Program-made: the position numbers and the translations under genes | Notes under the pieces: generated by a model | Seen by the model: the letters and a program-made list of their open reading frames with translations, nothing else | The model's database searches: none | Told to the model about the DNA's origin: nothing | NCBI GenBank assembly: GCA_965243025.1 | Contig: CBDETY010000003.1 | Location: forward strand, 3,968,001 to 4,032,000 | Reading direction: 5' to 3' | DNA: 64,000 nt | From: Candidatus Latescibacterota bacterium | GTDB taxonomy: Bacteria > Latescibacterota > UBA2968 > UBA8231 | Shown: piece by piece, positions 1 to 64,000 of the stretch | How the letters are laid out: each line of letters starts with the position of its first letter | How positions within the stretch are numbered: position 1 is the first letter of the stretch

Positions 1-1890
1 ACAGTCCTGGATGTAAACAATGTCTGCAAGCGCTTCGATATCGAGCTGTTGCTCGATGGAGTGAGCTTCAAGCTGAGCCGGGGTGAGAAGGTCGGCCTGA
101 TCGGGGGGAACGGGTGCGGGAAGACGACGCTGCTGAAGATGATCGCCGGCAGCGAAGATCCTTCATCCGGAGTGATCACCAGACCCGGGGGAAGCCGTGT
201 CGGGTACCTGGCGCAGGAGCCGGGGTACGACGAGGGGCGAACGGTGGACGAGGAGCTTCTCGAAGCCTTTTCCGAGATCTCGGGGATATCGCGGCAGCTG
301 AAATCCCTGGAACAGCGCCTGGAATCCGCACCGGCCGACGAAGAAGAAGGGGTGCTGGCGGAGTACAGCCGCGTCTCTGCCCGGTTGGAGCAGCTTGGCG
401 GCTACAGTTTCGAGCACAAGGTCGACGCCGTTCTCGAGGGATTGCAGATGACTTCGATGCGGCAGCGGTCGTTGAATTCGCTCAGCGGCGGTGAGAAGAA
501 CGCCGTCGCCCTGGCGAGAATCCTGCTGGAGGAGCCGGACATCCTGCTTCTCGACGAACCGGGGAATCACCTCGACTTCGAGGGGCTGGAGTGGCTGGAA
601 GGGTTTCTCCGGACGTACGAAAAAACCGTGCTCCTCGTCTCCCACAACAGATACCTCCTCGACCGCGTCGTCGACCGCATCCTCGAAATCGAGAACGGGA
701 GGGTTGCCCGGTACAAGGGGAACTACTCCGCCTACCGCGTGGAAAAGCTCAGGGAATCGCTCAAGCAGAAGGCGGCTTTCGACGACCAGCAGAAGGAAAT
801 CCGCCGGCTCGAGGCGATGATCAGGAGGTTCGCCCTGTGGGCGAAGATGACGGAGGACGTGCGGCACGCCAGGCAGGCGCGGAGCCGGCAGAAGATGCTC
901 GACCGCATGGAGAGGATCGAGCGGCCGAACCTCGGGGAGGGAAGAATTCAACCCCGCCTCGGGGCAGCGGAGCGGGCGGGGAAAATCGCCCTCGAGCTGC
1001 GGGGGTATTCGAAGGCATTTGGCGAAAAGGTGCTGTTCGATTCGGTCGACCTGCACCTGTCATCGGGCGAACGGGTCGGGCTGCTCGGCCCGAACGGCTC
1101 GGGGAAAACGACGATTTTCCGCGACATCGTCGAATGCGGATCCTGGGAAAATCCCGTCGTACGGATCGGACCGCGGATCGAGGTCGGGTACTATTCGCAG
1201 GAGCACGAAACCCTGAACCCCGCCAACAGCCTGGTCGAGGAGATCAGGGAGGCGGCGCCGATGACGGAGGACCAGGCATTTCACATCCTGCTGAAATACC
1301 TGTTCCGCCGCGAGGATATCCATCGCGCTGTCTCGACCCTGAGCGGCGGCGAAAAGAGCCGCATCCAGCTGGCCAAGCTCAAGGTGTCGGACGTCAACCT
1401 CCTGCTGCTCGACGAGCCGACCAATCACCTCGACATCCATTCCCGCGAGCAGGTGGAGGAGGCCCTCGAAGAGTTCGACGGCACCATCCTGGCAATTTCG
1501 CACGACCGCTATTTCCTCGACCGCATCGTCGACCGCATCGTGGAAGTGCGGAATCCGACGCTGGTGGAATACGCGGGAAGCTTCTCGGAGTTCTGGGCGA
1601 AAAGGAGAAGGGACCGGGTGGCCTTGCCTGAGAAGGTCCGCAGGGGAAAGGTTGCCGGGGCGGGGAAGAAGGCGGCGCCCCGGACGGAGACCCGGAAATC
1701 AAGCGCCGCGGCAACCGGAATCGAGCAGAAGATCGACGGCCTCGAGGGGGACAAGCTCAAGCTGGAAGAGGAGATCGTCCAGGCGTACCAGAACCGCAGG
1801 TACGACAGGGGCGAAAAACTGAGCCGGGAGCTGCAGCGACTGGAAAAGGAGATCGAGCGGCTCTACGCCGAGTGGGAAACCGCTACCTGA
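1..1890 (+). CDS. ABC-F family ATP-binding cassette protein (Uup/YheS-like), 5' end at window edge
   Basis: Frame open from base 1 (TVLDVNNVCKRF...), so the true start lies just upstream. Two ABC cassettes: GGNGCGKT/LSGGE/DEPGNHLD and GPNGSGKT/LSGGE/DEPTNHLD. No TM segments; C-terminal coiled coil. Confidence 0.92.
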   Translation, partial: TVLDVNNVCKRFDIELLLDGVSFKLSRGEKVGLIGGNGCGKTTLLKMIAGSEDPSSGVITRPGGSRVGYLAQEPGYDEGRTVDEELLEAFSEISGISRQLKSLEQRLESAPADEEEGVLAEYSRVSARLEQLGGYSFEHKVDAVLEGLQMTSMRQRSLNSLSGGEKNAVALARILLEEPDILLLDEPGNHLDFEGLEWLEGFLRTYEKTVLLVSHNRYLLDRVVDRILEIENGRVARYKGNYSAYRVEKLRESLKQKAAFDDQQKEIRRLEAMIRRFALWAKMTEDVRHARQARSRQKMLDRMERIERPNLGEGRIQPRLGAAERAGKIALELRGYSKAFGEKVLFDSVDLHLSSGERVGLLGPNGSGKTTIFRDIVECGSWENPVVRIGPRIEVGYYSQEHETLNPANSLVEEIREAAPMTEDQAFHILLKYLFRREDIHRAVSTLSGGEKSRIQLAKLKVSDVNLLLLDEPTNHLDIHSREQVEEALEEFDGTILAISHDRYFLDRIVDRIVEVRNPTLVEYAGSFSEFWAKRRRDRVALPEKVRRGKVAGAGKKAAPRTETRKSSAAATGIEQKIDGLEGDKLKLEEEIVQAYQNRRYDRGEKLSRELQRLEKEIERLYAEWETAT

Positions 1891-1934
1891 CCCGGCCTCT
1901 TCGGTAGGCGCCGGGGATCGAGCCGGGAAAGCGG

Positions 1935-3332
1935 CTACCCGCCGAACAGAGGACCCTCGCCCCTCTCCCGCCGCTGCATCCGCCGCACCCGGCTCTGCAG
2001 CATCCCGGCGGGACCGTAGTCGGGATACCGCAGCAGCAGCTCCTCGAGCGCGGCGGCCGCCTCGTCGTACTCCCGCAGCTGGTAGCGGGCGGTGGCGAGC
2101 CAGTAGTAGACCCGCGGCGGCACGTTGGGATCGCGGCGGATCGCCTCGGCCAACGGGGGGACCGCTGCGGCCGGGTTCTCCCTGTACATCAGGTACTTCC
2201 CCGTGTCGTAGTACTGGACCGCCTGCAGCTTCTCCATGGTGCCGGCGTTCACCCGGAGGCCGGCGGCGAGCAGAAGCCCCAGGCAGACACGCGCAACCCA
2301 TTTTCCGGACGCCCGTTCCAGGCGAGCGGCGGCATACAGGATTCCCATTGCCATCAGGACCGCGCTGCCTGCCGCGGGAAAGTAGAAGTACCGGGAGAAA
2401 ACCTGCCCCCTGTCCCACAAGCAGAACGGCAGCGCCGCGCACAGGACCCACAGGGCCCAGAAGCGGGTCGACCGTCCCCGGATCAACAGCAGCAGCACCA
2501 GGGCCCCCAGGGAGCCGGCGGCGAGGGCGGCTTCGACCGGCGGATCAGGCTCGACGAAACCGCCGGTGTACCCCCCCGCGAACAGCCCGAAGAGATAAAA
2601 GGCGAAGTTGGTGGCGACGTGGAGGCCGAAGGAGTAGGTCGCGTCGCCGGTGAAGGCGCTTCCGTAGACCAGGCGCTCCGCCCCGAGCAGGGCGCCTCCC
2701 GGCAGCAGGAAGGCGAGCAGCAGCCGCAGCTGTTGCCGCCGGGGCCGGCGCTCCGCGGCGGCCAGCAGCGCCGGGAAGAGGGCGGCGATCCCCATCGCCT
2801 GGTGGCAGAGCACCGCGGCGGCGTAACTGCACACCCCCCCGGCGAGCCAGGCTTTACCGCCCCGTTCCAGGTACCGGCACACGAGAAGCAGGCTCCCCAG
2901 CACGAACCCCAGCCCGAACACAAGAGATACCGCCGAAATCCAGTAGACCGCCCGGAAATGGCTGGTGTTGGCCAGGAACAGCAGGGCGGACAGGAACGCC
3001 AGCGGCGCCGGGGAACCGCGCCGGTGCACGAGGCAGAGCAGCAGCAGGGCGTTGACGAGGTGGCCGGCGGCGTTGACGAGGTGGTAGGGCCCCGGGGAGG
3101 GGCCGAAGAAGGGGTGGGCGAGCCAGGCGTAGACGCGGACGCCGATCCGGCTCGCCCAGGGCTTTTCCATCTCCGGAGAAACCAGGTGGCCCAGGTCCGC
3201 CCGGGCCTTGCGGGCGTTGTCGAGGTAGTCCTCGTCGTCGAAGGCGAAGCCGTGGTGGCGGACGTCGCCGAACAGGAGCCAGGCGACCGCGGCCAGAGCG
3301 GCGAACGAGGCGGCCAGATGAAGGGGTTTCAT
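1935..3332 (-). CDS. Polytopic membrane protein, TMTC/GT-C glycosyltransferase-like, with C-terminal TPR
   Basis: N-terminal TM followed by FAFDD acidic motif; 'YHLVNAAGHLVNALLL' helix; about 10 TM segments; RYFYFP; C-terminal TPR-like helices (YYWLATARYQLREYDEAAAALEELL). Confidence 0.65.
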   Translation of the reverse strand: MKPLHLAASFAALAAVAWLLFGDVRHHGFAFDDEDYLDNARKARADLGHLVSPEMEKPWASRIGVRVYAWLAHPFFGPSPGPYHLVNAAGHLVNALLLLCLVHRRGSPAPLAFLSALLFLANTSHFRAVYWISAVSLVFGLGFVLGSLLLVCRYLERGGKAWLAGGVCSYAAAVLCHQAMGIAALFPALLAAAERRPRRQQLRLLLAFLLPGGALLGAERLVYGSAFTGDATYSFGLHVATNFAFYLFGLFAGGYTGGFVEPDPPVEAALAAGSLGALVLLLLIRGRSTRFWALWVLCAALPFCLWDRGQVFSRYFYFPAAGSAVLMAMGILYAAARLERASGKWVARVCLGLLLAAGLRVNAGTMEKLQAVQYYDTGKYLMYRENPAAAVPPLAEAIRRDPNVPPRVYYWLATARYQLREYDEAAAALEELLLRYPDYGPAGMLQSRVRRMQRRERGEGPLFGG

Positions 3333-3350
3333 CTCAGGCCGGTCCCCGCG

Positions 3351-4544
3351 CTAATCGTAGGTCTGGGTCTTGCCCCCGGTCAGCTCGCGGTCGTGGCTGG
3401 GGCGTAGCAGCTCCGACAGCACGGGGGGCAGCTCCCCGCGGCTGGCCTTGACCGCCCACACCGGGGGCACCTCCCAGGGAGGCTGGGCGCGGCCGTCGGC
3501 CCACGGCTTGCGGTAGCAGAAAAGGGAGCAGAGGCGGCTCTGTTTGCCGGCGGCCTTGGGGGCGACCCCGTGGGCGGCGTGCGAAAGGCAGCAGACCACG
3601 GAGCCGGCAGGCACCGCCAGATGCTCCATCTCGAGGGGCCTCCCGGTGACCGGATGGGTGCGGCCCTCGAGCCAGCCGCCCGCCATATCCTCGTCCGTGG
3701 CCGCGTTGCACCCGGCCGGGTCGCGGAACAGGTGGCTGCCGCGGATGATCTTGAGGCCGCCGTCGTTGTCCGCTTCGAAGCCGTTGAGATAGCAGAGGGT
3801 GAGCAGGAAGTTCGCCTGGCGGTCGTACTCGTCGGGCAGGACGGTGCCGCTGTCGCAGCCGGCGCCGATCTTGTGGCTGTGCCAATGGCCGCCGGGGTAC
3901 CCGCCCGGCCGCGACAGCAGCTGGTTGTGGTCGAAGTAGATGGCGTCGCTGCCGAGACAGAGGCGCTGCAGGGCGAGCATGTCCGGGTGCGTGAGCACGT
4001 CGGCGAGGAACGGCAGATGCCCGGAGGGGAAGTACTCGGAGAAGACGGAGTGCAGCCTCAGGGTGCGGACCCCGGCCGTGTCGGTCCCCTGCGGCACCTG
4101 CTGGCTGCCGCCGAGAGCCTTCGCCAGGTCTCCGCCAGCGACCTCCTCCTCCGGAGGCCGGCGGCCGAGTCCGCGCCAGTCGATGGCGGACCAGTCGGCC
4201 CGGAGCAGGGTGTCGTTGAGCTGCTGTCCCCGTTCCAGGGCGGCCTGCCATTTCTCGCGGGCCCGCGGCCTGATGACGCCCTCGAAGACGGCGTACCCGT
4301 CCCGAAGGAATTCCCCGCGGTCGAACTGCTCCTCGATCGCCGCGAGGTCGAGCAGGTCGTCCCGCGCCGCCTCCATGTCGCTCCAGTCTCCCGCCGACCA
4401 CTCGACCGGAGAACGGCGGTTGCCGAGGAAGTCGGGGCGGGTCGCCCTGGCCAGCCCGGCGGAGGGACCGTCGAGGACGCGCTGCGCGTCCGGGTCCGTC
4501 ACCCCGGAAAGGAGGGGGTTTCTCGGCATCGTGTCGGTGGACAT
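3351..4544 (-). CDS. PhyH family (phytanoyl-CoA dioxygenase-like) Fe(II)/2OG oxygenase, H-S-H variant
   Basis: FLRDGYAVFEGV N-motif; GGLKIIRGSH; distal His in AAHGV; WHSH in place of HxD. Confidence 0.8.
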   Translation of the reverse strand: MSTDTMPRNPLLSGVTDPDAQRVLDGPSAGLARATRPDFLGNRRSPVEWSAGDWSDMEAARDDLLDLAAIEEQFDRGEFLRDGYAVFEGVIRPRAREKWQAALERGQQLNDTLLRADWSAIDWRGLGRRPPEEEVAGGDLAKALGGSQQVPQGTDTAGVRTLRLHSVFSEYFPSGHLPFLADVLTHPDMLALQRLCLGSDAIYFDHNQLLSRPGGYPGGHWHSHKIGAGCDSGTVLPDEYDRQANFLLTLCYLNGFEADNDGGLKIIRGSHLFRDPAGCNAATDEDMAGGWLEGRTHPVTGRPLEMEHLAVPAGSVVCCLSHAAHGVAPKAAGKQSRLCSLFCYRKPWADGRAQPPWEVPPVWAVKASRGELPPVLSELLRPSHDRELTGGKTQTYD

Positions 4545-4710
4545 GGTGGTTACCTGTTCCGGGATATCTGGATTTTTCCTGTTCGACTGCCAGTCGCGAG
4601 CCCGTCGGGAATTGCCCGCCCGCGGCCGTCACCCAGGTCGAGAATTGCGGTTTTCCGTTTCAGCGCTGCCACGGGCTTTCCGCCTGCGACCGTCTGCCGG
4701 CCCATGCCCC

Positions 4711-5559
4711 TCAGCCCAACCCGGGGAAGAAGAAGCTTTCCGCGGTACCCCAGAGAATCGCCTCCTTCTCGGCCTTGCTGAGAAAGTCCGCGTGATCGCG
4801 AATCAGGGCGACCGCCGCCGGGTAATCGGTCACCGGATCCTGCATGGTGATCGGCCCCCCGCTGTCGCTCTCCCACATGCAGCGGTCCGCCCCGTAGGCC
4901 TCGACGACGCGCTGAATCAGCGGCAGCACGTCGAAGTAGGGGGCGGCCCGCGAGCACAGCGCCTGCAGCGGCCCGATCTTGACCATGACCTGCCTGTGCC
5001 TGGCGAAGCGGAGCAGGGCCTCGAGGTCCTCCTCGCTGTAGTCCGCCTCCCTGATGCCGACGTGGCAGACGTGGTCGAGGATCACCGGGGTTTCCGGGTA
5101 GCGGGTGCAGAGGCGGTCGAGGGCCGGCAGCCGGTCGACCCCCATGTTGAAGCTGAGGGCGAGCCCGTGGTCGGCGCCGGTGGAGAACAGCTTTTCGAAA
5201 GCCGGGTGCTCGAACTCCGAGGGGGGCTCGCGAAAGGCACGGCATCCCTTCTTCGACAGCTCGATCATGGTCCTGTCCGGCGCGGGGTCGTCGAGGTCGA
5301 CGACGCCGGTGCCGGCGAAGGTCTCCGGGTCGGCGGCGATCAGGTCGAGGATGTAGCTGTGGTCGGTCTTGTACCAGATCATCTGGACGAGGTTGATGCG
5401 CACGTCGCCGACGGCGCGGCTGTACCGGAAGTACTCCTCGGGCGTGAAAGTCGGGAGCCAGAGGTCCTCCTCCTTCACCCCGGGGGCCAGCGGATAGCGG
5501 GCGAAGTCGTTGGTCCAGACGTGGATGTGGGCATCGACGATTCGGTGCGGTGATGTCAT
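4711..5559 (-). CDS. Amidohydrolase family 2 protein (sugar lactonase-like)
   Basis: DAHIHVW metal motif; ILDH; YGADRCMWESD. Confidence 0.85.
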   Translation of the reverse strand: MTSPHRIVDAHIHVWTNDFARYPLAPGVKEEDLWLPTFTPEEYFRYSRAVGDVRINLVQMIWYKTDHSYILDLIAADPETFAGTGVVDLDDPAPDRTMIELSKKGCRAFREPPSEFEHPAFEKLFSTGADHGLALSFNMGVDRLPALDRLCTRYPETPVILDHVCHVGIREADYSEEDLEALLRFARHRQVMVKIGPLQALCSRAAPYFDVLPLIQRVVEAYGADRCMWESDSGGPITMQDPVTDYPAAVALIRDHADFLSKAEKEAILWGTAESFFFPGLG

Positions 5560-5584
5560 CGGTTTTCTCCCGGCAGGTGCATGG

Positions 5585-6586
5585 CTATTCGATTTTCAAA
5601 AACTCCCCGCCCCGGCGCGCCGACTCCTCCGCCATGATGGTCGCCTTCGAGACCGCCAGGACATCCTCCGTGGTAATGAAGTTCTCCTCCCCCTTCTCGA
5701 AGGCGGAGACCATGTTCTCGACGAAGTTCCCGTGCGACCTGGCGGAGAAGTCCGGTTCATAGGCCCCCTTACCGTCGGCGACGACGAGCAGCCCGTCGCC
5801 GGCGTAGGCGCGCAGGTGGGCCGAGCCGCGGGTGCCCATGATGATGAAGCGGGTGTCGCCGAAGGACGGGGAGTCCTCCGGGGTGAGCCAGTCGGCGGTA
5901 ATCACGGCGCCGGCTCCCGAGCTGAGCTGGTACGAGGCCTGGACATGGTCCATCTCGATGCGGCGGGGAGGCCGGTGTTTTGCGCTTCTGGTCCCGTAGG
6001 CGTGCACCCCTACGCACTCGGCTCCGGTCAGCCAGCGCACCTGGTCGACCCCGTGGCAGGCGACGTCGCTGAAGGTGCCGACGTAGCGCTGCGGATCGAA
6101 GTAGAAGTCCGGAGCGCCGCCGTAAAGCCGGTGCGGGTGCGTCGAGATGAGGCTGACGATCTCGCCGAGCTCCCCTGCCAGCACCGCCTCGCGGAGGGCG
6201 ATGAAGGGGGGGTGGCTCCGCGACGTGTAGTACATGGTCAGGCGGATGCCGCCCGCCTCGACGGCGCGCCGGATGCGGTGCCACTCCTCCAGGGTGCGGC
6301 AGAGGGGCTTGTCGAGGAACACGTGAACCCCTGCCGCGGCGCAGGCTTCTATCGCCGGCACCTTCTCGTGGTGGCCGAGCCCCTCCAGGACGACGTCGGG
6401 TGCCGCTTCGGAGAGCATCTCCTCCAGCGTGCCGAAGCGGGGTATCGGCGACTCCCCCGTGTACTGCTCGTAAAGGGCGTCGTCGGCCTCGACCAGGCCG
6501 ACGATCCCGGCGTTGGCGGCGTCGCGCGCCGAACGCACCATGCCGCCGATGTGTCCGTAATGCACGCCGGCGATTCCCAGCCTCAT
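5585..6586 (-). CDS. Gfo/Idh/MocA family oxidoreductase
   Basis: Start moved to ATG 6586 (MRLGIAGVHYGH; GGGAGA upstream). HVFLDKP motif; DVACHGVD. Confidence 0.85.
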   Translation of the reverse strand: MRLGIAGVHYGHIGGMVRSARDAANAGIVGLVEADDALYEQYTGESPIPRFGTLEEMLSEAAPDVVLEGLGHHEKVPAIEACAAAGVHVFLDKPLCRTLEEWHRIRRAVEAGGIRLTMYYTSRSHPPFIALREAVLAGELGEIVSLISTHPHRLYGGAPDFYFDPQRYVGTFSDVACHGVDQVRWLTGAECVGVHAYGTRSAKHRPPRRIEMDHVQASYQLSSGAGAVITADWLTPEDSPSFGDTRFIIMGTRGSAHLRAYAGDGLLVVADGKGAYEPDFSARSHGNFVENMVSAFEKGEENFITTEDVLAVSKATIMAEESARRGGEFLKIE

Positions 6587-6753
6587 GCTCGCAATCTCCC
6601 GTGTGAAGGGCGCCCCCGCCGGAGGCTGCCGGTTTTCAGATTCGTTTTCCACGCCCCCGACGCTTTCGAGGGGATCCCGCCGCCGGAAGTTGATGGCCCC
6701 TCCGGGCTCACCAATCTTTACGGCCGAACCTGACCTTGGCAAGGAAAGAACAA

Positions 6754-7638
6754 ATGGACGATCTGACCAAACGACTGCTTGGACGCACCGGCCTCGAGGT
6801 CACCCAGCTCGGCTTCGGAGCGGGCGAACGCGGCCTGCCGGACTCGGCCGACTACGACGACCAGGCCGGCGCCGTGCTGAACGCCGCCCTCGACGCCGGC
6901 ATCAACCTCGTCGACACCGCCCCGGACTACGGGGCCAGCGAGGAGCGGATCGGCAGGTACGCAGGCCACCGCCGCGACGAGTTCTTCCTCGCCACCAAGT
7001 GCGGGTGCAACATCGACCTCGACGGAAACCGCCTGCAGCCGGGGCACCTGTGGACCGCCGACCGCCTGCGCGCCAACATCGACCAGAGCCTGCGCCGGCT
7101 GAGGACCGACCGCGTCGATCTGCTGCAGATGCACAACCCCACCGTGGAAGAGGTCGAGAAAGGGGGGCTTGCCGAGGCCCTCGAGGAGATCCGCCGGGCC
7201 GGGAAGACCCGCTTCATCGGGGTCTCTTCCACGGCGCCGGATCTACAGGAATTCGCAGCGACGGGGGTCTTCGACACGTTCCAGATTCCGTATTCCGCTG
7301 TCGAGCGCCGGCACGAGCGGATGATTCAGGACGCCGCCGATGCCGGGGCCGGCATTCTCATCCGCGGCGGCATCGGCCTGGGACACCGGGCCCACGCGGA
7401 CCGCGATGCGACATGGGAGAAGGCCGGCCTCGAGGAGCTCGCCGAAGGGATGGGCCGGCACGCGTTCGTCCTGCGGTTCACCCTGGCGCACCCGGCCTGT
7501 CACACGACCATCGTCGGCACCACCAGCCTCGACCACATGAAGGCCAACGTCGCCGCGGCCCTGGAAGGTCCGCTGCCCGCCGACGTCTGCTCCGAGGCCA
7601 AGGCCAGGCTGACGGGCATCGGGGAAGTCCCGGAGTAG
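6754..7638 (+). CDS. Aldo/keto reductase
   Basis: LGRTGLEVTQLGFG, DTAPDYG, LATKCG, SLRRLRTDRVDLLQMH. ATG 6754 follows AAGGAAAG. Confidence 0.92.
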   Translation: MDDLTKRLLGRTGLEVTQLGFGAGERGLPDSADYDDQAGAVLNAALDAGINLVDTAPDYGASEERIGRYAGHRRDEFFLATKCGCNIDLDGNRLQPGHLWTADRLRANIDQSLRRLRTDRVDLLQMHNPTVEEVEKGGLAEALEEIRRAGKTRFIGVSSTAPDLQEFAATGVFDTFQIPYSAVERRHERMIQDAADAGAGILIRGGIGLGHRAHADRDATWEKAGLEELAEGMGRHAFVLRFTLAHPACHTTIVGTTSLDHMKANVAAALEGPLPADVCSEAKARLTGIGEVPE

Positions 7639-7658
7639 CCGGGCGGCCACCCGCCCGG
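7639..7658. terminator. GC-rich hairpin after AKR stop, between convergent genes
   Basis: CCGGGCGG-ccac-CCGCCCGG perfect 8-bp stem; no U-tract. Confidence 0.35.
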
Positions 7659-7785
7659 GGAACCGGGCGAAGGGACAGCGGGAAGGGCCGCGCTGTGGGC
7701 GGGTTGTTGACCGGGGCAAGGGACTGCAAGTGTGGCGAGGGGGCTGGATGTGCCGGCCCCTGTGGAAAGGTGTACGGGGATTATC

Positions 7786-8706
7786 CTACTCTTCATTCAG
7801 CGAGGCCTTGATCCGTCCCCAGGTACTTCCCTGGACCGCGGTTACGTCCGGCTCGACGGGCAGCAGGATCCCGTCGAGAAGGCCACCCGAAAGTACTTCC
7901 TCCACCCCCACTCCCACCGGCCTCAAGGACCTTATCTCGTGATGCCTTTGGGGCGGGTCGTAGTCCCAAACCACGATTTCAAAGCCGATGATTTTCCCCG
8001 CTACCAGCTCGCTGACCACGTTGTCCGCGGAGACATCAAACCCATTCCCCCACCAATCGAACGGCGTTACGTAGAACTCGATGACGCTGATGACCGGCGC
8101 TTCTCCTGCAACGCTTCCGCCCGCTTCCCCGTAGGGAGGCAGTACCGTCCAGGCGAACTCACCCGTGAAGTATCTGGTGTCAGAATCATCCAGGGTCGGA
8201 CCTTCCGGGGTGCGGGCAATCGCATCGTAACCCTGAATCTGCCCGCGAGCCTCTGCATAATCTTCCTCCTCTATGCAGGAACGACATCTCTCACCCCCGC
8301 TGTGGTCTCCGTCGATGGACAGCTGGATGCTGTCATTGTTGCTCATGGAAGATTCTAAAAACACACTATAGTCGTGGGTGTTCTTGTACACGTCGTCGGC
8401 GGCGACGAAGGCCACGTAGAAACGGGCCGGCTCGTCGTGCCAGGCCAGCCAGATCCGGAAGTCAAGGGTGGCCGGATCGGGCGGGATTTCCTCACCGATT
8501 TTCCGGAAATCCAGGGAGGTCATGGCCGGGTCCCCATGCAGCTCGTACCACTCGTCTATGCGGCCGTCCAACTGGACCTCGGCCAGCATATCGTCGCTGA
8601 GCCAGGAAACCGGAAACAGACGGTCTCCCACGTGGGCGCCGGCAGACCCCGGCAGCCACAGCAGCATGCCCAATGCGAGGACCCATTGCTTCCTGATCCG
8701 GTTCAT
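7786..8706 (-). CDS. Secreted CBM9/DOMON-like protein with C-terminal TWGRIK tail (paralog B)
   Basis: Start moved to ATG 8706 (MNRIRKQW...). Signal peptide ending AGA-H; LDGRIDEW, IWLAWHD, DD, NDSIQLSIDGD; ends TAVQGSTWGRIKASLNEE. Confidence 0.7.
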   Translation of the reverse strand: MNRIRKQWVLALGMLLWLPGSAGAHVGDRLFPVSWLSDDMLAEVQLDGRIDEWYELHGDPAMTSLDFRKIGEEIPPDPATLDFRIWLAWHDEPARFYVAFVAADDVYKNTHDYSVFLESSMSNNDSIQLSIDGDHSGGERCRSCIEEEDYAEARGQIQGYDAIARTPEGPTLDDSDTRYFTGEFAWTVLPPYGEAGGSVAGEAPVISVIEFYVTPFDWWGNGFDVSADNVVSELVAGKIIGFEIVVWDYDPPQRHHEIRSLRPVGVGVEEVLSGGLLDGILLPVEPDVTAVQGSTWGRIKASLNEE

Positions 8707-8762
8707 CCCGGTCTTTCCCCTTCCCCGGGGGATTTCGCCCGAACCATGCGGAAGAGTACTGC

Positions 8763-9686
8763 CTACTCCACCTTCAACGAGGCCTTGATCCGTCCCCAGG
8801 TACTGCCCTCGACAGCGGTGACCTCCGGCTCGACGGGCAGCAGGATCCCGTCGAGAAGGCCATCCCCCCGCACAAACAGAAGGTCTAACCAATCCACTCC
8901 TTCCGGCACCCAATACTCCACCTCGTAATACTCTTGAGGCGGATCATGGTCATACACGACCATCGCAAAACCGATGACCTGTCCCGGGGTCAAGTCGCTG
9001 ATCACGTTATTTGCGGCGCTGTCCCATCCATTCTCCCACGAGTCGAACGGCGCAACGAACAGCTCGATGACGCTGACGACCGGCGCCTCTCCGACTACGC
9101 CTCCGCCCCCTTCACCATGGGGAGGCAGTCCCTGCCAGTTGACCATCCCGGCCAGGGTCGGTCCGCTGGCAGTTCGGGCAATCGCCCGGTAATACTGAGT
9201 TTGCCCGTGGGCTTCCGCATAGTCCGCCCACCCGTCCTCCGTCGAACAGTTCGAGAAACGACAGCCCACACCCCCGCTGTGATCTCCGTCGATGGCCAGC
9301 TCAATCCTGTCATTGTCTTCAAAAAATTGCAGCGAATCCACACTAGGGTCGTGGGTGTTTTTGTACACGTCGTCCGCCGCAAGGAAGGCCACGTAGAAAC
9401 GGGCGGGGTCGTCGTGCCAGGCCAGCCAGATCCGCAGTTCCAGCGACGCCCGATCCGGGGTCCCTCCCTCGACACTTTCCCGGAAATCCAGCGAGGTCAT
9501 GGCCGGCTCGCCGAGCAGCTCGTACCACTCCTGTATGCTGCCGTCCTGAAGCTGGACTTCGGCCAGCATCTCATCGCTGAGAAAGGGAATCGGGTACAGG
9601 CGTTCTCCCACGTGGCCGGCGGCCGACGCCGGCAGCCACAGCAGCAGGCCAAATGCCGCGTGCCAACAGTTTCCGATCCGGTTCAT
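8763..9686 (-). CDS. Secreted CBM9/DOMON-like protein with C-terminal TWGRIK tail (paralog A)
   Basis: Signal peptide; same motifs as 7786..8706; ends TAVEGSTWGRIKASLKVE. AAGGAG RBS upstream. Confidence 0.7.
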   Translation of the reverse strand: MNRIGNCWHAAFGLLLWLPASAAGHVGERLYPIPFLSDEMLAEVQLQDGSIQEWYELLGEPAMTSLDFRESVEGGTPDRASLELRIWLAWHDDPARFYVAFLAADDVYKNTHDPSVDSLQFFEDNDRIELAIDGDHSGGVGCRFSNCSTEDGWADYAEAHGQTQYYRAIARTASGPTLAGMVNWQGLPPHGEGGGGVVGEAPVVSVIELFVAPFDSWENGWDSAANNVISDLTPGQVIGFAMVVYDHDPPQEYYEVEYWVPEGVDWLDLLFVRGDGLLDGILLPVEPEVTAVEGSTWGRIKASLKVE

Positions 9687-9706
9687 CGGTCTGTCTCCTT
9701 TCCCCC

Positions 9707-9720
9707 GGGCGATATCGCCC
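9707..9720. promoter_or_regulatory. 14-bp perfect palindrome upstream of paralog A (degenerate copy at 8727..8740)
   Basis: GGGCGATATCGCCC, with GGGGGATTTCGCCC at identical spacing upstream of the paralog B ATG. Confidence 0.35.
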
Positions 9721-9898
9721 AGACGATACTACCCATTGCCCGAGCCGGCTTGCCGCCCCGGGTCAGTGACTTCACTCATTCCGCCACCCCGCGACACCTG
9801 TTGCGGGAACGGGCGCCCGGTACAGGGAATCCTCCTGCCCAACCCCGGCCGACACCCGCAGCCACTGACCCTGGCTCGGACCCTGACCCCCAATTACC

Positions 9899-11023
9899 CT
9901 ACGCCGCCCGGATCCCGCGCACCTCCTCCGACCAGTCCCGCCAGATGTCGCCGCCGGCGTTGTCGACCACGAGCGCGTCCGGAACCGACTCGGCGGTCTT
10001 GAGGTAACCGTAGATCGTCGCCTGGCGGATGACGTCGGCGGACCGGTTCTGTCCGGCGATGTGCAGGATCTTGGTGTGCCACAGCACCGCGGTGCCGGCC
10101 GGCCCGTGACAGTCGACGGGATCCGTGTCGGCCTTGATCTCCCCGATGACGGGGTCGTTGTAGCCTCCCGCCTTGCGCACCGGCAGGTGCTTGTCGGTGT
10201 GCTTCTCCCCCTCGTGGAAGGCCTTCCACTGCTCCGGCCAGATCCTCGCGTGGCTCCCGGGCCACACGGTGAAGCCGCCGCAGCCAGGGGGCAGGTCGTC
10301 GATGTAGGCGGAAACCTGCAGTCGATAGCGGCTGTAGCAGGCGCCGTCGGAATGGGCGCCGCGGTAGTCGGCGGTGTGCGCAGGGCTGCCGGGCAGGGTG
10401 CAGTACAGGCCGCGCGTCCCCTGGCCGTTGAGCCACACCGGTCCGGTCGCCGGCAGGCGCAGCTCTTCGGTGGTGAAGGTCCCCTGCCGCGGCCAGCCCA
10501 TGTCGCCGCCGGTGTGGCTGACCAGCCCGCCCACCGCGTCGTCGCACATGAAGCAGGGACCGGTCGCGGTCCCGGACTCGTCGAGCCCTTGCGGCCACAC
10601 CACGGTGCCCTCCCCGAGGAGCTGGCCGGCGACCTGCCACAGCGCCCGCGGCACGAGGTCGAGGAGGGTTTCCCCGGTGCCGTTGCGGACCGTATAGCGG
10701 TGGTTCCTGCCGCTGAACAGGGGTTCGCCGCCGGCCGGGGGCCGGTTGGCCGCCAGCCTTTCGTGCTCCTCCATGGTCACCGGTCCCCAGGTTGAGGAGT
10801 CGCCCCGCTTCATGCGCGGCAGCGCCTCGCCGACCGCCTCCCACATCTCGTCCCGGGCCCGGCGGCACAGCTCCGGGTCGAGGACCCCCGGGAGAACGAG
10901 GTACCCGTCCCGCTTGAAGTCGGCGATCTGGCTCTCCCTCAGGCGCTCGACCTGCCTGACGTCCGGGGTTTTTCGGGGCTCGACCATTTCAGTCCTTCCC
11001 TGGTGTTTGGCGTTCGCGGTCAT
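9899..11023 (-). CDS. PhyH family Fe(II)/2OG dioxygenase
   Basis: FKRDGYLVLPGVL; AHSD (HxD); GGFTVWPGSH; WHTKILH. ATGA overlap with upstream gene (alternative start 10987). Confidence 0.85.
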   Translation of the reverse strand: MTANAKHQGRTEMVEPRKTPDVRQVERLRESQIADFKRDGYLVLPGVLDPELCRRARDEMWEAVGEALPRMKRGDSSTWGPVTMEEHERLAANRPPAGGEPLFSGRNHRYTVRNGTGETLLDLVPRALWQVAGQLLGEGTVVWPQGLDESGTATGPCFMCDDAVGGLVSHTGGDMGWPRQGTFTTEELRLPATGPVWLNGQGTRGLYCTLPGSPAHTADYRGAHSDGACYSRYRLQVSAYIDDLPPGCGGFTVWPGSHARIWPEQWKAFHEGEKHTDKHLPVRKAGGYNDPVIGEIKADTDPVDCHGPAGTAVLWHTKILHIAGQNRSADVIRQATIYGYLKTAESVPDALVVDNAGGDIWRDWSEEVRGIRAA

Positions 11024-12054
11024 TCGATATCGACCCTTTGCTGCGCCTCGGCACTGTCATACAGGGCATCGAGGATCTTCATGAACACGTATGCCTCCGC
11101 GGCGCCGACATCCGGTTCGACCTCTCCGGCGGCGGCCATCGCAAAGTGCTCTATCTCGTAGAAGAAGACAGGCGGATTCTCCGGTAGCTCGCTGTGGGGG
11201 ATCTCCACCGCTTCATCGATCTCCTCGCGGATGAACCCCGACTCCCGATGCCGGCAGATGGCCCCTCCCGTGATCGCGCCCGTGCTGCCGTAGAGCTCGA
11301 CGGTGGTCGGCGAATCGGTGTGCACCATGCGGGAGCAATCGATCTGAATCGTCTTGCCGCCTTCGAAACCCACCAGCCCGGTGAAATAGTCCTCGGCAGG
11401 GCCCTCGGGTCCATCGTAGACCGGGTATACGGCGTGTGCCGCACCGAACGCCCACTCGGGCCGGGGACAACCCATCCACCACCAGGCCAGATCCAGTTCA
11501 TGCGAGTAGTGCTGCGCCAGTGATCCTCCCTTGCGGCCGTAGGCGTGCAACCAGCGCGTGCCGTCGGTCAGCGGGGGAATCGAATTGTATTTACCGAAGA
11601 TGCGGGCATGATAGGCGCCGCCGATTTTTCCGCGCTGCACAGCCCGGCGAATCCTGCGGTTGCCGGGGTAGTGACGCATGAAGTAACAGAACTGGAGCGT
11701 CTTGTCCGCCTTCCTGGAGGCGGCCTCCATCTCCAGGATTTCGGGAGCCCTGATCGCGTGCGGCTTCTGTACCAGGGCGTGCTTGCCGGCGTCGAGGATA
11801 TCGACAACCATCTGCAGCCGGCCTTCGGGAGTGGTGGCGAGGTAGACGGCCTCGACAGTGGGGTCATCGAGCAGGTCGCGGTAATCGCCGTATGATCCGG
11901 GTACGGAGAATTCCTCAACGACATGGCCGCGCCGCGTCAGGTCGAGATCCGCCACGGCAACGACCGAGGTGCGGGGGACCGCGGTTGCCGCCAGTACGGC
12001 TTGCTCTCCTGCCCAGCCGCAGCCAACGACTCCAAGCTTTATCGGCTCTGTCAT
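11020..12054 (-). CDS. Gfo/Idh/MocA family oxidoreductase
   Basis: LGVVGCGWAG Rossmann motif; HALVQKP; HYSHELD. Confidence 0.88.
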   Translation of the reverse strand: MTEPIKLGVVGCGWAGEQAVLAATAVPRTSVVAVADLDLTRRGHVVEEFSVPGSYGDYRDLLDDPTVEAVYLATTPEGRLQMVVDILDAGKHALVQKPHAIRAPEILEMEAASRKADKTLQFCYFMRHYPGNRRIRRAVQRGKIGGAYHARIFGKYNSIPPLTDGTRWLHAYGRKGGSLAQHYSHELDLAWWWMGCPRPEWAFGAAHAVYPVYDGPEGPAEDYFTGLVGFEGGKTIQIDCSRMVHTDSPTTVELYGSTGAITGGAICRHRESGFIREEIDEAVEIPHSELPENPPVFFYEIEHFAMAAAGEVEPDVGAAEAYVFMKILDALYDSAEAQQRVDIE

Positions 12055-12137
12055 GTTCGAAACCCTTCGTATCCCGGAGTAACGCGGGGCGAATGAAGAA
12101 ATGGGCTCCAGAATGTGATTGTGCTAAAATTCCCCAC

Positions 12138-12180
12138 AAAAAAACAGGCACTTACTTTTGACTGCGGTAAGTGCCTGTTT
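12138..12180 (-). terminator. Intrinsic terminator downstream of tRNA-Phe
   Basis: 14-bp inverted repeat AAACAGGCACTTAC (12142-12155) / GTAAGTGCCTGTTT (12167-12180), followed on the minus strand by a T run. Confidence 0.75.
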
Positions 12181-12194
12181 ATTTTAAAGAAAAA

Positions 12195-12270
12195 TGGTGG
12201 CTCCTCGCGGAATCGAACCGCGGACACAGGGATTTTCAGTCCCCTGCTCTACCTACTGAGCTAAAGAGCC
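12195..12270 (-). tRNA. tRNA-Phe (GAA)
   Basis: Minus strand GGCTCTTTAGCTCAGTAGGTAGAGCAGGGGACTGAAAATCCCTGTGTCCGCGGTTCGATTCCGCGAGGAGCCACCA: 76 nt, anticodon loop CTGAAAA, GTTCGA T-loop, encoded CCA. Confidence 0.98.
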
Positions 12271-12409
12271 ACCAAAAAAGGCTTTGAAAAAGCGAGGGCC
12301 GGCTGTCCGACCTGCCGGCCATTCAGACAACCCCGATCAGCCTGCTCCGCAACGGGTTGCCGGAGCGGAAAACCTCAGGGTTGCCCCCCCACTCTGTCAA
12401 GGAGGACCG

Positions 12410-13000
12410 ATGGCCGTCAACGTGATCCCGTTCAGCATGCCGGCGCCGATGGAGATCCCGTCTCACATCGTCGAAATGCTCTCCGGAATGGAGCCCGGCG
12501 AAGCGGTCTGCAAGGGGATGGAGCTTCTGATGGGAATCGACGCGGCGGACGCGATGGTGTACGAACGGATCGCCGGCGACGGAACCCTGCACCTGCATGC
12601 GGTGCGCTCGGGCGACGGCCGTTCCGGAGAGCTGGAGCGTACCCTCGGCCAGGAGAGTTTCTACGGCAGGCCGCTCGGCGAAGATTCCCGCTCGACGGCC
12701 GCGGCGGCCTTCGAAAAGAACAGCCCCCTGCTGATCATGGGAGAAAGCAGCGGGGACGGCGACGGACCGCTGCCGCCCGGTCTCGGAAAGGTGATCCTCG
12801 GCGGAAGCGACAGCGGCAACGTCGGCTTCGTCTACGTCCTTCCCCTGTCAGGGGCCGGCGACCGGCCCCTCGGCGCCCTGACGCTGATCCGCGCACAAAA
12901 AAACGGGCCGCTCAATCACGAGCAGCCCAATATCGCCGAGGCAATGCGGCAGCTTCTCGGCCGGCTGCTCGATCGCCAGCCGCCGGCCGGAAGCGGATGA
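12410..13000 (+). CDS. Stand-alone GAF-domain protein
   Basis: ATG 12410 after AAGGAGG. GAF-like C-terminal strands (FVYVLPL...PLGALTLIR) and terminal helix; no output domain. Confidence 0.6.
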   Translation: MAVNVIPFSMPAPMEIPSHIVEMLSGMEPGEAVCKGMELLMGIDAADAMVYERIAGDGTLHLHAVRSGDGRSGELERTLGQESFYGRPLGEDSRSTAAAAFEKNSPLLIMGESSGDGDGPLPPGLGKVILGGSDSGNVGFVYVLPLSGAGDRPLGALTLIRAQKNGPLNHEQPNIAEAMRQLLGRLLDRQPPAGSG

Positions 13001-13017
13001 GAAACCGGGTATTCGCC

Positions 13018-13287
13018 TCAGGCGCCTGCCGGCTCGACGACTCCTTTCTGCAGCATCCAGGCCTCGACCTCTTCGCCGCTGACGTCGGCGAGCATCTCGC
13101 TGCCGACCACGACGCAGGGGGACAGCGGCTGGCCGCTTTTCTGCACCATCTCGGCGTAGTTTCCGGGATCGTTGATGATGTCCTTGTCCTCGTACTGCAG
13201 GCCGTACTTCGCGAAAACTTCCCGCACTCCGGCGCTCCAGCCGCACACCGGCTTGAGGTATGCCGTGATCTCAGGTTGGTCTGCCAT
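13018..13287 (-). CDS. Glutaredoxin (monothiol CGWS type)
   Basis: KPVCGWS active-site motif; SGQPLSP cis-Pro motif; GGAGGA RBS. Confidence 0.85.
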   Translation of the reverse strand: MADQPEITAYLKPVCGWSAGVREVFAKYGLQYEDKDIINDPGNYAEMVQKSGQPLSPCVVVGSEMLADVSGEEVEAWMLQKGVVEPAGA

Positions 13288-13366
13288 CTGCCAGTCCTCC
13301 GATAATTGGCGTCCAAAGGGAGTATCCGGCCTCGAAAGAGTTGCCCTCCGAGGCTGGAAGTGCTGA

Positions 13367-13394
13367 AATATACCCTCGCCTATCTACCTGTCAA
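13367..13394 (-). promoter_or_regulatory. Sigma70-type promoter for glutaredoxin
   Basis: Minus strand TTGACA (13394-13389), 16-nt spacer, TATATT (13372-13367). Confidence 0.5.
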
Positions 13395-13422
13395 CCCAAT
13401 GTGTTACGTCGACTTTTAGCGA

Positions 13423-13452
13423 TTGACTCCAGGGCTTTTGAAATGGTATCTT
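13423..13452 (+). promoter_or_regulatory. Sigma70-type promoter for murA
   Basis: TTGACT, 18-nt spacer, extended -10 TG-n-TATCTT. Confidence 0.5.
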
Positions 13453-13537
13453 GGGAAATGCTTTCCCCCACCATCCCTCCCCGCAACCGGCAGGAACGCT
13501 TCCCCGGTCCCCCGTCCCTGCAAGATTACGAGGGCTG

Positions 13538-14806
13538 ATGGCTACCGAATCCCTGTATATCGAAGGTGGAACCCCCCTGGCCGGGGAGGCCGTGGTTCAG
13601 GGTTCCAAGAACGCCGCTCTACCGATGATCGCCGCGTCGATTCTCGCCGAAAGCGGACAGACCGTCCTGCACCGGGTCCCGCCGGTGAAGGACGTGCTTC
13701 TGGCAATGGAGATCCTGCGCCGCCTCGGGGCGCGGGTCGACTACGACCCCGACGAGGGGGTCGCCGTGATCGACGCGACCGCGCTTTCTTCCACCGAGCT
13801 GCCCGGGGAGCTTTCTCACCGGCTGCGCGCATCGCTGCTGTTCGTCGGACCCCTTCTCAGCCGCTTCGGGGAAGTGACGATCGAAGAGGTCGGAGGCTGC
13901 TCGATCGGGGCGAGGCCGACCGACTACCACTACCGCGGGTTCGCCCGCATGGGGGCAACTGTTTCCGGCACCGGCTCGGACGGCTACGACGTCCGGGCGG
14001 ACGACCTTCGCGGCGCAAAGATGTACCTCGACCTGCCGAGCCACACCGGGGTCGAGAACCTGGTCATGGCCGCCAGTCTGGCCAAGGGGGATTCGGTCAT
14101 CGTCAACGCCGCGTCCGATCCCGACATCTCCGACTTCGCGGAGCTGCTGATCAAGATGGGGGCCAAGGTGCAGGGCGTAGGCTCGCGCACCGTGCACATC
14201 ACCGGCGTCGACAAGCTTCACGGCGCCGAGCACACGGTCATGTACGACCGCCTCGACGCCGGCATACTGATGATGGCGGCCGCAATCACCGGGGGCGACG
14301 CAGCCCTGCGCGGCGTCGTCAGGCATCACCTCGACATCTTCGAAGCCAAGCTGGTGCAGATGGGGGTCGAGGTGAGCGGCGAGGGGGAGCTCGTTCGCGT
14401 CACCGGTCCGGACCGCCTGCAGCCGATCAACGTCGTGTCGACGTTCTACCCGGGATTTCCGACCGACCTGCAGCCGAGCATCACCGCTCTCGCCTGCGTC
14501 GCCGACGGCGACAGCTACATCCGCGAGACCGTGTTCGAGGACCGCTTCGGGCACGTCAAGAACCTGCGCGCCTTCGGCGCCAGCCTGTCCCCGGAAAAGG
14601 ACCGCGTCGTCATCGTCCACGGGCCTGCGAAGCTGCGGGGGACGCGGGTGCGGGCCCAGGACATCCGCGCCGGCGGCGCCTGCCTGCTGGCCGGGCTCGC
14701 CGCCGAGGGCCGCACCTGCATCACCAACCTCTACCAGCTCGACCGCGGCCACGCCGATCTCGCTGAGCGGCTGCGGGGGCTCGGAGCCGCGATCGAGCGC
14801 ATATAA
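13538..14806 (+). CDS. murA: UDP-N-acetylglucosamine 1-carboxyvinyltransferase
   Basis: GSKNAALP, LRAS, GGCSIGARP (Cys115 equivalent), GFPTDLQ, FEDRF, DIRAG, LDRG. Start moved to ATG 13538. Confidence 0.9.
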   Translation: MATESLYIEGGTPLAGEAVVQGSKNAALPMIAASILAESGQTVLHRVPPVKDVLLAMEILRRLGARVDYDPDEGVAVIDATALSSTELPGELSHRLRASLLFVGPLLSRFGEVTIEEVGGCSIGARPTDYHYRGFARMGATVSGTGSDGYDVRADDLRGAKMYLDLPSHTGVENLVMAASLAKGDSVIVNAASDPDISDFAELLIKMGAKVQGVGSRTVHITGVDKLHGAEHTVMYDRLDAGILMMAAAITGGDAALRGVVRHHLDIFEAKLVQMGVEVSGEGELVRVTGPDRLQPINVVSTFYPGFPTDLQPSITALACVADGDSYIRETVFEDRFGHVKNLRAFGASLSPEKDRVVIVHGPAKLRGTRVRAQDIRAGGACLLAGLAAEGRTCITNLYQLDRGHADLAERLRGLGAAIERI

Positions 14807-14827
14807 CTGAGGCTCCAAAGCACCGCG

Positions 14828-14867
14828 AAAAAGGCAGTCAGGGGTTTCCTTGACTGCCTTTTTGTTT
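14828..14867 (+). terminator. Intrinsic (possibly bidirectional) terminator after murA
   Basis: AAAAA-GGCAGTCAGG-ggttt-CCTTGACTGCC-TTTTTGTTT. Confidence 0.8.
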
Positions 14868-14883
14868 CTGCTACGTTGCGGTC

Positions 14884-15993
14884 ATGGCCCCCCTGCACGA
14901 AGAAAAGGTCTATCTCCTGCGCACCGGGATCGAAGGGGACACCGCCCCCTTCGCCGCCTACCGGGATCTCTCCCGCGCCGCCCTGGACGCTCTCGAACCG
15001 GCGATCCCCCCTTCCGGCCAGATCACCATCAAGCCGAACGCCACGGTGCTCTACCCCGCCGACGTCCGGGTAGTCACCCACCCCGGGTTCCTCGCCGGGA
15101 TCGCCGACTACCTGCTCGGCCGCGGAGCGGCCCCCGGCCGCCTGCTGGTCGCCGACGGACAGTCCGGGGAAAACCCGGACGAGGGGTTCACCTGGAAGGG
15201 CGCGGGGTACGCGGCCATGGCGGAGGAGCGCGGGATCCGGTTGAAGTGCCTGAACGACGAACCGACCCGGCCCGTCGCCGTGGACCATGGGGCGGTCTAC
15301 GACAGCTACCCGATCTACTCCGACGTGACCGACTGCAGCCTGCTTATCAACGCTCCCCTGGCCAAGTGCCACAACCTCGGCTGCACGACCCTCGCCATAA
15401 AGAACCTGATGGGGGTGATCGGCAGGCCGGAGCGGCACCTGTGCGCCACCCAGGCCGTCGACGAGCCGCTGGGAGAGGACCTGTGGCGCCTGACCGGGAG
15501 CGGACTCAGCCTCTTCGAGGACCGCTTCTACGACAAGCTCTGCGACCTCGTCGCCGCCGTGCGCAGCCTCGGGATGCCGCGGCTGAGCATCGTCGACGGT
15601 CTCATCGGACGGGACGGCACCGCCTTCCACGAAGGGGAGAACCACCCGCTGGGCTGGACCGTGGCCGGGGTCAACGAGGTGCACGTCGACGCGGTGGCGA
15701 CCTGGCTCATGGGGCTCGACCCCACGGTCACCCCCTACCTGCGGGCAGCCTCCGAACGGGGCCTCGGGACCGCCGACGTCAAGGAGATCGAGGTCGTCGA
15801 CCTCGCCAGCGGCGAAAGCCTCGACCGGGCGCAGCTCGCCGCGGCCCGCAGGCGGCCACCGCTGATGCCGGTCTGCCGCGGCGAAGCCGGCTACTACGAC
15901 CGCTTCCGGTCCGACGGCTCGGTGGTCCCCTGGCAGATCGACCGGATCAACGCCCGGCGCCGCGCCGACGGAGAGAGCGAAATTGCCGCCTGA
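14884..15993 (+). CDS. DUF362 domain protein
   Basis: IKPN, VTHP, INAPLAKCH...TLAIKNLMG, IVDGLIG, VDAVAT motifs. Confidence 0.8.
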   Translation: MAPLHEEKVYLLRTGIEGDTAPFAAYRDLSRAALDALEPAIPPSGQITIKPNATVLYPADVRVVTHPGFLAGIADYLLGRGAAPGRLLVADGQSGENPDEGFTWKGAGYAAMAEERGIRLKCLNDEPTRPVAVDHGAVYDSYPIYSDVTDCSLLINAPLAKCHNLGCTTLAIKNLMGVIGRPERHLCATQAVDEPLGEDLWRLTGSGLSLFEDRFYDKLCDLVAAVRSLGMPRLSIVDGLIGRDGTAFHEGENHPLGWTVAGVNEVHVDAVATWLMGLDPTVTPYLRAASERGLGTADVKEIEVVDLASGESLDRAQLAAARRRPPLMPVCRGEAGYYDRFRSDGSVVPWQIDRINARRRADGESEIAA

Positions 15994-16339
15994 TGACGGC
16001 AGCGGTCCGACTCTCCCGCAGCTGCAGCGACAGGTCGACCAGTGGATTCGCACCGTCGGGATCCGCTACTACTCCGAACTGACGAACACCGCCATACTGG
16101 CGGAGGAGGTCGGGGAAGTGAGCAGGCTGATGGCCCGCCTCTACGGGGACCAGAGTTTCAAGGCGGGGGAAGAGGCGGGGTTGGCCGAGCTGGGCGCGGA
16201 AATGGCGGACGTGCTGTTCGTGCTGATCTGCCTCGCCAACCAGACCGGCGTCGATCTTCAGGAAGCCTTCGACCGGACCATGCACAAAAAGACCATCCGC
16301 GACCGCGACCGTCACGCCGGCAATCCCGGACTGCGATGA
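15983..16339 (+). CDS. MazG-like nucleotide pyrophosphohydrolase (YpjD type)
   Basis: EEVGEV...EMADVLFVLICLANQTGVDL; RDRDRH C-terminus. Confidence 0.88.
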   Translation: MPPDDGSGPTLPQLQRQVDQWIRTVGIRYYSELTNTAILAEEVGEVSRLMARLYGDQSFKAGEEAGLAELGAEMADVLFVLICLANQTGVDLQEAFDRTMHKKTIRDRDRHAGNPGLR

Positions 16340-17688
16340 GGTGCGGCCTGCTCGCGGCCGTCCTGCTCGCCGGTTGCCAGTTGACCAATCCCGCCGTGAG
16401 CCGCTACGAGCCGAGCCGGCTGCCGGTGGGGGACCTGACCCTTTCGACCTGGCTTCCGGCCGGCCTCGACAGCTTCCGCTTCGACGCCGGGGACCGGCAG
16501 CTGCTCTCCGAGATCGGTTTCAATCACATCGAGTGGCTGCAGGAAGTCCGGGTCGGCGATTCGACCGCCGAGGAGGTCGCCATGTCGTTCGCCGGCGACG
16601 CCGGCCTCGGCATGCCCGTCTACTACCCGCCCCCCGGGTTCACCCGTGAGGACAAGCTGCGCGACTTCGCCGTCATGGACGGCGTCGAACCCGGTTTCGA
16701 CGCCGCCGTCCGCGAACGGGTGACGGCGCTGCGGCAGCACTGGGGCGCGGCTCCCGGTTTCACCGGCTACCTGATCGGACACGAGGATTACCGCGCCCGC
16801 TACTACGAGGCCCTGGGAGACATGGTGCGGATCCTGGGGCAGGAAGACCCCCGGCGCCCGGCGATCAGCGTCGGCAACATCGACCACTTCCCCGAGGTCG
16901 GCCGCTTCCTCGACGCCCTGTTCGCCGAGGGCGGGGCCCCCAACATCTTCCAGCACGAGCACTACATCTTCCGCGACGAGGTGCCCACCTCGGGAAGGAA
17001 GCTGCAGAAACGGCTCGACGCCCTGGTGGCGGGGTACGGGCGCCTGGCCCGTTACCTGCAGGACCGGCACGGACGCTGGCACGCCATCGTCCAGGTGCAC
17101 AGCGAAACCCGCGGGCTCGGCTCCGGCGCCTTCTACTACCGCAAGCCGACCGCCGGAGAGATCTCCGTGCAGGTCGGCCTGGCCCTGTCCCGGGGGGCTT
17201 CGGGCATCGTCTACTTCCTCTACAGCTCCGGCTGGGAGTGGATCCGCGACGACGACGGCCACCTGGTGCAGGAGCGCTTCTACGAGGGGATCGTCGACCG
17301 CGACGGCGCGCCGACGCCGACCTACGGCGCCGTCAAGAAGCTGAACGGGCAGCTCGCCGGCCTCGGCCCGCACCTGCGCGACCTGCACTTCCACGGCGGC
17401 TGGGAGGCCGGGGACCTGCCGGACAACGACCTCGTCAGCGCCAGCGATCCCGACCTCGAGCTCGGCCTCTTCGGCGACGGGACCACCGCCACCCACCTGC
17501 TGGTCGTCAACAGGCGCAGCCACCGCGGCCGGCAGGTCGGGCTGAAGCTGACGGGGCCGGCGCGCGACGCGGTGGCCGGGACCTCCCTGCCGCAAGTCCG
17601 CGGCCGCACCCTGCTCGACCTGGAACCCGGGGGGTTCAGGCTCCTCGAGGTGCAGCGAGAAAGTCCGGCGGCCGAGGCAAGTCAATAG
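16336..17688 (+). CDS. Lipoprotein, putative glycoside hydrolase (TIM barrel plus C-terminal beta-sandwich)
   Basis: ATGA overlap; lipobox LLAGC; ALSRGASGIVYFLY, GIVD..G.PTP.Y pattern; HLLVVNR and LEPGGFRLL C-terminal strands. Confidence 0.55.
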   Translation: MRCGLLAAVLLAGCQLTNPAVSRYEPSRLPVGDLTLSTWLPAGLDSFRFDAGDRQLLSEIGFNHIEWLQEVRVGDSTAEEVAMSFAGDAGLGMPVYYPPPGFTREDKLRDFAVMDGVEPGFDAAVRERVTALRQHWGAAPGFTGYLIGHEDYRARYYEALGDMVRILGQEDPRRPAISVGNIDHFPEVGRFLDALFAEGGAPNIFQHEHYIFRDEVPTSGRKLQKRLDALVAGYGRLARYLQDRHGRWHAIVQVHSETRGLGSGAFYYRKPTAGEISVQVGLALSRGASGIVYFLYSSGWEWIRDDDGHLVQERFYEGIVDRDGAPTPTYGAVKKLNGQLAGLGPHLRDLHFHGGWEAGDLPDNDLVSASDPDLELGLFGDGTTATHLLVVNRRSHRGRQVGLKLTGPARDAVAGTSLPQVRGRTLLDLEPGGFRLLEVQRESPAAEASQ

Positions 17689-17800
17689 TTCCCCATCGGT
17701 CTCGATCCCGGTCGATGAAGCCGGGGCAGCGTGAAAGCTTCCTTATGACACCCTCCCGAAAAACATGCTTTCCGTTGCAACCATCGCCGGGGAGGATTCC

Positions 17801-20752
17801 ATGCCGCCCGCGAGCCTGCTGACCACAGTCGTCCTGGCGGCCCTGATCGCCGCCCCGGCGTTCGCTCAGCAAAGCCCCCCCGGCCTGGACTGGCGGCGCA
17901 TCCGGACGGAGCGGTTCAACGTCATTTTCCCCGCGGCGATCACCGAAGATGCCCAGCGCGCAGCCAATACGCTCGAGCACATCTACGGCCCGGTCTCCAA
18001 GACCCTGAAGGGTCCCCGGAAGCGGCTGGACGTGGTGCTGGCCAACCAGTCGGCTCAGGCCAACGGCTTCGTCGCCCTGGCGCCGCGCCGCAGCGTCTGG
18101 TTCAGCACCCCGCCCCAGGACGCGGGGCGGCTCAGCGGCGATTGGTACCAGCTGCTGGCCGTCCACGAGATGCGCCACGTGGTGCAGTTCGACCGCATGC
18201 GCCGGGGCCTGGTCCGCCTGGCCTGGCTCTTCTTCGGCGAACAGGGCCACTCCATTGCGGGATTGCTGGTGCCGCCGTGGTTCTGGGAAGGGGATGCGGT
18301 GGGAATCGAGACGGCATTGAGCCGGACCGGTCGCGGGCGCATACCCCGGTTCGGACTGCACATCCGCGCCCTGCTTCTGGAGGGACGGCGCTACTCCTAC
18401 TACAAGGCCCACCACCGCTCGTACCGCGACTGGTACCCCGGTCACTATCCGCTGGGGTATTTCCTGACGACCTACGTCAAGCGCCGCCATGGCGCCGGGA
18501 CCTGGGACAAGGTGCTGGGCCGCACCGCCCGTTGGGGGTTCCATCCCTTTGCCTTCAGCCGCGCCCTCGGGAAGTACACCGGGGCCAGCGCCGCCCGCAC
18601 CTACGAGCGCACCATGGACGAGCTGGCCGGGCTGTGGCGGACCCGGCAGGAAGGCCTTCCCACGACGCCGTTGCGATTGCTCGCCGGGCAGAGCAGGCCG
18701 GGGGTCTGGACAAACTACGAGTACCCGCAACCCCTGGCCGACGGCAGCGTGCTGGCGAGCAAGAGCGGCCTCGCCGACCCGTGGACGCTGGTTCGCCTGC
18801 ACCCCGGCGGCCGCGAGGAACGCCTGCGCTTCTACCAGTCCCTCGGCGGCATCCGCGCCGGCGGCGGCCTGGCGGCCTGGAACCGCTCCACCCCGGACCG
18901 GCGCTGGGGCTTCCGCGACTTCTCCGACGTGGTGGTGCTGGACATCGACAGCGGCCGCATGCGCCAAATCACCCGGAAGGCCAGGCTGTTCGCGCCTGCT
19001 CCTTCTCCCGACGGCGCACGCGTTGCGGCCGTCGAGTTCGGACCGGACCGGCGCTGCCACCTCGTGCTGCTGGAGACTGCCAGCGGCGCCGGGCAGGCCC
19101 GTTTCCCGGCGCCCGACGGGGTCTTCTGGCGCACTCCGGCATGGTCGCCGGACGGGCGCCATATCGCCGTGGTGCGGCAGGACGAACAGGGCAACGCCCT
19201 GGAGCTCATCGACCTTGCCGACGGCCGGGGACGGATCGTGCTGCCGCACACCCACGCCGACATCGGCTGGCCGGTTTTCTGGGGTTCCTACCTGCTGTTC
19301 GACTCACCCCAAGGGGGCATCGACAACATCCACGCCGTCCACATGCCGGACGGGGCCCGCTACCGGGTGACCTCCCGGCCGCTGGCGGCCACCCACGCGG
19401 CGGTTGCCGGCGATTCGCTCCTGTTCCAGGAGTACACCGTCGACGGCTACCGCGTCGCCGCAATGCTCCTGGACCCGGCGGCCTGGACGCCGGCCGGGCA
19501 GGCCCCCGACCGCCAGTTGCGGTATTTCGAACCGCTGATCGACCAGGAGCAGGGCGGCCCCGTGCTGGCGGACATTCCGCAGCGGGTCTATCCGGTGAGC
19601 CGCTACCGGCCGCTGGGCAATCTGCTCAACGTCCACAGTTGGTCCTTCAGTCCCTTGCCGCCGTCTTATGCCCTGAGTCTCACCTCCAACGATCTTCTCG
19701 ACCTCAGCAGCATGCGAGGCGGGGTCGAATACAACAGCAACGAGAGCGCTTTCAGCGTCCTGGGGGATTTCAGCCTGGCGGCGTGGTATCCCGTTTTCAG
19801 CTTCGGCGGGCGCTGGGGCGAGCGGGCAGGAGAGTACGTGCTCAAAACGCGAGAGGTGGAAGACGGCAGCCTCGAGGTCACCGAGACAGAAGAGACGGAC
19901 AGGTGGAGCGAGAAGAGCCTGAGCGCCGGCGTCGACCTGCCCCTGAATCTGTCCCGCGGCCCCTGGCAGTCTTCCATCCAGTTGAGCGCCCGGGCGGAAT
20001 GGACCGATATCGCCGGCAGGGACGACCTCAACCGGCCCGGGGACGACCTCTACTGGCCGGACCCGGGCAGCCTGGAACAGGCAGTCCGGGACACCCTCAC
20101 CAAAAACCACAACGGGCGTTTCGCCCCGCTGACCTGGCGGCTGGTCTTCGCGCGGTCGCGCCACTCCGCGCCGCGCGACCTGGCCCCGGCCCGGGGGCAG
20201 GGCCTGATGCTGACCTGGCGCCACACCCCCTTTGCGGGGGACTTCGCCGGCACCTTGCTGTCGGGGCGGCTGCGACTGCTCTTCCCCGGCATGGCGGCTC
20301 ATCACAGCCTGCGGGTGGCCGGCGGTTACGAATGGCAGGATCCGGGCGCGGCCGATGCCCTCCCCTACCGCTTTGCCAGCGAACAGACCTTTGTCCGCGG
20401 CTACGGCTACCGCTTCCACCGCCGCTTTCTCCGGGGCACGGCCGACTATGGGCTGCCGCTGTTCTACCCGGACTGGAACCTGGGGGCGCTGGCGTTCTTC
20501 CAGCGGGTCAAGGTCAGCTTCTTTTACGATTACGGACGCGGCGAGGGGGGCTTCCGGCCTCCCAGGACCTACCAGACCGCCGGCGCCGAGCTGACCGCCG
20601 ATTTCAACCTCTTCTCGCTGCCGGTTCCCCTGGATATGGGCCTGCGCTGCACCCGCCGTTTCGAAGAGGGGGACTGGCACTTCGGAGCTGTGGTGAATCT
20701 TCCCGGCTCTTCCGGTTTCGCCGGCAGTGTTCTCTCTGGATTCACCCCCTGA
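17801..20752 (+). CDS. Secreted/outer-membrane protein: HExxH metallopeptidase-like domain, TolB/PD40 beta-propeller, C-terminal Omp85-like barrel
   Basis: GGAGG RBS; signal peptide AFA-Q; HEMRH...PPWFWEG; repeats PAPSPDG and PAWSPDG; amphipathic C-terminal strands with VRGY and FYDYG. Confidence 0.65.
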   Translation: MPPASLLTTVVLAALIAAPAFAQQSPPGLDWRRIRTERFNVIFPAAITEDAQRAANTLEHIYGPVSKTLKGPRKRLDVVLANQSAQANGFVALAPRRSVWFSTPPQDAGRLSGDWYQLLAVHEMRHVVQFDRMRRGLVRLAWLFFGEQGHSIAGLLVPPWFWEGDAVGIETALSRTGRGRIPRFGLHIRALLLEGRRYSYYKAHHRSYRDWYPGHYPLGYFLTTYVKRRHGAGTWDKVLGRTARWGFHPFAFSRALGKYTGASAARTYERTMDELAGLWRTRQEGLPTTPLRLLAGQSRPGVWTNYEYPQPLADGSVLASKSGLADPWTLVRLHPGGREERLRFYQSLGGIRAGGGLAAWNRSTPDRRWGFRDFSDVVVLDIDSGRMRQITRKARLFAPAPSPDGARVAAVEFGPDRRCHLVLLETASGAGQARFPAPDGVFWRTPAWSPDGRHIAVVRQDEQGNALELIDLADGRGRIVLPHTHADIGWPVFWGSYLLFDSPQGGIDNIHAVHMPDGARYRVTSRPLAATHAAVAGDSLLFQEYTVDGYRVAAMLLDPAAWTPAGQAPDRQLRYFEPLIDQEQGGPVLADIPQRVYPVSRYRPLGNLLNVHSWSFSPLPPSYALSLTSNDLLDLSSMRGGVEYNSNESAFSVLGDFSLAAWYPVFSFGGRWGERAGEYVLKTREVEDGSLEVTETEETDRWSEKSLSAGVDLPLNLSRGPWQSSIQLSARAEWTDIAGRDDLNRPGDDLYWPDPGSLEQAVRDTLTKNHNGRFAPLTWRLVFARSRHSAPRDLAPARGQGLMLTWRHTPFAGDFAGTLLSGRLRLLFPGMAAHHSLRVAGGYEWQDPGAADALPYRFASEQTFVRGYGYRFHRRFLRGTADYGLPLFYPDWNLGALAFFQRVKVSFFYDYGRGEGGFRPPRTYQTAGAELTADFNLFSLPVPLDMGLRCTRRFEEGDWHFGAVVNLPGSSGFAGSVLSGFTP

Positions 20753-20838
20753 CCGGTGATCCGGCGCTTTCGGGCTCCGAGCCGACCGGACCGGCTCGAC
20801 CAGGTATCGGGCGGAGCCGCGCCGGAAACCGTTCTCCC

Positions 20839-22224
20839 ATGAACCCATCGCAGCCCGAACACCACACGGCCATCATCGTCGGCGGCGGACCCGCCGGCCT
20901 GGCGCTGGCTGTCGTGCTCGGGGGCTGGCACCCGCACTTTCGGGAAAGCCCGATCCTGCGGCAGCGGTACCCGCAGCTGGCAGATTTCCTGGCCCGGACC
21001 AGGGGAACCCTGCTGGGAATGGACTTCCGCAGCCTCGCCCCGCAGCTGGCCCCCGTCGACCTGTTCCGCATCCTCCACCACCCGAGGCAGCTGTTCGAGA
21101 ACCTCGCCCAGATCGCCATGGAGTTCCGCTCCGGCCCCGCCCTCGACTACCTGCTGATAACCCAGGAGGAGGTTGGCGGGGTGTGGAACAAGGTCCCGCA
21201 GAACCTGCTGACCCTGTCGCCGGGGCAGTGGATGGAGCTCGCCTTCCATCCCCTGGCGCAGCACGTCGAGGAGCGGTCCGTCGACCTCGACGACGTCAAC
21301 GACCTTATCCTCAAGCGCCACCTCGTCGACTACTACCGGGCGATTCCCGAACGCTTCGGACAGGAGTCCCGCATGCGCACCAACGAGCGCGTCGAGCGCA
21401 TCGAGCCCCACGAGGAGGGGTTCATGCTGACGACGCGGGACGTCTCCGGCTGGCACCGCCGGCGGCAGGCCCTGGGCACGAGGTCGGCCCCGGTGCCGCA
21501 GCCGTTCGAGAATCCTGGGGGCGGCCAGCTGCGCCGCTACACCTGCCGCTACCTCGTCTACGCCGCCGGGCAGCGCTGCATCCTGCGGCGGCTCGGGATC
21601 CCGGGGGAAGAGCTGCCCGGCGTGCACTGCTATTTCGACAAGGCGGAGGATTTCCCCGGGGAGCGGGTGCTCGTGATCGGCGGCGGCCGCTCCGCCGACT
21701 GGGCGGCCACCGAGCTCCACGACGCCGGCAGAAAGGTCTGCTACGCGATGCGTCAGCCCCGGGAGCGGCATTGGCGCCTCATCGGCGACAGCCGCGGGGG
21801 CCTTCCCTACTACGCCCGCATCGCCGAAATCATGGAGGGGGACCGGAGGCGGTTCGAAGCGCTCTACGAAACGCGGGCGGCGAAATTCGCTCCGTCGGGC
21901 GATGCGATCCTGGCGACCCTGGCGGGCAACGGCTCCGAGCGCCGCCTCGAGGTCGATCACGTCGTCAAGGAGATCGGCGGCTGGCCGGACTACTCGGTTT
22001 TCCAGGGATTCCCGCCGCTGCGCCTGTTCGAGAAGCACGACCCGTACCGGTTCCAGGTGCACCAGATGCGCACGCACCCCCACAACTACGAGTCGATCGA
22101 CGTCCCCGACCTGTACGCCGGGGGCTACCTCGCCCAGGACATCGGGCTGGTGGTGATCGCCATGCACGGAACGACCTACGCCATAGCGGGAGACATCCTG
22201 CAGAAGGAGAGGATGATACCATGA
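20839..22224 (+). CDS. FAD/NAD(P)-dependent oxidoreductase, OSGIN-like
   Basis: IIVGGGPAG; GGVW...TLSPGQWMEL; RLGIPGEELP; VLVIGGGRSA; LYAGG. Start ATG 20839. Confidence 0.75.
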   Translation: MNPSQPEHHTAIIVGGGPAGLALAVVLGGWHPHFRESPILRQRYPQLADFLARTRGTLLGMDFRSLAPQLAPVDLFRILHHPRQLFENLAQIAMEFRSGPALDYLLITQEEVGGVWNKVPQNLLTLSPGQWMELAFHPLAQHVEERSVDLDDVNDLILKRHLVDYYRAIPERFGQESRMRTNERVERIEPHEEGFMLTTRDVSGWHRRRQALGTRSAPVPQPFENPGGGQLRRYTCRYLVYAAGQRCILRRLGIPGEELPGVHCYFDKAEDFPGERVLVIGGGRSADWAATELHDAGRKVCYAMRQPRERHWRLIGDSRGGLPYYARIAEIMEGDRRRFEALYETRAAKFAPSGDAILATLAGNGSERRLEVDHVVKEIGGWPDYSVFQGFPPLRLFEKHDPYRFQVHQMRTHPHNYESIDVPDLYAGGYLAQDIGLVVIAMHGTTYAIAGDILQKERMIP

Positions 22225-23117
22225 TCGTCGACGTCCACACCCATCCGCCGCTCTACAAGGACCCCCTCACCGGTGCGCCGGACCAGTACAACCACGTCTG
22301 GCGCCCCGACCGGGCGGTCAAGGTGACCACCTGCTGGGACGACTACCTCGAAGCCCAGGAGCCGGCGGAGAAGTCGATCGTCTTCAGCATCGCCACCAAC
22401 CCGGGAGGAGAGCAGCCGAAGCTGCCCGGACTGGATGTGCCGGAGCAGGAGCCCTGGTACCGGGGCAACCTCAACGACGGCATCGCCGCCTTCGTCGCCG
22501 CCCACCCGGAGCGCCTGATCGGCTTCATGACCCTGCACCCGTACGACCCGGGCGCGCTCGAGGAGCTGGAGCGCTGCCACGGCGACCTCGGCCTCGCCGG
22601 CGTCAAGCAGGGGGCCAACTACCAGAACTTCGACCCGTTCGACCCCCGCGCCCTGGCGATCTACGCCGAGGCGGAGAGACGGGGCCTGCCGCTGATGCTG
22701 CACCAGGGGACCTCGCCCATCCGCGACGCCCCGATCCGCTACGCCCACCCGCTGCTCATCGACGAGCTTGCCACCCGCTACCCGGAGCTGAAGATCATCA
22801 TGGCCCACCTCGGCCATCCCTGGCAGACCGAGACCTGCGTCGTGGTGCGCAAGCACCCCAACGTCTACACCGACCTGTCGGGGAACTTCTACCGCCCGTT
22901 CTCGTTCTGGGAGCAGATGATCAAGGCGACGGAGTGGAACGTGCTCGACAAGATCCTTTTCGGGTCCGACTACCCGATCGCCACGGCGCGGGAGACCGTC
23001 GACCACATCCGCCGGGTCAACGACATCGTCGAGGGGACGAAGCTGCCCCGGGTGCCGGAGGACAGGCTCGAGGAGATCATCCACCGTGACAGCCTGGGAA
23101 TTCTGGGGCTCGGCTGA
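22221..23117 (+). CDS. Amidohydrolase family 2 protein
   Basis: MIVDVHTH; LHQG; MAHLGHPW; ILFGSDYP; ATGA overlap with upstream gene. Confidence 0.88.
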   Translation: MIVDVHTHPPLYKDPLTGAPDQYNHVWRPDRAVKVTTCWDDYLEAQEPAEKSIVFSIATNPGGEQPKLPGLDVPEQEPWYRGNLNDGIAAFVAAHPERLIGFMTLHPYDPGALEELERCHGDLGLAGVKQGANYQNFDPFDPRALAIYAEAERRGLPLMLHQGTSPIRDAPIRYAHPLLIDELATRYPELKIIMAHLGHPWQTETCVVVRKHPNVYTDLSGNFYRPFSFWEQMIKATEWNVLDKILFGSDYPIATARETVDHIRRVNDIVEGTKLPRVPEDRLEEIIHRDSLGILGLG

Positions 23118-23229
23118 TTGCAGGGGAAGGTGGTGTTGCGACTGGGTGCCTGGCGCGGAAGGTTGGCTGCACCATTGTTGTCCCAAGGCACCGCACGGTG
23201 TCGCCGGGCGTTGCCCGGTCCATTGCAAT

Positions 23230-23448
23230 CCGGACCCGAGCTCCCTTGAGGCTGTTGATGTTCCTGCCGACAGCACCTTGTCCACGATCCTGCTGGTTCG
23301 CCCGTCTCGCAGCCGCTCTGTCCGGCTCAACCTCGTGGTCGATGCCGGCGTGGCCACTGTAATCAACTCGGAAGCCAGGCGCCGCGGCATGACCCGCAAG
23401 AGCTACGTGGAGTGGATGGTCAGGCGCACCGCTCAGATGGGCGGATAA
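23230..23448 (+). pseudogene. 5'-truncated HicB-family antitoxin (RHH C-terminus)
   Basis: PDPSSLEAV...SVRLNLVVDAGVATVINSEARRRGMTRKSYV matches HicB linker plus RHH; the N-terminal FPDLPG domain and a start codon are missing. Confidence 0.55.
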
Positions 23449-23488
23449 GTCGACTGCATTCAGGGGGTCAACGGCATCGTCGAGGGGA

Positions 23489-23767
23489 TTACGCTCCGGA
23501 GTGGCCGAGGTCCTTGTCCGGGCTGACGCGGTCCCGCACCAGTTGCTTGAGCTCCTTCATCTCCGGGAAGCGGCCGCGTTCCTCACGCGACCAGACCAGC
23601 TCCCCGCCGACGCGCACCTCGAAGACGCCGGGGTCGCCCGGCACCAGCGCCACCTCGCCGAGCTCTTCGGCGAACGTGGTCAGCAGCTCCTGGGCGGTCC
23701 AGGCGGCCCGCAGCAGCCACCGGCACTTGACGCAGTACCTGATTTCGACGCGGGGCGTGTGAATCAT
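23489..23767 (-). CDS. SelT/SelW/SelH (Rdx) family protein
   Basis: YCVKC, WLLRAAWTAQELL, GVFEV, FPE, RDRVSPDKDLGH. Confidence 0.92.
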   Translation of the reverse strand: MIHTPRVEIRYCVKCRWLLRAAWTAQELLTTFAEELGEVALVPGDPGVFEVRVGGELVWSREERGRFPEMKELKQLVRDRVSPDKDLGHSGA

Positions 23768-24420
23768 GCCTGAAGGGTCTCCAGCCAGGTACGCATCCGC
23801 GCCGGATCCTCGCCGAACATCAGCGACCCCGGGACGATGAAGTCGGCGCCGGCCGCGGCGATCTGCGGCACGGTGTGGCGGCGGATTCCCCCGTCCGCCT
23901 CGACCAGGGTACGGTGGCCGCCGCCGTCGATGGCGGCGCGGCAGCGGCGGATGCGCCCGGGGACCGCCGGGTCCATGTCCGCTCCCTTGATGCCGATCTC
24001 GGTGCCGACGACGGTGACGGTGTCGAGCTGCGGCCAGAACGGGTCCACTACACCGGGGTCGTCGCCGAGGGCCAGGGAGATTCCCGGAAGGGCCCCGGCC
24101 TCGCGCACCGCGGCGATCGTTTCGGGGATGCCGCTGCCGGTTCCGGGGTAGAAGATGACGACGTCAGCCCCGGCGGAGACGAACGGCTCCACCCAGATCA
24201 GCGGGTCGCGGGTGATCAGGTGAACCTCGAACGGCAGCCGGGTGTGCGGCCGCAGCGCGGCCACGAGATCGGGGAAGAACAGCATGGTGTCGACGAGGCG
24301 GCCGTCGGCGGCGTCGAGGTGGAAGCGCTCGCAGTACGGCTCGACGCGGCGGATCTCTTCGGCAAGCCGCGACAGGTCCGCGGACCAGAGGGAAGCCGAG
24401 CAGCGAAGCCTGCGCGCCAT
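23764..24420 (-). CDS. Ribulose-phosphate 3-epimerase family protein
   Basis: SLWSAD, HLDAADG, EVHL, EADGGI, VPGS. Confidence 0.85.
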   Translation of the reverse strand: MARRLRCSASLWSADLSRLAEEIRRVEPYCERFHLDAADGRLVDTMLFFPDLVAALRPHTRLPFEVHLITRDPLIWVEPFVSAGADVVIFYPGTGSGIPETIAAVREAGALPGISLALGDDPGVVDPFWPQLDTVTVVGTEIGIKGADMDPAVPGRIRRCRAAIDGGGHRTLVEADGGIRRHTVPQIAAAGADFIVPGSLMFGEDPARMRTWLETLQA

Positions 24421-24426
24421 CGCCGC

Positions 24427-25257
24427 TCAGGCCGGCAGCCGGGAGCGCAGGAAGGCGACGCTGTCGGCGACCTGGTCCTCGTCGAGGCCGTGCAGGATCA
24501 GCGGGACCGGCTCTGCGAGCTGCCCCAGCAGGGAGAGGTAGAGGTCGTAGTCGAGCAGCCCGGTGCCGGCGGCGAGGTTGCCGGCCTCGCCGTCCCGGTC
24601 GAGGTCCTTGGCGTGGGCCAGGGCGATGTCGCCGGCGAGGAGGTCGAACGCCTCCTTCAGAATCTCCCCCATGCGCGGCAGCTCCCCCTCGTGGTAGATG
24701 TTGGCGCCGTCGATGACGACCCCGAGCCGGGGCGAGGCGACCTCGTCGAGGAGGCGGCGCGCCTTGCGGCTCGAATCGACGACGTTGGCGACCTCCGGCT
24801 CGAAGCCCAGGGTGACCCCGGTCTCCTCGGCCAGCGGCAGCACCGAGGCGAGCGACTCGACCAGGTCGTTCCAGGCCTCCGGGGTGCCGTTGTCCGGGTG
24901 AGGGTCCCACATGCGCCCGGGGTTGCGGGTGCCGGTGCAGAGGGTGATCACCGGCGCCCCGAGCCGCGGGCAGGCGGCGATCAGCCGGCGCAGGCGCTCC
25001 AGGCCCTGCCGCCGCTGCTCGAGGTCGGGGTGGATCATGTTGAAGGTCCCCGAGACCGCCGCCATCGACACCCCGCGCAGGGCCATCTGACCGCTGACGT
25101 GGCCGCAGAGCGAATCGTCGATGCTCTCGGGCAGGGTCTCCATGCCGGCGGTCTCGAAGTTGAACTGGACGCAGGTGAGACCGTGAAAACGGACGGCGTC
25201 GAACACCTCCTCCATGAGGGGGCGCTCGAAGTGCTTCGAGAAGATTCCCAGTTCCAT
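24427..25257 (-). CDS. Sugar phosphate isomerase/epimerase (AP endonuclease 2 TIM barrel)
   Basis: Start ATG 25257 (TGATG overlap); FEPE, DGAN, HAKD, AGTGLLDY. Confidence 0.85.
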   Translation of the reverse strand: MELGIFSKHFERPLMEEVFDAVRFHGLTCVQFNFETAGMETLPESIDDSLCGHVSGQMALRGVSMAAVSGTFNMIHPDLEQRRQGLERLRRLIAACPRLGAPVITLCTGTRNPGRMWDPHPDNGTPEAWNDLVESLASVLPLAEETGVTLGFEPEVANVVDSSRKARRLLDEVASPRLGVVIDGANIYHEGELPRMGEILKEAFDLLAGDIALAHAKDLDRDGEAGNLAAGTGLLDYDLYLSLLGQLAEPVPLILHGLDEDQVADSVAFLRSRLPA

Positions 25258-26348
25258 CAGACGCCTCCTTCGACGTCGGCGACCGCGACCCTGGCTCCAC
25301 CCCTTCGGGACGATTGGGAAACCGCCACGAGGGCGCGCACCGCGGCGGTGCCGTCGTCGGCGTCGGCCCCGTGCTGCGGCTCCCCCCTGAGAACGGCGTC
25401 GGCGAACCCTTCGAGCTGCAGCCGGTAGGTGTAGGCGTCCTCCCCGAGGGGGCGGCGGTACACCCCGTCCTTCTGCGAGAAGCACTCGACGTAGCTCGAC
25501 TTGTGATACCAGATCAGCCCGCCCCTTGCCAGGACGCTGCCGTGCTCGCCGATGGCGCGGAAGCCGAACTCGACGTCCCCGCGCTGCGGTACGCAGAGGT
25601 CGAGGTGGCCGAGGCAGCCGTCGGCGTACTCGACGGCGACGAACCAGCAATGGGAGCCGGCGCGCTGGAGGTGGCGGGCGCTGACCGCGGCGATCGGCCC
25701 CCCGGCGAAGCGGGCGGCGTCGAAGGCATGGGCGCCGTGCGTCATCAACAGGTAGCGTTGGCGGTCCGCTTTGGGATCGGCCTCGGGCCGCTTCGAGCCT
25801 TCGCTGGCGGCGATCACCGGCAGCAGGTTGTCCGTCATCGTGTAGCGGTCGGCCGAGTCGTAGTACCACACCTTGATGGCGACGCGCTCCCCCATCTCGG
25901 CGGCGATGAAGTCGCCGGCGAAGCGGAAGCCGGGGTCGAAGCGCCAGTTGTTGCCGACCTGAAGCGTCACCCCGGCCTCGCGGACCCTGGCGCGCAGCTC
26001 CTCGCACTCCTCGACGGAGGTGCCGAGCGGCTTCTCGACGAGGACGTGCTTGCCGGCCGCGACCGCCTCCAGGCTCAGCGGCACGTGGAAGGGGTCGCTG
26101 GTGGCGACGACGACGGCCTCCACCCGGGGGTCGGCGAGCATGGCGGCGTAGTCGCGGTAGGCAACCGCCGGCTCGTGCACGGCGGCCATCTTCTCGACCA
26201 GGTCCGCGGCGGCGTCGCAGATGGCGTAGAGCTCGGTGTTGCGCCCCTTGCGGCAGGCGTCGAGGTGAGCCATCTGGGCGATCGGCCCGCAGCCGAGAAC
26301 GCCTACCCGAAGGAGGCGGTCCTCCCTGGGGACTGGATTGCTTGACAT
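25257..26348 (-). CDS. Gfo/Idh/MocA family oxidoreductase
   Basis: Start ATG 26348; VGVLGCGPIA; GKHVLVEKP; HGAHAFD. Confidence 0.88.
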   Translation of the reverse strand: MSSNPVPREDRLLRVGVLGCGPIAQMAHLDACRKGRNTELYAICDAAADLVEKMAAVHEPAVAYRDYAAMLADPRVEAVVVATSDPFHVPLSLEAVAAGKHVLVEKPLGTSVEECEELRARVREAGVTLQVGNNWRFDPGFRFAGDFIAAEMGERVAIKVWYYDSADRYTMTDNLLPVIAASEGSKRPEADPKADRQRYLLMTHGAHAFDAARFAGGPIAAVSARHLQRAGSHCWFVAVEYADGCLGHLDLCVPQRGDVEFGFRAIGEHGSVLARGGLIWYHKSSYVECFSQKDGVYRRPLGEDAYTYRLQLEGFADAVLRGEPQHGADADDGTAAVRALVAVSQSSRRGGARVAVADVEGGV

Positions 26349-26374
26349 GGCCGGGGCGGTTGCGGGGCGGGCCC

Positions 26375-27211
26375 TTACCCGGTCCTGGGGGCGGGAATCC
26401 CGTTCCCTTCCGGGCGTTCCCGGTGCCGCCAGTACCCGGACGGGTCGCTGCCCCTGACGATGATGCCGACAGGGGCGAGGTTCTCCTCGAAGCGCACGTC
26501 CGGGGGGTTGTAGCGCAGGGTCAGGCCGCAGCGCCTGCGCGCCGAGCTGTTCGGCACCGAGCCGTGCAGCAGCAGGTCGCTGTGCAGGGAAACCTGGCCC
26601 GCCCTCATCACGAACGGGACCGGCTCGTCCCCCCAGTCGAGCGGGTTCGGCACCGACTGGCTGAGCACGTTGGCAGACATGTCCCCCAGCTTCTCGTACG
26701 GGATCTGGCCGTGCAGGTGGGAGCCGGGGATCACCGTCATCGGCCCGTTGTCCATGCCGACGTCGTCGATCGCCAGCCACACGGTCACGATCCTGCTCGG
26801 GGTGATCGCCCAGTAGGAAGCGTCCTGGTGCCAGGCGACCTGCTTGGTCTCCCCCGGTTCCTTGCAGAAGAAATGGGTCATGGTGCAGACGAGGTCCGGT
26901 CCGAGCAGGTCCTCGACGTAATCGACGATGCGGGGCTCGACCGCGAGATCGTAGATGCGGGAACAGTACTTGTCCCAGCCGTTGATCGAATAGCTGTTGT
27001 GGCCGGCGGCGGCGGCCCGCTGCATCAGGTCGTCGAACCAGGCGCGGTTCGCCCCGGCCTCGGACTCGTCGAAGACGTCGAGGGGAAAGACGAACCCCTT
27101 CTCGTTGAACTGGTCGACCTGGGCGCGGGTGAGGGTTTTCGGGTTGCTGTTCTCCGCGGGGAAGAAGCGCAGGTCCCGCTCCATCCGGGGGTGGGCGTCG
27201 GTCAGCAGCAT
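26375..27211 (-). CDS. PhyH family Fe(II)/2OG dioxygenase
   Basis: FNEKGFV; WHQDASYW; VWLAIDD; NGPMTVIPGSH; LLLHGS; RRCG. Start ATG 27211. Confidence 0.9.
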   Translation of the reverse strand: MLLTDAHPRMERDLRFFPAENSNPKTLTRAQVDQFNEKGFVFPLDVFDESEAGANRAWFDDLMQRAAAAGHNSYSINGWDKYCSRIYDLAVEPRIVDYVEDLLGPDLVCTMTHFFCKEPGETKQVAWHQDASYWAITPSRIVTVWLAIDDVGMDNGPMTVIPGSHLHGQIPYEKLGDMSANVLSQSVPNPLDWGDEPVPFVMRAGQVSLHSDLLLHGSVPNSSARRRCGLTLRYNPPDVRFEENLAPVGIIVRGSDPSGYWRHRERPEGNGIPAPRTG

Positions 27212-27706
27212 GGGCGAATGGTAACCACGGGTTCCTGTTTCCGGGGGGAAGAAGCGCAAGTCCGCTCCACATGGGAATGGGGCGGCGGTCGGCCCGGCGA
27301 ATAGTAACGAGGGCACATGGGGGCGGCAACGGACCGGGAAGCCGGGAACCCTGTCACAACCCGGGGGAGCGCAGGTCTCCTGCCATTCCCCGTGCACCGG
27401 CGCGACAGGGGAAATGTGACCCCGACTCCCGAATTATCAATACAACTGTGGAGTTGTATCCCAAAAAATCGCAGGTGAACTGACCGGCTTGCGCGGCCCG
27501 GTGGCGACGGCTATTCGGGTCCGGTAATCCGGTTTGTTTCAAATAGGGCGGTTGTCGGAGGTCCGGTCGAGCGCAAGATTACTCCGGTAAAATCCGCTGC
27601 AGTCGGCAGTACCACCCACCCCGGCGCCTTTCCAATGAACTGCCTCCCGACCATCGCGACGCTGTTACCCCGGCAATCTTCAACCAGGTCTTCCCGGCCA
27701 GCCATC

Positions 27707-28930
27707 ATGGCCCCCTGCTTCCTCCGGCATGCCGTGGCGGCGGCGTTAATGCCCATTCTCCTTGTCCCGACCCCCGCGCTCGGGGACCCGGAGGGAGCCG
27801 GCGGCGCCGGAGTTTCCGGGGAAACAGAAGCCCGGGAGCTGTACGAGAGCGCGTTCCGGGCCCTCGCCGACGGGCGGTATGGAACGGCTTACGGCTACCT
27901 GAACGACCTGACCGCGAGGTATCCCCGAACCCTGTTCGCCCCCATCGCCGCCGAGCGCAAGAGACGCCTGGAAGAGCTGGGGCTGCATCTGGCCGGCCGC
28001 GGACCCGGCGACCGGGAGGGCCGCACCGGCGCGCTCGTGTACGGAACCCTCTACTCCACCTGGCTGGGGGTGGGCACCGCCATCGTCGCCGGTGCCGACT
28101 CCGACCGGGCCCTGGCTGCGGGCATGATGACCGGGGCCCCCGCCGGCCTGGCCGCCACCCATCTCCTGACCCGGGGCCGGGCCCTGAGTCCGGGGCAGGG
28201 AGCCCTCGTCCGGCTCGGGGGTCTCTGGGGCACCTGGCAGGGGTTCGGATGGACCGCCGCTTCCGCAGACGAACCCTCCGAGCGGCGGCTGACCGCGTTT
28301 TCGATGGCCGGTGGACTGGCCGGCATCGCCGGCAGTGCGGCGATCACACGCGTTTTCGACCTCAGCACGGGCGACGCCAGTCTTCTCGACTTCGGGGGTA
28401 TCTGGGGAACGTGGTTCGGTTTCTGCCTCTCGGTCATGGCCGAAGCGGACGACAACGCGGTTTTGAAGAGTTCCCTGACAGGTGGGAACCTCGGCCTCGC
28501 CGCCGTGGCGATGCTGGTCCCCCGGGTCGGGCTGACCCGGGAGCAGGCCCGCCTGATCAACCTCGGGGGAGTGGCGGGCACTTTCATGGCCACCGGCATC
28601 GTCGGCCTGCTCGCCCTGGGAGGCAGCTTCGAAAACGCCACGGTGCCCATGGGCATCATAACGGCGGGAGGAATCGCCGGTCTCTGGTCCGGTTTCGCGA
28701 TCAGGCAGCGGGAGCTCCCATCCGGAGCCTTCTCCCGGGGCAGGGCTCGATTGTTGTCGAAATGGGGCGGGCCGGCCCCTGGCCGGCAAAGCTCACCGAT
28801 GGCAGTGGAATGGGGTGGGGGTGTACATGCCCCTCGGTTCCCTGCCCCCGCTGACGGCAGGTTGGCAGGGGGACCCCGGTCGCATCCCCAGGCGGCCCTT
28901 CGCGCGGTTCTGCTGACAGTCAGGTTCTGA
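27707..28930 (+). CDS. Exported Gly/Ala-rich multi-helix membrane protein with N-terminal TPR/BamD-like helix pair (paralog 1)
   Basis: Signal-like N-terminus (start uncertain, 27635-27749); LYESA..AL..GRY..A TPR; repeats YGTLYSTWLG, LGGLWGTWQG, FGGIWGTWFG, LGGVAG; ends ...VRF. Confidence 0.6.
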   Translation: MAPCFLRHAVAAALMPILLVPTPALGDPEGAGGAGVSGETEARELYESAFRALADGRYGTAYGYLNDLTARYPRTLFAPIAAERKRRLEELGLHLAGRGPGDREGRTGALVYGTLYSTWLGVGTAIVAGADSDRALAAGMMTGAPAGLAATHLLTRGRALSPGQGALVRLGGLWGTWQGFGWTAASADEPSERRLTAFSMAGGLAGIAGSAAITRVFDLSTGDASLLDFGGIWGTWFGFCLSVMAEADDNAVLKSSLTGGNLGLAAVAMLVPRVGLTREQARLINLGGVAGTFMATGIVGLLALGGSFENATVPMGIITAGGIAGLWSGFAIRQRELPSGAFSRGRARLLSKWGGPAPGRQSSPMAVEWGGGVHAPRFPAPADGRLAGGPRSHPQAALRAVLLTVRF

Positions 28931-28939
28931 ACGGAAGCC

Positions 28940-30082
28940 ATGCTCTCGAAAGGGTGGGCGATCCCGGTACTGTGGGCGGTCTTCTGGCTGCCGTGCCAGC
29001 TCTGCGCTCAGCGGGATGGGGAGCAGCCCGAGGTTCTGGAAGCCAGGATCCTGTACGAGGCCGCGGCCGGACTGACGGACCGGGGGGAGTACGACAAGGC
29101 CCTGCGGCGCCTCGACTGGATCTCCGCGGAGTACGGAGAAAGTGCGTACGCCGCCCTGGCCCTCCAGAAGCAGAAGGAGATCCGCCGCATGGAGAGCGTC
29201 GAGATCGCCATCAGCCCCCCCGCCAGGGTGGGGCTGACCGTCTTCGGAACCGTGTACGCGACCTGGGTCGGCATCGGCGCCGGCATCCTGGTCGAGTCGG
29301 AGGAGCTGGTCTACCTGGGGATGATCGGCGGACCCGTCGTCGGCATGATGACCTCTCTCGACCGGACCCGGGAAGCACCGGTCGGCAACGGGCAGGCTTC
29401 CCTGCTCGCCCTCGGCGGAGCCTGGGGGACCTGGCAGGGTATCGGAGCGGCGGTCCTGGCCGGCAGCGGCTACAAGACCGTGGTCGGGGCGAGCATGGGC
29501 GGGGGCGCCCTCGGGTTCGCGGCCGCCTCTTCCATCGTGCGCCGGACCTGGGTGACCGCCGGCGAGGCGACCCTGGTCAACTTCGGGGGGATATGGGGCG
29601 CGTGGTTCGCCCTGTGCGCCGCAAGGAGCCTGGGGGTTACGGACAGCGACGCGCTCCTCGCCAGCGCCATGGCCGGGGGGAACTTGGGTCTGCTGAAAAT
29701 GGGAGCCCTCGCTCCCCGTCTCGGGATGAGCGGAGAACGGGCGCGGCTGATCAATCTCGGCGGCATCGTCGGCTCCCTGTACGGACTGGGAACCGCGGTC
29801 CTGGCCGACCTCCACAACCGGGAGCCTCCCACCTACGGCATGATGCTGGCAGGGGGGATCCTCGGGCTCGGAGCCGGGACCTGGTTCACCCGGAACCACG
29901 AGGCGACGCAGGAGTTTTTCGCCTCGAGGGACCCGGGCGGTTCTTCGAGACCCGGACCGGACTTTTCGGGCCCGGGCCTGCCCGTGCCGGGGTTGCTTCC
30001 TTCCCCGGGGGCAGTTGGCGGGGACGGGATGGGGACGCCGGCTCTTGAAGTCAGGATGGAACTGGCGAGCCTCCGCTTCTGA
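28940..30082 (+). CDS. Exported Gly/Ala-rich multi-helix membrane protein with N-terminal TPR/BamD-like helix pair (paralog 2)
   Basis: Signal peptide; TPR LYEAA..L..RGEY..A; repeats FGTVYATWVG, LGGAWGTWQG, FGGIWGAWFA, LGGIVG; ends ...LRF. Confidence 0.65.
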   Translation: MLSKGWAIPVLWAVFWLPCQLCAQRDGEQPEVLEARILYEAAAGLTDRGEYDKALRRLDWISAEYGESAYAALALQKQKEIRRMESVEIAISPPARVGLTVFGTVYATWVGIGAGILVESEELVYLGMIGGPVVGMMTSLDRTREAPVGNGQASLLALGGAWGTWQGIGAAVLAGSGYKTVVGASMGGGALGFAAASSIVRRTWVTAGEATLVNFGGIWGAWFALCAARSLGVTDSDALLASAMAGGNLGLLKMGALAPRLGMSGERARLINLGGIVGSLYGLGTAVLADLHNREPPTYGMMLAGGILGLGAGTWFTRNHEATQEFFASRDPGGSSRPGPDFSGPGLPVPGLLPSPGAVGGDGMGTPALEVRMELASLRF

Positions 30083-30340
30083 GAGCCAGGATCCCGAGCC
30101 GTATTCGCGGCCGTAACCGGACAGCGAGCCAAGGGGGCAGGCAGGATCGCCGGGCGGCCCTCGCTGAACCCCCAAAGATCGCAGCCGTGAGAGGGAGCAC
30201 CGAAGTAGCCCGGACCCGGGCCTCGGTCCCGGGCCGTAACGCCAGCGGAACCGAAGGAACTGCGGACCGGCGTATCGAATCGGCGCTTCCGGCCCCGCTT
30301 GCTCCGGGTCCGTGTCAGGCGCCGTACAAATCGAATAAAA

Positions 30341-31201
30341 TCAGCCGCTGACCGGGCCGGCGGCCATGATCCCGTCCCACTGCTCGACGCCGGTGCAGAC
30401 CGTGTCCGGGTCGGCGGCGCTGCGGGCGATGAAGCCGGGGACGCTGTCGCGCCCGGTCGGCATGGCCGGGTCGCTGTAGCGCAGGTCGAGGCTCCAGCGG
30501 ATGTGGTCGGAGCGGTTGGGGATGGAGCGGTGCAGGGTCTTGTGCATGATCAGCAGCACGCCGCCGACGGCGATCTCGCACGGGACCTGCTCCCCCGGGG
30601 GCAGGTGCTCGTCGGGGATCCCCTTGAAGTTGCCCGCCGGCCCCATGCCGTGCTCGTGCGGGATCAGGGGGGCCCTGTGGCTGCCGGCGATCACCTCCAT
30701 GCAGCCGTTCTCGCGGGTCGCGTCGACCATCGGGATCCAGAAGTTCACCATGAAGGTGTCCGAGGCGTCGGGCTGCAGGTAGCCGAGATCCTGGTGCCAG
30801 GGCACGACCCCCTCGTCCTGGCCGGGGAGCTTGGCGCGCAGGTTGAACTGGGGGTGGGCGAGGATTTCCGGGCCGATGACGGACTCGACGATGTCGAGGA
30901 TGGCCGGGGCGGTGACGATCTCGAACATGCCCGGGGTGCGCAGCTTGCCGTGAAACGGCCGCAGCAGTTCCTCGGGGTGGCCGAGCGCCTCGGCGACGCG
31001 GGCGAGACGGCGGGAGAACGGCTCGTTCTCGAACAGGTCGTCGAGGCGACCCTCCGCCCGGGCACCCTCCGCTCCCGCCGATACCATCCCGTCGAGCTCC
31101 CCTTTCAGGGCGTCGAACAGGGAGGGGTCGAACACCTCCTCGATCAGCAGGTAGCCCTGCTGTTTGTAAAGGTCGAGCTGTCGTTCGGTCAGTCCCGGCA
31201 T
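30341..31201 (-). CDS. PhyH family Fe(II)/2OG dioxygenase
   Basis: Start ATG 31201; YKQQGYL; PWHQD; NGCMEVIAGSH; LHRSIPN; RWSLDLRY. Confidence 0.9.
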   Translation of the reverse strand: MPGLTERQLDLYKQQGYLLIEEVFDPSLFDALKGELDGMVSAGAEGARAEGRLDDLFENEPFSRRLARVAEALGHPEELLRPFHGKLRTPGMFEIVTAPAILDIVESVIGPEILAHPQFNLRAKLPGQDEGVVPWHQDLGYLQPDASDTFMVNFWIPMVDATRENGCMEVIAGSHRAPLIPHEHGMGPAGNFKGIPDEHLPPGEQVPCEIAVGGVLLIMHKTLHRSIPNRSDHIRWSLDLRYSDPAMPTGRDSVPGFIARSAADPDTVCTGVEQWDGIMAAGPVSG

Positions 31202-31269
31202 GTTGTCGTCTCCTCGAGCTCTGGGTCCGCGCGCCAAAGTAACCGCGGAACGGGGCGCGCGGGAACCGG

Positions 31270-32220
31270 TCAGGGCAGCGGTCCCTCGATCCGGTCGACG
31301 AGCTCTATGGTGTGGATCACGTCGCGCAGATCGGTCAGGGGCACGCTGCCGTTTTCGATGCAGTCGATGAAGTGCTCGTGCAGGGTGAGGGTGCCCTCGT
31401 AGGCCCGCACGTCCTCTTCGGGGACGCCGTCGACCTCCCAGCCCCCCATGACGGTGGTCTCGCCGTCCTCGACGATCTCGATCTCCCCGGGGATCTTCAT
31501 GTAGCAGCCGATGCCGACGCCGTGCAGCTCGGAGCGCAGCACGCGGCCGCCCGAGGCGCGGTTGCCGAAGACCACCCCGGTGGCGCCGCTGTCGAAGCGG
31601 ATCATCGAAGTGTAGCAGTTGCGGCTGCGGCTGCCGAAAGAATCGCGGTAGGCCTTGACCTCGAGCGGCTCGCCGCCGGCCATGTGGCGCAGCAGGTCGA
31701 CGACGTGGACGACGTCGTCCCACAGGGTGGTGCTGAACTCGCGGCCGTCGCCGTCGAGGATCTGCTTGTTGAAGGTGACGCTGGCGACCGACACCGGCCC
31801 CTTCGCGGCGACGCGGCGCACGGCCTCGCGGTTGACCGCGGCGTAGCGGCGCTGCAGGCCGACGGTGCAGAAGACGTCGTTGGCGACCGCGGCGTCGAGC
31901 ATCTGCCGGGTCTCGGCGCTGTTGGCCCCCGGGGGCTTTTCGATGAACAGGTGCTTGCCGGCGTTGAGGCAGTCGAGGGCCGGGCGCAGCAGCCACCTCT
32001 CGTGCATGACGCAGTAGACGACGTCGAGGTCGACGGTGGCCAGCATCTCGCGGTGGTCGCTGAAGGTCCTTTCGAAGCCGTACTCGTCGACGACCAGCTT
32101 CATGCGCTCCGGGTCGAGCTCGCATACGGCGACGATGTCGACGCCGTCGAGGCGGGCGAGGGCGGGGTAGTGGGCGCTGCGGGCGCGGCCGCCGGCGCCG
32201 ATGAATCCTGCTTTCAGCAT
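31270..32220 (-). CDS. Gfo/Idh/MocA family oxidoreductase
   Basis: GFIGAGG; GKHLFIEKP; DDVVHVVD. Confidence 0.88.
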   Translation of the reverse strand: MLKAGFIGAGGRARSAHYPALARLDGVDIVAVCELDPERMKLVVDEYGFERTFSDHREMLATVDLDVVYCVMHERWLLRPALDCLNAGKHLFIEKPPGANSAETRQMLDAAVANDVFCTVGLQRRYAAVNREAVRRVAAKGPVSVASVTFNKQILDGDGREFSTTLWDDVVHVVDLLRHMAGGEPLEVKAYRDSFGSRSRNCYTSMIRFDSGATGVVFGNRASGGRVLRSELHGVGIGCYMKIPGEIEIVEDGETTVMGGWEVDGVPEEDVRAYEGTLTLHEHFIDCIENGSVPLTDLRDVIHTIELVDRIEGPLP

Positions 32221-32477
32221 GGGCGGGTCCTCTGAGGCGGGTTCGGCGGCAAAAGAACGCCAAGCCCCGGAGTGGTGGCAACGCGCGGGAGCCTGTGTAT
32301 TTTCGCCCCTGTGAACGGCTTCGCCTTCCGCCGCGATTCTCGCGCGACCAGTGGAACCACCGGGTGCCCGACGCCCTGACCGGCGACGAGGCGACGCCGC
32401 CCTGCCTCAGCAACAACCACCACTCGGCGAGCCGATCCCGAGGTTCAGGCCCCGCCCCCGCGAAGAAAGGAGATCCC

Positions 32478-33377
32478 GTGGACAACCCGACCGGCAGATG
32501 GAGATGCGTCCTCGAGCTCGACGCCGCCCGCAACCTCTCCGGCGGCAGCGAGAAGGCCCTCGCCGAAGCGGTCGGCGCCGGCCAGGACCTGCGCATCTAC
32601 ACCGAGTTCCGCCACAACGAGCACATCGACGTCACCTCCGACAGCGACGAACTCGTCCAGGAAGTCGCCGAATTCCGCGTCACCTACCTCGTCGACGGCC
32701 GCTGGGCCGCCGGGATCATGAGCCTGCGGCAGCCGGTGGAGCTTCCTGTGGGCTTCGGGCCGCGCCCGTCGATGTCCTTCTTCCTCTACAACCAGGACGG
32801 CGGCCAGGCGATAGCCCGGCCCCATCTCGACGGAGAAATCGCGCGCGGCGGACCCGGACCCTCCGAGCCTCAGTCGCCGGGTGGCATGCCGAAGTACCAC
32901 GCGCAGGACAGCTGGGACACCGGCACCAACGCCCCGAGCTACAACTTCGTCTACGACTTCGACCGCTTCCGTTTCAACGTCAGCGACCGCTGGCGGCAGG
33001 TGCTCGCCCACGAGGCCGGCGGCCGCGTCACCGGGGGCTCGGTCACCGAGCTCGCCGACGCGTTCGCGCGGGGCAGCGCCGTCAAGGTCGGCATCGAGGG
33101 CGTGTGCGCCGACCTCGGCGGCGGCATGCGGCACGAGCTCTTCGTCGAAACCCACTCCTGCTACTACTACACGGACCGGCGGCTGTTCATCGCCGGCACC
33201 CAGCCGGTGATCCGGGTGCGGCCCGCTGTCCCGATGCGCTACGAGTCCGGCAACTGGGACTTCGGCTGGCTCGTCGTGCGCACCGACGGCGCCGTCGCCT
33301 TCCGTCGCTGCGACCCGTACAGCCTGGGCTTCGAGGACCGCGAGCTCAGGTGCGGGATGCGCTGGTTCGTAGCCTGA
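32478..33377 (+). CDS. Hypothetical protein built from two homologous repeats
   Basis: GTG 32478 after AAGGAG; strong GC3 codon bias; WRCVLELD..R...GGS..LAEA...G..LRI repeated as WRQVLAHE..G...GGS..LADA...G..VKV. Confidence 0.7.
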   Translation: MDNPTGRWRCVLELDAARNLSGGSEKALAEAVGAGQDLRIYTEFRHNEHIDVTSDSDELVQEVAEFRVTYLVDGRWAAGIMSLRQPVELPVGFGPRPSMSFFLYNQDGGQAIARPHLDGEIARGGPGPSEPQSPGGMPKYHAQDSWDTGTNAPSYNFVYDFDRFRFNVSDRWRQVLAHEAGGRVTGGSVTELADAFARGSAVKVGIEGVCADLGGGMRHELFVETHSCYYYTDRRLFIAGTQPVIRVRPAVPMRYESGNWDFGWLVVRTDGAVAFRRCDPYSLGFEDRELRCGMRWFVA

Positions 33378-33549
33378 GCTTCGACTGCTGCCTTTTGCGT
33401 TCTGCTGCCTGTGATGGCCCCCCGGGTACCCCAAAATGCCAGCCTTTCGAGCCGCTGTTTGGCGGCCCACCTGCGCAACCGCCATGCAGCACACTTCCGT
33501 CCGGGACTCGGAGGAACTTCATGACCCTGAGCGTTTCCGGGTTTCAACC

Positions 33550-33583
33550 AAAAAAGCCGCCGGGAATCGCCACCCGGCGGCTT
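33550..33583 (-). terminator. Intrinsic terminator downstream of the Rpn-like gene
   Basis: AAAAAAGCCGCCGGG-aatcgcca-CCCGGCGGCTT; U-tract on the minus strand. Confidence 0.75.
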
Positions 33584-33674
33584 ACCAACGACTGCTGCTC
33601 GAGCAGCAGGATTTCTGACTTGTCCCCTACCGCCATCAGGCGGCAATGACGCAATAGCAATTCAGTTCCCCCCC

Positions 33675-34334
33675 TTAACCGCCCTCCTGCTCCGCAGCCT
33701 CCACCAGTTTCCGGAATTCCTCCAGGCTGGCCACTTGGATCGCCGTCCGGAGCAACCGCTTGAGGCGTTGCACGTCATTGATAGCCGCAACGAGGGGGGC
33801 TGAAGTGTCCGCCGCGCCGAGACCGAACCGAATCTCCAGCACGTCGCGGATACTTTCCCGGAGCCCTTGCTCAATGCCTTCCTCTCTGGCCTGTTGGGTG
33901 AGGTATTGAGCAAAAGACGATTCGCGCAGGATATCCATGACGCCCTCCCTGGAGATAAGATCAGTAATGGTTCCCGACCCGTAAACCAACCCGCTCAGAC
34001 CGGAATCCCTTCTGCCGGCATTGGGGCGCAGGTAGAGGACGCTGGAAAAAACCGGCAGGCCATGGCGTTCAATGGCGCGCCCGATATAGCCGGCCATGCG
34101 TCTCGGCATAGGGACCAGGGTGCTGTCGGTGGTTTGAAATTCCGTGTGGACCAAAACCTCCTCCCCGTCAATACGTACGCGAAGGGTGCTATCGGTTCGA
34201 GAGGTTTGCGGAGTGGGCTGCTCGTTGTCGAGCAGTTCCAGGACTTCGACGTCGTCTCGACCGAGAGTGAAACGAGCGAAATCTCCGGGATAGGTCTGAA
34301 CCAGGTATTTGGAGATGGTGTCGAAGTCTGCCAT
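33675..34334 (-). CDS. Rpn/YhgA-like PD-(D/E)xK protein, apparently internally deleted
   Basis: Start ATG 34334; FDTISKYL, RTDS, HTEFQT, MPRRMAGY, VLYL; C-terminal ESS..QY..REEGIEQG...LEIRFG; the central helical region looks missing. Confidence 0.6.
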   Translation of the reverse strand: MADFDTISKYLVQTYPGDFARFTLGRDDVEVLELLDNEQPTPQTSRTDSTLRVRIDGEEVLVHTEFQTTDSTLVPMPRRMAGYIGRAIERHGLPVFSSVLYLRPNAGRRDSGLSGLVYGSGTITDLISREGVMDILRESSFAQYLTQQAREEGIEQGLRESIRDVLEIRFGLGAADTSAPLVAAINDVQRLKRLLRTAIQVASLEEFRKLVEAAEQEGG

Positions 34335-34601
34335 CCGGTCCTTCGGCTTTGGCATGACCTGATACATGCGGCCAACATGTTGGCCAGGGTGGCGGGTTTC
34401 GTGATGCTTCCACAATCAAACCCCCTGAATACATGACGGGGCAGGAAGGTGAATGGATAACAGTCCTGCCCGATACACGCCTCGCCCTGCGGTCCCGACC
34501 GGGTTCTGTCCCATGGCATTCGCAGCCGCCGGAGGACTTCCCGAAATTCCCGAAAGGGATCGCTCCCCTCTTCCACCTCATCGCACCTCACCACGGACTC
34601 C

Positions 34602-35540
34602 ATGGCTGAACAACGATCGCATACCGACGACTCCTTCCCGGCGATGACCCCGGCGCAGCGGCTGTACTTCGAGGTCAACGGCTACGTCGTCATCGAGAAC
34701 ACCCTTTCGGCGGCCGAGTGCGAGGAGCTGCTGGACGCCCTGGAGGAGCTGCGCGCCCGCTTCGGGGCCGAGGAGAACCCCGCCGAAGCGGTGATCGACG
34801 GCGCCCTCGCCGAGACCTGGAAACCGCCGCACTACTTCTGCTGGGGCCACCTCCTCCAGGCGCACCCGGCGTTCTGCCGCTACCTCACCCACCCCCGGCT
34901 CGTCGCCCTCGTCGAGGAGGTGATCGGCGGCAAGGTGCGGCTCGACGAGTCCGCGGCCATCGTCAACCGCCGCCTCCCGGACTTCGACCCCCGGGTCCGG
35001 TTCCGCTACCAGTGGCATCGCGGCGGCCAGCCCGGCTTCGACAGCTACACCTACGGCGGTCTCTACCACTGCACCTTCGTCAAGACCCTGACCAACCTCA
35101 GGGACCTCGGCCCGGAGGACGGGGGCACCGCCGTCATCGCCGGCAGCCACAAGCTCAACTGCAGCGAGGACGACATGGTCGGAGCCGCGTACGACGATCC
35201 CGCCCTCGTCCACCAGGTGGCGGCCCCGGCCGGGTCGACCCTCGTGATGTGCGAAACCCTGATCCACGCCACCGGGCAGAACCGGGGGGAGAAGGAGCGC
35301 GCCATCATCATCGGCGGGTACTCGCATCCCAAGGACATGGCGATGGCCGGGTGGGAGCCGACCCCGGAGTTCCTCGATGCCCAGCCCGAAGAGGTCAGGG
35401 AGCTGCTTGCCGGCCGCCCGTTCTGGACCTGGCCGGAACGCCACCGCAGGCTCGGCACCCCTGCCGGCGCCGGCGGCGCCTACAAACCGCGCATGTGGTC
35501 GGTCTCCCACAGCGACAGCCGCTGGAACGAACCCTCCTGA
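34602..35540 (+). CDS. PhyH family Fe(II)/2OG oxygenase with HxG motif (candidate halogenase)
   Basis: FEVNGYVVIEN; WHRGG at 35013-35027; GGTAVIAGSHK; LIHAT; ERAII. Confidence 0.8.
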   Translation: MAEQRSHTDDSFPAMTPAQRLYFEVNGYVVIENTLSAAECEELLDALEELRARFGAEENPAEAVIDGALAETWKPPHYFCWGHLLQAHPAFCRYLTHPRLVALVEEVIGGKVRLDESAAIVNRRLPDFDPRVRFRYQWHRGGQPGFDSYTYGGLYHCTFVKTLTNLRDLGPEDGGTAVIAGSHKLNCSEDDMVGAAYDDPALVHQVAAPAGSTLVMCETLIHATGQNRGEKERAIIIGGYSHPKDMAMAGWEPTPEFLDAQPEEVRELLAGRPFWTWPERHRRLGTPAGAGGAYKPRMWSVSHSDSRWNEPS

Positions 35541-35576
35541 AGCGGTCGACAGCGCTGCCCACCGCCTGGACGGTGC

Positions 35577-38243
35577 TCAGGGAGCCAGGTACAGACTGCC
35601 GACCCCGTCGACGTCGTAGCTCTGTCCCTTGGTCGGCCTCCACATGATCCACCACTGGCCGCTTATCCGCCTCACCGTGAGGTTGAAGCGGATGCGTTCG
35701 CCGGGCGAGATCCCGAGGTTGGCCAGGGGCACCACCCACTCGGCGCTCCACCGGCCGTCTCCGACGCGCGCCCCGTACCTCACCCCGCTGGCCAGCCGTT
35801 GCCTCGCCTCCTCGCCCGCCCCCGTCTCGTCCGTGGTCTCCCAGGTCCCTTCGGTGTAGCCGCGCAGCACCTGCGTTTCGGCGAAGAGGTCGTCGGCAGC
35901 CTTGAAGGCGAGCTCGACCCCGTCGCTGCCCCCCCAGACAGTCCCGAGATCGCGGGTCTCGGGGAGCCCGGTGACCAGGCCCACTCTGAGGGCGCTGCCG
36001 TCATGGGTCAGCCACGCCCGCGCCGCCGGCTCGACGAGCGCTCCCGAAACGTGCGCTTCGAGGACCATGGCGGCCTCCGGCGAAAGGCCGGCCCACTCCT
36101 CCGGCTGCAGCTCGCCGTCCACGGTTATCCCGGCGGATGAGCGCGACACGGTGAACACCGGGTCCGGTGGCAGGTCGGCCTGCGGGACCGGCTCGGGAAA
36201 CTGCACCGGCCTCACCTCGTGGACCACCGGCCAGCTGGCGCGGCGCTCGTCCTCGTACAGCCCCATCCGCGCCAGCGGCAGGGGCTCGAAGCCTATCTCC
36301 GAGACCGCCTCGGGGTCCCGGAACTCCAGCCTGACCGGGCGGCCCCGGTCGTCCTTGACGAGGCGGACCCATTCCGGGTCGCCGTCGAAGGCGAGGTTGT
36401 CCTGGATGGTCTGGAACTTCCTGGTGGCGTTGTTGATGTCGTCCCAGATGCCGCCGGCGCTGATGTTGCGGCGGATCAGGTTGCGCTGCGGCACCCCCAG
36501 CATGTCGTCGAGAATCCCCGGCAGGGTCGGGTAGCGCCGCGCCCAGACATCGCTCTTGTACGGCACCGCTCGCAGCCCCTTGTGGAAGGTCCAGGAGGTG
36601 TCCTGGACCATCCCCTTCTGCCAGCCCATGCCGCGGTTGTCGAGATGGACCGCCGTCCAGCAGTCGATGAAGACGTTGTTGGTCACCGAATTGTCGACGC
36701 CGCCGCCGATGAAGACGGCGTTGGTCACGCTCTCGAAGAGGTTGCCGTGGATGTGGTGGCCGCTTTGCTGGTCGTCGAGGTAGATCGTCATGCCCCCGTG
36801 CCCGTCGGCCCCGAGAATCTGGTGCCAGTAGTTGTAGCTCAGCACCGTGCCGCGCTGGGTGAAGTCGCGGCCGACGTAGAAGGCGCCGGCATCGCGGCTT
36901 TCGTACACGACGTTGTGTATCTCGTTGTACTCGACGACGTGGTCGTTGCCCGCCGCCGCCAGCGCCATGTGGGGGCCGTCGTGAATCAGGTTGTGGGAGA
37001 TGCGCGCGCCCACCCCCCAGGTGCTGATGGCGGACTGGTAGGTGCGCTTCCGCCGCGCGTAGTGGTGGACGTGGTTGTTCTCGGCGCGGTGGCCGGACGG
37101 GGTCAGGGTGGCGCGGTCCCCGCCGTTCAGGAAGATGCCGCCGGTGCCGGTGAAGTAGACGTCGCAGCCGTAGACCTCGTGGTTCGAGCCGCCGTCCACC
37201 TGCACCGCCCGCCCCCCGACGTTGCGGATCGTGCAGCCCACCACCTTGCAGCCGGCTCCGCCCTCGATGGCGATCGCCGTTCCCCGCGAGGCTTCGAAGG
37301 CGATGCCCCGGAAGGTCACGTGCCGCAGATCCACCGCCCGCACCAGTCCGTCGGAACGGGACAGGACCGCCTCTCCCGACGGGGAGGGCGGCCAGAAGTA
37401 GAGCAGGCCGCTGCCGCGGTCGATGTAGTACTCCCCCGGGCGGTCGATCTCCCCGAGCAGGTTGAACGCGTACCACCGCGCCTTTCCCGGGGCGATGCCG
37501 TAGCTCGGCGTGATATCGGTTGAACGCAGCAGCACCCGGTGCGCCGGCTCCAGGCCGGCGATCGGCTCGTACAGCTCGGCCCAGTCGTAGCGCCAGTAGG
37601 CGAGGATCCACGGCTCCGCCTCCCCGACCCAGCGCCCGAGCCGGTCGCTGTCGACGGTGACGCGCTCCTCCCCCTCGACCTCGTGAATGCCGCGGAACCC
37701 CTCGTTCGGCCAGCGCGCCAGGGTCATCGGCTCGTCGTTCCAGAACAGCTCCGCCTCGGCCCAGCCGTACTCCTCCCGGGGGATGCCCGAGGCGGATCCC
37801 CTCCGGCCGAGGCGGCCGTAGTCGTCGATCCCCCGGGCGCGCAGGTCGGCCACGAGCACGTGGGGGCGCGCCTCTTCGGGCAGACGGGCGAGGACGTCCT
37901 CGTCCGTGACCGGGCGCCATCCGCCGACCGGCTGCCCCCCGCTGAAGCGCACCCCGGCCCCGGGAAGCGCCCGGTAGGTCACGGGAGCCGCTTCGGTTCC
38001 CGAGTCTTCGGCGGAGAAAACGGCCGGCTCCGCGAACCGGTAGGTCCCCCCGGCGAACCAGACGGTCAGCGGTGTCTCCGGGGTTTTGTGCCGGCGCACG
38101 CGGTCCCGGGCACCTTCGAGGGTCGCCAGCGGTTGCGCCCGCGTCCCGGGGGCGCCGTCGTCCCCCTGCGGGGATACATGGAAATCGGTCTCGGCGAAGC
38201 CGAGGGAGGCGGTTGCGGCGGCGGCCATGGCGATTCTCCTCAT
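35577..38243 (-). CDS. Secreted right-handed parallel beta-helix protein (GH141/pectin-lyase-like fold) with C-terminal CBM9-like domain
   Basis: Start ATG 38243; FHVSPQGDD..PGT...PLATLEGARD; LARWPN; EIDRPGEYY; PbH1 repeats (DAGAFY, IYLDD); C-terminal VDGEL..EEW...WSAEWVVP. Confidence 0.75.
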   Translation of the reverse strand: MRRIAMAAAATASLGFAETDFHVSPQGDDGAPGTRAQPLATLEGARDRVRRHKTPETPLTVWFAGGTYRFAEPAVFSAEDSGTEAAPVTYRALPGAGVRFSGGQPVGGWRPVTDEDVLARLPEEARPHVLVADLRARGIDDYGRLGRRGSASGIPREEYGWAEAELFWNDEPMTLARWPNEGFRGIHEVEGEERVTVDSDRLGRWVGEAEPWILAYWRYDWAELYEPIAGLEPAHRVLLRSTDITPSYGIAPGKARWYAFNLLGEIDRPGEYYIDRGSGLLYFWPPSPSGEAVLSRSDGLVRAVDLRHVTFRGIAFEASRGTAIAIEGGAGCKVVGCTIRNVGGRAVQVDGGSNHEVYGCDVYFTGTGGIFLNGGDRATLTPSGHRAENNHVHHYARRKRTYQSAISTWGVGARISHNLIHDGPHMALAAAGNDHVVEYNEIHNVVYESRDAGAFYVGRDFTQRGTVLSYNYWHQILGADGHGGMTIYLDDQQSGHHIHGNLFESVTNAVFIGGGVDNSVTNNVFIDCWTAVHLDNRGMGWQKGMVQDTSWTFHKGLRAVPYKSDVWARRYPTLPGILDDMLGVPQRNLIRRNISAGGIWDDINNATRKFQTIQDNLAFDGDPEWVRLVKDDRGRPVRLEFRDPEAVSEIGFEPLPLARMGLYEDERRASWPVVHEVRPVQFPEPVPQADLPPDPVFTVSRSSAGITVDGELQPEEWAGLSPEAAMVLEAHVSGALVEPAARAWLTHDGSALRVGLVTGLPETRDLGTVWGGSDGVELAFKAADDLFAETQVLRGYTEGTWETTDETGAGEEARQRLASGVRYGARVGDGRWSAEWVVPLANLGISPGERIRFNLTVRRISGQWWIMWRPTKGQSYDVDGVGSLYLAP

Positions 38244-38304
38244 GTCCGAACGGTTCTTTCTGCCGGGGCGGTTTCTGTTGCCTGCCCCGGCCGGTAGCGC
38301 GGCT

Positions 38305-39288
38305 TCAGGCGTTGACGTCGACGACGACCCGGCCCCGGACCTTGCCGTCGAGGATCTCCCGTCCCAGCCGCGGCAGGTCGTCGAGACCCGCCAGGGTGCA
38401 GATCGAGTCGATGCCCTCCGCCGGCAGCACGTCGGCCAGCCGCTGCCACGCGGCATAGCGGCGCTCCCCGGGATAGGTCACCGAGTCGATGCCGAGGAGG
38501 TTGACTCCGCGCAGCAGGAAGGGGATCACCGTGGTTTCGAGCTTGCTGCCGCCGGCCAGGCCGACCGCGGCAACCGAGCCGCCGTGATCCATCTGCGCCA
38601 GCACCCGGGCCAGGGTGGTCCCCCCCACCGAGTCGATGCAGCCGGCCCAGCGGGCGCTTTCGAGAGGTTTGCCGGTGGTCTCTGACAGTTCCGACCGCGG
38701 CACGACCTTCGCCGCCCCGAGACCTTCGAGATATTCCGCCAGCTCGGCACGGCCGGTCGAGGCGGCCACCTCGTACCCGAGGGCGGACAGCAGCAGCACC
38801 GAGAAGGAACCGACCCCACCGGCGGCCCCGGTTACCAGCACCTCCCCCTGTCCCGGCGCCAGGCCGTGGGCCTCCAGCGCCTCAAGCGAGATGGCCGCGG
38901 TGAGCCCGGCCGAACCGAGGCCCATCGCGGCGCGCGCCGACAGGCCCGGCGGCAGCTTCACCGGCCATGCGGCCCGCAGCCGCGCCCGCTGCGCGTACCC
39001 TCCCCAGTACAGCTCGCCGACGCGGTACCCGGTCGAGACCACGGCGTCCCCGGGCGCGAAGCCGGGGTCGGAGCTGGCCCTCACCGTGCCGGCCAGGTCG
39101 ATGCCGGGCACGTGCGGGTACTCCTTGACCAGGCCGCCGAGCCCGTTGAGGACGAGGCCGTCCTTGTAGTTGAGGGAGGAGTATTCGACCGCGACCTCGA
39201 CTTCCCCCTCGGGGAGCTGGTCTTCTCCGACTTCTTCGACCGACGCGGAGATCTCGCCGTCTTTCCGGCGCAGCAGGAGTGCTTTCAT
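38305..39288 (-). CDS. acuI: Acryloyl-CoA reductase AcuI/YhdH family (MDR)
   Basis: Start ATG 39288; YSSLNYKDGL, VPGIDLAG, VTGAAGGVGS, PFLLRGVNLLGIDSV, GKVRGRVVVD. Confidence 0.85.
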   Translation of the reverse strand: MKALLLRRKDGEISASVEEVGEDQLPEGEVEVAVEYSSLNYKDGLVLNGLGGLVKEYPHVPGIDLAGTVRASSDPGFAPGDAVVSTGYRVGELYWGGYAQRARLRAAWPVKLPPGLSARAAMGLGSAGLTAAISLEALEAHGLAPGQGEVLVTGAAGGVGSFSVLLLSALGYEVAASTGRAELAEYLEGLGAAKVVPRSELSETTGKPLESARWAGCIDSVGGTTLARVLAQMDHGGSVAAVGLAGGSKLETTVIPFLLRGVNLLGIDSVTYPGERRYAAWQRLADVLPAEGIDSICTLAGLDDLPRLGREILDGKVRGRVVVDVNA

Positions 39289-39376
39289 GAGTCTCGATTC
39301 CGGTTTGCAGCGGCCGCCGGCAACTCCCGGGAGGGGCGCCGGGCACGCTGGCATGGGGCTGTCACGGACATGGGGG

Positions 39377-40174
39377 TCAGCAGATCCGGACGGTGCTTCC
39401 AGCCCCCTTGACCCTGGATATGCTTGACTGGATGGAGCTGAGGACCACCTGCGAGCTGACCCCCGTCATCGGGCTGGAGCGCCTCAGGCTCATCTCGACG
39501 TCCCGGCCGCGCGCCTGCAGGTGGATGGACGACTTTTCGAGGTCGGGGTCGGCGATGAACAGGGAGCGGGTGCGGTCGAAGCCGATGCCGGCCAGGGCCA
39601 CGGCCGCGTGCGAGTTGACGTTGCGGGGGAACAGCGGGCAGATGCCGCGGGTCGGGCCGTCGTAGAGCACGGTTGCTCCCTCCTTCTGCCCCCGGGCGGA
39701 CTCCGGCAGGGAGCCGCGGTCGACGCTGCCGGCCGGCTTCTTCATCGTGAACGTCACCTCCTCCCAGGAGTCGCGCCCCTCCTCCAGCGCCTCGAGGCCG
39801 ACGGCGGTTCCGTGCGGGATGTAGAGGGAAGTCCCGTTCCTGCCTGCAGTGCAGACCAGCTTCTCCTCGAGACCGGGGTCGGCCAGGGCGGTGAGCGACA
39901 GCGGCATGTAGTCGGTGGCCTCGAGGATGGCGGCGCCGTGATCGCGGGACACCGAAGGGTGGGCCACCTCGACCACCAGGTCCGCCCGGAAGCGGGCGAA
40001 GCCGGCGAGGTCGGCGAGCCTGAGGTGCGGGGGGATCTCCGCCAGCCTGGCGGGGTCGATGTCGTTGACGAACGCCACCTCCAGGCCGAGCCCGGGATTG
40101 CCGGCCACGTGGCGGTACACGGCGCTGCCGATGTAGCCGCACCCGACGATCCCGATCCGCGCGCTGCCGTTCAC
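39377..40174 (-). CDS. Aspartate dehydrogenase domain protein (NadX/ASPDH family)
   Basis: GTG 40174 (GTGA overlap); IGIVGCGYIG; DLVVEVAHP; LYDGPTRGICPLFPRNVNSHAAVALAG. Confidence 0.8.
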   Translation of the reverse strand: MNGSARIGIVGCGYIGSAVYRHVAGNPGLGLEVAFVNDIDPARLAEIPPHLRLADLAGFARFRADLVVEVAHPSVSRDHGAAILEATDYMPLSLTALADPGLEEKLVCTAGRNGTSLYIPHGTAVGLEALEEGRDSWEEVTFTMKKPAGSVDRGSLPESARGQKEGATVLYDGPTRGICPLFPRNVNSHAAVALAGIGFDRTRSLFIADPDLEKSSIHLQARGRDVEMSLRRSSPMTGVSSQVVLSSIQSSISRVKGAGSTVRIC

Positions 40175-40767
40175 CGGTCCTGCTGCGGCCGGTCGCACGC
40201 CTCGCACAGGAAAGCGGGCCTCGCCTCGCCCCCGAACGAGAGCGGGTTTTCGAAATCCCTGCGCACCGGCAGGTCCGGTTCGCCGCAGAAGTCGCACCTG
40301 CCGCGCTCGCTGTACCGCGGTCCGGCCATGGCCCGGTCCTGCACCTTTTCGAGGAACTGCTCGCGCTCGCGCAGGGGGCGCGCGAACTCCTCGATCAAAA
40401 CCCGCACCCCCTTGTCGGTTTCGCTCTCGACGGCGCGCTTCAGGATGGCGTCCAGGCGCGCATCCCCCCTGGGATAGCCGCCGTCCTCGAGCGTATGCCA
40501 CGCCGCCCTGCGAACCCTGGCGTCACGATCCTCCATGAGGCGGTAGAGGGCATCCTGGACCTCCTCGATACGGGTGCGCACGTGGCAGGGACAGAGGTTG
40601 TCGGCGGCGACGAACCGCTCCTCGGGGTCGCGGCTGCGGGACATCACCAGCAGCTCCTCGATCTCCTCCCGGCCGGCGCGGTGTTCCCCCCGGCGCAGCG
40701 CTTCCTTCCGGGAGCGGAAATACCGGCCCCTGTCGGTGCGCCTGTTCCCGATCTTCTGTTTCCTCAT
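40171..40767 (-). CDS. HEAT-repeat protein with CPCH motif and C-terminal Zn ribbon
   Basis: DPEERFVAADNLCPCH; DRDARVRRAAWHTL; CDFC...CEAC. Start 40767 or 40782. Confidence 0.65.
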   Translation of the reverse strand: MRKQKIGNRRTDRGRYFRSRKEALRRGEHRAGREEIEELLVMSRSRDPEERFVAADNLCPCHVRTRIEEVQDALYRLMEDRDARVRRAAWHTLEDGGYPRGDARLDAILKRAVESETDKGVRVLIEEFARPLREREQFLEKVQDRAMAGPRYSERGRCDFCGEPDLPVRRDFENPLSFGGEARPAFLCEACDRPQQDR

Positions 40768-40965
40768 GCCGGTTCCCCCCATGCAAGTCGGGTTTGATTC
40801 CGCCGGTGCCCTGACCCAGGTTTTCCGGGCCGGCCGCGCCCGGCCGCCGATCTCTCGCCGATCTCTCCAAGTAAGGAAAAGGTACGTGTCAACCCTGCCA
40901 ATTCCCTTTCAAAAAACCGGATCGCCGCCGCTCGAAGCCGGCGACCGCAACCGGACGAAGCGACC

Positions 40966-42447
40966 ATGACCCGCCGCGTAGGCATCATCTCCCTGATCCA
41001 CGAGTCCAACACCTTCGCCGACACCCCGACGACGATCGCCTCTTTCCGGCGCGACGGCCTGCTCACCGGAGAGGAGGTTCGTCAGGAGTTCGCAGGGGGC
41101 CTGCACCAGGGCAGCGGCTTCCTCGAGGGCCTGGCCGGGGCCGGCATCGAGGCGGTGCCGGTCTTCCACGCCTCGACCACCCCCTCCGGCACGATCACGA
41201 GGGAGACCTGCGACGAGCTGATGCGCCTGATGTTCTCCGCCCTCGACGAGGCCGGACCCCTCGACGGCTACCTGGTGTCGCCGCACGGCGCCAATGCCGG
41301 CGAAGGGGATGAGTACCGCGATCTCGACGGCCACTGGCTCACCCGTCTGCGCGCCCGCGCCGGCGCCGGATGCCCCATCATCTGCGTCATCGACCCGCAC
41401 GCCAACCTCTCCCCCCGCATGGTCGAGGCGTGCGACGCGACCATCGCCTACCGCTCGAACCCCCACCTCGACCAGAAGGAGCGCGGCCTCGAGGCCGCCT
41501 CGCTGATGGCGCGCACCCTCGCCGGTGAGATCCGGCCCGTGCAGCGAGGGGCCTTTCCGCCCTTCGGCATCAACATCGAGCGCCAGCACACCACCTCCCC
41601 TCCCTGCCTGCCGCTCTACGAGCTGGCCAACGCTCAGCTCGGGAAGGAGCCGGTTCTCTCCAACTCGATCGTGCTCGGTTTTCCCTACGCCGACGTCGAG
41701 GAGATGGGCTCTTCCGCGGTCGTCGTTACCGACGGCGACGAGGAGAAGGCGCAGCGGCTCGCAGACGAGCTCGCCGCCTACATGGTCGAGCACCGCGCCG
41801 AGTTCGTCGGGGAGTACCTGACCGTCGAGGAGACGGTCGGTATGGCGGCCGGCAGGGAAGCGCCGGTCTGCCTGCTCGACATGGGGGACAACGTCGGCGG
41901 CGGCTCGGCGGCGGACGGAACGCAGATTGCGCACGAAATCCACGCGCGCGGGGACCTGCCCGCCTTCGTGTGTATCTACGACCCGGAGTCCCAGGAACGG
42001 GCGCGCGCCGCCGGCCCCGGGGCGCGCCTGACGCTGTCGATCGGGGGCAAGGTCGACGGCCGCCACGGCGACCCGCTGACCGCGGAGGTCACGGTGAAGA
42101 GCCTGCACGATGGGAAGTTCGAGGAGAGCGAGATCCGCCACGGAGGCTACACCCGCTTCGACATGGGGCCTACCGCGGTGGTGACCACCGCCACCGGGCT
42201 GACGATCAGCCTGACCAGCATGCGCACGGTGCCGGTCAGCCTCGGGGTGGTCACCAGCCTCGGACTCGACCCGGCCGACTTCCACATCATCGTCGCCAAG
42301 GGGGTGCACGCCCCCGTCGCCGCGTTCGGGCCGGTCTGCAGCGAGCTGATCCGCGTCGATACTATCGGGGCCACCGCGGCCGACATGCGCACCTTCGAGT
42401 ACAGCTACCGGCGCCAGCCGATGTACCCGTTCGAAGAAATCGCCTGA
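40966..42447 (+). CDS. M81 family metallopeptidase (MlrC-like)
   Basis: HESNTF, PHGA, DPHANLS, NPHLD, GFPYAD, DMGDNVGGG, C-terminal RRQPMYPFE. Confidence 0.9.
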   Translation: MTRRVGIISLIHESNTFADTPTTIASFRRDGLLTGEEVRQEFAGGLHQGSGFLEGLAGAGIEAVPVFHASTTPSGTITRETCDELMRLMFSALDEAGPLDGYLVSPHGANAGEGDEYRDLDGHWLTRLRARAGAGCPIICVIDPHANLSPRMVEACDATIAYRSNPHLDQKERGLEAASLMARTLAGEIRPVQRGAFPPFGINIERQHTTSPPCLPLYELANAQLGKEPVLSNSIVLGFPYADVEEMGSSAVVVTDGDEEKAQRLADELAAYMVEHRAEFVGEYLTVEETVGMAAGREAPVCLLDMGDNVGGGSAADGTQIAHEIHARGDLPAFVCIYDPESQERARAAGPGARLTLSIGGKVDGRHGDPLTAEVTVKSLHDGKFEESEIRHGGYTRFDMGPTAVVTTATGLTISLTSMRTVPVSLGVVTSLGLDPADFHIIVAKGVHAPVAAFGPVCSELIRVDTIGATAADMRTFEYSYRRQPMYPFEEIA

Positions 42448-42668
42448 CCCGAGTTCTTCAGGTTCGCTGTCGGACTGACGGCCGTCAGCTTGCCGGAGCG
42501 AAGACCCGTCACTGCCGCGTCCGCTGCGGCCGGGTACCGGGCTCGACGACCCACCGTGCCCGGCGTTTTCCTTGCCACTGTTGCACAACGGCCTGTTGGT
42601 TTTTTCCGCGAGATCCCAGTGCAACTGAACCGGTTCCCTACCCTTGCCCAGTGAGGAGCAACCGCCCC

Positions 42669-45600
42669 GTGACCTTCGTCTCCTGTCGCAACCCACGCCT
42701 GCACTTCGCAGCCGCCCTGAGTGTCGGCGTTGCGCCGGGCTGCACCACCCCTCACCGGTTCCCCCTGCGGTCCGTTTCCCGGCTCGCCGCAGCAGTCGGG
42801 GTCGCGCTGTTCGCCTGCCTGACGCCGAGCTGCGCAACCAGTCAGCACTCCCTGATCGAATGGAGGTACAACTCCGCCGATGCCGGCAGCAGCCGCTTCG
42901 CCCCGATCGGGGAGATCGACAGCACCAATGTCGCCGACCTGCGGATGGTCTGGCGCTGGCGCGCCCCCGATCTGGAACTCCACCGCACCCGGGTTCTCGA
43001 GAACGACGGCGGCGACAATCAGTGCACGCCGCTGATGGTCGGTGGAACTCTCTACGTCTCCACCCCGCTCAACACCGTCGTCGCGCTCGACCCGGAAACC
43101 GGTGAGGAGATCTGGCGCTTCGAGAACCCCGATGTCTGGCACATATCCGACTACATGGGTACCCACCGCGGCGTCGCCTACTGGAGCGACGGCGCGCGGG
43201 AACGCATCCTCTTCGGCACAGGCACCGCCTACCTCTACTCCCTCGACGCGAAGACCGGGCTGCCCGACCCGGAGTTCGGCGACGGCGGCCGCATCGATCT
43301 GCTCGACCATTTCGACCGGCCTGTCTGGCGCGGCGCCCTCTCCGTCACTTCGCCGCCGATCGTCTGCCGCGACGTCCTCGTCACCGGCTGGTTCGCCAGC
43401 GATTGGTACTGGGATGGCGCGCCGCCCGAGAAAACGCCTCCCGGGGCCGTGTTCGGGTTCGACGTGCGCACGGGGAAACGACTCTGGACCTTCCATTCCA
43501 TTCCCCGGGAAGGGGAATTCGGCGTCGATACCTGGGAAAACGATTCCTGGAAAACAGCGGCCCGCGTCAACGTCTGGACCATTCTGAGCGCCGACGAAGA
43601 GCTCGGCTACATCTACCTGCCGTTCGGCAACCCCGACAACGAGTACTACGGCGGCGCCCGGCATGGAGACAACCTGTACACATCCAGCCTGGTCTGCCTG
43701 GAGGCGCGCACCGGCAAGCGCGTATGGCACTACCAGACCATGCGCCACGGCCTCTGGAATCTCGACCTGCCGCACGCCGCCATGCTCGTCGATGTCGAGG
43801 TGGACGGCAAGCCGGTCAAAGCCGTCGCTCAGCTGACGAAGCAGGCCTTCTGCTTTGTGCTCGACCGGGTCACCGGTGAGCCCCTGTGGCCGGTCGAACA
43901 GCGGCGGGTACCCGCTTCGACCGTGCCCGGAGAGCGGATGCCGGACACGCAGCCGTTCCCGACCAGGCCTGCGCCCTACGATCGCCAGGGCCTGACGGAA
44001 GAAGACATCATAGACTTCACGCCGGAGATACGGCGGGAAACAATCGAGTTCATCTCCGAGTACGACTACGGTCCTCTCTACACGCCTCCCTCGACTCGGG
44101 GAACGATCATGGTGCCGGGGCTCATCGGTGGCGCCACCTGGTGGAACGGGGCCGTCCATCCGGAAAAGGGGTGGATATACGTCTCTTCCCAGACCAAGCC
44201 CGGGCTCGTGGAACTAGAAGAGAACGACGAGCATCCGCACGGGTTCACCGGCGACAGCCGGGACGTGCGCGGGCCGCGGGGACTGCCGCTGACCAAACCC
44301 CCGTACGGCCGCATCGTCGCCATCGACCTGAACACCGGGGACCACCGCTGGATGAGGCCCATCGGCAAAGGGCCGGTCGACCATCCCGAGCTCCGCGAAC
44401 TCGACCTGCCTCCCCTCGGGTCGGCGACTCGCATCATGCCGATGGCGACCAGGACCCTCCTGTTCGCCGTTACCGACCAGCCGTTCGATCCGCGCCGGTG
44501 GCGCTACCGCGGCCAACATTACATCGACCCCGAGCCGTACCTGTGGGCCTTCGATCTCGACGACGGACGGCTGATCCATCGCCTGGAGCTTCCCGCCAAC
44601 GGCAGCGGCCCACCCATGTCGTACGCCATCGGCGGCCGACAGTATATCGTCGTGCCCCTGGGCGACGAAGACACCCCCGCGGAGTTCGCCGCCTACGCAA
44701 TCCCGCGCAAAGGTGAGAAGCTGCCGATGCAGCCGACCCGCCGCACGGATGCCGGGCACCCGCTTTTCTACGAGGCGGTTCGGGCCGTCGATTCAGGCGA
44801 CACGACGGCCCTTTCCGACCTGCTCCTGAAACATCCCGGCCTCGCCCGCGCACGGGGATACCTCGATCCCCACTACAAATACCCCGGTTTCCGCGGCGCG
44901 TCGCTGCTTCACCTCCTCGCCGGGGAGCCGCTGCATCGAGGTGAGCTGAAGGGGGACGCGGGGCGCATGGCGCAGCAACTGCTCGATGCGGGCGCCGATC
45001 CCAACGCCGTCACCGTCGACTCTTTCGCTACGCTTTCACTGGTCTATGACAGCCGCCAGACCGGGTGGTTGGGCATCAGGGAGGAACTGTTGCGCCTGCT
45101 TCTCGACGCCGGAGCCGATCCCGACGAGCGCAGGGGATATCTCCTGTGGGCGGCTGTGCGGAATCAGGAACACGACCTGGCGGAGCTGTTGCTCTCGCAT
45201 GGGGCCACGTTCGATCTGCGCACGGCCGCGGGCATGGGCCGGATGGATGTCCTGGCCAAGTTCTTTCGAGAGGACGGCAGTCTCACTCCCGATGCCCACA
45301 GTGGTTATGTCCCCCACTTCCCGGCCGCGGTCGACATTCCGGTCGAGGAGGAGGATGTGCTGACAGAGGCGGTTACCCTCGCTGCCCGCGGCGGGCACGC
45401 CGAAGCCCTCGAGTTCCTGCTGGACCGGGGGGTAGACGTCCACTCCCTGTCCGTGCGATTCTGGTGGCGGGGCGACAAAGGAGCGACTCCCCTGCATCAC
45501 GCCGCGGGCAACGCTCGACTCGGGGCGGTCCGGCTCCTGCTCGGCAGGGGGGCGGACCCGAACATGCCGAACCAGTGGGGATCGACGCCGCTCGATTGGG

Positions 45601-45680
45601 CTCGTTGGGCGGACGACGATGCCGAAGACAAGCAGGAAGTGATTCGCCTTCTGGAGGAAGCCGCGGCTGAACGCGAATAG
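42669..45680 (+). CDS. PQQ-dependent dehydrogenase (quinoprotein GDH-like propeller) fused to C-terminal ankyrin repeats
   Basis: Start uncertain (GTG 42669 or 42651). SSRFAP..EID..NV..L..VW; TPLMVGG; RGVAYW; DNLY..SLV; WHYQT.RHGLW; KPPYG.I.AIDL. From about 44760: LLDAGADPN, TPLHHAA, LLGRGADPN, TPLDWA. Confidence 0.85.
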   Translation: MTFVSCRNPRLHFAAALSVGVAPGCTTPHRFPLRSVSRLAAAVGVALFACLTPSCATSQHSLIEWRYNSADAGSSRFAPIGEIDSTNVADLRMVWRWRAPDLELHRTRVLENDGGDNQCTPLMVGGTLYVSTPLNTVVALDPETGEEIWRFENPDVWHISDYMGTHRGVAYWSDGARERILFGTGTAYLYSLDAKTGLPDPEFGDGGRIDLLDHFDRPVWRGALSVTSPPIVCRDVLVTGWFASDWYWDGAPPEKTPPGAVFGFDVRTGKRLWTFHSIPREGEFGVDTWENDSWKTAARVNVWTILSADEELGYIYLPFGNPDNEYYGGARHGDNLYTSSLVCLEARTGKRVWHYQTMRHGLWNLDLPHAAMLVDVEVDGKPVKAVAQLTKQAFCFVLDRVTGEPLWPVEQRRVPASTVPGERMPDTQPFPTRPAPYDRQGLTEEDIIDFTPEIRRETIEFISEYDYGPLYTPPSTRGTIMVPGLIGGATWWNGAVHPEKGWIYVSSQTKPGLVELEENDEHPHGFTGDSRDVRGPRGLPLTKPPYGRIVAIDLNTGDHRWMRPIGKGPVDHPELRELDLPPLGSATRIMPMATRTLLFAVTDQPFDPRRWRYRGQHYIDPEPYLWAFDLDDGRLIHRLELPANGSGPPMSYAIGGRQYIVVPLGDEDTPAEFAAYAIPRKGEKLPMQPTRRTDAGHPLFYEAVRAVDSGDTTALSDLLLKHPGLARARGYLDPHYKYPGFRGASLLHLLAGEPLHRGELKGDAGRMAQQLLDAGADPNAVTVDSFATLSLVYDSRQTGWLGIREELLRLLLDAGADPDERRGYLLWAAVRNQEHDLAELLLSHGATFDLRTAAGMGRMDVLAKFFREDGSLTPDAHSGYVPHFPAAVDIPVEEEDVLTEAVTLAARGGHAEALEFLLDRGVDVHSLSVRFWWRGDKGATPLHHAAGNARLGAVRLLLGRGADPNMPNQWGSTPLDWARWADDDAEDKQEVIRLLEEAAAERE

Positions 45681-45831
45681 GTTCGCGTTTGCGGGGTAGC
45701 CCTGTGGTGTTTCAGGTCAACCTGCAACAGGGCGCGCATTGACAGGGCTGCGCATTGATACAAGGCTCCGGGGTGGTCTGCAGGTGGACGCTTCGGCGGG
45801 CAGTCCTATCCCTCCTGAATCCGTTCCGGCG

Positions 45832-47019
45832 TCACACCCCCAGCTCCCGCTTGGCCTCCGCGAACTTCTCCAGTGCGAAATCGAGGTCGTCGCGGGTGTG
45901 GGCGGCCGACATCTGGGTGCGGATGCGCGCCGCTCCGTGGGGAACGACCGGGTAGAAGAAGCCGATGACGTACACCCCCTTGGCGAGCATCAGCGCCGCC
46001 ATCTCCTGCGCCAGGCCGGCGTCGCCGAGCATGATCGGAACGATCGCGTGGGAGCCCGGGCGGAGCTCGAAACCGAGGCTTTCCAGGCCCTGGCGGAAAT
46101 GGCGCGTGTTCGCCTGCAGCTGCCGCCTGAGCTCCGGTGAGCGGCCGATAATTTCCAGAGCCTTCAGCGAAGCCGCGACGATGCTCGGGGCAAGGGTGTT
46201 GGAGAACAGGTAGGGACGCGAGCGCTGGCGCAGCAGGGCGACGATCTCCCTGCGGCCGCTGGTGTAGCCGCCGCTGGCCCCGCCGAGGGCCTTGCCGAGG
46301 GTGCCGGTGATGACGTCGACGCGGCCTTCGACCCCGCAGTGCTCGTGCGTGCCGCGGCCGTTCTCGCCGACGAACCCGACCGCGTGCGAGTCGTCGATCA
46401 TCACCAGGGCGTCGTGCTCGTCGGCGAGGTCGCAGATCTCCGGAAGCTTCGCGTAGTATCCGTCCATCGAGAAGACGCCGTCGGTGGCGATCAGCCGGAA
46501 GCGGGCGGAGGCCGCTTCCTTGAGGCAGCTCTCCAGCTCCCCCATGTCGCTGTTCCCGTAACGCAGGCGCCGCGCCTTGCACAGGCGGATGCCGTCGATG
46601 ATGCTGGCGTGGTTGAGCTCGTCGCTGATCACCGCGTCCTCCGCGGCCAGCAGGGTTTCGAACAGCCCGCCGTTGGCGTCGAAGCAGGAGGAGTACAGGA
46701 TCGTGTCCTCGGTCCCGAGGAACCCGGAGATGCGCGCTTCGAGGGCCTTGTGGATCTGCTGCGTCCCGCAGATGAAGCGCACCGACGACAGCCCGAACCC
46801 CCACTCGTCGTAGCTGCGGCGCGCCGCCTCGATGATCTCCGGGTTGTCGGCGAGGCCGAGGTAGTTGTTGGCGCACATGTTGAGCACTTCCCCGCCCCCA
46901 TCGGCGATGCCGACGCGGGAACCCTGCGGGGTGGTGATGGTGCGCTCCTCCTTGAACAGGCTGGCGGCCTTTATGTCCGCTATCTGGGCGTCGAGATGCT
47001 CCTTGAGGGCTTCGTTCAT
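45832..47019 (-). CDS. kbl: Glycine C-acetyltransferase (2-amino-3-ketobutyrate CoA ligase)
   Basis: [57 protein letters not shown] 47019 after GGAGG. Confidence 0.95.
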
Positions 47020-47170
47020 CGATTGGCCTCCTGTGGACTTCCTCCGTCTCAAGATCCCCCCAATCCCGGGGCGGCGCCAGAGCCCGGCTCACTGCCGGGT
47101 GGGGCTCTTGTTACCGATAACCCGGCGTTGTACAGTGGTAACGATTTCGGGTGCCCCCGTTACACTGGGA

Positions 47171-48361
47171 ATGCGAATGACTGGTTCGGCTGCATCCACC
47201 CGGTTTGCTTCGCCCGTCGCCTCGTTCGACCCCGGCCTGCTGCTGCGTCCGCTTCGGCGCACCTTCTCGCTCAGCCTCGGGGCGGCGGCGCTGCTGCACG
47301 GGACCATCGCCTTGATGAGCCCCTTTGACGGGGCGGTGACGAAAACACCCCGGCCCCTGACCCACAGGTTCGTCAAACGCGAACCCCGCCTGACCAAGCC
47401 CCTCGAGCTTCGCAAGATACCCCGGCCCAAACGGGTGGCGGTCCGCCGCTACTTCAAGCCCCTGCCCGCGGCGCGCATGGACCGGGTACAGGCGACCGCG
47501 GCCTTTGACGCCGCTCTCGTGGTCAGCCGGACCGCCGTGCCGCGCATCAGCGTTTCCCCCGCGTCTACCGCTCCCATCAGGCTGGAACCCGCAACCGACC
47601 CCGCCTTCGTCCTCACCAACAGCCGGGTGCCCGAAAACCGCATCGACATGGCCCTCGAGATGCTCGACCTGAAAACCATGGACACCGGCCGCTACAAGGC
47701 CATGGTGGTAGAAGACGAAACGGACCGTCAGGCGGTCCGGGGATTCGTGAAATTCGCGCAGGTGACGTCGGCGTCGGCCAATCAAATGGGTTGGGTCCAG
47801 CGAGAGATGCTGGGGTTCGACCTTCTTCGCGATGCCCTCAACGAATACACCGGCATTCACGCCGAGTTGGAGGGACAGATTACCTACGACGACAGCCGTC
47901 TGCTCGAAGTGCCCATCGTCATTCCCTGGGGTGAGCCGAACGAAAGCGAGATGGAGCACCTGACCCGCTATCTGCTCGCCGGCGGGTTCCTGTTCGGACC
48001 GGTGACCGAGCGCATGCAGGAGGGCCTGATCAAGTACGGCGGCCTCGTGCGAGGTCAGGACTTCTGGAGCGAACGCCTGCCCGAATCGCACCCGGTTTTT
48101 CACTCGTTCTTCGATCTCGACGTCGTTCCGTCCGGGTACTGGTCCGGGATTTCGGCGAAGTGGCAGGGTTGGCTGCACACGACAGGCTATTTCATCGACG
48201 GCCGTCTCGCCGCCATCGAGACGAGCAACTACTGGGGCTGGTTCAACCACCTGTACAGCGGCGACTCGACGCGGCAGCTGCAGATGGCCGTCAACGTCGT
48301 CGTCTTCGCGCTGACCCAGGAGGGCTCGATGACCCAGCGCCTGATGCAGATGCTGAACTGA
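47171..48361 (+). CDS. Membrane-anchored DUF4159 domain protein
   Basis: N-terminal TM (SL...ALLH); YLLAGGFL, LPESHPVFHSFFD, DGRL, QMAVNVVVFALT. Start approximate. Confidence 0.7.
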   Translation: MRMTGSAASTRFASPVASFDPGLLLRPLRRTFSLSLGAAALLHGTIALMSPFDGAVTKTPRPLTHRFVKREPRLTKPLELRKIPRPKRVAVRRYFKPLPAARMDRVQATAAFDAALVVSRTAVPRISVSPASTAPIRLEPATDPAFVLTNSRVPENRIDMALEMLDLKTMDTGRYKAMVVEDETDRQAVRGFVKFAQVTSASANQMGWVQREMLGFDLLRDALNEYTGIHAELEGQITYDDSRLLEVPIVIPWGEPNESEMEHLTRYLLAGGFLFGPVTERMQEGLIKYGGLVRGQDFWSERLPESHPVFHSFFDLDVVPSGYWSGISAKWQGWLHTTGYFIDGRLAAIETSNYWGWFNHLYSGDSTRQLQMAVNVVVFALTQEGSMTQRLMQMLN

Positions 48362-49119
48362 TGAAGCCGGACGCGCAAAAACACAGGCAGTGGAAGAGGT
48401 TCTTCGACGCTTTCGGCTTCCTGTTTCTGCCGGGCGCAATGGGCGATGACATCGAGTGGATCGACGCCGAGTTCGAAGCGGCCCTGGCCGGCAGCGGCCG
48501 CGCGCACGACGGCAGCGAGCGCACCAGCTTCAGCGACGAGATCCTTCGCAGCGAACCCATCTGCGCCCTCGTCGAGAACCCGGTTATCAACCGGATCCTG
48601 TCCGCACTGCTCGGCGATGACTTCATCTACCTGGGGACTGGCGCGGACATCTACGTCGGCGACAGTCAGTGGCATCCCGACATGCACGCGGCGGCCGTCC
48701 CCCACCTCAAGCTGGCGCTCTACCTCGACCCCCTCACCAGTGAGACGGGAGCGCTAAGAGTCGTGCCGGGGTCGCACCTTCAGGGGTTCAAAGGCAACCT
48801 TTCCACGGAGGAGCTCTGGGGGCTGAGCCCTCGCGACGTGCCCTGCTGGTCGCCGGACAACAGACCCGGAGACGTAGCGGTGTTCAATCTCCACACGCTG
48901 CACAACGCCCTCGGCGGGGATTCCCGCCGCCGCATGCTCAACATCGTCGCCTGCGCCGACTGCCGGACGCCCGAACAGCTCGCCTACCTCGACGAGCGCA
49001 TCGGCTACCATCGGGGGCCGGTCTACCCGGACGTGATGGTTTCCACCGCGACACCGGAACGCATGCGCCACCTCGAGCGGATTCTCGACCGGGAGCGCGC
49101 TCTTGGCAGAAGGCCCTGA
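48361..49119 (+). CDS. PhyH family Fe(II)/2OG dioxygenase
   Basis: TGATG overlap; FFDAFGFL; WHPD; GALRVVPGSH; PGDVAVF...LHNA; RRM. Confidence 0.88.
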   Translation: MKPDAQKHRQWKRFFDAFGFLFLPGAMGDDIEWIDAEFEAALAGSGRAHDGSERTSFSDEILRSEPICALVENPVINRILSALLGDDFIYLGTGADIYVGDSQWHPDMHAAAVPHLKLALYLDPLTSETGALRVVPGSHLQGFKGNLSTEELWGLSPRDVPCWSPDNRPGDVAVFNLHTLHNALGGDSRRRMLNIVACADCRTPEQLAYLDERIGYHRGPVYPDVMVSTATPERMRHLERILDRERALGRRP

Positions 49120-49147
49120 GCGGGCTCCGTCCCGGCGGGCGTCGTCG

Positions 49148-51550
49148 ATGACCCGGTCGAGCCCGTTGGCGCGCGTGCCCCGGCTCACCCGCGTACCCCC
49201 TGCTCCCTGCGCGACCGTTCTCCTGGTCGTATTGACCGCGCTCTCAGCTGCCGAAGGCCGCGAAAAGCTCCTGGTCTGGGGATTGAGCACCCAGAGCGAG
49301 TGGGACCGCGGCATCCAGGTAATCACCGAAATCTTCGAGGACCGCCACGGCGTGGAGATCGTCACCTTCAGTCCTGGCAGTTCGACCCCCGAAAAGGTGA
49401 TGAGCGCCATTGTCGGCGGCACCGCCCCGGACCTGCTTCCGCTCGGGTCCTTCACGAAGGACTGGGTGGCCCGCGGAGTCGTGCGCCCGCTCGACGACCT
49501 GATCGCCCGGGACCGCGATTCTCCCTACGCGATCCGCCTCGACGATTTCTACCCCGCCAGCCTCGAGCACGTCTCGTTCGAGGGGCGTCTGTACGCGGTT
49601 CCCGACTGGGCCATCGGCATGGCCCTGTATTACAACCGCGATCTCTTCATCGCCGCCGGTCTGGTGGACCCCCTCGGCAATCCGCTCCCGCCGCGCACAT
49701 GGGACGACTGGCTGCAGTACAACGAAGCCCTGACGCGCCGGGATGAAGACGGAAACCTGGTGCGCATCGGCGCAAACCCCCGGGGGTACGTCCCGTCCCT
49801 GTTCACGCTGGCCACCCAGCTCGGAGGGCGTTTCGTCAGCGATGACGGCCGCCGCTGCACCATGGACGACCCGAAGATCGGCGAAGCGATGCGCTGGTTG
49901 CTGCGGCTGACCGTCCAGTTCGGGGGACGCCGCAATCTGAACGCCTTCGTCAGCAGCGGCCGGTTTTCCGGAATCGACCCGCTGTTTGTCGGGGGCGAAG
50001 CGATGCGCATCGAAGGGCAGTGGTACATCACCAATTTTGCCCGTTTCGGTCCCGACGTCGACTACGACGTGGCGCCGATTCCCCACTTCGAGGGTCGACC
50101 ACGGGTCGACTTTCAGATTACGACTGCCTGGGGCATCCCCCACGGCGCCAACAATCCCGAGCTCGCGTGGGAGCTGATCAAGTGGTACCTCAGCCCCGAG
50201 GCCCAGGAGATAAAGGTTCGCGAGACCATCGAGTTCACGAAGAACCGCGGTCACCCCTTCACTCCCTTCACGACCGCCAACCGGCGCATCAACCGGCTTG
50301 TCGAAGAGAAGTACGTCCGTGACAACCCGGTGTTTCCCGAGAAGACGCGGCGCGCCTACGCCGGCTTCGTTCGCCGACTCGACACGGCGACCTGGCTGCG
50401 GCCGGTGATGACCCCGGCGGGACAGCTGATGGATCAGGAACTGGGGCGCGCTTTCGAAGCGGCCGCCCTGGGCAAGCTGAGCGGCGACGAGGCACTGGAA
50501 GAAGCGAGGGGGAGAATCCAGCGGGCTCTCGATCTCTACTGGGAGGAGGAGGAACTGCCGCTGGTTTCGTGGAAACGGGTGTGGATGGGGGCGCTGGCCC
50601 TGGCCCTGGGAGCGGCCGGTCTGCTCGCGGGCCGCGCTCGACGCGCCGCCCGTTCTCTCGGCCGTCAGCGCCGCGGCGAAGCGCTCGCGGGTATTCTGTG
50701 CGTCTCCCCCTGGGCGGTCGGTTTCGCGGTTTTCATGGCCGGCCCGGTGATCTTCTCCGTCGTCCTCAGCTTTTGCCGGTACAGCGTCCTCAAGCCCGCA
50801 AGGTGGGTGGGCGCGGCCAATTACGTCGAGCTCTTCGGCGACGATCCCCTGTTCTGGAAGTCTCTGCTCAACACGGTGTACATGATGATCGGCATTCCAG
50901 CCGGCCTCGTCGTCGGCCTGGGCCTGGCGATGTTGTTGAACCGGGCCGTGCGCGGCATGTCGGCCTACCGCACCGTCTACTTCCTGCCCTCCATCGTGCC
51001 CGCGGTGGCGTCGGCGATTCTGTGGTTGTGGATCTTTCACCCCACCAGCGGTCTGATGAATCAGTTCCTCGCCTGGTTCGGCATCGCCGGACCGATGTGG
51101 CTGCAGTCCGAATCCTGGGCAAAGCCGGCGATCATCATCAACGGCCTCTGGGGAGCCGGCGGCGGCATGATCATCTGGCTCGCAGGCCTGAAGGGGATTC
51201 CCGTGCACCTCTACGAAGCTGCCGACATCGATGGCGCCAACTGGTGGGCGCGCTTCCGCTATGTCACCCTGCCGATGCTGACGCCCTACGTCTTCTTCAA
51301 CCTCGTCATGGGTACCATCGGCACCCTGCAGATCTTCACGCAGGCGGTGGTGATGACCCGGGGCGGCCCGCTCGATTCCACCCTCTTCTACGTCTATTAC
51401 CTGTTCAACAACGCCTTCGCCTACTTCCGCATGGGGTACGCCTCGGCGATGGCCTGGATCCTGTTCCTGGTCATTCTCGCGTTGACACTGGTCCAGCTCA
51501 AGGTGGCCCCGCGCTGGGTCCACTACGAGGGGCAGACCGGGAATTCCTGA
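49148..51550 (+). CDS. Fused carbohydrate ABC transporter substrate-binding protein plus MalF-type permease
   Basis: SBP_bac_1 motifs (GGTAPDL, GRLYAVP, LYYNRDLF, PRTWDD, AWELIKW) continue in one ORF into the permease (YFLPSIVP, LYEAADIDGA EAA loop, MGYASAMAW). Start 49103 or 49148. Confidence 0.88.
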   Translation: MTRSSPLARVPRLTRVPPAPCATVLLVVLTALSAAEGREKLLVWGLSTQSEWDRGIQVITEIFEDRHGVEIVTFSPGSSTPEKVMSAIVGGTAPDLLPLGSFTKDWVARGVVRPLDDLIARDRDSPYAIRLDDFYPASLEHVSFEGRLYAVPDWAIGMALYYNRDLFIAAGLVDPLGNPLPPRTWDDWLQYNEALTRRDEDGNLVRIGANPRGYVPSLFTLATQLGGRFVSDDGRRCTMDDPKIGEAMRWLLRLTVQFGGRRNLNAFVSSGRFSGIDPLFVGGEAMRIEGQWYITNFARFGPDVDYDVAPIPHFEGRPRVDFQITTAWGIPHGANNPELAWELIKWYLSPEAQEIKVRETIEFTKNRGHPFTPFTTANRRINRLVEEKYVRDNPVFPEKTRRAYAGFVRRLDTATWLRPVMTPAGQLMDQELGRAFEAAALGKLSGDEALEEARGRIQRALDLYWEEEELPLVSWKRVWMGALALALGAAGLLAGRARRAARSLGRQRRGEALAGILCVSPWAVGFAVFMAGPVIFSVVLSFCRYSVLKPARWVGAANYVELFGDDPLFWKSLLNTVYMMIGIPAGLVVGLGLAMLLNRAVRGMSAYRTVYFLPSIVPAVASAILWLWIFHPTSGLMNQFLAWFGIAGPMWLQSESWAKPAIIINGLWGAGGGMIIWLAGLKGIPVHLYEAADIDGANWWARFRYVTLPMLTPYVFFNLVMGTIGTLQIFTQAVVMTRGGPLDSTLFYVYYLFNNAFAYFRMGYASAMAWILFLVILALTLVQLKVAPRWVHYEGQTGNS

Positions 51551-51553
51551 TCG

Positions 51554-53263
51554 ATGGCCACAGGCTTGAAATCCGCGTTGTCCCAGTCCCTTTACCACAC
51601 CGTTCTCGCCGCGGGGGGGTTGCTGTTCGCGGCGCCGTTCCTGTGGCTTCTCAGCGGCAGCCTCAAGGAGCACGAGGAGTTCTACGCCCCCCGGCCGGTC
51701 TGGTTTCCCGCCATGCCGCAGAAGGTGGCTTCGTCGCCTTACGTCGAGCCTGGGGACGAAGGAGGCAGACCCGCCGGAATCCCGGCGGTCCGCTGGGCGG
51801 ACCTCGAACCGCGGCTTCTCGATGTCTTCGAAGAGCGCATACGCGAAACGGCTTCAGCGCACGTTCTCGAGACCCTCGACCTGCTGCCCGGATTGGGAAA
51901 GGTCGTGGCCCGCGGGGCCGTCAACAGTGTCGCGGCTCGTTTCGGCGCCGACCTCGGCCGCGACCGCGGCGTTCCCCGCAGCGACGACGAGGTCGTTGCT
52001 TTTGCGACCGGACAGATCGATGAGGAGCTCGTCGACCGCGCCTGGAGCCGGTCCTTCAGGGGCGTCCTCGTCGGAGAGCTGGTCGCCTACTACCGCGATG
52101 GCACCACCGAGACGGTGCTGGGATTCAGCCATTATCGAGGGGCTGATGCAGCGGCCGGCGTTTCCGCGGGTCCCCGGCTGGCGTACCAGGAGCGCCCCGG
52201 AACGCTTCTGGCCTATGATTTCGGCGGCGGCGGGCCCGCCGCCCTCGAACTGCCGCTCGCAGCACCGCTGCGGACCCGGGACATCGTTCGCCTGGTGCTG
52301 CCCGTACGCGGGGACCGGTCGTATCACGACCTCGTCGCAACCCTTCAGACCGGCGGGGCGACCTACCGGATCGGCGACCCCTTCGTGCTCGAAAACGACC
52401 GCTGGATGGATGCGATCTGGACTTTCGAGGATCCCACCCTGCGCGAGCGACGCACCGTGTACCATTCCGCCGACCTCACTCCCTTCGAGCAGCTCGACGG
52501 CTCCCGCGCCGGCGAGCACGGCCCCAGCCTGACCCTTGCGTTCGAGCGCGTGTCGTACCCCCGGGTGCTGTACAGGCGCCTGATTCGCAACTACGCCGGG
52601 GCCACTCTGGCCATCCCGTTCGCCAGATACTTCTACAACACAGTGGTTCTCACGGTCCTCAACATCGGTGCGACGCTGCTCTCCTGTTCGCTCATCGCCT
52701 ACGGTTTCGCGCGCCTGCGCTGGCCGGGCAGGGAGTTTCTGTTCGCCGTGGTATTGGCCACCATGATGCTTCCGCCTCAGGTGACGATGATCCCGCAGTT
52801 CCTCATCTGGCGAGGACTCGGCCAGTACGACACCTATCAGCCGCTCTGGCTGCCCGCCTTGTTCGGGTCGGGGTTTTTCATTTTTCTGATGCGCCAGTTC
52901 ATGCTGTCCATACCCAAGGATCTGGAGGATGCGGCGCGCATCGACGGCGCCGGGTACCTGGCGACCTTCCGGTATGTGATTCTGCCGCTGTTGAAACCGG
53001 CCCTGGCCGCGGTCTGCATCTTTCAGTTCATGGGTACCTGGAACGATTTCCTCGGGCCGCTGATCTATCTCAGTTCCCAGGACAAGGCGCCGCTGTCTCT
53101 CGGTCTGTTCCACTTCAGAGGCAGCCACTTCGTCAACGCCGTGGGTGAGGTGGGTCTGCTGATGGCGGCGAGCATGATCATGGTGCTGCCGGTAATCATC
53201 CTGTTCTTTTCCGCGCAGCGGTACTTCATCCAGGGCATCACCTTCACCGGGATGCGCAACTGA
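51554..53263 (+). CDS. MalG-type carbohydrate ABC permease with large extracytoplasmic insertion
   Basis: PFLWLLSGSLK, then about 300 soluble residues, then NY...YFYNT, AYGFARL, LEDAARIDGA, WNDFLGPL. Confidence 0.88.
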   Translation: MATGLKSALSQSLYHTVLAAGGLLFAAPFLWLLSGSLKEHEEFYAPRPVWFPAMPQKVASSPYVEPGDEGGRPAGIPAVRWADLEPRLLDVFEERIRETASAHVLETLDLLPGLGKVVARGAVNSVAARFGADLGRDRGVPRSDDEVVAFATGQIDEELVDRAWSRSFRGVLVGELVAYYRDGTTETVLGFSHYRGADAAAGVSAGPRLAYQERPGTLLAYDFGGGGPAALELPLAAPLRTRDIVRLVLPVRGDRSYHDLVATLQTGGATYRIGDPFVLENDRWMDAIWTFEDPTLRERRTVYHSADLTPFEQLDGSRAGEHGPSLTLAFERVSYPRVLYRRLIRNYAGATLAIPFARYFYNTVVLTVLNIGATLLSCSLIAYGFARLRWPGREFLFAVVLATMMLPPQVTMIPQFLIWRGLGQYDTYQPLWLPALFGSGFFIFLMRQFMLSIPKDLEDAARIDGAGYLATFRYVILPLLKPALAAVCIFQFMGTWNDFLGPLIYLSSQDKAPLSLGLFHFRGSHFVNAVGEVGLLMAASMIMVLPVIILFFSAQRYFIQGITFTGMRN

Positions 53264-53278
53264 ACAGCGGGGCGAGAT

Positions 53279-54457
53279 ATGGACGAACGCGCGATGAGCG
53301 AACGGGGCCGCGTGCGCATCACCGGCCTCAAGGCGATGGAGCTCAGGAACGCGGCCGGGCAGAGCCTGGTTCGCGTCGAGACGGACGCCGGACTGACCGG
53401 CATCGGCGAGGCGGGAGTCGCAGGACCGGCGGCGCGCGCCAACCTGCTGTGGCTCGAGCCCGTTCTCATCGGCGCCGACCCGCTCAACATCGACAAGCTC
53501 TATCACGAGATGATGGGCCTCCAGCATACCTTCCAGGCGCACGTGCCGACAGTCAGCGGCGTCGACATCGCCCTGTGGGACCTCGCCGGCAAGATCCTCG
53601 GTCTCCCGGTCAGCGACATGCTCACCGGCCGCTTCCGCGACCGCGTCGAGATCTACTACGGCGGGGCGCCGGCCGACTGGAGCGACCGGGCCGCGGTCGA
53701 CGACTGGGTCAGCGAGTTCCGCGCCCACCCCCACGGCTACCGCACCCTGAAGTTCGGCTTCGACCAACTGCTCGACAGCGGCCGGCTGTCGCGGCCCTAC
53801 AGGGCGGCCAGACCGGGTCAGACCCTGAACGGCAGCCACCTCAAGCGCATTCGCGACGGGTACGAGACCATGCGCGACGCTTTCGGCTGGGACCTCGACT
53901 TCATCGTCCACTGCCACAACGAGTGGGACGTGCCGTCGGCGATCGGCATTTCGCAGGCGGTGGAAGAGGTGCGGCCTCTGTGGATCGAAGACCCGCTGCA
54001 GGTCTGGTTTTCCGATGGGTACAAACAGCTCAGGGCGGCTTCCCGGGTGCCGGTCTGCACCGGCGAGAAGATCGAGGGGTTCCGCGACTTCTTCCCCTTC
54101 ATCGTCGAGGGCGGGATCGACGTGCTGCACCCCGACCTCTGCTGGTGCGGCGGCATCAGCGGCGGCCGCAAGATCGCCGAGCTCGCCGAACACTTCGGCC
54201 TGCCCGTGGCCCTGCACAACTGCGGCAGTCTCGTCCACAACATGGCCAACGTGCACTTCGGAGCGATGGTGAGAAACTTCAGCATGAGCGAGACGCGGCT
54301 GTACAGCCACGATTTCGTCGCCGAAATGGGAGGGCTCGACGGGTACGATTTCGTCGACGGCATGCTGGCGGTGCCCGACGGCCCGGGGCTGGGCATCGAC
54401 CTCGTGCCCGAGGTGCTGCGCGCCGAACTCAAGGAAGGGGAGCCGTTCTGGGATTGA
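53279..54457 (+). CDS. Mandelate racemase/enolase superfamily acid-sugar dehydratase
   Basis: VETDAGLTGIGE, SGVDIALWDLAGK, WIEDP, TGEK, HPD, LHN, PGLGID. Confidence 0.88.
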   Translation: MDERAMSERGRVRITGLKAMELRNAAGQSLVRVETDAGLTGIGEAGVAGPAARANLLWLEPVLIGADPLNIDKLYHEMMGLQHTFQAHVPTVSGVDIALWDLAGKILGLPVSDMLTGRFRDRVEIYYGGAPADWSDRAAVDDWVSEFRAHPHGYRTLKFGFDQLLDSGRLSRPYRAARPGQTLNGSHLKRIRDGYETMRDAFGWDLDFIVHCHNEWDVPSAIGISQAVEEVRPLWIEDPLQVWFSDGYKQLRAASRVPVCTGEKIEGFRDFFPFIVEGGIDVLHPDLCWCGGISGGRKIAELAEHFGLPVALHNCGSLVHNMANVHFGAMVRNFSMSETRLYSHDFVAEMGGLDGYDFVDGMLAVPDGPGLGIDLVPEVLRAELKEGEPFWD

Positions 54458-54459
54458 CC

Positions 54460-56184
54460 ATGGGCAAAGCCGACCCGGGAATCGCCATCCACATGCCGGG
54501 CCGGCTCGGGGAAGAACGCCCGGTCGGGGGCTGGCCCAACCTCGTGGAGGTCGCCGATCTCGCCATCGGCCACTTCAACGAAATCGCCGACCCGAACTTC
54601 AACTACATGGCCTACGTCGGCGGCTCGCTGGGGCTTTCCACCCCCTGCTTCACCCGCTCCCTGTGGGACTGGACCGAGGCCGCCTCATACGCGCTTCCGG
54701 GGCGCATCGCGGCACGGCGCCTCACCGGCAACCTGAGCGGCCAGGAGGTGGAGATCGGCCAGAGGCAGCTCACGCTGGCTTCCTTCTTCGATCTCGACGG
54801 GTTTGCCCACCGCGGATTCGCCACCGGGTGGAGCGAAGACACGAGCGTGGTCCTGTGGGAGCAGGGGCGCGTGCTGTTCACGCTGATGGCGTGGTTCCTC
54901 GAAAGCGAAGACGAGCGCCTCCTGCACTACGTGCGCGGCTTGCTGAAAGCGCTGAGGGGCGCCAGCGGTCTCGAGGGTTCCCGGCGGCTCTTCGACGCGC
55001 GCTTCAGCGTCGGGCAGCCGTTCACCGACGTGGCCCCGATGGTCCTGGTGGAGCCATTGATGAAGTACTGGGAGCTGACGGGCGACTCCGGCGCCCTCGA
55101 GTTCTGCGAGGGGATCGTCGACTGGGCCGTCCACCCGGAAACTCATTTCGTCGATGACGAGTACCGCTTCAGCGGCTGGCTGCGCTCGCTGGCCGCCGGA
55201 CTGGCCGGCATCGTGCGGTTCGCCGCGGCGACCGGCGACGACGCGCTGCTGGAAAAAACCGAGCGCATGTTCCGATCCGCCTCCGGCCTGACGGCGCGCT
55301 CAGGCGCCACGCCGGACACGGAGCCGTGCTGCACCAACATGGAGCTGACGACGTCGGCGGTTGCCCTGGCCCGGAGCGGACGCAGCGAATGGTGGGACCT
55401 GGTCGACCGCCACTTCAGGAACCACACCCTCGAATGCCAGTTCACCGATCCCGGCGGCGTGGAGCCCGGGTATGTCGGCGAAGACCCCGCGCCGGCCGAC
55501 GACACCCGCGACATCCTCCGCCGGTCGATTGGCGGCTTCACCTGGTCCTCGGCGCGGGAGCATTTCTTCCACCGCTCCAAACTGATGCTCTGCTGCGGCG
55601 GCAACGCCATGTGGACGCTCGGCAAGATCGCCGCCAACGCCGCCACCGAGGAAGGGGGAGAGCTGCGCGTCAACCTGCACTTCAGCCTCGACACGCCGCT
55701 GGCGTCGATCACCAACCGGGAGCCGTTCGAGGGAAAACTGGAAGTGATCCCGCGGCGCGAGGGCGCGGTCTGGGTTCGCAAGCCCGCGTACGCCGCATCG
55801 GTAGAAGCCACCGTCGACGGGGTTCCTGCCTCGCCGAAAACAACCGGCGATTACCTGCGCTTCGACAGCGTGCGCGAGGGCGCGCGCATCGTCCTGCAGT
55901 ACCCACTCCCGGAGAAGACCACGAGCGAAAAGACCATGGAGTCGCCGTTCGAGGCCGAAGACAAGGGGCGCGGCAGCTTTGCACCGGTGAAGTCCGACCC
56001 CGCGGTTTTCGAGGAGATCCAGACGACCTGGCGCGGTAACACGGTGCTGGCCATCGACTACGACAGCGATTCGCCGCACCCGAAACACCGGCTCTACCTC
56101 GACCGCATGGAGCGCTTTCGCAGCGGCGCCGGCCGCGAGGCTGCGGCGCGGTTCTTTCTCCCGGAACGGCCGTTCGAGTGGTAG
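54460..56184 (+). CDS. GH127/GH146-like (alpha/alpha)6 glycoside hydrolase
   Basis: ATG 54460; E-x-C (TEPCC) and CC (LCCGGN) Zn/Cys-nucleophile-type motifs; RNH..E.Q; C-terminal VRKP.Y and WRGNTV beta domain. Confidence 0.6.
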   Translation: MGKADPGIAIHMPGRLGEERPVGGWPNLVEVADLAIGHFNEIADPNFNYMAYVGGSLGLSTPCFTRSLWDWTEAASYALPGRIAARRLTGNLSGQEVEIGQRQLTLASFFDLDGFAHRGFATGWSEDTSVVLWEQGRVLFTLMAWFLESEDERLLHYVRGLLKALRGASGLEGSRRLFDARFSVGQPFTDVAPMVLVEPLMKYWELTGDSGALEFCEGIVDWAVHPETHFVDDEYRFSGWLRSLAAGLAGIVRFAAATGDDALLEKTERMFRSASGLTARSGATPDTEPCCTNMELTTSAVALARSGRSEWWDLVDRHFRNHTLECQFTDPGGVEPGYVGEDPAPADDTRDILRRSIGGFTWSSAREHFFHRSKLMLCCGGNAMWTLGKIAANAATEEGGELRVNLHFSLDTPLASITNREPFEGKLEVIPRREGAVWVRKPAYAASVEATVDGVPASPKTTGDYLRFDSVREGARIVLQYPLPEKTTSEKTMESPFEAEDKGRGSFAPVKSDPAVFEEIQTTWRGNTVLAIDYDSDSPHPKHRLYLDRMERFRSGAGREAAARFFLPERPFEW

Positions 56185-56294
56185 GGGATGTCCCCCTTTA
56201 AAGAGAGAGCATCCGAGTCTCTGGCCCCGGAGCAGGCAACTGCCCTTCCCTGAAAACCCTCGCAGCTGCACCGAGCCAGGAAAGGACCCTTCGT

Positions 56295-59200
56295 TCAACC
56301 CGGTCGACTCACGTCGATTACACAGACCGATATTTTGCGCGCCTCTTCGGGAGACAGGGTAGCTTTCAGCTGCTCCTTCAGCTCCTTGGCGTTCATCGGA
56401 GAAGTGCCTGAGGGAGGCGGTACCTGTGTGTGTTCTTTTCCAAACCAGAACACAAGGTAAATACCGTACCCGTCTGTCTCCGGATCGGTGGTGTACTTTG
56501 GGATCAATTGGTTTCGCGGAGCACTCCAGAGATCCGGATGTGAATTCTTCTTGATTTCCAGCGGAACCTGAAAATCCCCGTATGCAACTCGTATGTCCGC
56601 CCGCTTGTTGTTGACGTATTGAATCTCGGGTTCGGCATTGGAGAAGTACCGCCTTAGATCTTGCAGCAGCGCATCTCGGCAAGAGTTCTCGTGCTTCGGG
56701 GTTGTCGGTCTCTGGCTTTCGTCCTCGTTCCAGTACGGACGCCAATAGTTGGCATTGTTCGTACTAACTCGTTCTGCGATTTCATCGAAGCGGTCCACCA
56801 TAAGGGCGGCAAGGTCAGCTGCGTTGGCCGGCGTTCCGCCGTTCAGCGTTTGACAGACCTGCTTGATGCTCAGGTGACGGTAACCGGCGTCACGGCAGAT
56901 CACCCGTTGGGCATCCTGCGCCCGAGAAAGCTCCTCGTGCCAGTTGGTCAGCTCCGGGTCGGCGACCAGCCTGCAAAGAGCATGGCTCGACTCCTTTGTG
57001 GGAGAAGCGGCGAGGCGTTGGATCTGACCGTAGACAAGCCATGCAGCTTCCATTTCCGGCCCTACGAACCCGCCCTCATCATCATCCGCATTACCAACTC
57101 GCCTCTGATCCGGTCCGACGCAGGTTCCAACAAGGCGTATGAGAAGCTCCAATACCGGAATCCCCAGATCGTCAAAGGAAAACCGAATGGGATCTTGAAA
57201 GGAAAAGAACTCAGCCAGATTCGAAATTCGGCGCTCGTTGCCCTCTGCGAAGTCAGACAACAGGGCCTTGTACCTCGCGGGCGAGACGATGACCCCCAAA
57301 GCCAACCAACGCACGCGCTGGGCGTCGTTCATGCTCTTCCGGGATAACTTCATTCCGATCAGTTCCTGAAGCGCAGATCTGTCTGCATGCTGCAGTGCCG
57401 CCCAAAGCAGATGTTTCAGGTTTTCGATCTGGTGCAGCTTGCAGCGAGTCGGAAATGCGCGGAGCAGGGGCATGCTCGCATGTCTGGCGACTTGCGCGTG
57501 ATTCTCTCTATGGGCGAGCGCAAAGAGTCCGGTAAGCTTCCTACCGCCACGGAGTTCGACCTTGCCGGACAGTATCATTACATGGGCTACGATACCGGGC
57601 TCTGAATCGAGGAGGCGTTGGTACCAATTAGGCTCGATGGAACTGGACAAAGAAAAATGGAATGCCAGTGCTTTGCGCATCTGACCTTCATCGAGGCGAC
57701 ACAGCTCCTCTGGTGAGGATCTTTCGAATTCCGACAGGGCGGCAAGAAACGGAAAGCCGAGATAGTGCCTGCGATCCGTTGCTCTGAGCGCCAGAATCTC
57801 CTCATCCCCCGGAACGTCTTTCCGGTCGACAACCCCACGGATACCCATGATTGCTGCATCGATCAAGTTGGGATCTTCCAGCTCCTGCTCTATATCCTTC
57901 GGTCCTCCTTGACGGTGAACATTGATGGAATTTCCGAAGTACCTGATCGCAATCTGTTCAAGTAAGGCGGGGGCTGCTCGGTTCTCACGCAGCGCGACTT
58001 CGTTGGAGCGGATAAGTTCGAGCCATTGCTCTTCTCGCAGCCGTCGTTCCTCGGTGAATGTCCTCGCCCGTTCCCGCAATCTCTGTTGCCGCGGCGTAAT
58101 AGACCGAGGAGCAAGCAGTTGATCCAGTTTGGGCTTCAGCCATTCTCTTTTCTCTGCGTGATCCTGCAGTACCTCGAGGGACAGTCCCTCGTTTCCGTTT
58201 TGAGAAGCGTGCGCGCTGACCGCCAACTCAAACAGGTGTTCTGCAATCTCCCGCTTAGAGCCTTCCATGGAGACGGCCTGCTTCAGGCACCAGAGACCAA
58301 AGTCGGACGGCAGGCTTGAACCGTACCATCGTTCCGAGATCTCTATTACGTGTGGGCTGAATCCGTCAGACTCGAGACAGCGCTCCAAACCCTTGATTAC
58401 GAGGACCTTCTGAACCTTTGGACGCTGCTCCAGCCAGGAGCGTATCTCCTGGATGTCCTCCATGTCGCCGACTTGGATTTCGTCCAGATCCTCCGTGAAA
58501 CCCAGATTTAGCCAATCATACAGACGCTCTGTCGCCAGTCGATCCCCGTGCACTTGCAGGCCTCGGGCGAGCAGCTTCACGGGAAGGTTCTCAAGAGTGC
58601 TACTGCCCTTCAGAGTTGGGTGCGTGTCCGCAGGACGCTCGCCCAAAGTGTCGAGGAGCTCCGCGATCTGATCGTCTGAGGACTTCTCAAGAAGGGCGAA
58701 CCAGAAAAACCACTTGTACATGCCGAAAAATGACTCTCGGTGACGTGTCTCGAAATAGATGTCACACACCTGCGACGGTGAAAGGTGCTTGGGATAAAGT
58801 TCGTTTAGCAGGATTCCCAGGAGTTCGTTGTCCGGATCGGAGACGCGTCTGTTGCGGATATCAGCAAGCAGCGATTTAAAATTGTCGGCCTTACCCTGGC
58901 TTTCCGGGCAGTTGTGGATGAAGGCATTGAGAGCGGATGCGTTGACGCGAGGCCAGCGTGTATCGTCCCGGGCAGTTGCGATCAGGAGCACGCCAAGGTC
59001 TGACAAGGGCTTACCTTCGGTCAGTACGCGCAAGACGAAATCGGTGAACATCTGGTGGTCCGGGCTGCGATCGCTGTCCCGAAGCGCCTCGCTGAGATCG
59101 ACTTCCATCTCAGACGTAGCGAGGGCGCCAAAGGCCTCCGCAGACCTCCGTACTGTACCAAGCCGGGCCCCCTCTCGCTTCAGGGATTTCAGCAGCGCCC

Positions 59201-60374
59201 GTTTCTCGTCGACAGAAAACTCTCCGATTTCTCCGTACAGTCCGACACCGATCGGGTCGCGTTCGATGAGATCAGGCCTGGCTTCCCTGGAATTGGCCGC
59301 CAGCCAGGCGGACAGGCCCCGCATCTCGGTGACCACGGTGCCGTCCTCGCCCGTTATCAGGGAAATAACCCGACGGGCGGGGAGGCCGTTCTGGACGACC
59401 CTGGCGAGGTGCCGGGCACCGAGGAATTCAGCGACATGGCGATGAACGGGGATAAAGCGGTTGCTGGAGGCGCCCTTGAACAGCTTCGTGGCGAGTGCGG
59501 AACGGAGCACTTGGGGGTCGTAATCGCACTTGTCCAGAGCGGGGTACTCCTCGTCCGGCTGGCCGCGCAGGGTGTAGCCCGCCCCGCCCGAAATCAGTTG
59601 AAGTGCGCAGAGACGTCCGGCGGCGTCGAGGAGCTGGTCGTGGGGGGGTGAACTTCCCGACTCTTGCGACGCTTGATGCTCCTCGTTGTGCTCGAGGACC
59701 ATCTGGCCGCTGGCCATCTCGAAAGTCTCTTTTCGGCTCTCCGGCCACCCCCCACCCCCGCCAACGACATCCGCCAGCATCTCCAGGGTTTGCGGGTTCT
59801 CCAACAGGCCCTCGACGCCCCGCTTCCGCGCTTCCTCGATGAAGGCCCCGGCATCTCCGATTTCCGCCCGAGCATCCAGGATCGAGGTGACATCCGTATC
59901 CGTCAGGGGATAAAGCCGCAGGACCCTCAACGGGGAATCCGGTGAAACGGATTCCAAATGCTTCTGGTCATTTTCTCCCAGCCAGTCCGCTTCCCGGCAG
60001 GACAGCCGGAAGCGCGGCTTGCCCAAGGCGTCCAGCTTCCGCCGGACCTGGTCGAAGGGCGTGCCCACGTTCGACGTGCCGGCTCGGATCTCATCGAGTC
60101 CGTCGATGAAGAGGATCTTGCCGCGCCACTCGGGGTGGTGCTGCGGATCAAAGGCCAGAAAGTCGCGGGCGGGTATCTTCAACGCCTGCTCCCCAAGCGC
60201 CTCGCACTCGGCCTCAAACGCAGTCGTCTTGCCGGCCCCAGGGTCCCCGAGCAGCACGTAGGCCGGCGCGTCGCGGAACTCCTCCAGGGGCCGGGACCGC
60301 TCGTCCCCAGGCTGATTCCGCTGCTCCTTCCTTGGGGGGATTTCCGTACAGGTGCGGGGTACGATCACCTTCAT
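56295..60374 (-). CDS. NACHT/STAND NTPase with long helical region and C-terminal PD-(D/E)xK nuclease
   Basis: ATG 60374 (ATGA overlap), 1359 aa. Walker A GDPGAGKT; Walker B FIDGLDE; LSCR; NPQTL; HRHVAEFLGA. C-terminal EN.CRD...KRADI...PLEIKK...NQL..KY...GIYLVFWFG. Confidence 0.85.
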   Translation of the reverse strand: MKVIVPRTCTEIPPRKEQRNQPGDERSRPLEEFRDAPAYVLLGDPGAGKTTAFEAECEALGEQALKIPARDFLAFDPQHHPEWRGKILFIDGLDEIRAGTSNVGTPFDQVRRKLDALGKPRFRLSCREADWLGENDQKHLESVSPDSPLRVLRLYPLTDTDVTSILDARAEIGDAGAFIEEARKRGVEGLLENPQTLEMLADVVGGGGGWPESRKETFEMASGQMVLEHNEEHQASQESGSSPPHDQLLDAAGRLCALQLISGGAGYTLRGQPDEEYPALDKCDYDPQVLRSALATKLFKGASSNRFIPVHRHVAEFLGARHLARVVQNGLPARRVISLITGEDGTVVTEMRGLSAWLAANSREARPDLIERDPIGVGLYGEIGEFSVDEKRALLKSLKREGARLGTVRRSAEAFGALATSEMEVDLSEALRDSDRSPDHQMFTDFVLRVLTEGKPLSDLGVLLIATARDDTRWPRVNASALNAFIHNCPESQGKADNFKSLLADIRNRRVSDPDNELLGILLNELYPKHLSPSQVCDIYFETRHRESFFGMYKWFFWFALLEKSSDDQIAELLDTLGERPADTHPTLKGSSTLENLPVKLLARGLQVHGDRLATERLYDWLNLGFTEDLDEIQVGDMEDIQEIRSWLEQRPKVQKVLVIKGLERCLESDGFSPHVIEISERWYGSSLPSDFGLWCLKQAVSMEGSKREIAEHLFELAVSAHASQNGNEGLSLEVLQDHAEKREWLKPKLDQLLAPRSITPRQQRLRERARTFTEERRLREEQWLELIRSNEVALRENRAAPALLEQIAIRYFGNSINVHRQGGPKDIEQELEDPNLIDAAIMGIRGVVDRKDVPGDEEILALRATDRRHYLGFPFLAALSEFERSSPEELCRLDEGQMRKALAFHFSLSSSIEPNWYQRLLDSEPGIVAHVMILSGKVELRGGRKLTGLFALAHRENHAQVARHASMPLLRAFPTRCKLHQIENLKHLLWAALQHADRSALQELIGMKLSRKSMNDAQRVRWLALGVIVSPARYKALLSDFAEGNERRISNLAEFFSFQDPIRFSFDDLGIPVLELLIRLVGTCVGPDQRRVGNADDDEGGFVGPEMEAAWLVYGQIQRLAASPTKESSHALCRLVADPELTNWHEELSRAQDAQRVICRDAGYRHLSIKQVCQTLNGGTPANAADLAALMVDRFDEIAERVSTNNANYWRPYWNEDESQRPTTPKHENSCRDALLQDLRRYFSNAEPEIQYVNNKRADIRVAYGDFQVPLEIKKNSHPDLWSAPRNQLIPKYTTDPETDGYGIYLVFWFGKEHTQVPPPSGTSPMNAKELKEQLKATLSPEEARKISVCVIDVSRPG

Positions 60375-61624
60375 GCTTCCTCGAACCAGTGATGGGCGGG
60401 AACCGTGAGAAACTCGTTGAGGGGTATCCCACCCTCCCCGACCCGCAACGAGCGGTGGGGGCTGAAGCGTTTTTCGAACTCGTCCATTCCTGGCAATTGG
60501 GTTTTCATCGCGCCGCTCTTCACCTCGATGGCGACAAGCCGGGAACCCCGCTTCAGGACGAAGTCGACCTCCTGGGATCCGTCCCGCCAGTAACCAAGAC
60601 GGACATCCGGCGCGGCGGTGTTGAACAGGTGCGCCCCTGCCGCGCTCTCCACGATGCGGCCCCAGAAGGTGCGGTCCGCCTGAGCCTCCTCGAAGGAATA
60701 CCCGGAACCGGCCGTCATCAGCGCCGTGTTGAGCACATTGAGCTTGGGACTGGAAGCGCGCCGGGAAGCGCGGCTGCCGGTGTATTTCTGCAGGCCCGCG
60801 AGCAGTCCGGCGCTCGCCAGCAGGTCGAGGTAGCGCGCCAGAGTAGTCGTGTTCCCTGCGTCCTGAAGCTGCCCCAGCATATTGGTGTACGACAGGATCT
60901 GCCCGGAACAGGAGGCCCCAAGCTCGAAGAGCCCCTTCAGCAGTGCCGGTTTGTCCACCCGGGTCAAATCGAGGAGGTCGCGCTCGATGTTCGGCTCCAC
61001 GAGAGCCCCGAGGATGTAGCTGCGCCACCGGTCAGGCTCCCGGACGAGCCGGTCGGCCCCCGGGTAGCCTCCGAAATAGAGGTATTTCGGCAGGTCGACC
61101 CCGAAGGCCCTGGACATCTCCGCAAATGACCAGTGGGTGACGCGGATCGGTTCGAATCGGCCTGCAAGGCTCTCGCTCAATCCCGACTGCATGAGCAGGG
61201 GAGCCGAGCCGAGGATGACCACGTGCAAGGGACAGTCTCTGGCGCGGTCGGCGTCCCACAGCCCCTTCACGGTGTCGGACCACCCCTCGATCTTCTGGAT
61301 CTCGTCCAAGACCAGCACAGACCCACGCGGCGCACCTTCAGCCTCGAGCCGGGCTTCTTCCCACTGGCGCACCAGCCATTCCCTGTCCCGCTCCACCGGC
61401 GTACGGAACGTGGCCTCGGCCTCACCGTACGGGTCCCGGAACTCAGGAGAGTCGGGCTCATCGACGGCCAGGTAGCGGCTCCCCAAATCAGTGCGTCGCA
61501 GAGCCTGGCGCACGATGGTGGTCTTGCCGGTCTGACGCGGGCCGAACAGGGCGATGAGGAGATGGGGCGGCTCCGCGAGCCGCTCGACGAGTGTGTTTAC
61601 CTGTGAACGTTCGAAAGGCTGCAT
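60371..61624 (-). CDS. AAA_14 ATPase with wHTH and C-terminal DUF4143 (PD-(D/E)xK-like) domain
   Basis: GPRQTGKTT; VLDEIQK; LGS; SLAGR; GGYP; YWRD..EVDFV...AIEVKSG. Confidence 0.9.
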   Translation of the reverse strand: MQPFERSQVNTLVERLAEPPHLLIALFGPRQTGKTTIVRQALRRTDLGSRYLAVDEPDSPEFRDPYGEAEATFRTPVERDREWLVRQWEEARLEAEGAPRGSVLVLDEIQKIEGWSDTVKGLWDADRARDCPLHVVILGSAPLLMQSGLSESLAGRFEPIRVTHWSFAEMSRAFGVDLPKYLYFGGYPGADRLVREPDRWRSYILGALVEPNIERDLLDLTRVDKPALLKGLFELGASCSGQILSYTNMLGQLQDAGNTTTLARYLDLLASAGLLAGLQKYTGSRASRRASSPKLNVLNTALMTAGSGYSFEEAQADRTFWGRIVESAAGAHLFNTAAPDVRLGYWRDGSQEVDFVLKRGSRLVAIEVKSGAMKTQLPGMDEFEKRFSPHRSLRVGEGGIPLNEFLTVPAHHWFEEA

Positions 61625-61631
61625 GTGCCCG

Positions 61632-61669
61632 AATTTACGTTACTGAGTAATTTTACTCAATAGAGTAAC
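61632..61669 (-). promoter_or_regulatory. Promoter of the AAA/NACHT operon overlapped by palindromic operator half-sites
   Basis: Minus strand TTGAGT (61660-61655), N17, TAAATT (61637-61632); 7 nt separate the -10 from the ATG. Overlapping GTTACT-g-AGTAA-tt-TTACTC-aata-GAGTAAC. Confidence 0.55.
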
Positions 61670-61765
61670 CTCCAAAACTTGCCGCTCCTTTGGGGAAAAG
61701 GATAGGTCAAGTCAGTCGGGGTTCGGGAGGGGAAGACGTGGTGGAGCTATGGGAGTGTCTTCTGG

Positions 61766-61990
61766 CTATTTCACCTTGAGGAGCTCTTCAACTCTGAGCC
61801 CGATATCACTTGCGATTTGACGAAGCAGAATGGGCGAAATGTCTCGCCCCTTGTGGAATGGAACGGTCGTTCCTCTTCCATCCGCATGGCGATACTGTTT
61901 GTGTGAACCTCGCTGACGCACTTCGCGAAAGCCGAGCATCTCGAGCAACCGGATCACTTCTCGAGGTTTGAGTGCCGGTATATCGGGCAT
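61766..61990 (-). CDS. hicA: HicA family toxin (mRNA interferase)
   Basis: MPDIPALKPREVIRLLEMLGF..VRQRGSH...TTVPFH...LLRQI; TGATG overlap with hicB. Confidence 0.92.
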   Translation of the reverse strand: MPDIPALKPREVIRLLEMLGFREVRQRGSHKQYRHADGRGTTVPFHKGRDISPILLRQIASDIGLRVEELLKVK

Positions 61991-62196
61991 CAGGTAGTGA
62001 CTATCTGTTGTATACCGACAAACTCGGAATCCAGATCCGGCGCGCCGTCCTCGAGAAGCATTTCGACCACTTCCTTCAGGTTTTCGTTCAGTTCGTCCAA
62101 CGTCTCCCCCTGCGAATGGGCACCTGCAAAACCAGGCACGTACCCGACATACAGCCGGGTATCCCTGCACCATTCCACAACAGCAGTAAATCGCAT
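61990..62196 (-). CDS. hicB: HicB family antitoxin (short, no DNA-binding domain)
   Basis: YVGYVPGFAGAHSQGETLDELNENLKEVVEMLLE; 68 aa. Confidence 0.9.
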   Translation of the reverse strand: MRFTAVVEWCRDTRLYVGYVPGFAGAHSQGETLDELNENLKEVVEMLLEDGAPDLDSEFVGIQQIVTT

Positions 62197-62331
62197 TTCG
62201 GTCTCTCTTGTCTTTGAGGCAGGTGAGATGATTTGGCAGCGGGGCCAGCTCCACCAGTCCTTGTGGTAACTTTGCCCGTACGGCTGCCCGCTATCTTCCA
62301 CCTCGACACAGGGGATGTCAACCAATTGGCC

Positions 62332-62475
62332 GAGAGCCACTGGCACGGCCAAAACTTCTGCCAGGGCACGGTCTGCGAGATGCTGGAGAATCCGGGGGAG
62401 GAGATCTTCGACGTCATCCGCCTGTTCGGAGAGCGCGGCAAGATCTTCAACGTCCACTTCCGCAACATCCGCGGC
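62332..62475 (+). pseudogene. Internal fragment of mannonate dehydratase (UxuA family)
   Basis: [44 protein letters not shown] matches the UxuA FCxG...VHxRN core; neither end of the gene is present. Confidence 0.7.
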
Positions 62476-62547
62476 GCCGGTGTTCGAGGTACCGCCCGCC
62501 CCCTATATTGCCCGCGGCACCTGACCCGGAAAATCGGCCGCTCCCCA

Positions 62548-63690
62548 ATGACCGAAACTCCACCCGAAGAAAAACGCCCCGACCGCAAGACGGTCGCCCT
62601 GTGGCGCGAGCACTGGCAGGACGAAAGCGACGCCGCCTTCCTCTACCGCCGGCTCGCCGCCTCCTCCACCGACGAGGAGAAGCGGGATCTCTACCTCAAG
62701 CTCGCCGCGGTCGAGGAGAAGCACACCGGGGTCTGGGAGAAGATCTTCGTCGACCACGGGATCCCGGTGCCCCCCCGGAAGCCCTCCGCGCGGGCCCGCC
62801 TGATGGCCTGGGTCGCCGGCAGGTTCGGCCCCGACATGCTGCAGAACCTGCTGCTGCGGGAAGAGGGGCTCGAGGTCAGGGGGTACATCTCGCTCTACCG
62901 GGAGAGCGATCCCGGCTCGACGGCTGACGCCGCCCTGCTCCTGGCCAGGGAATCCGCCCACCATGCCGAGACCCTGTCGAAGCTGGCCTCCAGCGAAGGG
63001 GAGCCCTGGCACTACACGAGGTCGGGCGGCTTCCTGCGCAACGTGGTGTACGGGTTCAACGACGGCCTGACAGCGAACTTCGGACTCGTCGCCGGCGTCG
63101 TCGGCGCCCAGGTCGAGGCTGCCTTCATCATGCTTACCGGCGTCGCCGGAATGATCGCCGACGCCCTCTCCATGGGCGCCTCCGGCTACCTGGCGGCCAA
63201 GAGCGAGCGCGAGGTCTACGACCACGAGATCAAGGTGGAGCGGGAAGAGCTGCGCTTCATGCCGGAGATCGAGGAGGAGGAGCTCGCTCTCCTTTACCAG
63301 ACCAAGGGGGTGCAGGAGGAGAGCGCCCGCGAGATCGCGCGGGAGATCATGAAGTCCCCGGAGAAGGCCCTCGACGTGATGGTGCAGGAGGAGCTCGGCA
63401 TCGGGGAGCAGCGCGTCACCCCCTTCCGCGAGGGCTGGATCACCGGCATCGCCACCGCGGTGGGCGCCTCCATCCCGGTGGCTCCGTTCCTGTTGCTGAG
63501 CGGTCCGGCCGCCATCTGGACCTCCTTCGGCGTCTCGATGTTCTCCCACTTCGCGGTCGGCGCCGCGCGCAGTGTCTTCACCGGCCGCAGCCTGTTCCGC
63601 AGCGGCGTCGACATGCTCATGGTCGGCTTCGGCGTGGCCGCCATCGGCTACCTGGTCGGCGAGCTCGCCGTCAAGTACTGGCTCGGTTAG
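62548..63690 (+). CDS. VIT1/CCC1 family metal transporter with N-terminal ferritin/rubrerythrin-like domain
   Basis: E..AA.LY, EEKH, ESAHH di-iron-type motifs; [20 protein letters not shown]; TM helices. ATG 62548. Confidence 0.88.
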
Positions 63691-63820
63691 CAGCCCCTCT
63701 CAAGCGGAGATACGGCCCGGCACCTGCCCCGGCGGCCCCCGGGCATGTCCCCGTCGCCAGCCTTACCTTTTCCGGGCCCTCGCCCCGGAAGCCCAACTTC
63801 ATACCCTCGGGAAGTCACCC

Positions 63821-64000
63821 ATGGAAAACCGCGGCTGGAACGACAGCGCCAAAGCCAAACCCGCCGCCGACATCGACATCCGCTGCGGCTCCGGCCTGCT
63901 GCGCCGCGAGAGCCGGAACTGGCCCCCGTACGGAGTCGTGACCACCCCGAGCGCCTGGAAGGCGGCGCGTCCCCACCTCGCCCGCGAGCCTGACGGAATC
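63821..64000 (+). CDS. Partial CDS running off the window (possibly iron-containing alcohol/glycerol-phosphate dehydrogenase N-terminus)
   Basis: ATG 63821 with frame open to the end: MENRGWNDSAK...IRCGSGLL...VVTTPSAW; function is a weak guess. Confidence 0.4.
   Translation, partial: MENRGWNDSAKAKPAADIDIRCGSGLLRRESRNWPPYGVVTTPSAWKAARPHLAREPDGI

Follow-up and report, generated by a model that had tools for sequence, protein, structure and literature searches.

The locus lies in the window, that is, the whole stretch of 64,000 nucleotides that was analysed, and consists of two adjacent genes on the minus strand. Gene 1 is the upstream partner and first cistron, and gene 2 lies downstream of it on the same strand. 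The features are listed below in the direction of transcription, with the evidence for each in brackets.

61766-62190, minus strand: HicB-like and HicA genes, directly upstream of gene 1 (Pfam).
About 62047-62187, minus strand: HicB-like domain (UPF0150, 27.4 bits against a cutoff of 27.3; HicB_lk_antitox, 24.6 bits against 27).
About 61796-61963, minus strand: HicA domain (Pfam HicA_toxin, E 2.9e-19, 69.4 bits against a cutoff of 27).
60371-61624, minus strand: gene 1, 417 aa, AAA+ ATPase fused to DUF4143, which is PD-(D/E)xK-like (translation, Pfam, PADLOC).
61517-61543, minus strand: Walker A of gene 1, GPRQTGKTT, residues 28-36 (invariant in 28 aligned partners; K34 in 92/92).
61394-61453, minus strand: variable loop after the DEP motif of gene 1, residues 58-77 (linked ATPases only).
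60518-60571, minus strand: PD-(D/E)xK-like motif of gene 1, E352-V-D354 ... E367-V-K369 (conservation in 92 sequences).
60371-60374, minus strand: ATGA overlap, gene 1 stop over gene 2 start (read in the sequence).
56295-60374, minus strand: gene 2, 1359 aa, NACHT-type STAND NTPase with helical sensor and C-terminal nuclease, as assigned by profile (NCBIfam NF058535).
59175-60374, minus strand: NTPase module of gene 2, residues 1-400, with P-loop, helical and winged-helix regions (model, Foldseek).
60225-60248, minus strand: Walker A of gene 2, GDPGAGKT, residues 43-50.
60090-60113, minus strand: Walker B of gene 2, LFIDGLDE, residues 88-95.
56823-59174, minus strand: all-helical repeat region of gene 2, residues about 401-1184, presumed sensor (model).
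56298-56822, minus strand: PD-(D/E)xK nuclease-like domain of gene 2, residues 1185-1359 (model, motif conservation).
56550-56597, minus strand: putative nuclease catalytic motif of gene 2, D1260 ... E1273-x-K1275.

The overlap at 60371-60374 bears out the preliminary description, made from the sequence of the window, which had reported two P-loop genes coupled by an ATGA. Among 89 distinct junctions from related loci, a 4-nt overlap was found in 45, a 1-nt overlap in 13 and other overlaps in 10; in the remaining 21 the genes are separated by 2-26 nt, and no gap among the 89 is longer than 30 nt. The toxin-antitoxin module said to lie beside the pair was recovered as a HicA domain and a weak HicB-like match directly upstream of gene 1. 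HicAB was rejected as a part of the system because HicA and HicB matches are absent from every other fetched locus. Some relatives adjoin known defence genes (Shedu and HEPN genes, and scattered PADLOC matches). The cassette is housed in a variable site, where related genomes carry different cargo.

Gene 1 matches Pfam AAA_14 (E 5e-21) and DUF4143 (E 7e-27), both above the cutoffs, and its translation places EVDFV at residues 352-356 and IEVK at residues 366-369, in agreement with the ATPase carrying EVDFV...IEVK that had been described. The gene had been left unclassified; instead, the PADLOC model PDLC04791 (PDC-S01) covers it with E 2.6e-159 (residues 4-414, aligned to profile positions 2-394 of 395), and by this profile comparison gene 1 is a full-length member of the candidate family PDC-S01. 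A match to TniB was weak (E 0.0036) and below the Pfam cutoff, and none of the NCBIfam antiphage families was matched. No NCBIfam model for an upstream ATPase partner was found, the accessions adjoining the ProA, HyoA and EruA models being unrelated families. Across 92 sequences the ATPase residues K34, D107 and E108 are each retained in 92/92, and those of the PD-(D/E)xK-like motif in 92/92 (E352), 89/92 (D354), 91/92 (E367) and 91/92 (K369).

The accessible text of PMC12988326 presents PDC-S01 as a single-gene candidate with validation pending, and ranks it fourth in frequency among the defence systems detected in prokaryotes. In the available part of a further report, four candidates protected E. 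coli B against T7, T5 or T4, and the lone PDC-S01 gene was not among them (bioRxiv 10.1101/2024.09.26.614923). Gene 1 resembles PDC-S01 in having both the AAA_14 and DUF4143 domains, and shares the Walker A, Walker B and E-x-D ... E-x-K motifs with the solo members of the family. It differs in opening a fixed two-gene operon, whereas the catalogued form is a single gene; throughout the clade of gene 1 the ATPases always lie directly upstream of a NACHT gene. It also differs in the loop that follows the DEP motif, which is present in 86/86 distinct linked ATPases and in 0/6 of the solo members examined.

In the model of the gene 2 NTPase module (m7872c310e3ce, mean pLDDT 79.6) the first P-loop strand is placed at residues 8-12 and an N-terminal effector domain is absent. 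With the Walker A motif already at residues 43-50, the protein begins with a NACHT-type domain, as had been proposed. The best Foldseek matches of the model of residues 1-1200 were Avs4 (8dgf, E 6.7e-7), NLRC4 (4kxf, 3.5e-6) and NOD2 (5irm, 1.5e-5), with NLRP9 and NLRP3 also among the best matches of the NTPase module; Pfam NACHT gave no match at E 0.1 or better. Residues K49, D91, D94 and E95 are each present in 92/92 relatives.

From about residue 400 to 1184 the model consists of helices only, with pLDDT mostly 80-95, and the Foldseek matches include solenoid proteins such as CAND1 and karyopherins. The helical, more AT-rich middle of some 800 aa noted in the preliminary description is thus recovered: G+C is 0.54-0.57 in 500-nt windows there against 0.63-0.69 around it, and GC3 along the gene drops from 0.81 to 0.58-0.68. 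Column identity, 0.60-0.74 in the NTPase module, falls to mostly 0.42-0.55 in the helical region, which is the most variable part of gene 2.

The C-terminal E...AD...EIK...QL..Y motif, which had been called intact-looking, comprises E1250, D1260, E1273-I-K1275, Q1289-L1290 and Y1294. It is nearly invariant: E1250 is kept in 90/92 relatives, D1260, E1273, K1275, Q1289 and Y1294 in 92/92, and L1290 in every row of the 37- and 29-row alignments. In the nuclease-domain model (m543dfe441c34, mean pLDDT 80.9) D1260 opens one strand, and E1273 and K1275 lie on the next. VIA-align matched this domain to BamHI (Z 7.3, rmsd 4.2, 141 aligned), BstYI (7.1), CdiA-CT (6.9), BglII (6.8), Can2 and HamA, all in a range (Z 5-7.3) that the tool notes to be common for unrelated folds, and Foldseek returned nothing at E 0.001 or better. 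The consistency of the matches, together with the invariant motif, suggests a restriction-endonuclease-like fold. The NTPase and PD-(D/E)xK motifs are intact in both proteins of the pair, their residues being almost invariant in the 92 sequences.

Gene 2 aligns end to end with the NCBIfam model of the antiphage protein EruA (NF058535), at 917.7 bits over residues 20-1356 and profile positions 8-1318 of 1318; the sister model HyoA gave 170 bits. NF058535 is an equivalog model with a curated cutoff of 1000 bits; in a search of 168 genomes of the phylum no relative attained it, the best scoring 986.9 bits. Because its score lies under this cutoff, gene 2 is counted, from sequence comparison, as a relative of EruA and not as a curated equivalog. 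We take EruA to be the Erebus protein. The alignment with a curated antiphage family disposes of the earlier view that gene 2 was undescribed. Homologues of gene 2 numbered 2716, and all 92 aligned relatives share the NTPase-first, nuclease-last order, which does not support its designation as an NLR of inverted architecture. Gene 2 matches EruA from end to end, and therefore this order is probably the normal layout of the family. Gene 2 and Erebus/EruA have the same length and are collinear, running from NTPase through helical sensor to PD-(D/E)xK-like nuclease; unlike Erebus/EruA, the clade of gene 2 has an upstream ATPase-nuclease partner.

The group Avs10, which unites Erebus, Hypnos and bNACHT64, is described in a preprint as recognising major capsid proteins of phages, with a TPR-like sensor that binds a single copy of its target; activity was seen in E. 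coli expressing the STAND protein, and the searched passages of that preprint mention no accessory gene (10.64898/2026.01.04.697583). Gene 2 has the Avs10 NTPase feature, with Walker motifs and matches to STAND/NLR folds. The model also predicts a helical sensor comparable to the TPR-like one and a nuclease effector with its catalytic residues, for which the fold scores are modest (Z 5-7.3).

Like Avs1-4, gene 2 combines STAND NTPase, helical sensor and nuclease effector, and the top structural match for the 1-1200 model is Avs4 (8dgf), with 11% identity in the structural alignment. The effector is N-terminal in the typical STAND layout (10.64898/2026.01.04.697583), and classic Avs proteins have an N-terminal effector, a central NTPase and a C-terminal sensor; in gene 2, by contrast, the NTPase begins near residue 8 and the nuclease lies C-terminally, at residues 1185-1359. 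McrBC- and Hachiman-like systems are alike in joining an NTPase motor to a nuclease of restriction-endonuclease fold, and the gene 2 C-terminus has fold matches to, among others, HamA (Z 5.8) and chain M of the McrBC complex 6hz4 (Z 5.6). This likeness is one of fold and logic, with no relation at the sequence level, and the pair differs from these systems in carrying an NTPase and a nuclease on each of its proteins.

An ATPase gene lies directly upstream of the NACHT gene at 33/37 genome loci. The four exceptions are one locus without upstream DNA, whose ATPase was found in a genome search, one with a remnant, one with a weak match and one full-length solo gene. At metagenome loci the ATPase was found in 69/80, or in 69/75 that could be assessed, 5 of the 11 loci without it having <300 nt upstream. 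Because the metagenome sample was drawn by peptide patterns from the paired clade, this 92% may be higher than the share of paired loci in the family at large. Paired loci cover 29-71% NACHT identity to gene 2. In 61 related genomes, ATPases at ≥71% identity gave 9 full or near-full matches, all beside an EruA-like gene, as was a 74-residue ATPase fragment of a frameshifted copy (65% identity). None of 8 ATPase places at 55-60% identity in the same genomes adjoins an EruA-like gene, and in the 6 of the 8 that were fetched no NACHT-like sequence was found within about 7 kb. Solo PDC-S01 genes of the phylum show 52-57% identity to gene 1 by tblastn and 55-60% in the genome search, and in the ATPase tree a single branch separates them from the linked ATPases. 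Solo NACHT genes with the same layout were found as 3/3 plasmid homologues examined, at one genome locus (L045) and at 6 metagenome loci, and the alignment of relatives contains no segment of the NACHT protein specific to the paired form that might be a docking domain.

Pairwise distances in one protein correlate with those in the other (r = 0.81, 28 pairs, 0/2000 Mantel permutations as high); this value shows linkage and not contact, because co-inherited or co-transferred genes are expected to correlate, and linkage statistics are inflated by the relatedness of the loci. Mean distance is 0.24 for the ATPase and 0.415 for the NACHT protein, which makes the ATPase the less diverged of the two. 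NACHT homologues are far from rarely adjacent to the ATPase, and the pair is a real, conserved unit and no chance neighbourhood. The preliminary description did not recognise it as a match to any described system. Each gene separately has such a match (EruA and PDC-S01), and each belongs to a catalogued defence family; for the pair itself, no describing or naming paper was found in the searched literature. The pairing is the finding, both parts being already catalogued.

We interpret the pair as a two-gene variant of a bacterial NLR-like anti-phage system of the Erebus/Avs10 kind, with the ATPase as obligate partner, and give this reading a probability of roughly 0.55. By homology with Avs10, the helical sensor of gene 2 would most likely bind a conserved phage structural protein, the candidate trigger being the major capsid protein, as reported for Avs10. 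Target binding would allow the NTPase modules of gene 2 to assemble into oligomers, in which the nuclease domains come together, and the joined nucleases would cut DNA and abort the infection. Gene 1, presumably translated from the same message, may act as a second, ATP-driven nuclease on DNA that is licensed or recruited by the activated NACHT assembly, which would require the two proteins to interact, physically or functionally. In a bolder form, which we put forward tentatively, an entire clade within PDC-S01, rather than standing alone, would serve an NLR-like sensor as its dedicated second enzyme, the NACHT protein would license an AAA+ motor-nuclease on DNA once it senses capsid, and the two-gene form, rather than the single gene that has been studied, would be the usual one for Erebus/Avs10 in environmental bacteria.

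The two genes could instead be independent single-gene defences, each acting alone and tightly linked only through the tendency of defence genes to cluster and to travel as cassettes. NACHT and PDC-S01 genes do each occur solo, and no feature of the NACHT protein distinguishes paired from solo copies. We nevertheless consider this reading rather unlikely, as gene order and orientation, with at most 30 nt at the junction, are preserved in 89/89 distinct junctions, a much closer linkage than defence islands ordinarily show, every ATPase of ≥71% identity in the 61 genomes is linked, and the linked ATPases carry a clade-specific loop and are split from solo ones by a single branch of their tree. 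That exposed loop could be a monitored or contacting surface in an arrangement of guard or regulator, where the NACHT protein monitors the ATPase-nuclease and fires when a phage inhibits or modifies it, or where the ATPase restrains the NACHT nuclease until infection. Strict co-inheritance and the higher conservation of the ATPase than of the sensor would fit this arrangement, and translational coupling, as suggested by the overlaps, would fix the protein ratio. Yet solo NACHT relatives have the identical full-length layout, and related Avs10 proteins are reportedly triggered directly by the capsid protein (10.64898/2026.01.04.697583); an arrangement of this kind is improbable in our judgement.

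A role outside defence, in a mobile element or in DNA housekeeping, for instance as a transposition-type AAA+/REase module with a regulatory STAND protein, would be in keeping with the weak TniB match of the ATPase and with the variable site and its differing cargo. It seems highly improbable: transposase, integrase, tRNA gene and flanking repeats are all absent at the locus, the curated homologues are antiphage proteins, and some relatives adjoin Shedu, HEPN or other PADLOC-matched defence genes.

For annotation, tools would report two adjacent single-gene systems at such loci and overlook one conserved operon. The pair also offers a simple experimental system, with two genes, four catalytic motifs and a probable trigger that is already known. 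Should the two genes work as a unit, PDC-S01 would gain a testable role and its first functional context, which could explain why the lone gene was not among the protective candidates in the available part of bioRxiv 10.1101/2024.09.26.614923. A large and widespread clade of Erebus/Avs10 would then be a two-component system and, if the licensing reading is true, it would represent a bacterial NLR working with a separate executor enzyme.

The pair consists of an ATPase gene (P0001) directly upstream of a NACHT gene (P0002), with a further reading frame converging on it from the left:

60371-61624, minus strand, gene 1, translated as the 417-aa ATPase P0001
56295-60374, minus strand, gene 2, translated as the 1359-aa NACHT protein P0002
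60371-60374, minus strand, ATGA in which the P0001 stop codon overlaps the P0002 start codon
54463-56184, plus strand, 573-aa ORF with no Pfam or PADLOC match, converging on the NACHT gene

P0001 carries the EVDFV and IEVK motifs together with Pfam AAA_14 and DUF4143. P0002 has an N-terminal P-loop NTPase (GDPGAGKT at residues 43-50, LFIDGLDE at 88-95) and, at the C-terminus, the motif residues E1250, D1260, E1273-I-K1275, Q1289-L1290 and Y1294. The G+C content is 0.54-0.57 over 56500-59000 versus 0.63-0.69 in the surroundings, and GC3 is 0.81 in the ATPase gene and the first 200 NACHT codons, then 0.58-0.68 (codons 401-1359, window 56298-59174). Identity to the closest relative of P0002 (locus L002) is mosaic, 0.60-0.66 over residues 401-800 and 0.83 over residues 801-1000, which together with the GC3 drop suggests that recombination shaped the sensor region of the NACHT gene. 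The sequence features listed in the preliminary description, namely the genes, the ATGA, the motifs, the lower G+C and a toxin-antitoxin neighbour, are all present. Promoter and terminator scans at the locus gave no signal above shuffled controls, and a look through public sequencing runs turned up no RNA run that carries it.

P0002 was without any match in the Pfam copy searched, and Pfam PF28130 is precomputed on its homologues. In the NCBIfam search it matched NF058535, "NACHT domain-containing antiphage protein EruA", with a score of 917.7 bits and an alignment that spans positions 8-1318 of the 1318 in the profile; the sister model HyoA also matched, with 170 bits. EruA is presumably the protein of the Erebus system. 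Because the score lies under the curated cutoff of 1000, P0002 is not a curated EruA equivalog; it is a relative of EruA/Avs10, alike in its presumed way of working. No phage-defence publication was found under the words EruA or HyoA in the literature searched. The available text of a preprint (10.64898/2026.01.04.697583) uses the name "Avs10 (Erebus/Hypnos/bNACHT64)" and states that Avs10 senses major capsid proteins, that one target copy is bound by the TPR-like sensor, and that cell death is lost on mutation or deletion of the effector domain. The order of P0002, NTPase first and nuclease last, had been put forward as a novel 'inverted-architecture' NLR; it is common to all 92 aligned relatives and to the full-length EruA profile, and is therefore probably the usual layout of the EruA-like family.

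Residues 1-1200 of P0002 were modelled from a 29-sequence alignment (mean pLDDT 79.6). The model contains a P-loop alpha/beta domain (strands 8-12, 38-42, 64-68, 87-91, 122-126 and 150-154), followed by helical and winged-helix regions to about residue 400 and by helices only from about 400 to 1200. Its top Foldseek matches in the PDB were Avs4 (8dgf, E 6.7e-7) and NLRC4 (4kxf, E 3.5e-6), with NOD2 (5irm, E 1.5e-5), NLRP9 and NLRP3 also leading, and the helical part matched solenoid proteins. Residues 1090-1359, modelled separately (mean pLDDT 80.9), gave no Foldseek match at E 0.001 or better, several of the weak rows being restriction enzymes. In an exhaustive search with VIA-align the best matches of this C-terminal model were BamHI (Z 7.3, rmsd 4.2, 141 aligned), BstYI (7.1), CdiA-CT (6.9) and BglII (6.8), with CinB, OkrAI, Can2, EcoT38I, LlaBIII, PaqCI and HamA also among the top matches; according to the tool, Z values below 8 are common between unrelated folds, so the nuclease fold is assigned from the motif and from how uniform the hits are. 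In the model D1260 stands at the start of one strand and E1273 and K1275 on the next, and all 92 aligned relatives retain every one of K49, D91, D94, E95, R127, D1260, E1273 and K1275. A profile of 37 P0002 homologues found nothing among PDB sequences besides a ribosome recycling factor match; the likeness to the chloroplast factor (residues ~758-815, window ~57930-58103, E 2e-4) falls in a helical stretch and is probably due to chance.

P0001 matches the PADLOC candidate family PDC-S01 over the full length (PDLC04791, E 2.6e-159). It is a member by profile, although the 'single-gene' part of the PDC-S01 definition does not hold for it. No sequence relative was found among solved structures, and no NCBIfam model was found for the ATPase partner. 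The catalytic residues hardly vary in an alignment of 92 ATPases: K34, D107 and E108 are kept in all 92, D354 in 89, and E367 and K369 in 91. The available text of PMC12988326 characterises PDC-S01 as the fusion of an ATPase with a PD-(D/E)xK domain, ranks it fourth in frequency among the defences of prokaryotes, and adds that most such candidates await experimental validation. As far as the available text of a further preprint goes (bioRxiv 10.1101/2024.09.26.614923), one PDC-S01 gene, tested by itself in E. coli B, did not belong to the four candidates giving protection against T7, T5 or T4. Each gene thus matches a family already on record, P0002 that of EruA and P0001 PDC-S01, and to that extent the proposal of an undescribed system falls away; for the pair itself, no published description was found in the article texts searched.

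Searches with the EruA model covered first 61 related genomes, of which 14 had a match at a threshold of E 0.001, and then 168 genomes of the phylum, of which 35 had one at a threshold of E 1e-100; no match in either set reached the curated cutoff. A P0001-like gene lies directly upstream of the NACHT gene in 33 of 37 genome loci, a count in which the locus of the window itself and two pairs of duplicates are included. Identity to P0001 is 66-83% among the ATPases, and identity to P0002 is 49-71% among the NACHT proteins. The four exceptions are a locus without upstream DNA, whose ATPase was seen in the P0001 search of genomes (L008), a gene remnant (L009), a weak match (L010), and a full-length NACHT gene, 34% identical, whose 1413 nt of upstream DNA hold no ATPase (L045). 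A scan with the 37-homologue alignment yielded 80 metagenome loci; a single-protein scan of genome contigs gave 3 loci. The ATPase is directly upstream in 69 of the 80, and five of the 11 loci lacking it have less than 300 nt of upstream DNA, leaving six assessable solos (L072, L099, L100, L102, L109 and L118) and a paired fraction of 69/75, which may be inflated because the sample was picked by paired-clade peptide patterns and contains near-duplicates. Identities in these loci are 29%-64% for the NACHT protein and 47%-79% for the ATPase. Among 89 distinct junctions from all loci, 45 have a 4-nt overlap, 13 a 1-nt overlap and 10 other overlaps, and in the remaining 21 the genes stand 2-26 nt apart; no gap is longer than 30 nt. 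The coupling claimed in the preliminary description is borne out by the genome and metagenome loci, and the rare adjacency that it had named as contrary evidence was not seen. Identical NACHT proteins occur in L011/L041 and in L012/L034, with public MAG titles that name different phyla, Gemmatimonadetes and Candidatus Latescibacterota; since the genomes concerned are placed in a single family of the genome collection, the public phylum labels conflict.

A rival reading is that of two independent defence genes in tight linkage. At a threshold of E 1e-20, the P0001 search of the 61 genomes gave 18 places. Nine of them, full or near-full matches with at least 71% identity, adjoin an EruA-like match, as does a 74-residue fragment (65%) from a frameshifted copy in G002; eight places at 55-60% identity have no adjoining EruA-like match, and P0002-like sequence was not found within ~7 kb on each side of six of them. 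A variable loop after the DEP motif, of roughly 10 to 35 residues (P0001 58-77), is present in 86 of 86 distinct linked ATPases and in none of six solo ones, and in an unrooted FastTree tree of 92 ATPases the six solos, all from one phylum, lie beyond a single well-supported branch. For the NACHT proteins, a tree of 92 sequences requires at least 3-4 changes to account for the solo state, and under midpoint rooting three proteobacterial plasmid homologues (~30% identical, in defence-gene neighbourhoods, without the ATPase) branch as sister to all the rest. These trees fit a single gain of the partner followed by several losses. One solo EruA-like gene lies on a conjugative plasmid of Pantoea ananatis (L014, NZ_CP054910.1 873-3581), where the preceding gene is annotated as a TrlF family AAA-like ATPase, a different family from PDC-S01.

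Pairwise divergences of the two proteins are correlated (r = 0.81, 28 pairs; 0 of 2000 permutations as high), as is expected for any co-inherited genes. The ATPase is the more conserved, with a mean distance of 0.24 versus 0.415 for the NACHT protein, whose most variable part is the helical region. A guard or regulator arrangement is a second rival. A search for a docking segment specific to the paired form of the NACHT protein found only a 7-residue indel, and a complex prediction of the ATPase with NACHT residues 1-400 and the nuclease domain, residues 1185-1359, scored 0.00, which is evidence neither way.

A third rival is a function outside defence. To the left lie plus-strand ABC sugar-transport genes, an enolase-superfamily gene and the 573-aa ORF without family, and to the right a VIT1-family gene; PADLOC found no match in these transport and metabolic neighbours. 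Across the other loci, PADLOC on 150 of 233 flank ORFs gave scattered matches to HEC-01, reverse transcriptase, type IIG R-M, AbiLi, AriA and PtuA, each model in 1-3 ORFs, which point weakly to a defence context. Immediately upstream of the pair, on the same strand, there is a HicA domain together with a weak HicB-like match; HicAB was rejected as a system component, no HicA or HicB match being found beside other loci. Genomes of one genus differ in what they carry between the enolase-type cluster and the VIT1 gene. In G001 (L127, G001:C1:1291700-1298300) the flanks are syntenic at 85-93% identity, and ~2.4 kb with a DUF433 and DUF5615 pair replaces window 55635-62328, which holds HicAB and the cassette. 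In G002 (L128, G002:C1:641300-650500) a cassette copy with 71-78% DNA identity, against 93% for the flank, adjoins the same enolase-type gene and is followed by a stretch resembling the HicAB region. Given this differing content, the site is a variable spot for toxin-antitoxin or defence cargo. No tRNA gene was found in 52000-64000 and no integrase at the locus, and a search for flanking repeats found only short chance matches.

The 573-aa ORF has native-like codon bias (GC3 ~0.9), is missing at the same site in G002 and shows a 344-bp indel in G001. Stretches of ~80-150 nt at window 62329-62476 and 53553-53647 recur, at 72-97% identity, at many positions of four related genomes and are probably dispersed repeats or conserved motifs. 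Two cassettes are present in G002 (G002:C1:642839-648143), one with its ATPase split into two frames; cassette fragments with a TGA stop occur at G019:C1:2981223-2985460, and at G042:C2:3716301-3717693, the remnant locus L009, there are C-terminal remnants only.

The best supported reading is that the pair represents the Erebus/Avs10 kind in a two-gene variant. The direct results are its anatomy, the family relations, the conserved pairing and the retention of catalytic residues. By homology with that family, whose reported trigger is capsid protein, the helical region of the NACHT protein is probably the sensor for a phage structural protein; the NACHT protein would then oligomerise via its NTPase module and its C-terminal nuclease would be switched on. 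The AAA+ ATPase-nuclease, co-translated with the NACHT protein, would act as its obligate partner, possibly in contact with it, and the role we favour for it is that of a second ATP-driven nuclease, acting on DNA when licensed by the activated assembly. The main value of the finding is the suggested link between an NLR-like sensor and PDC-S01, a candidate family that is very common and still unvalidated.
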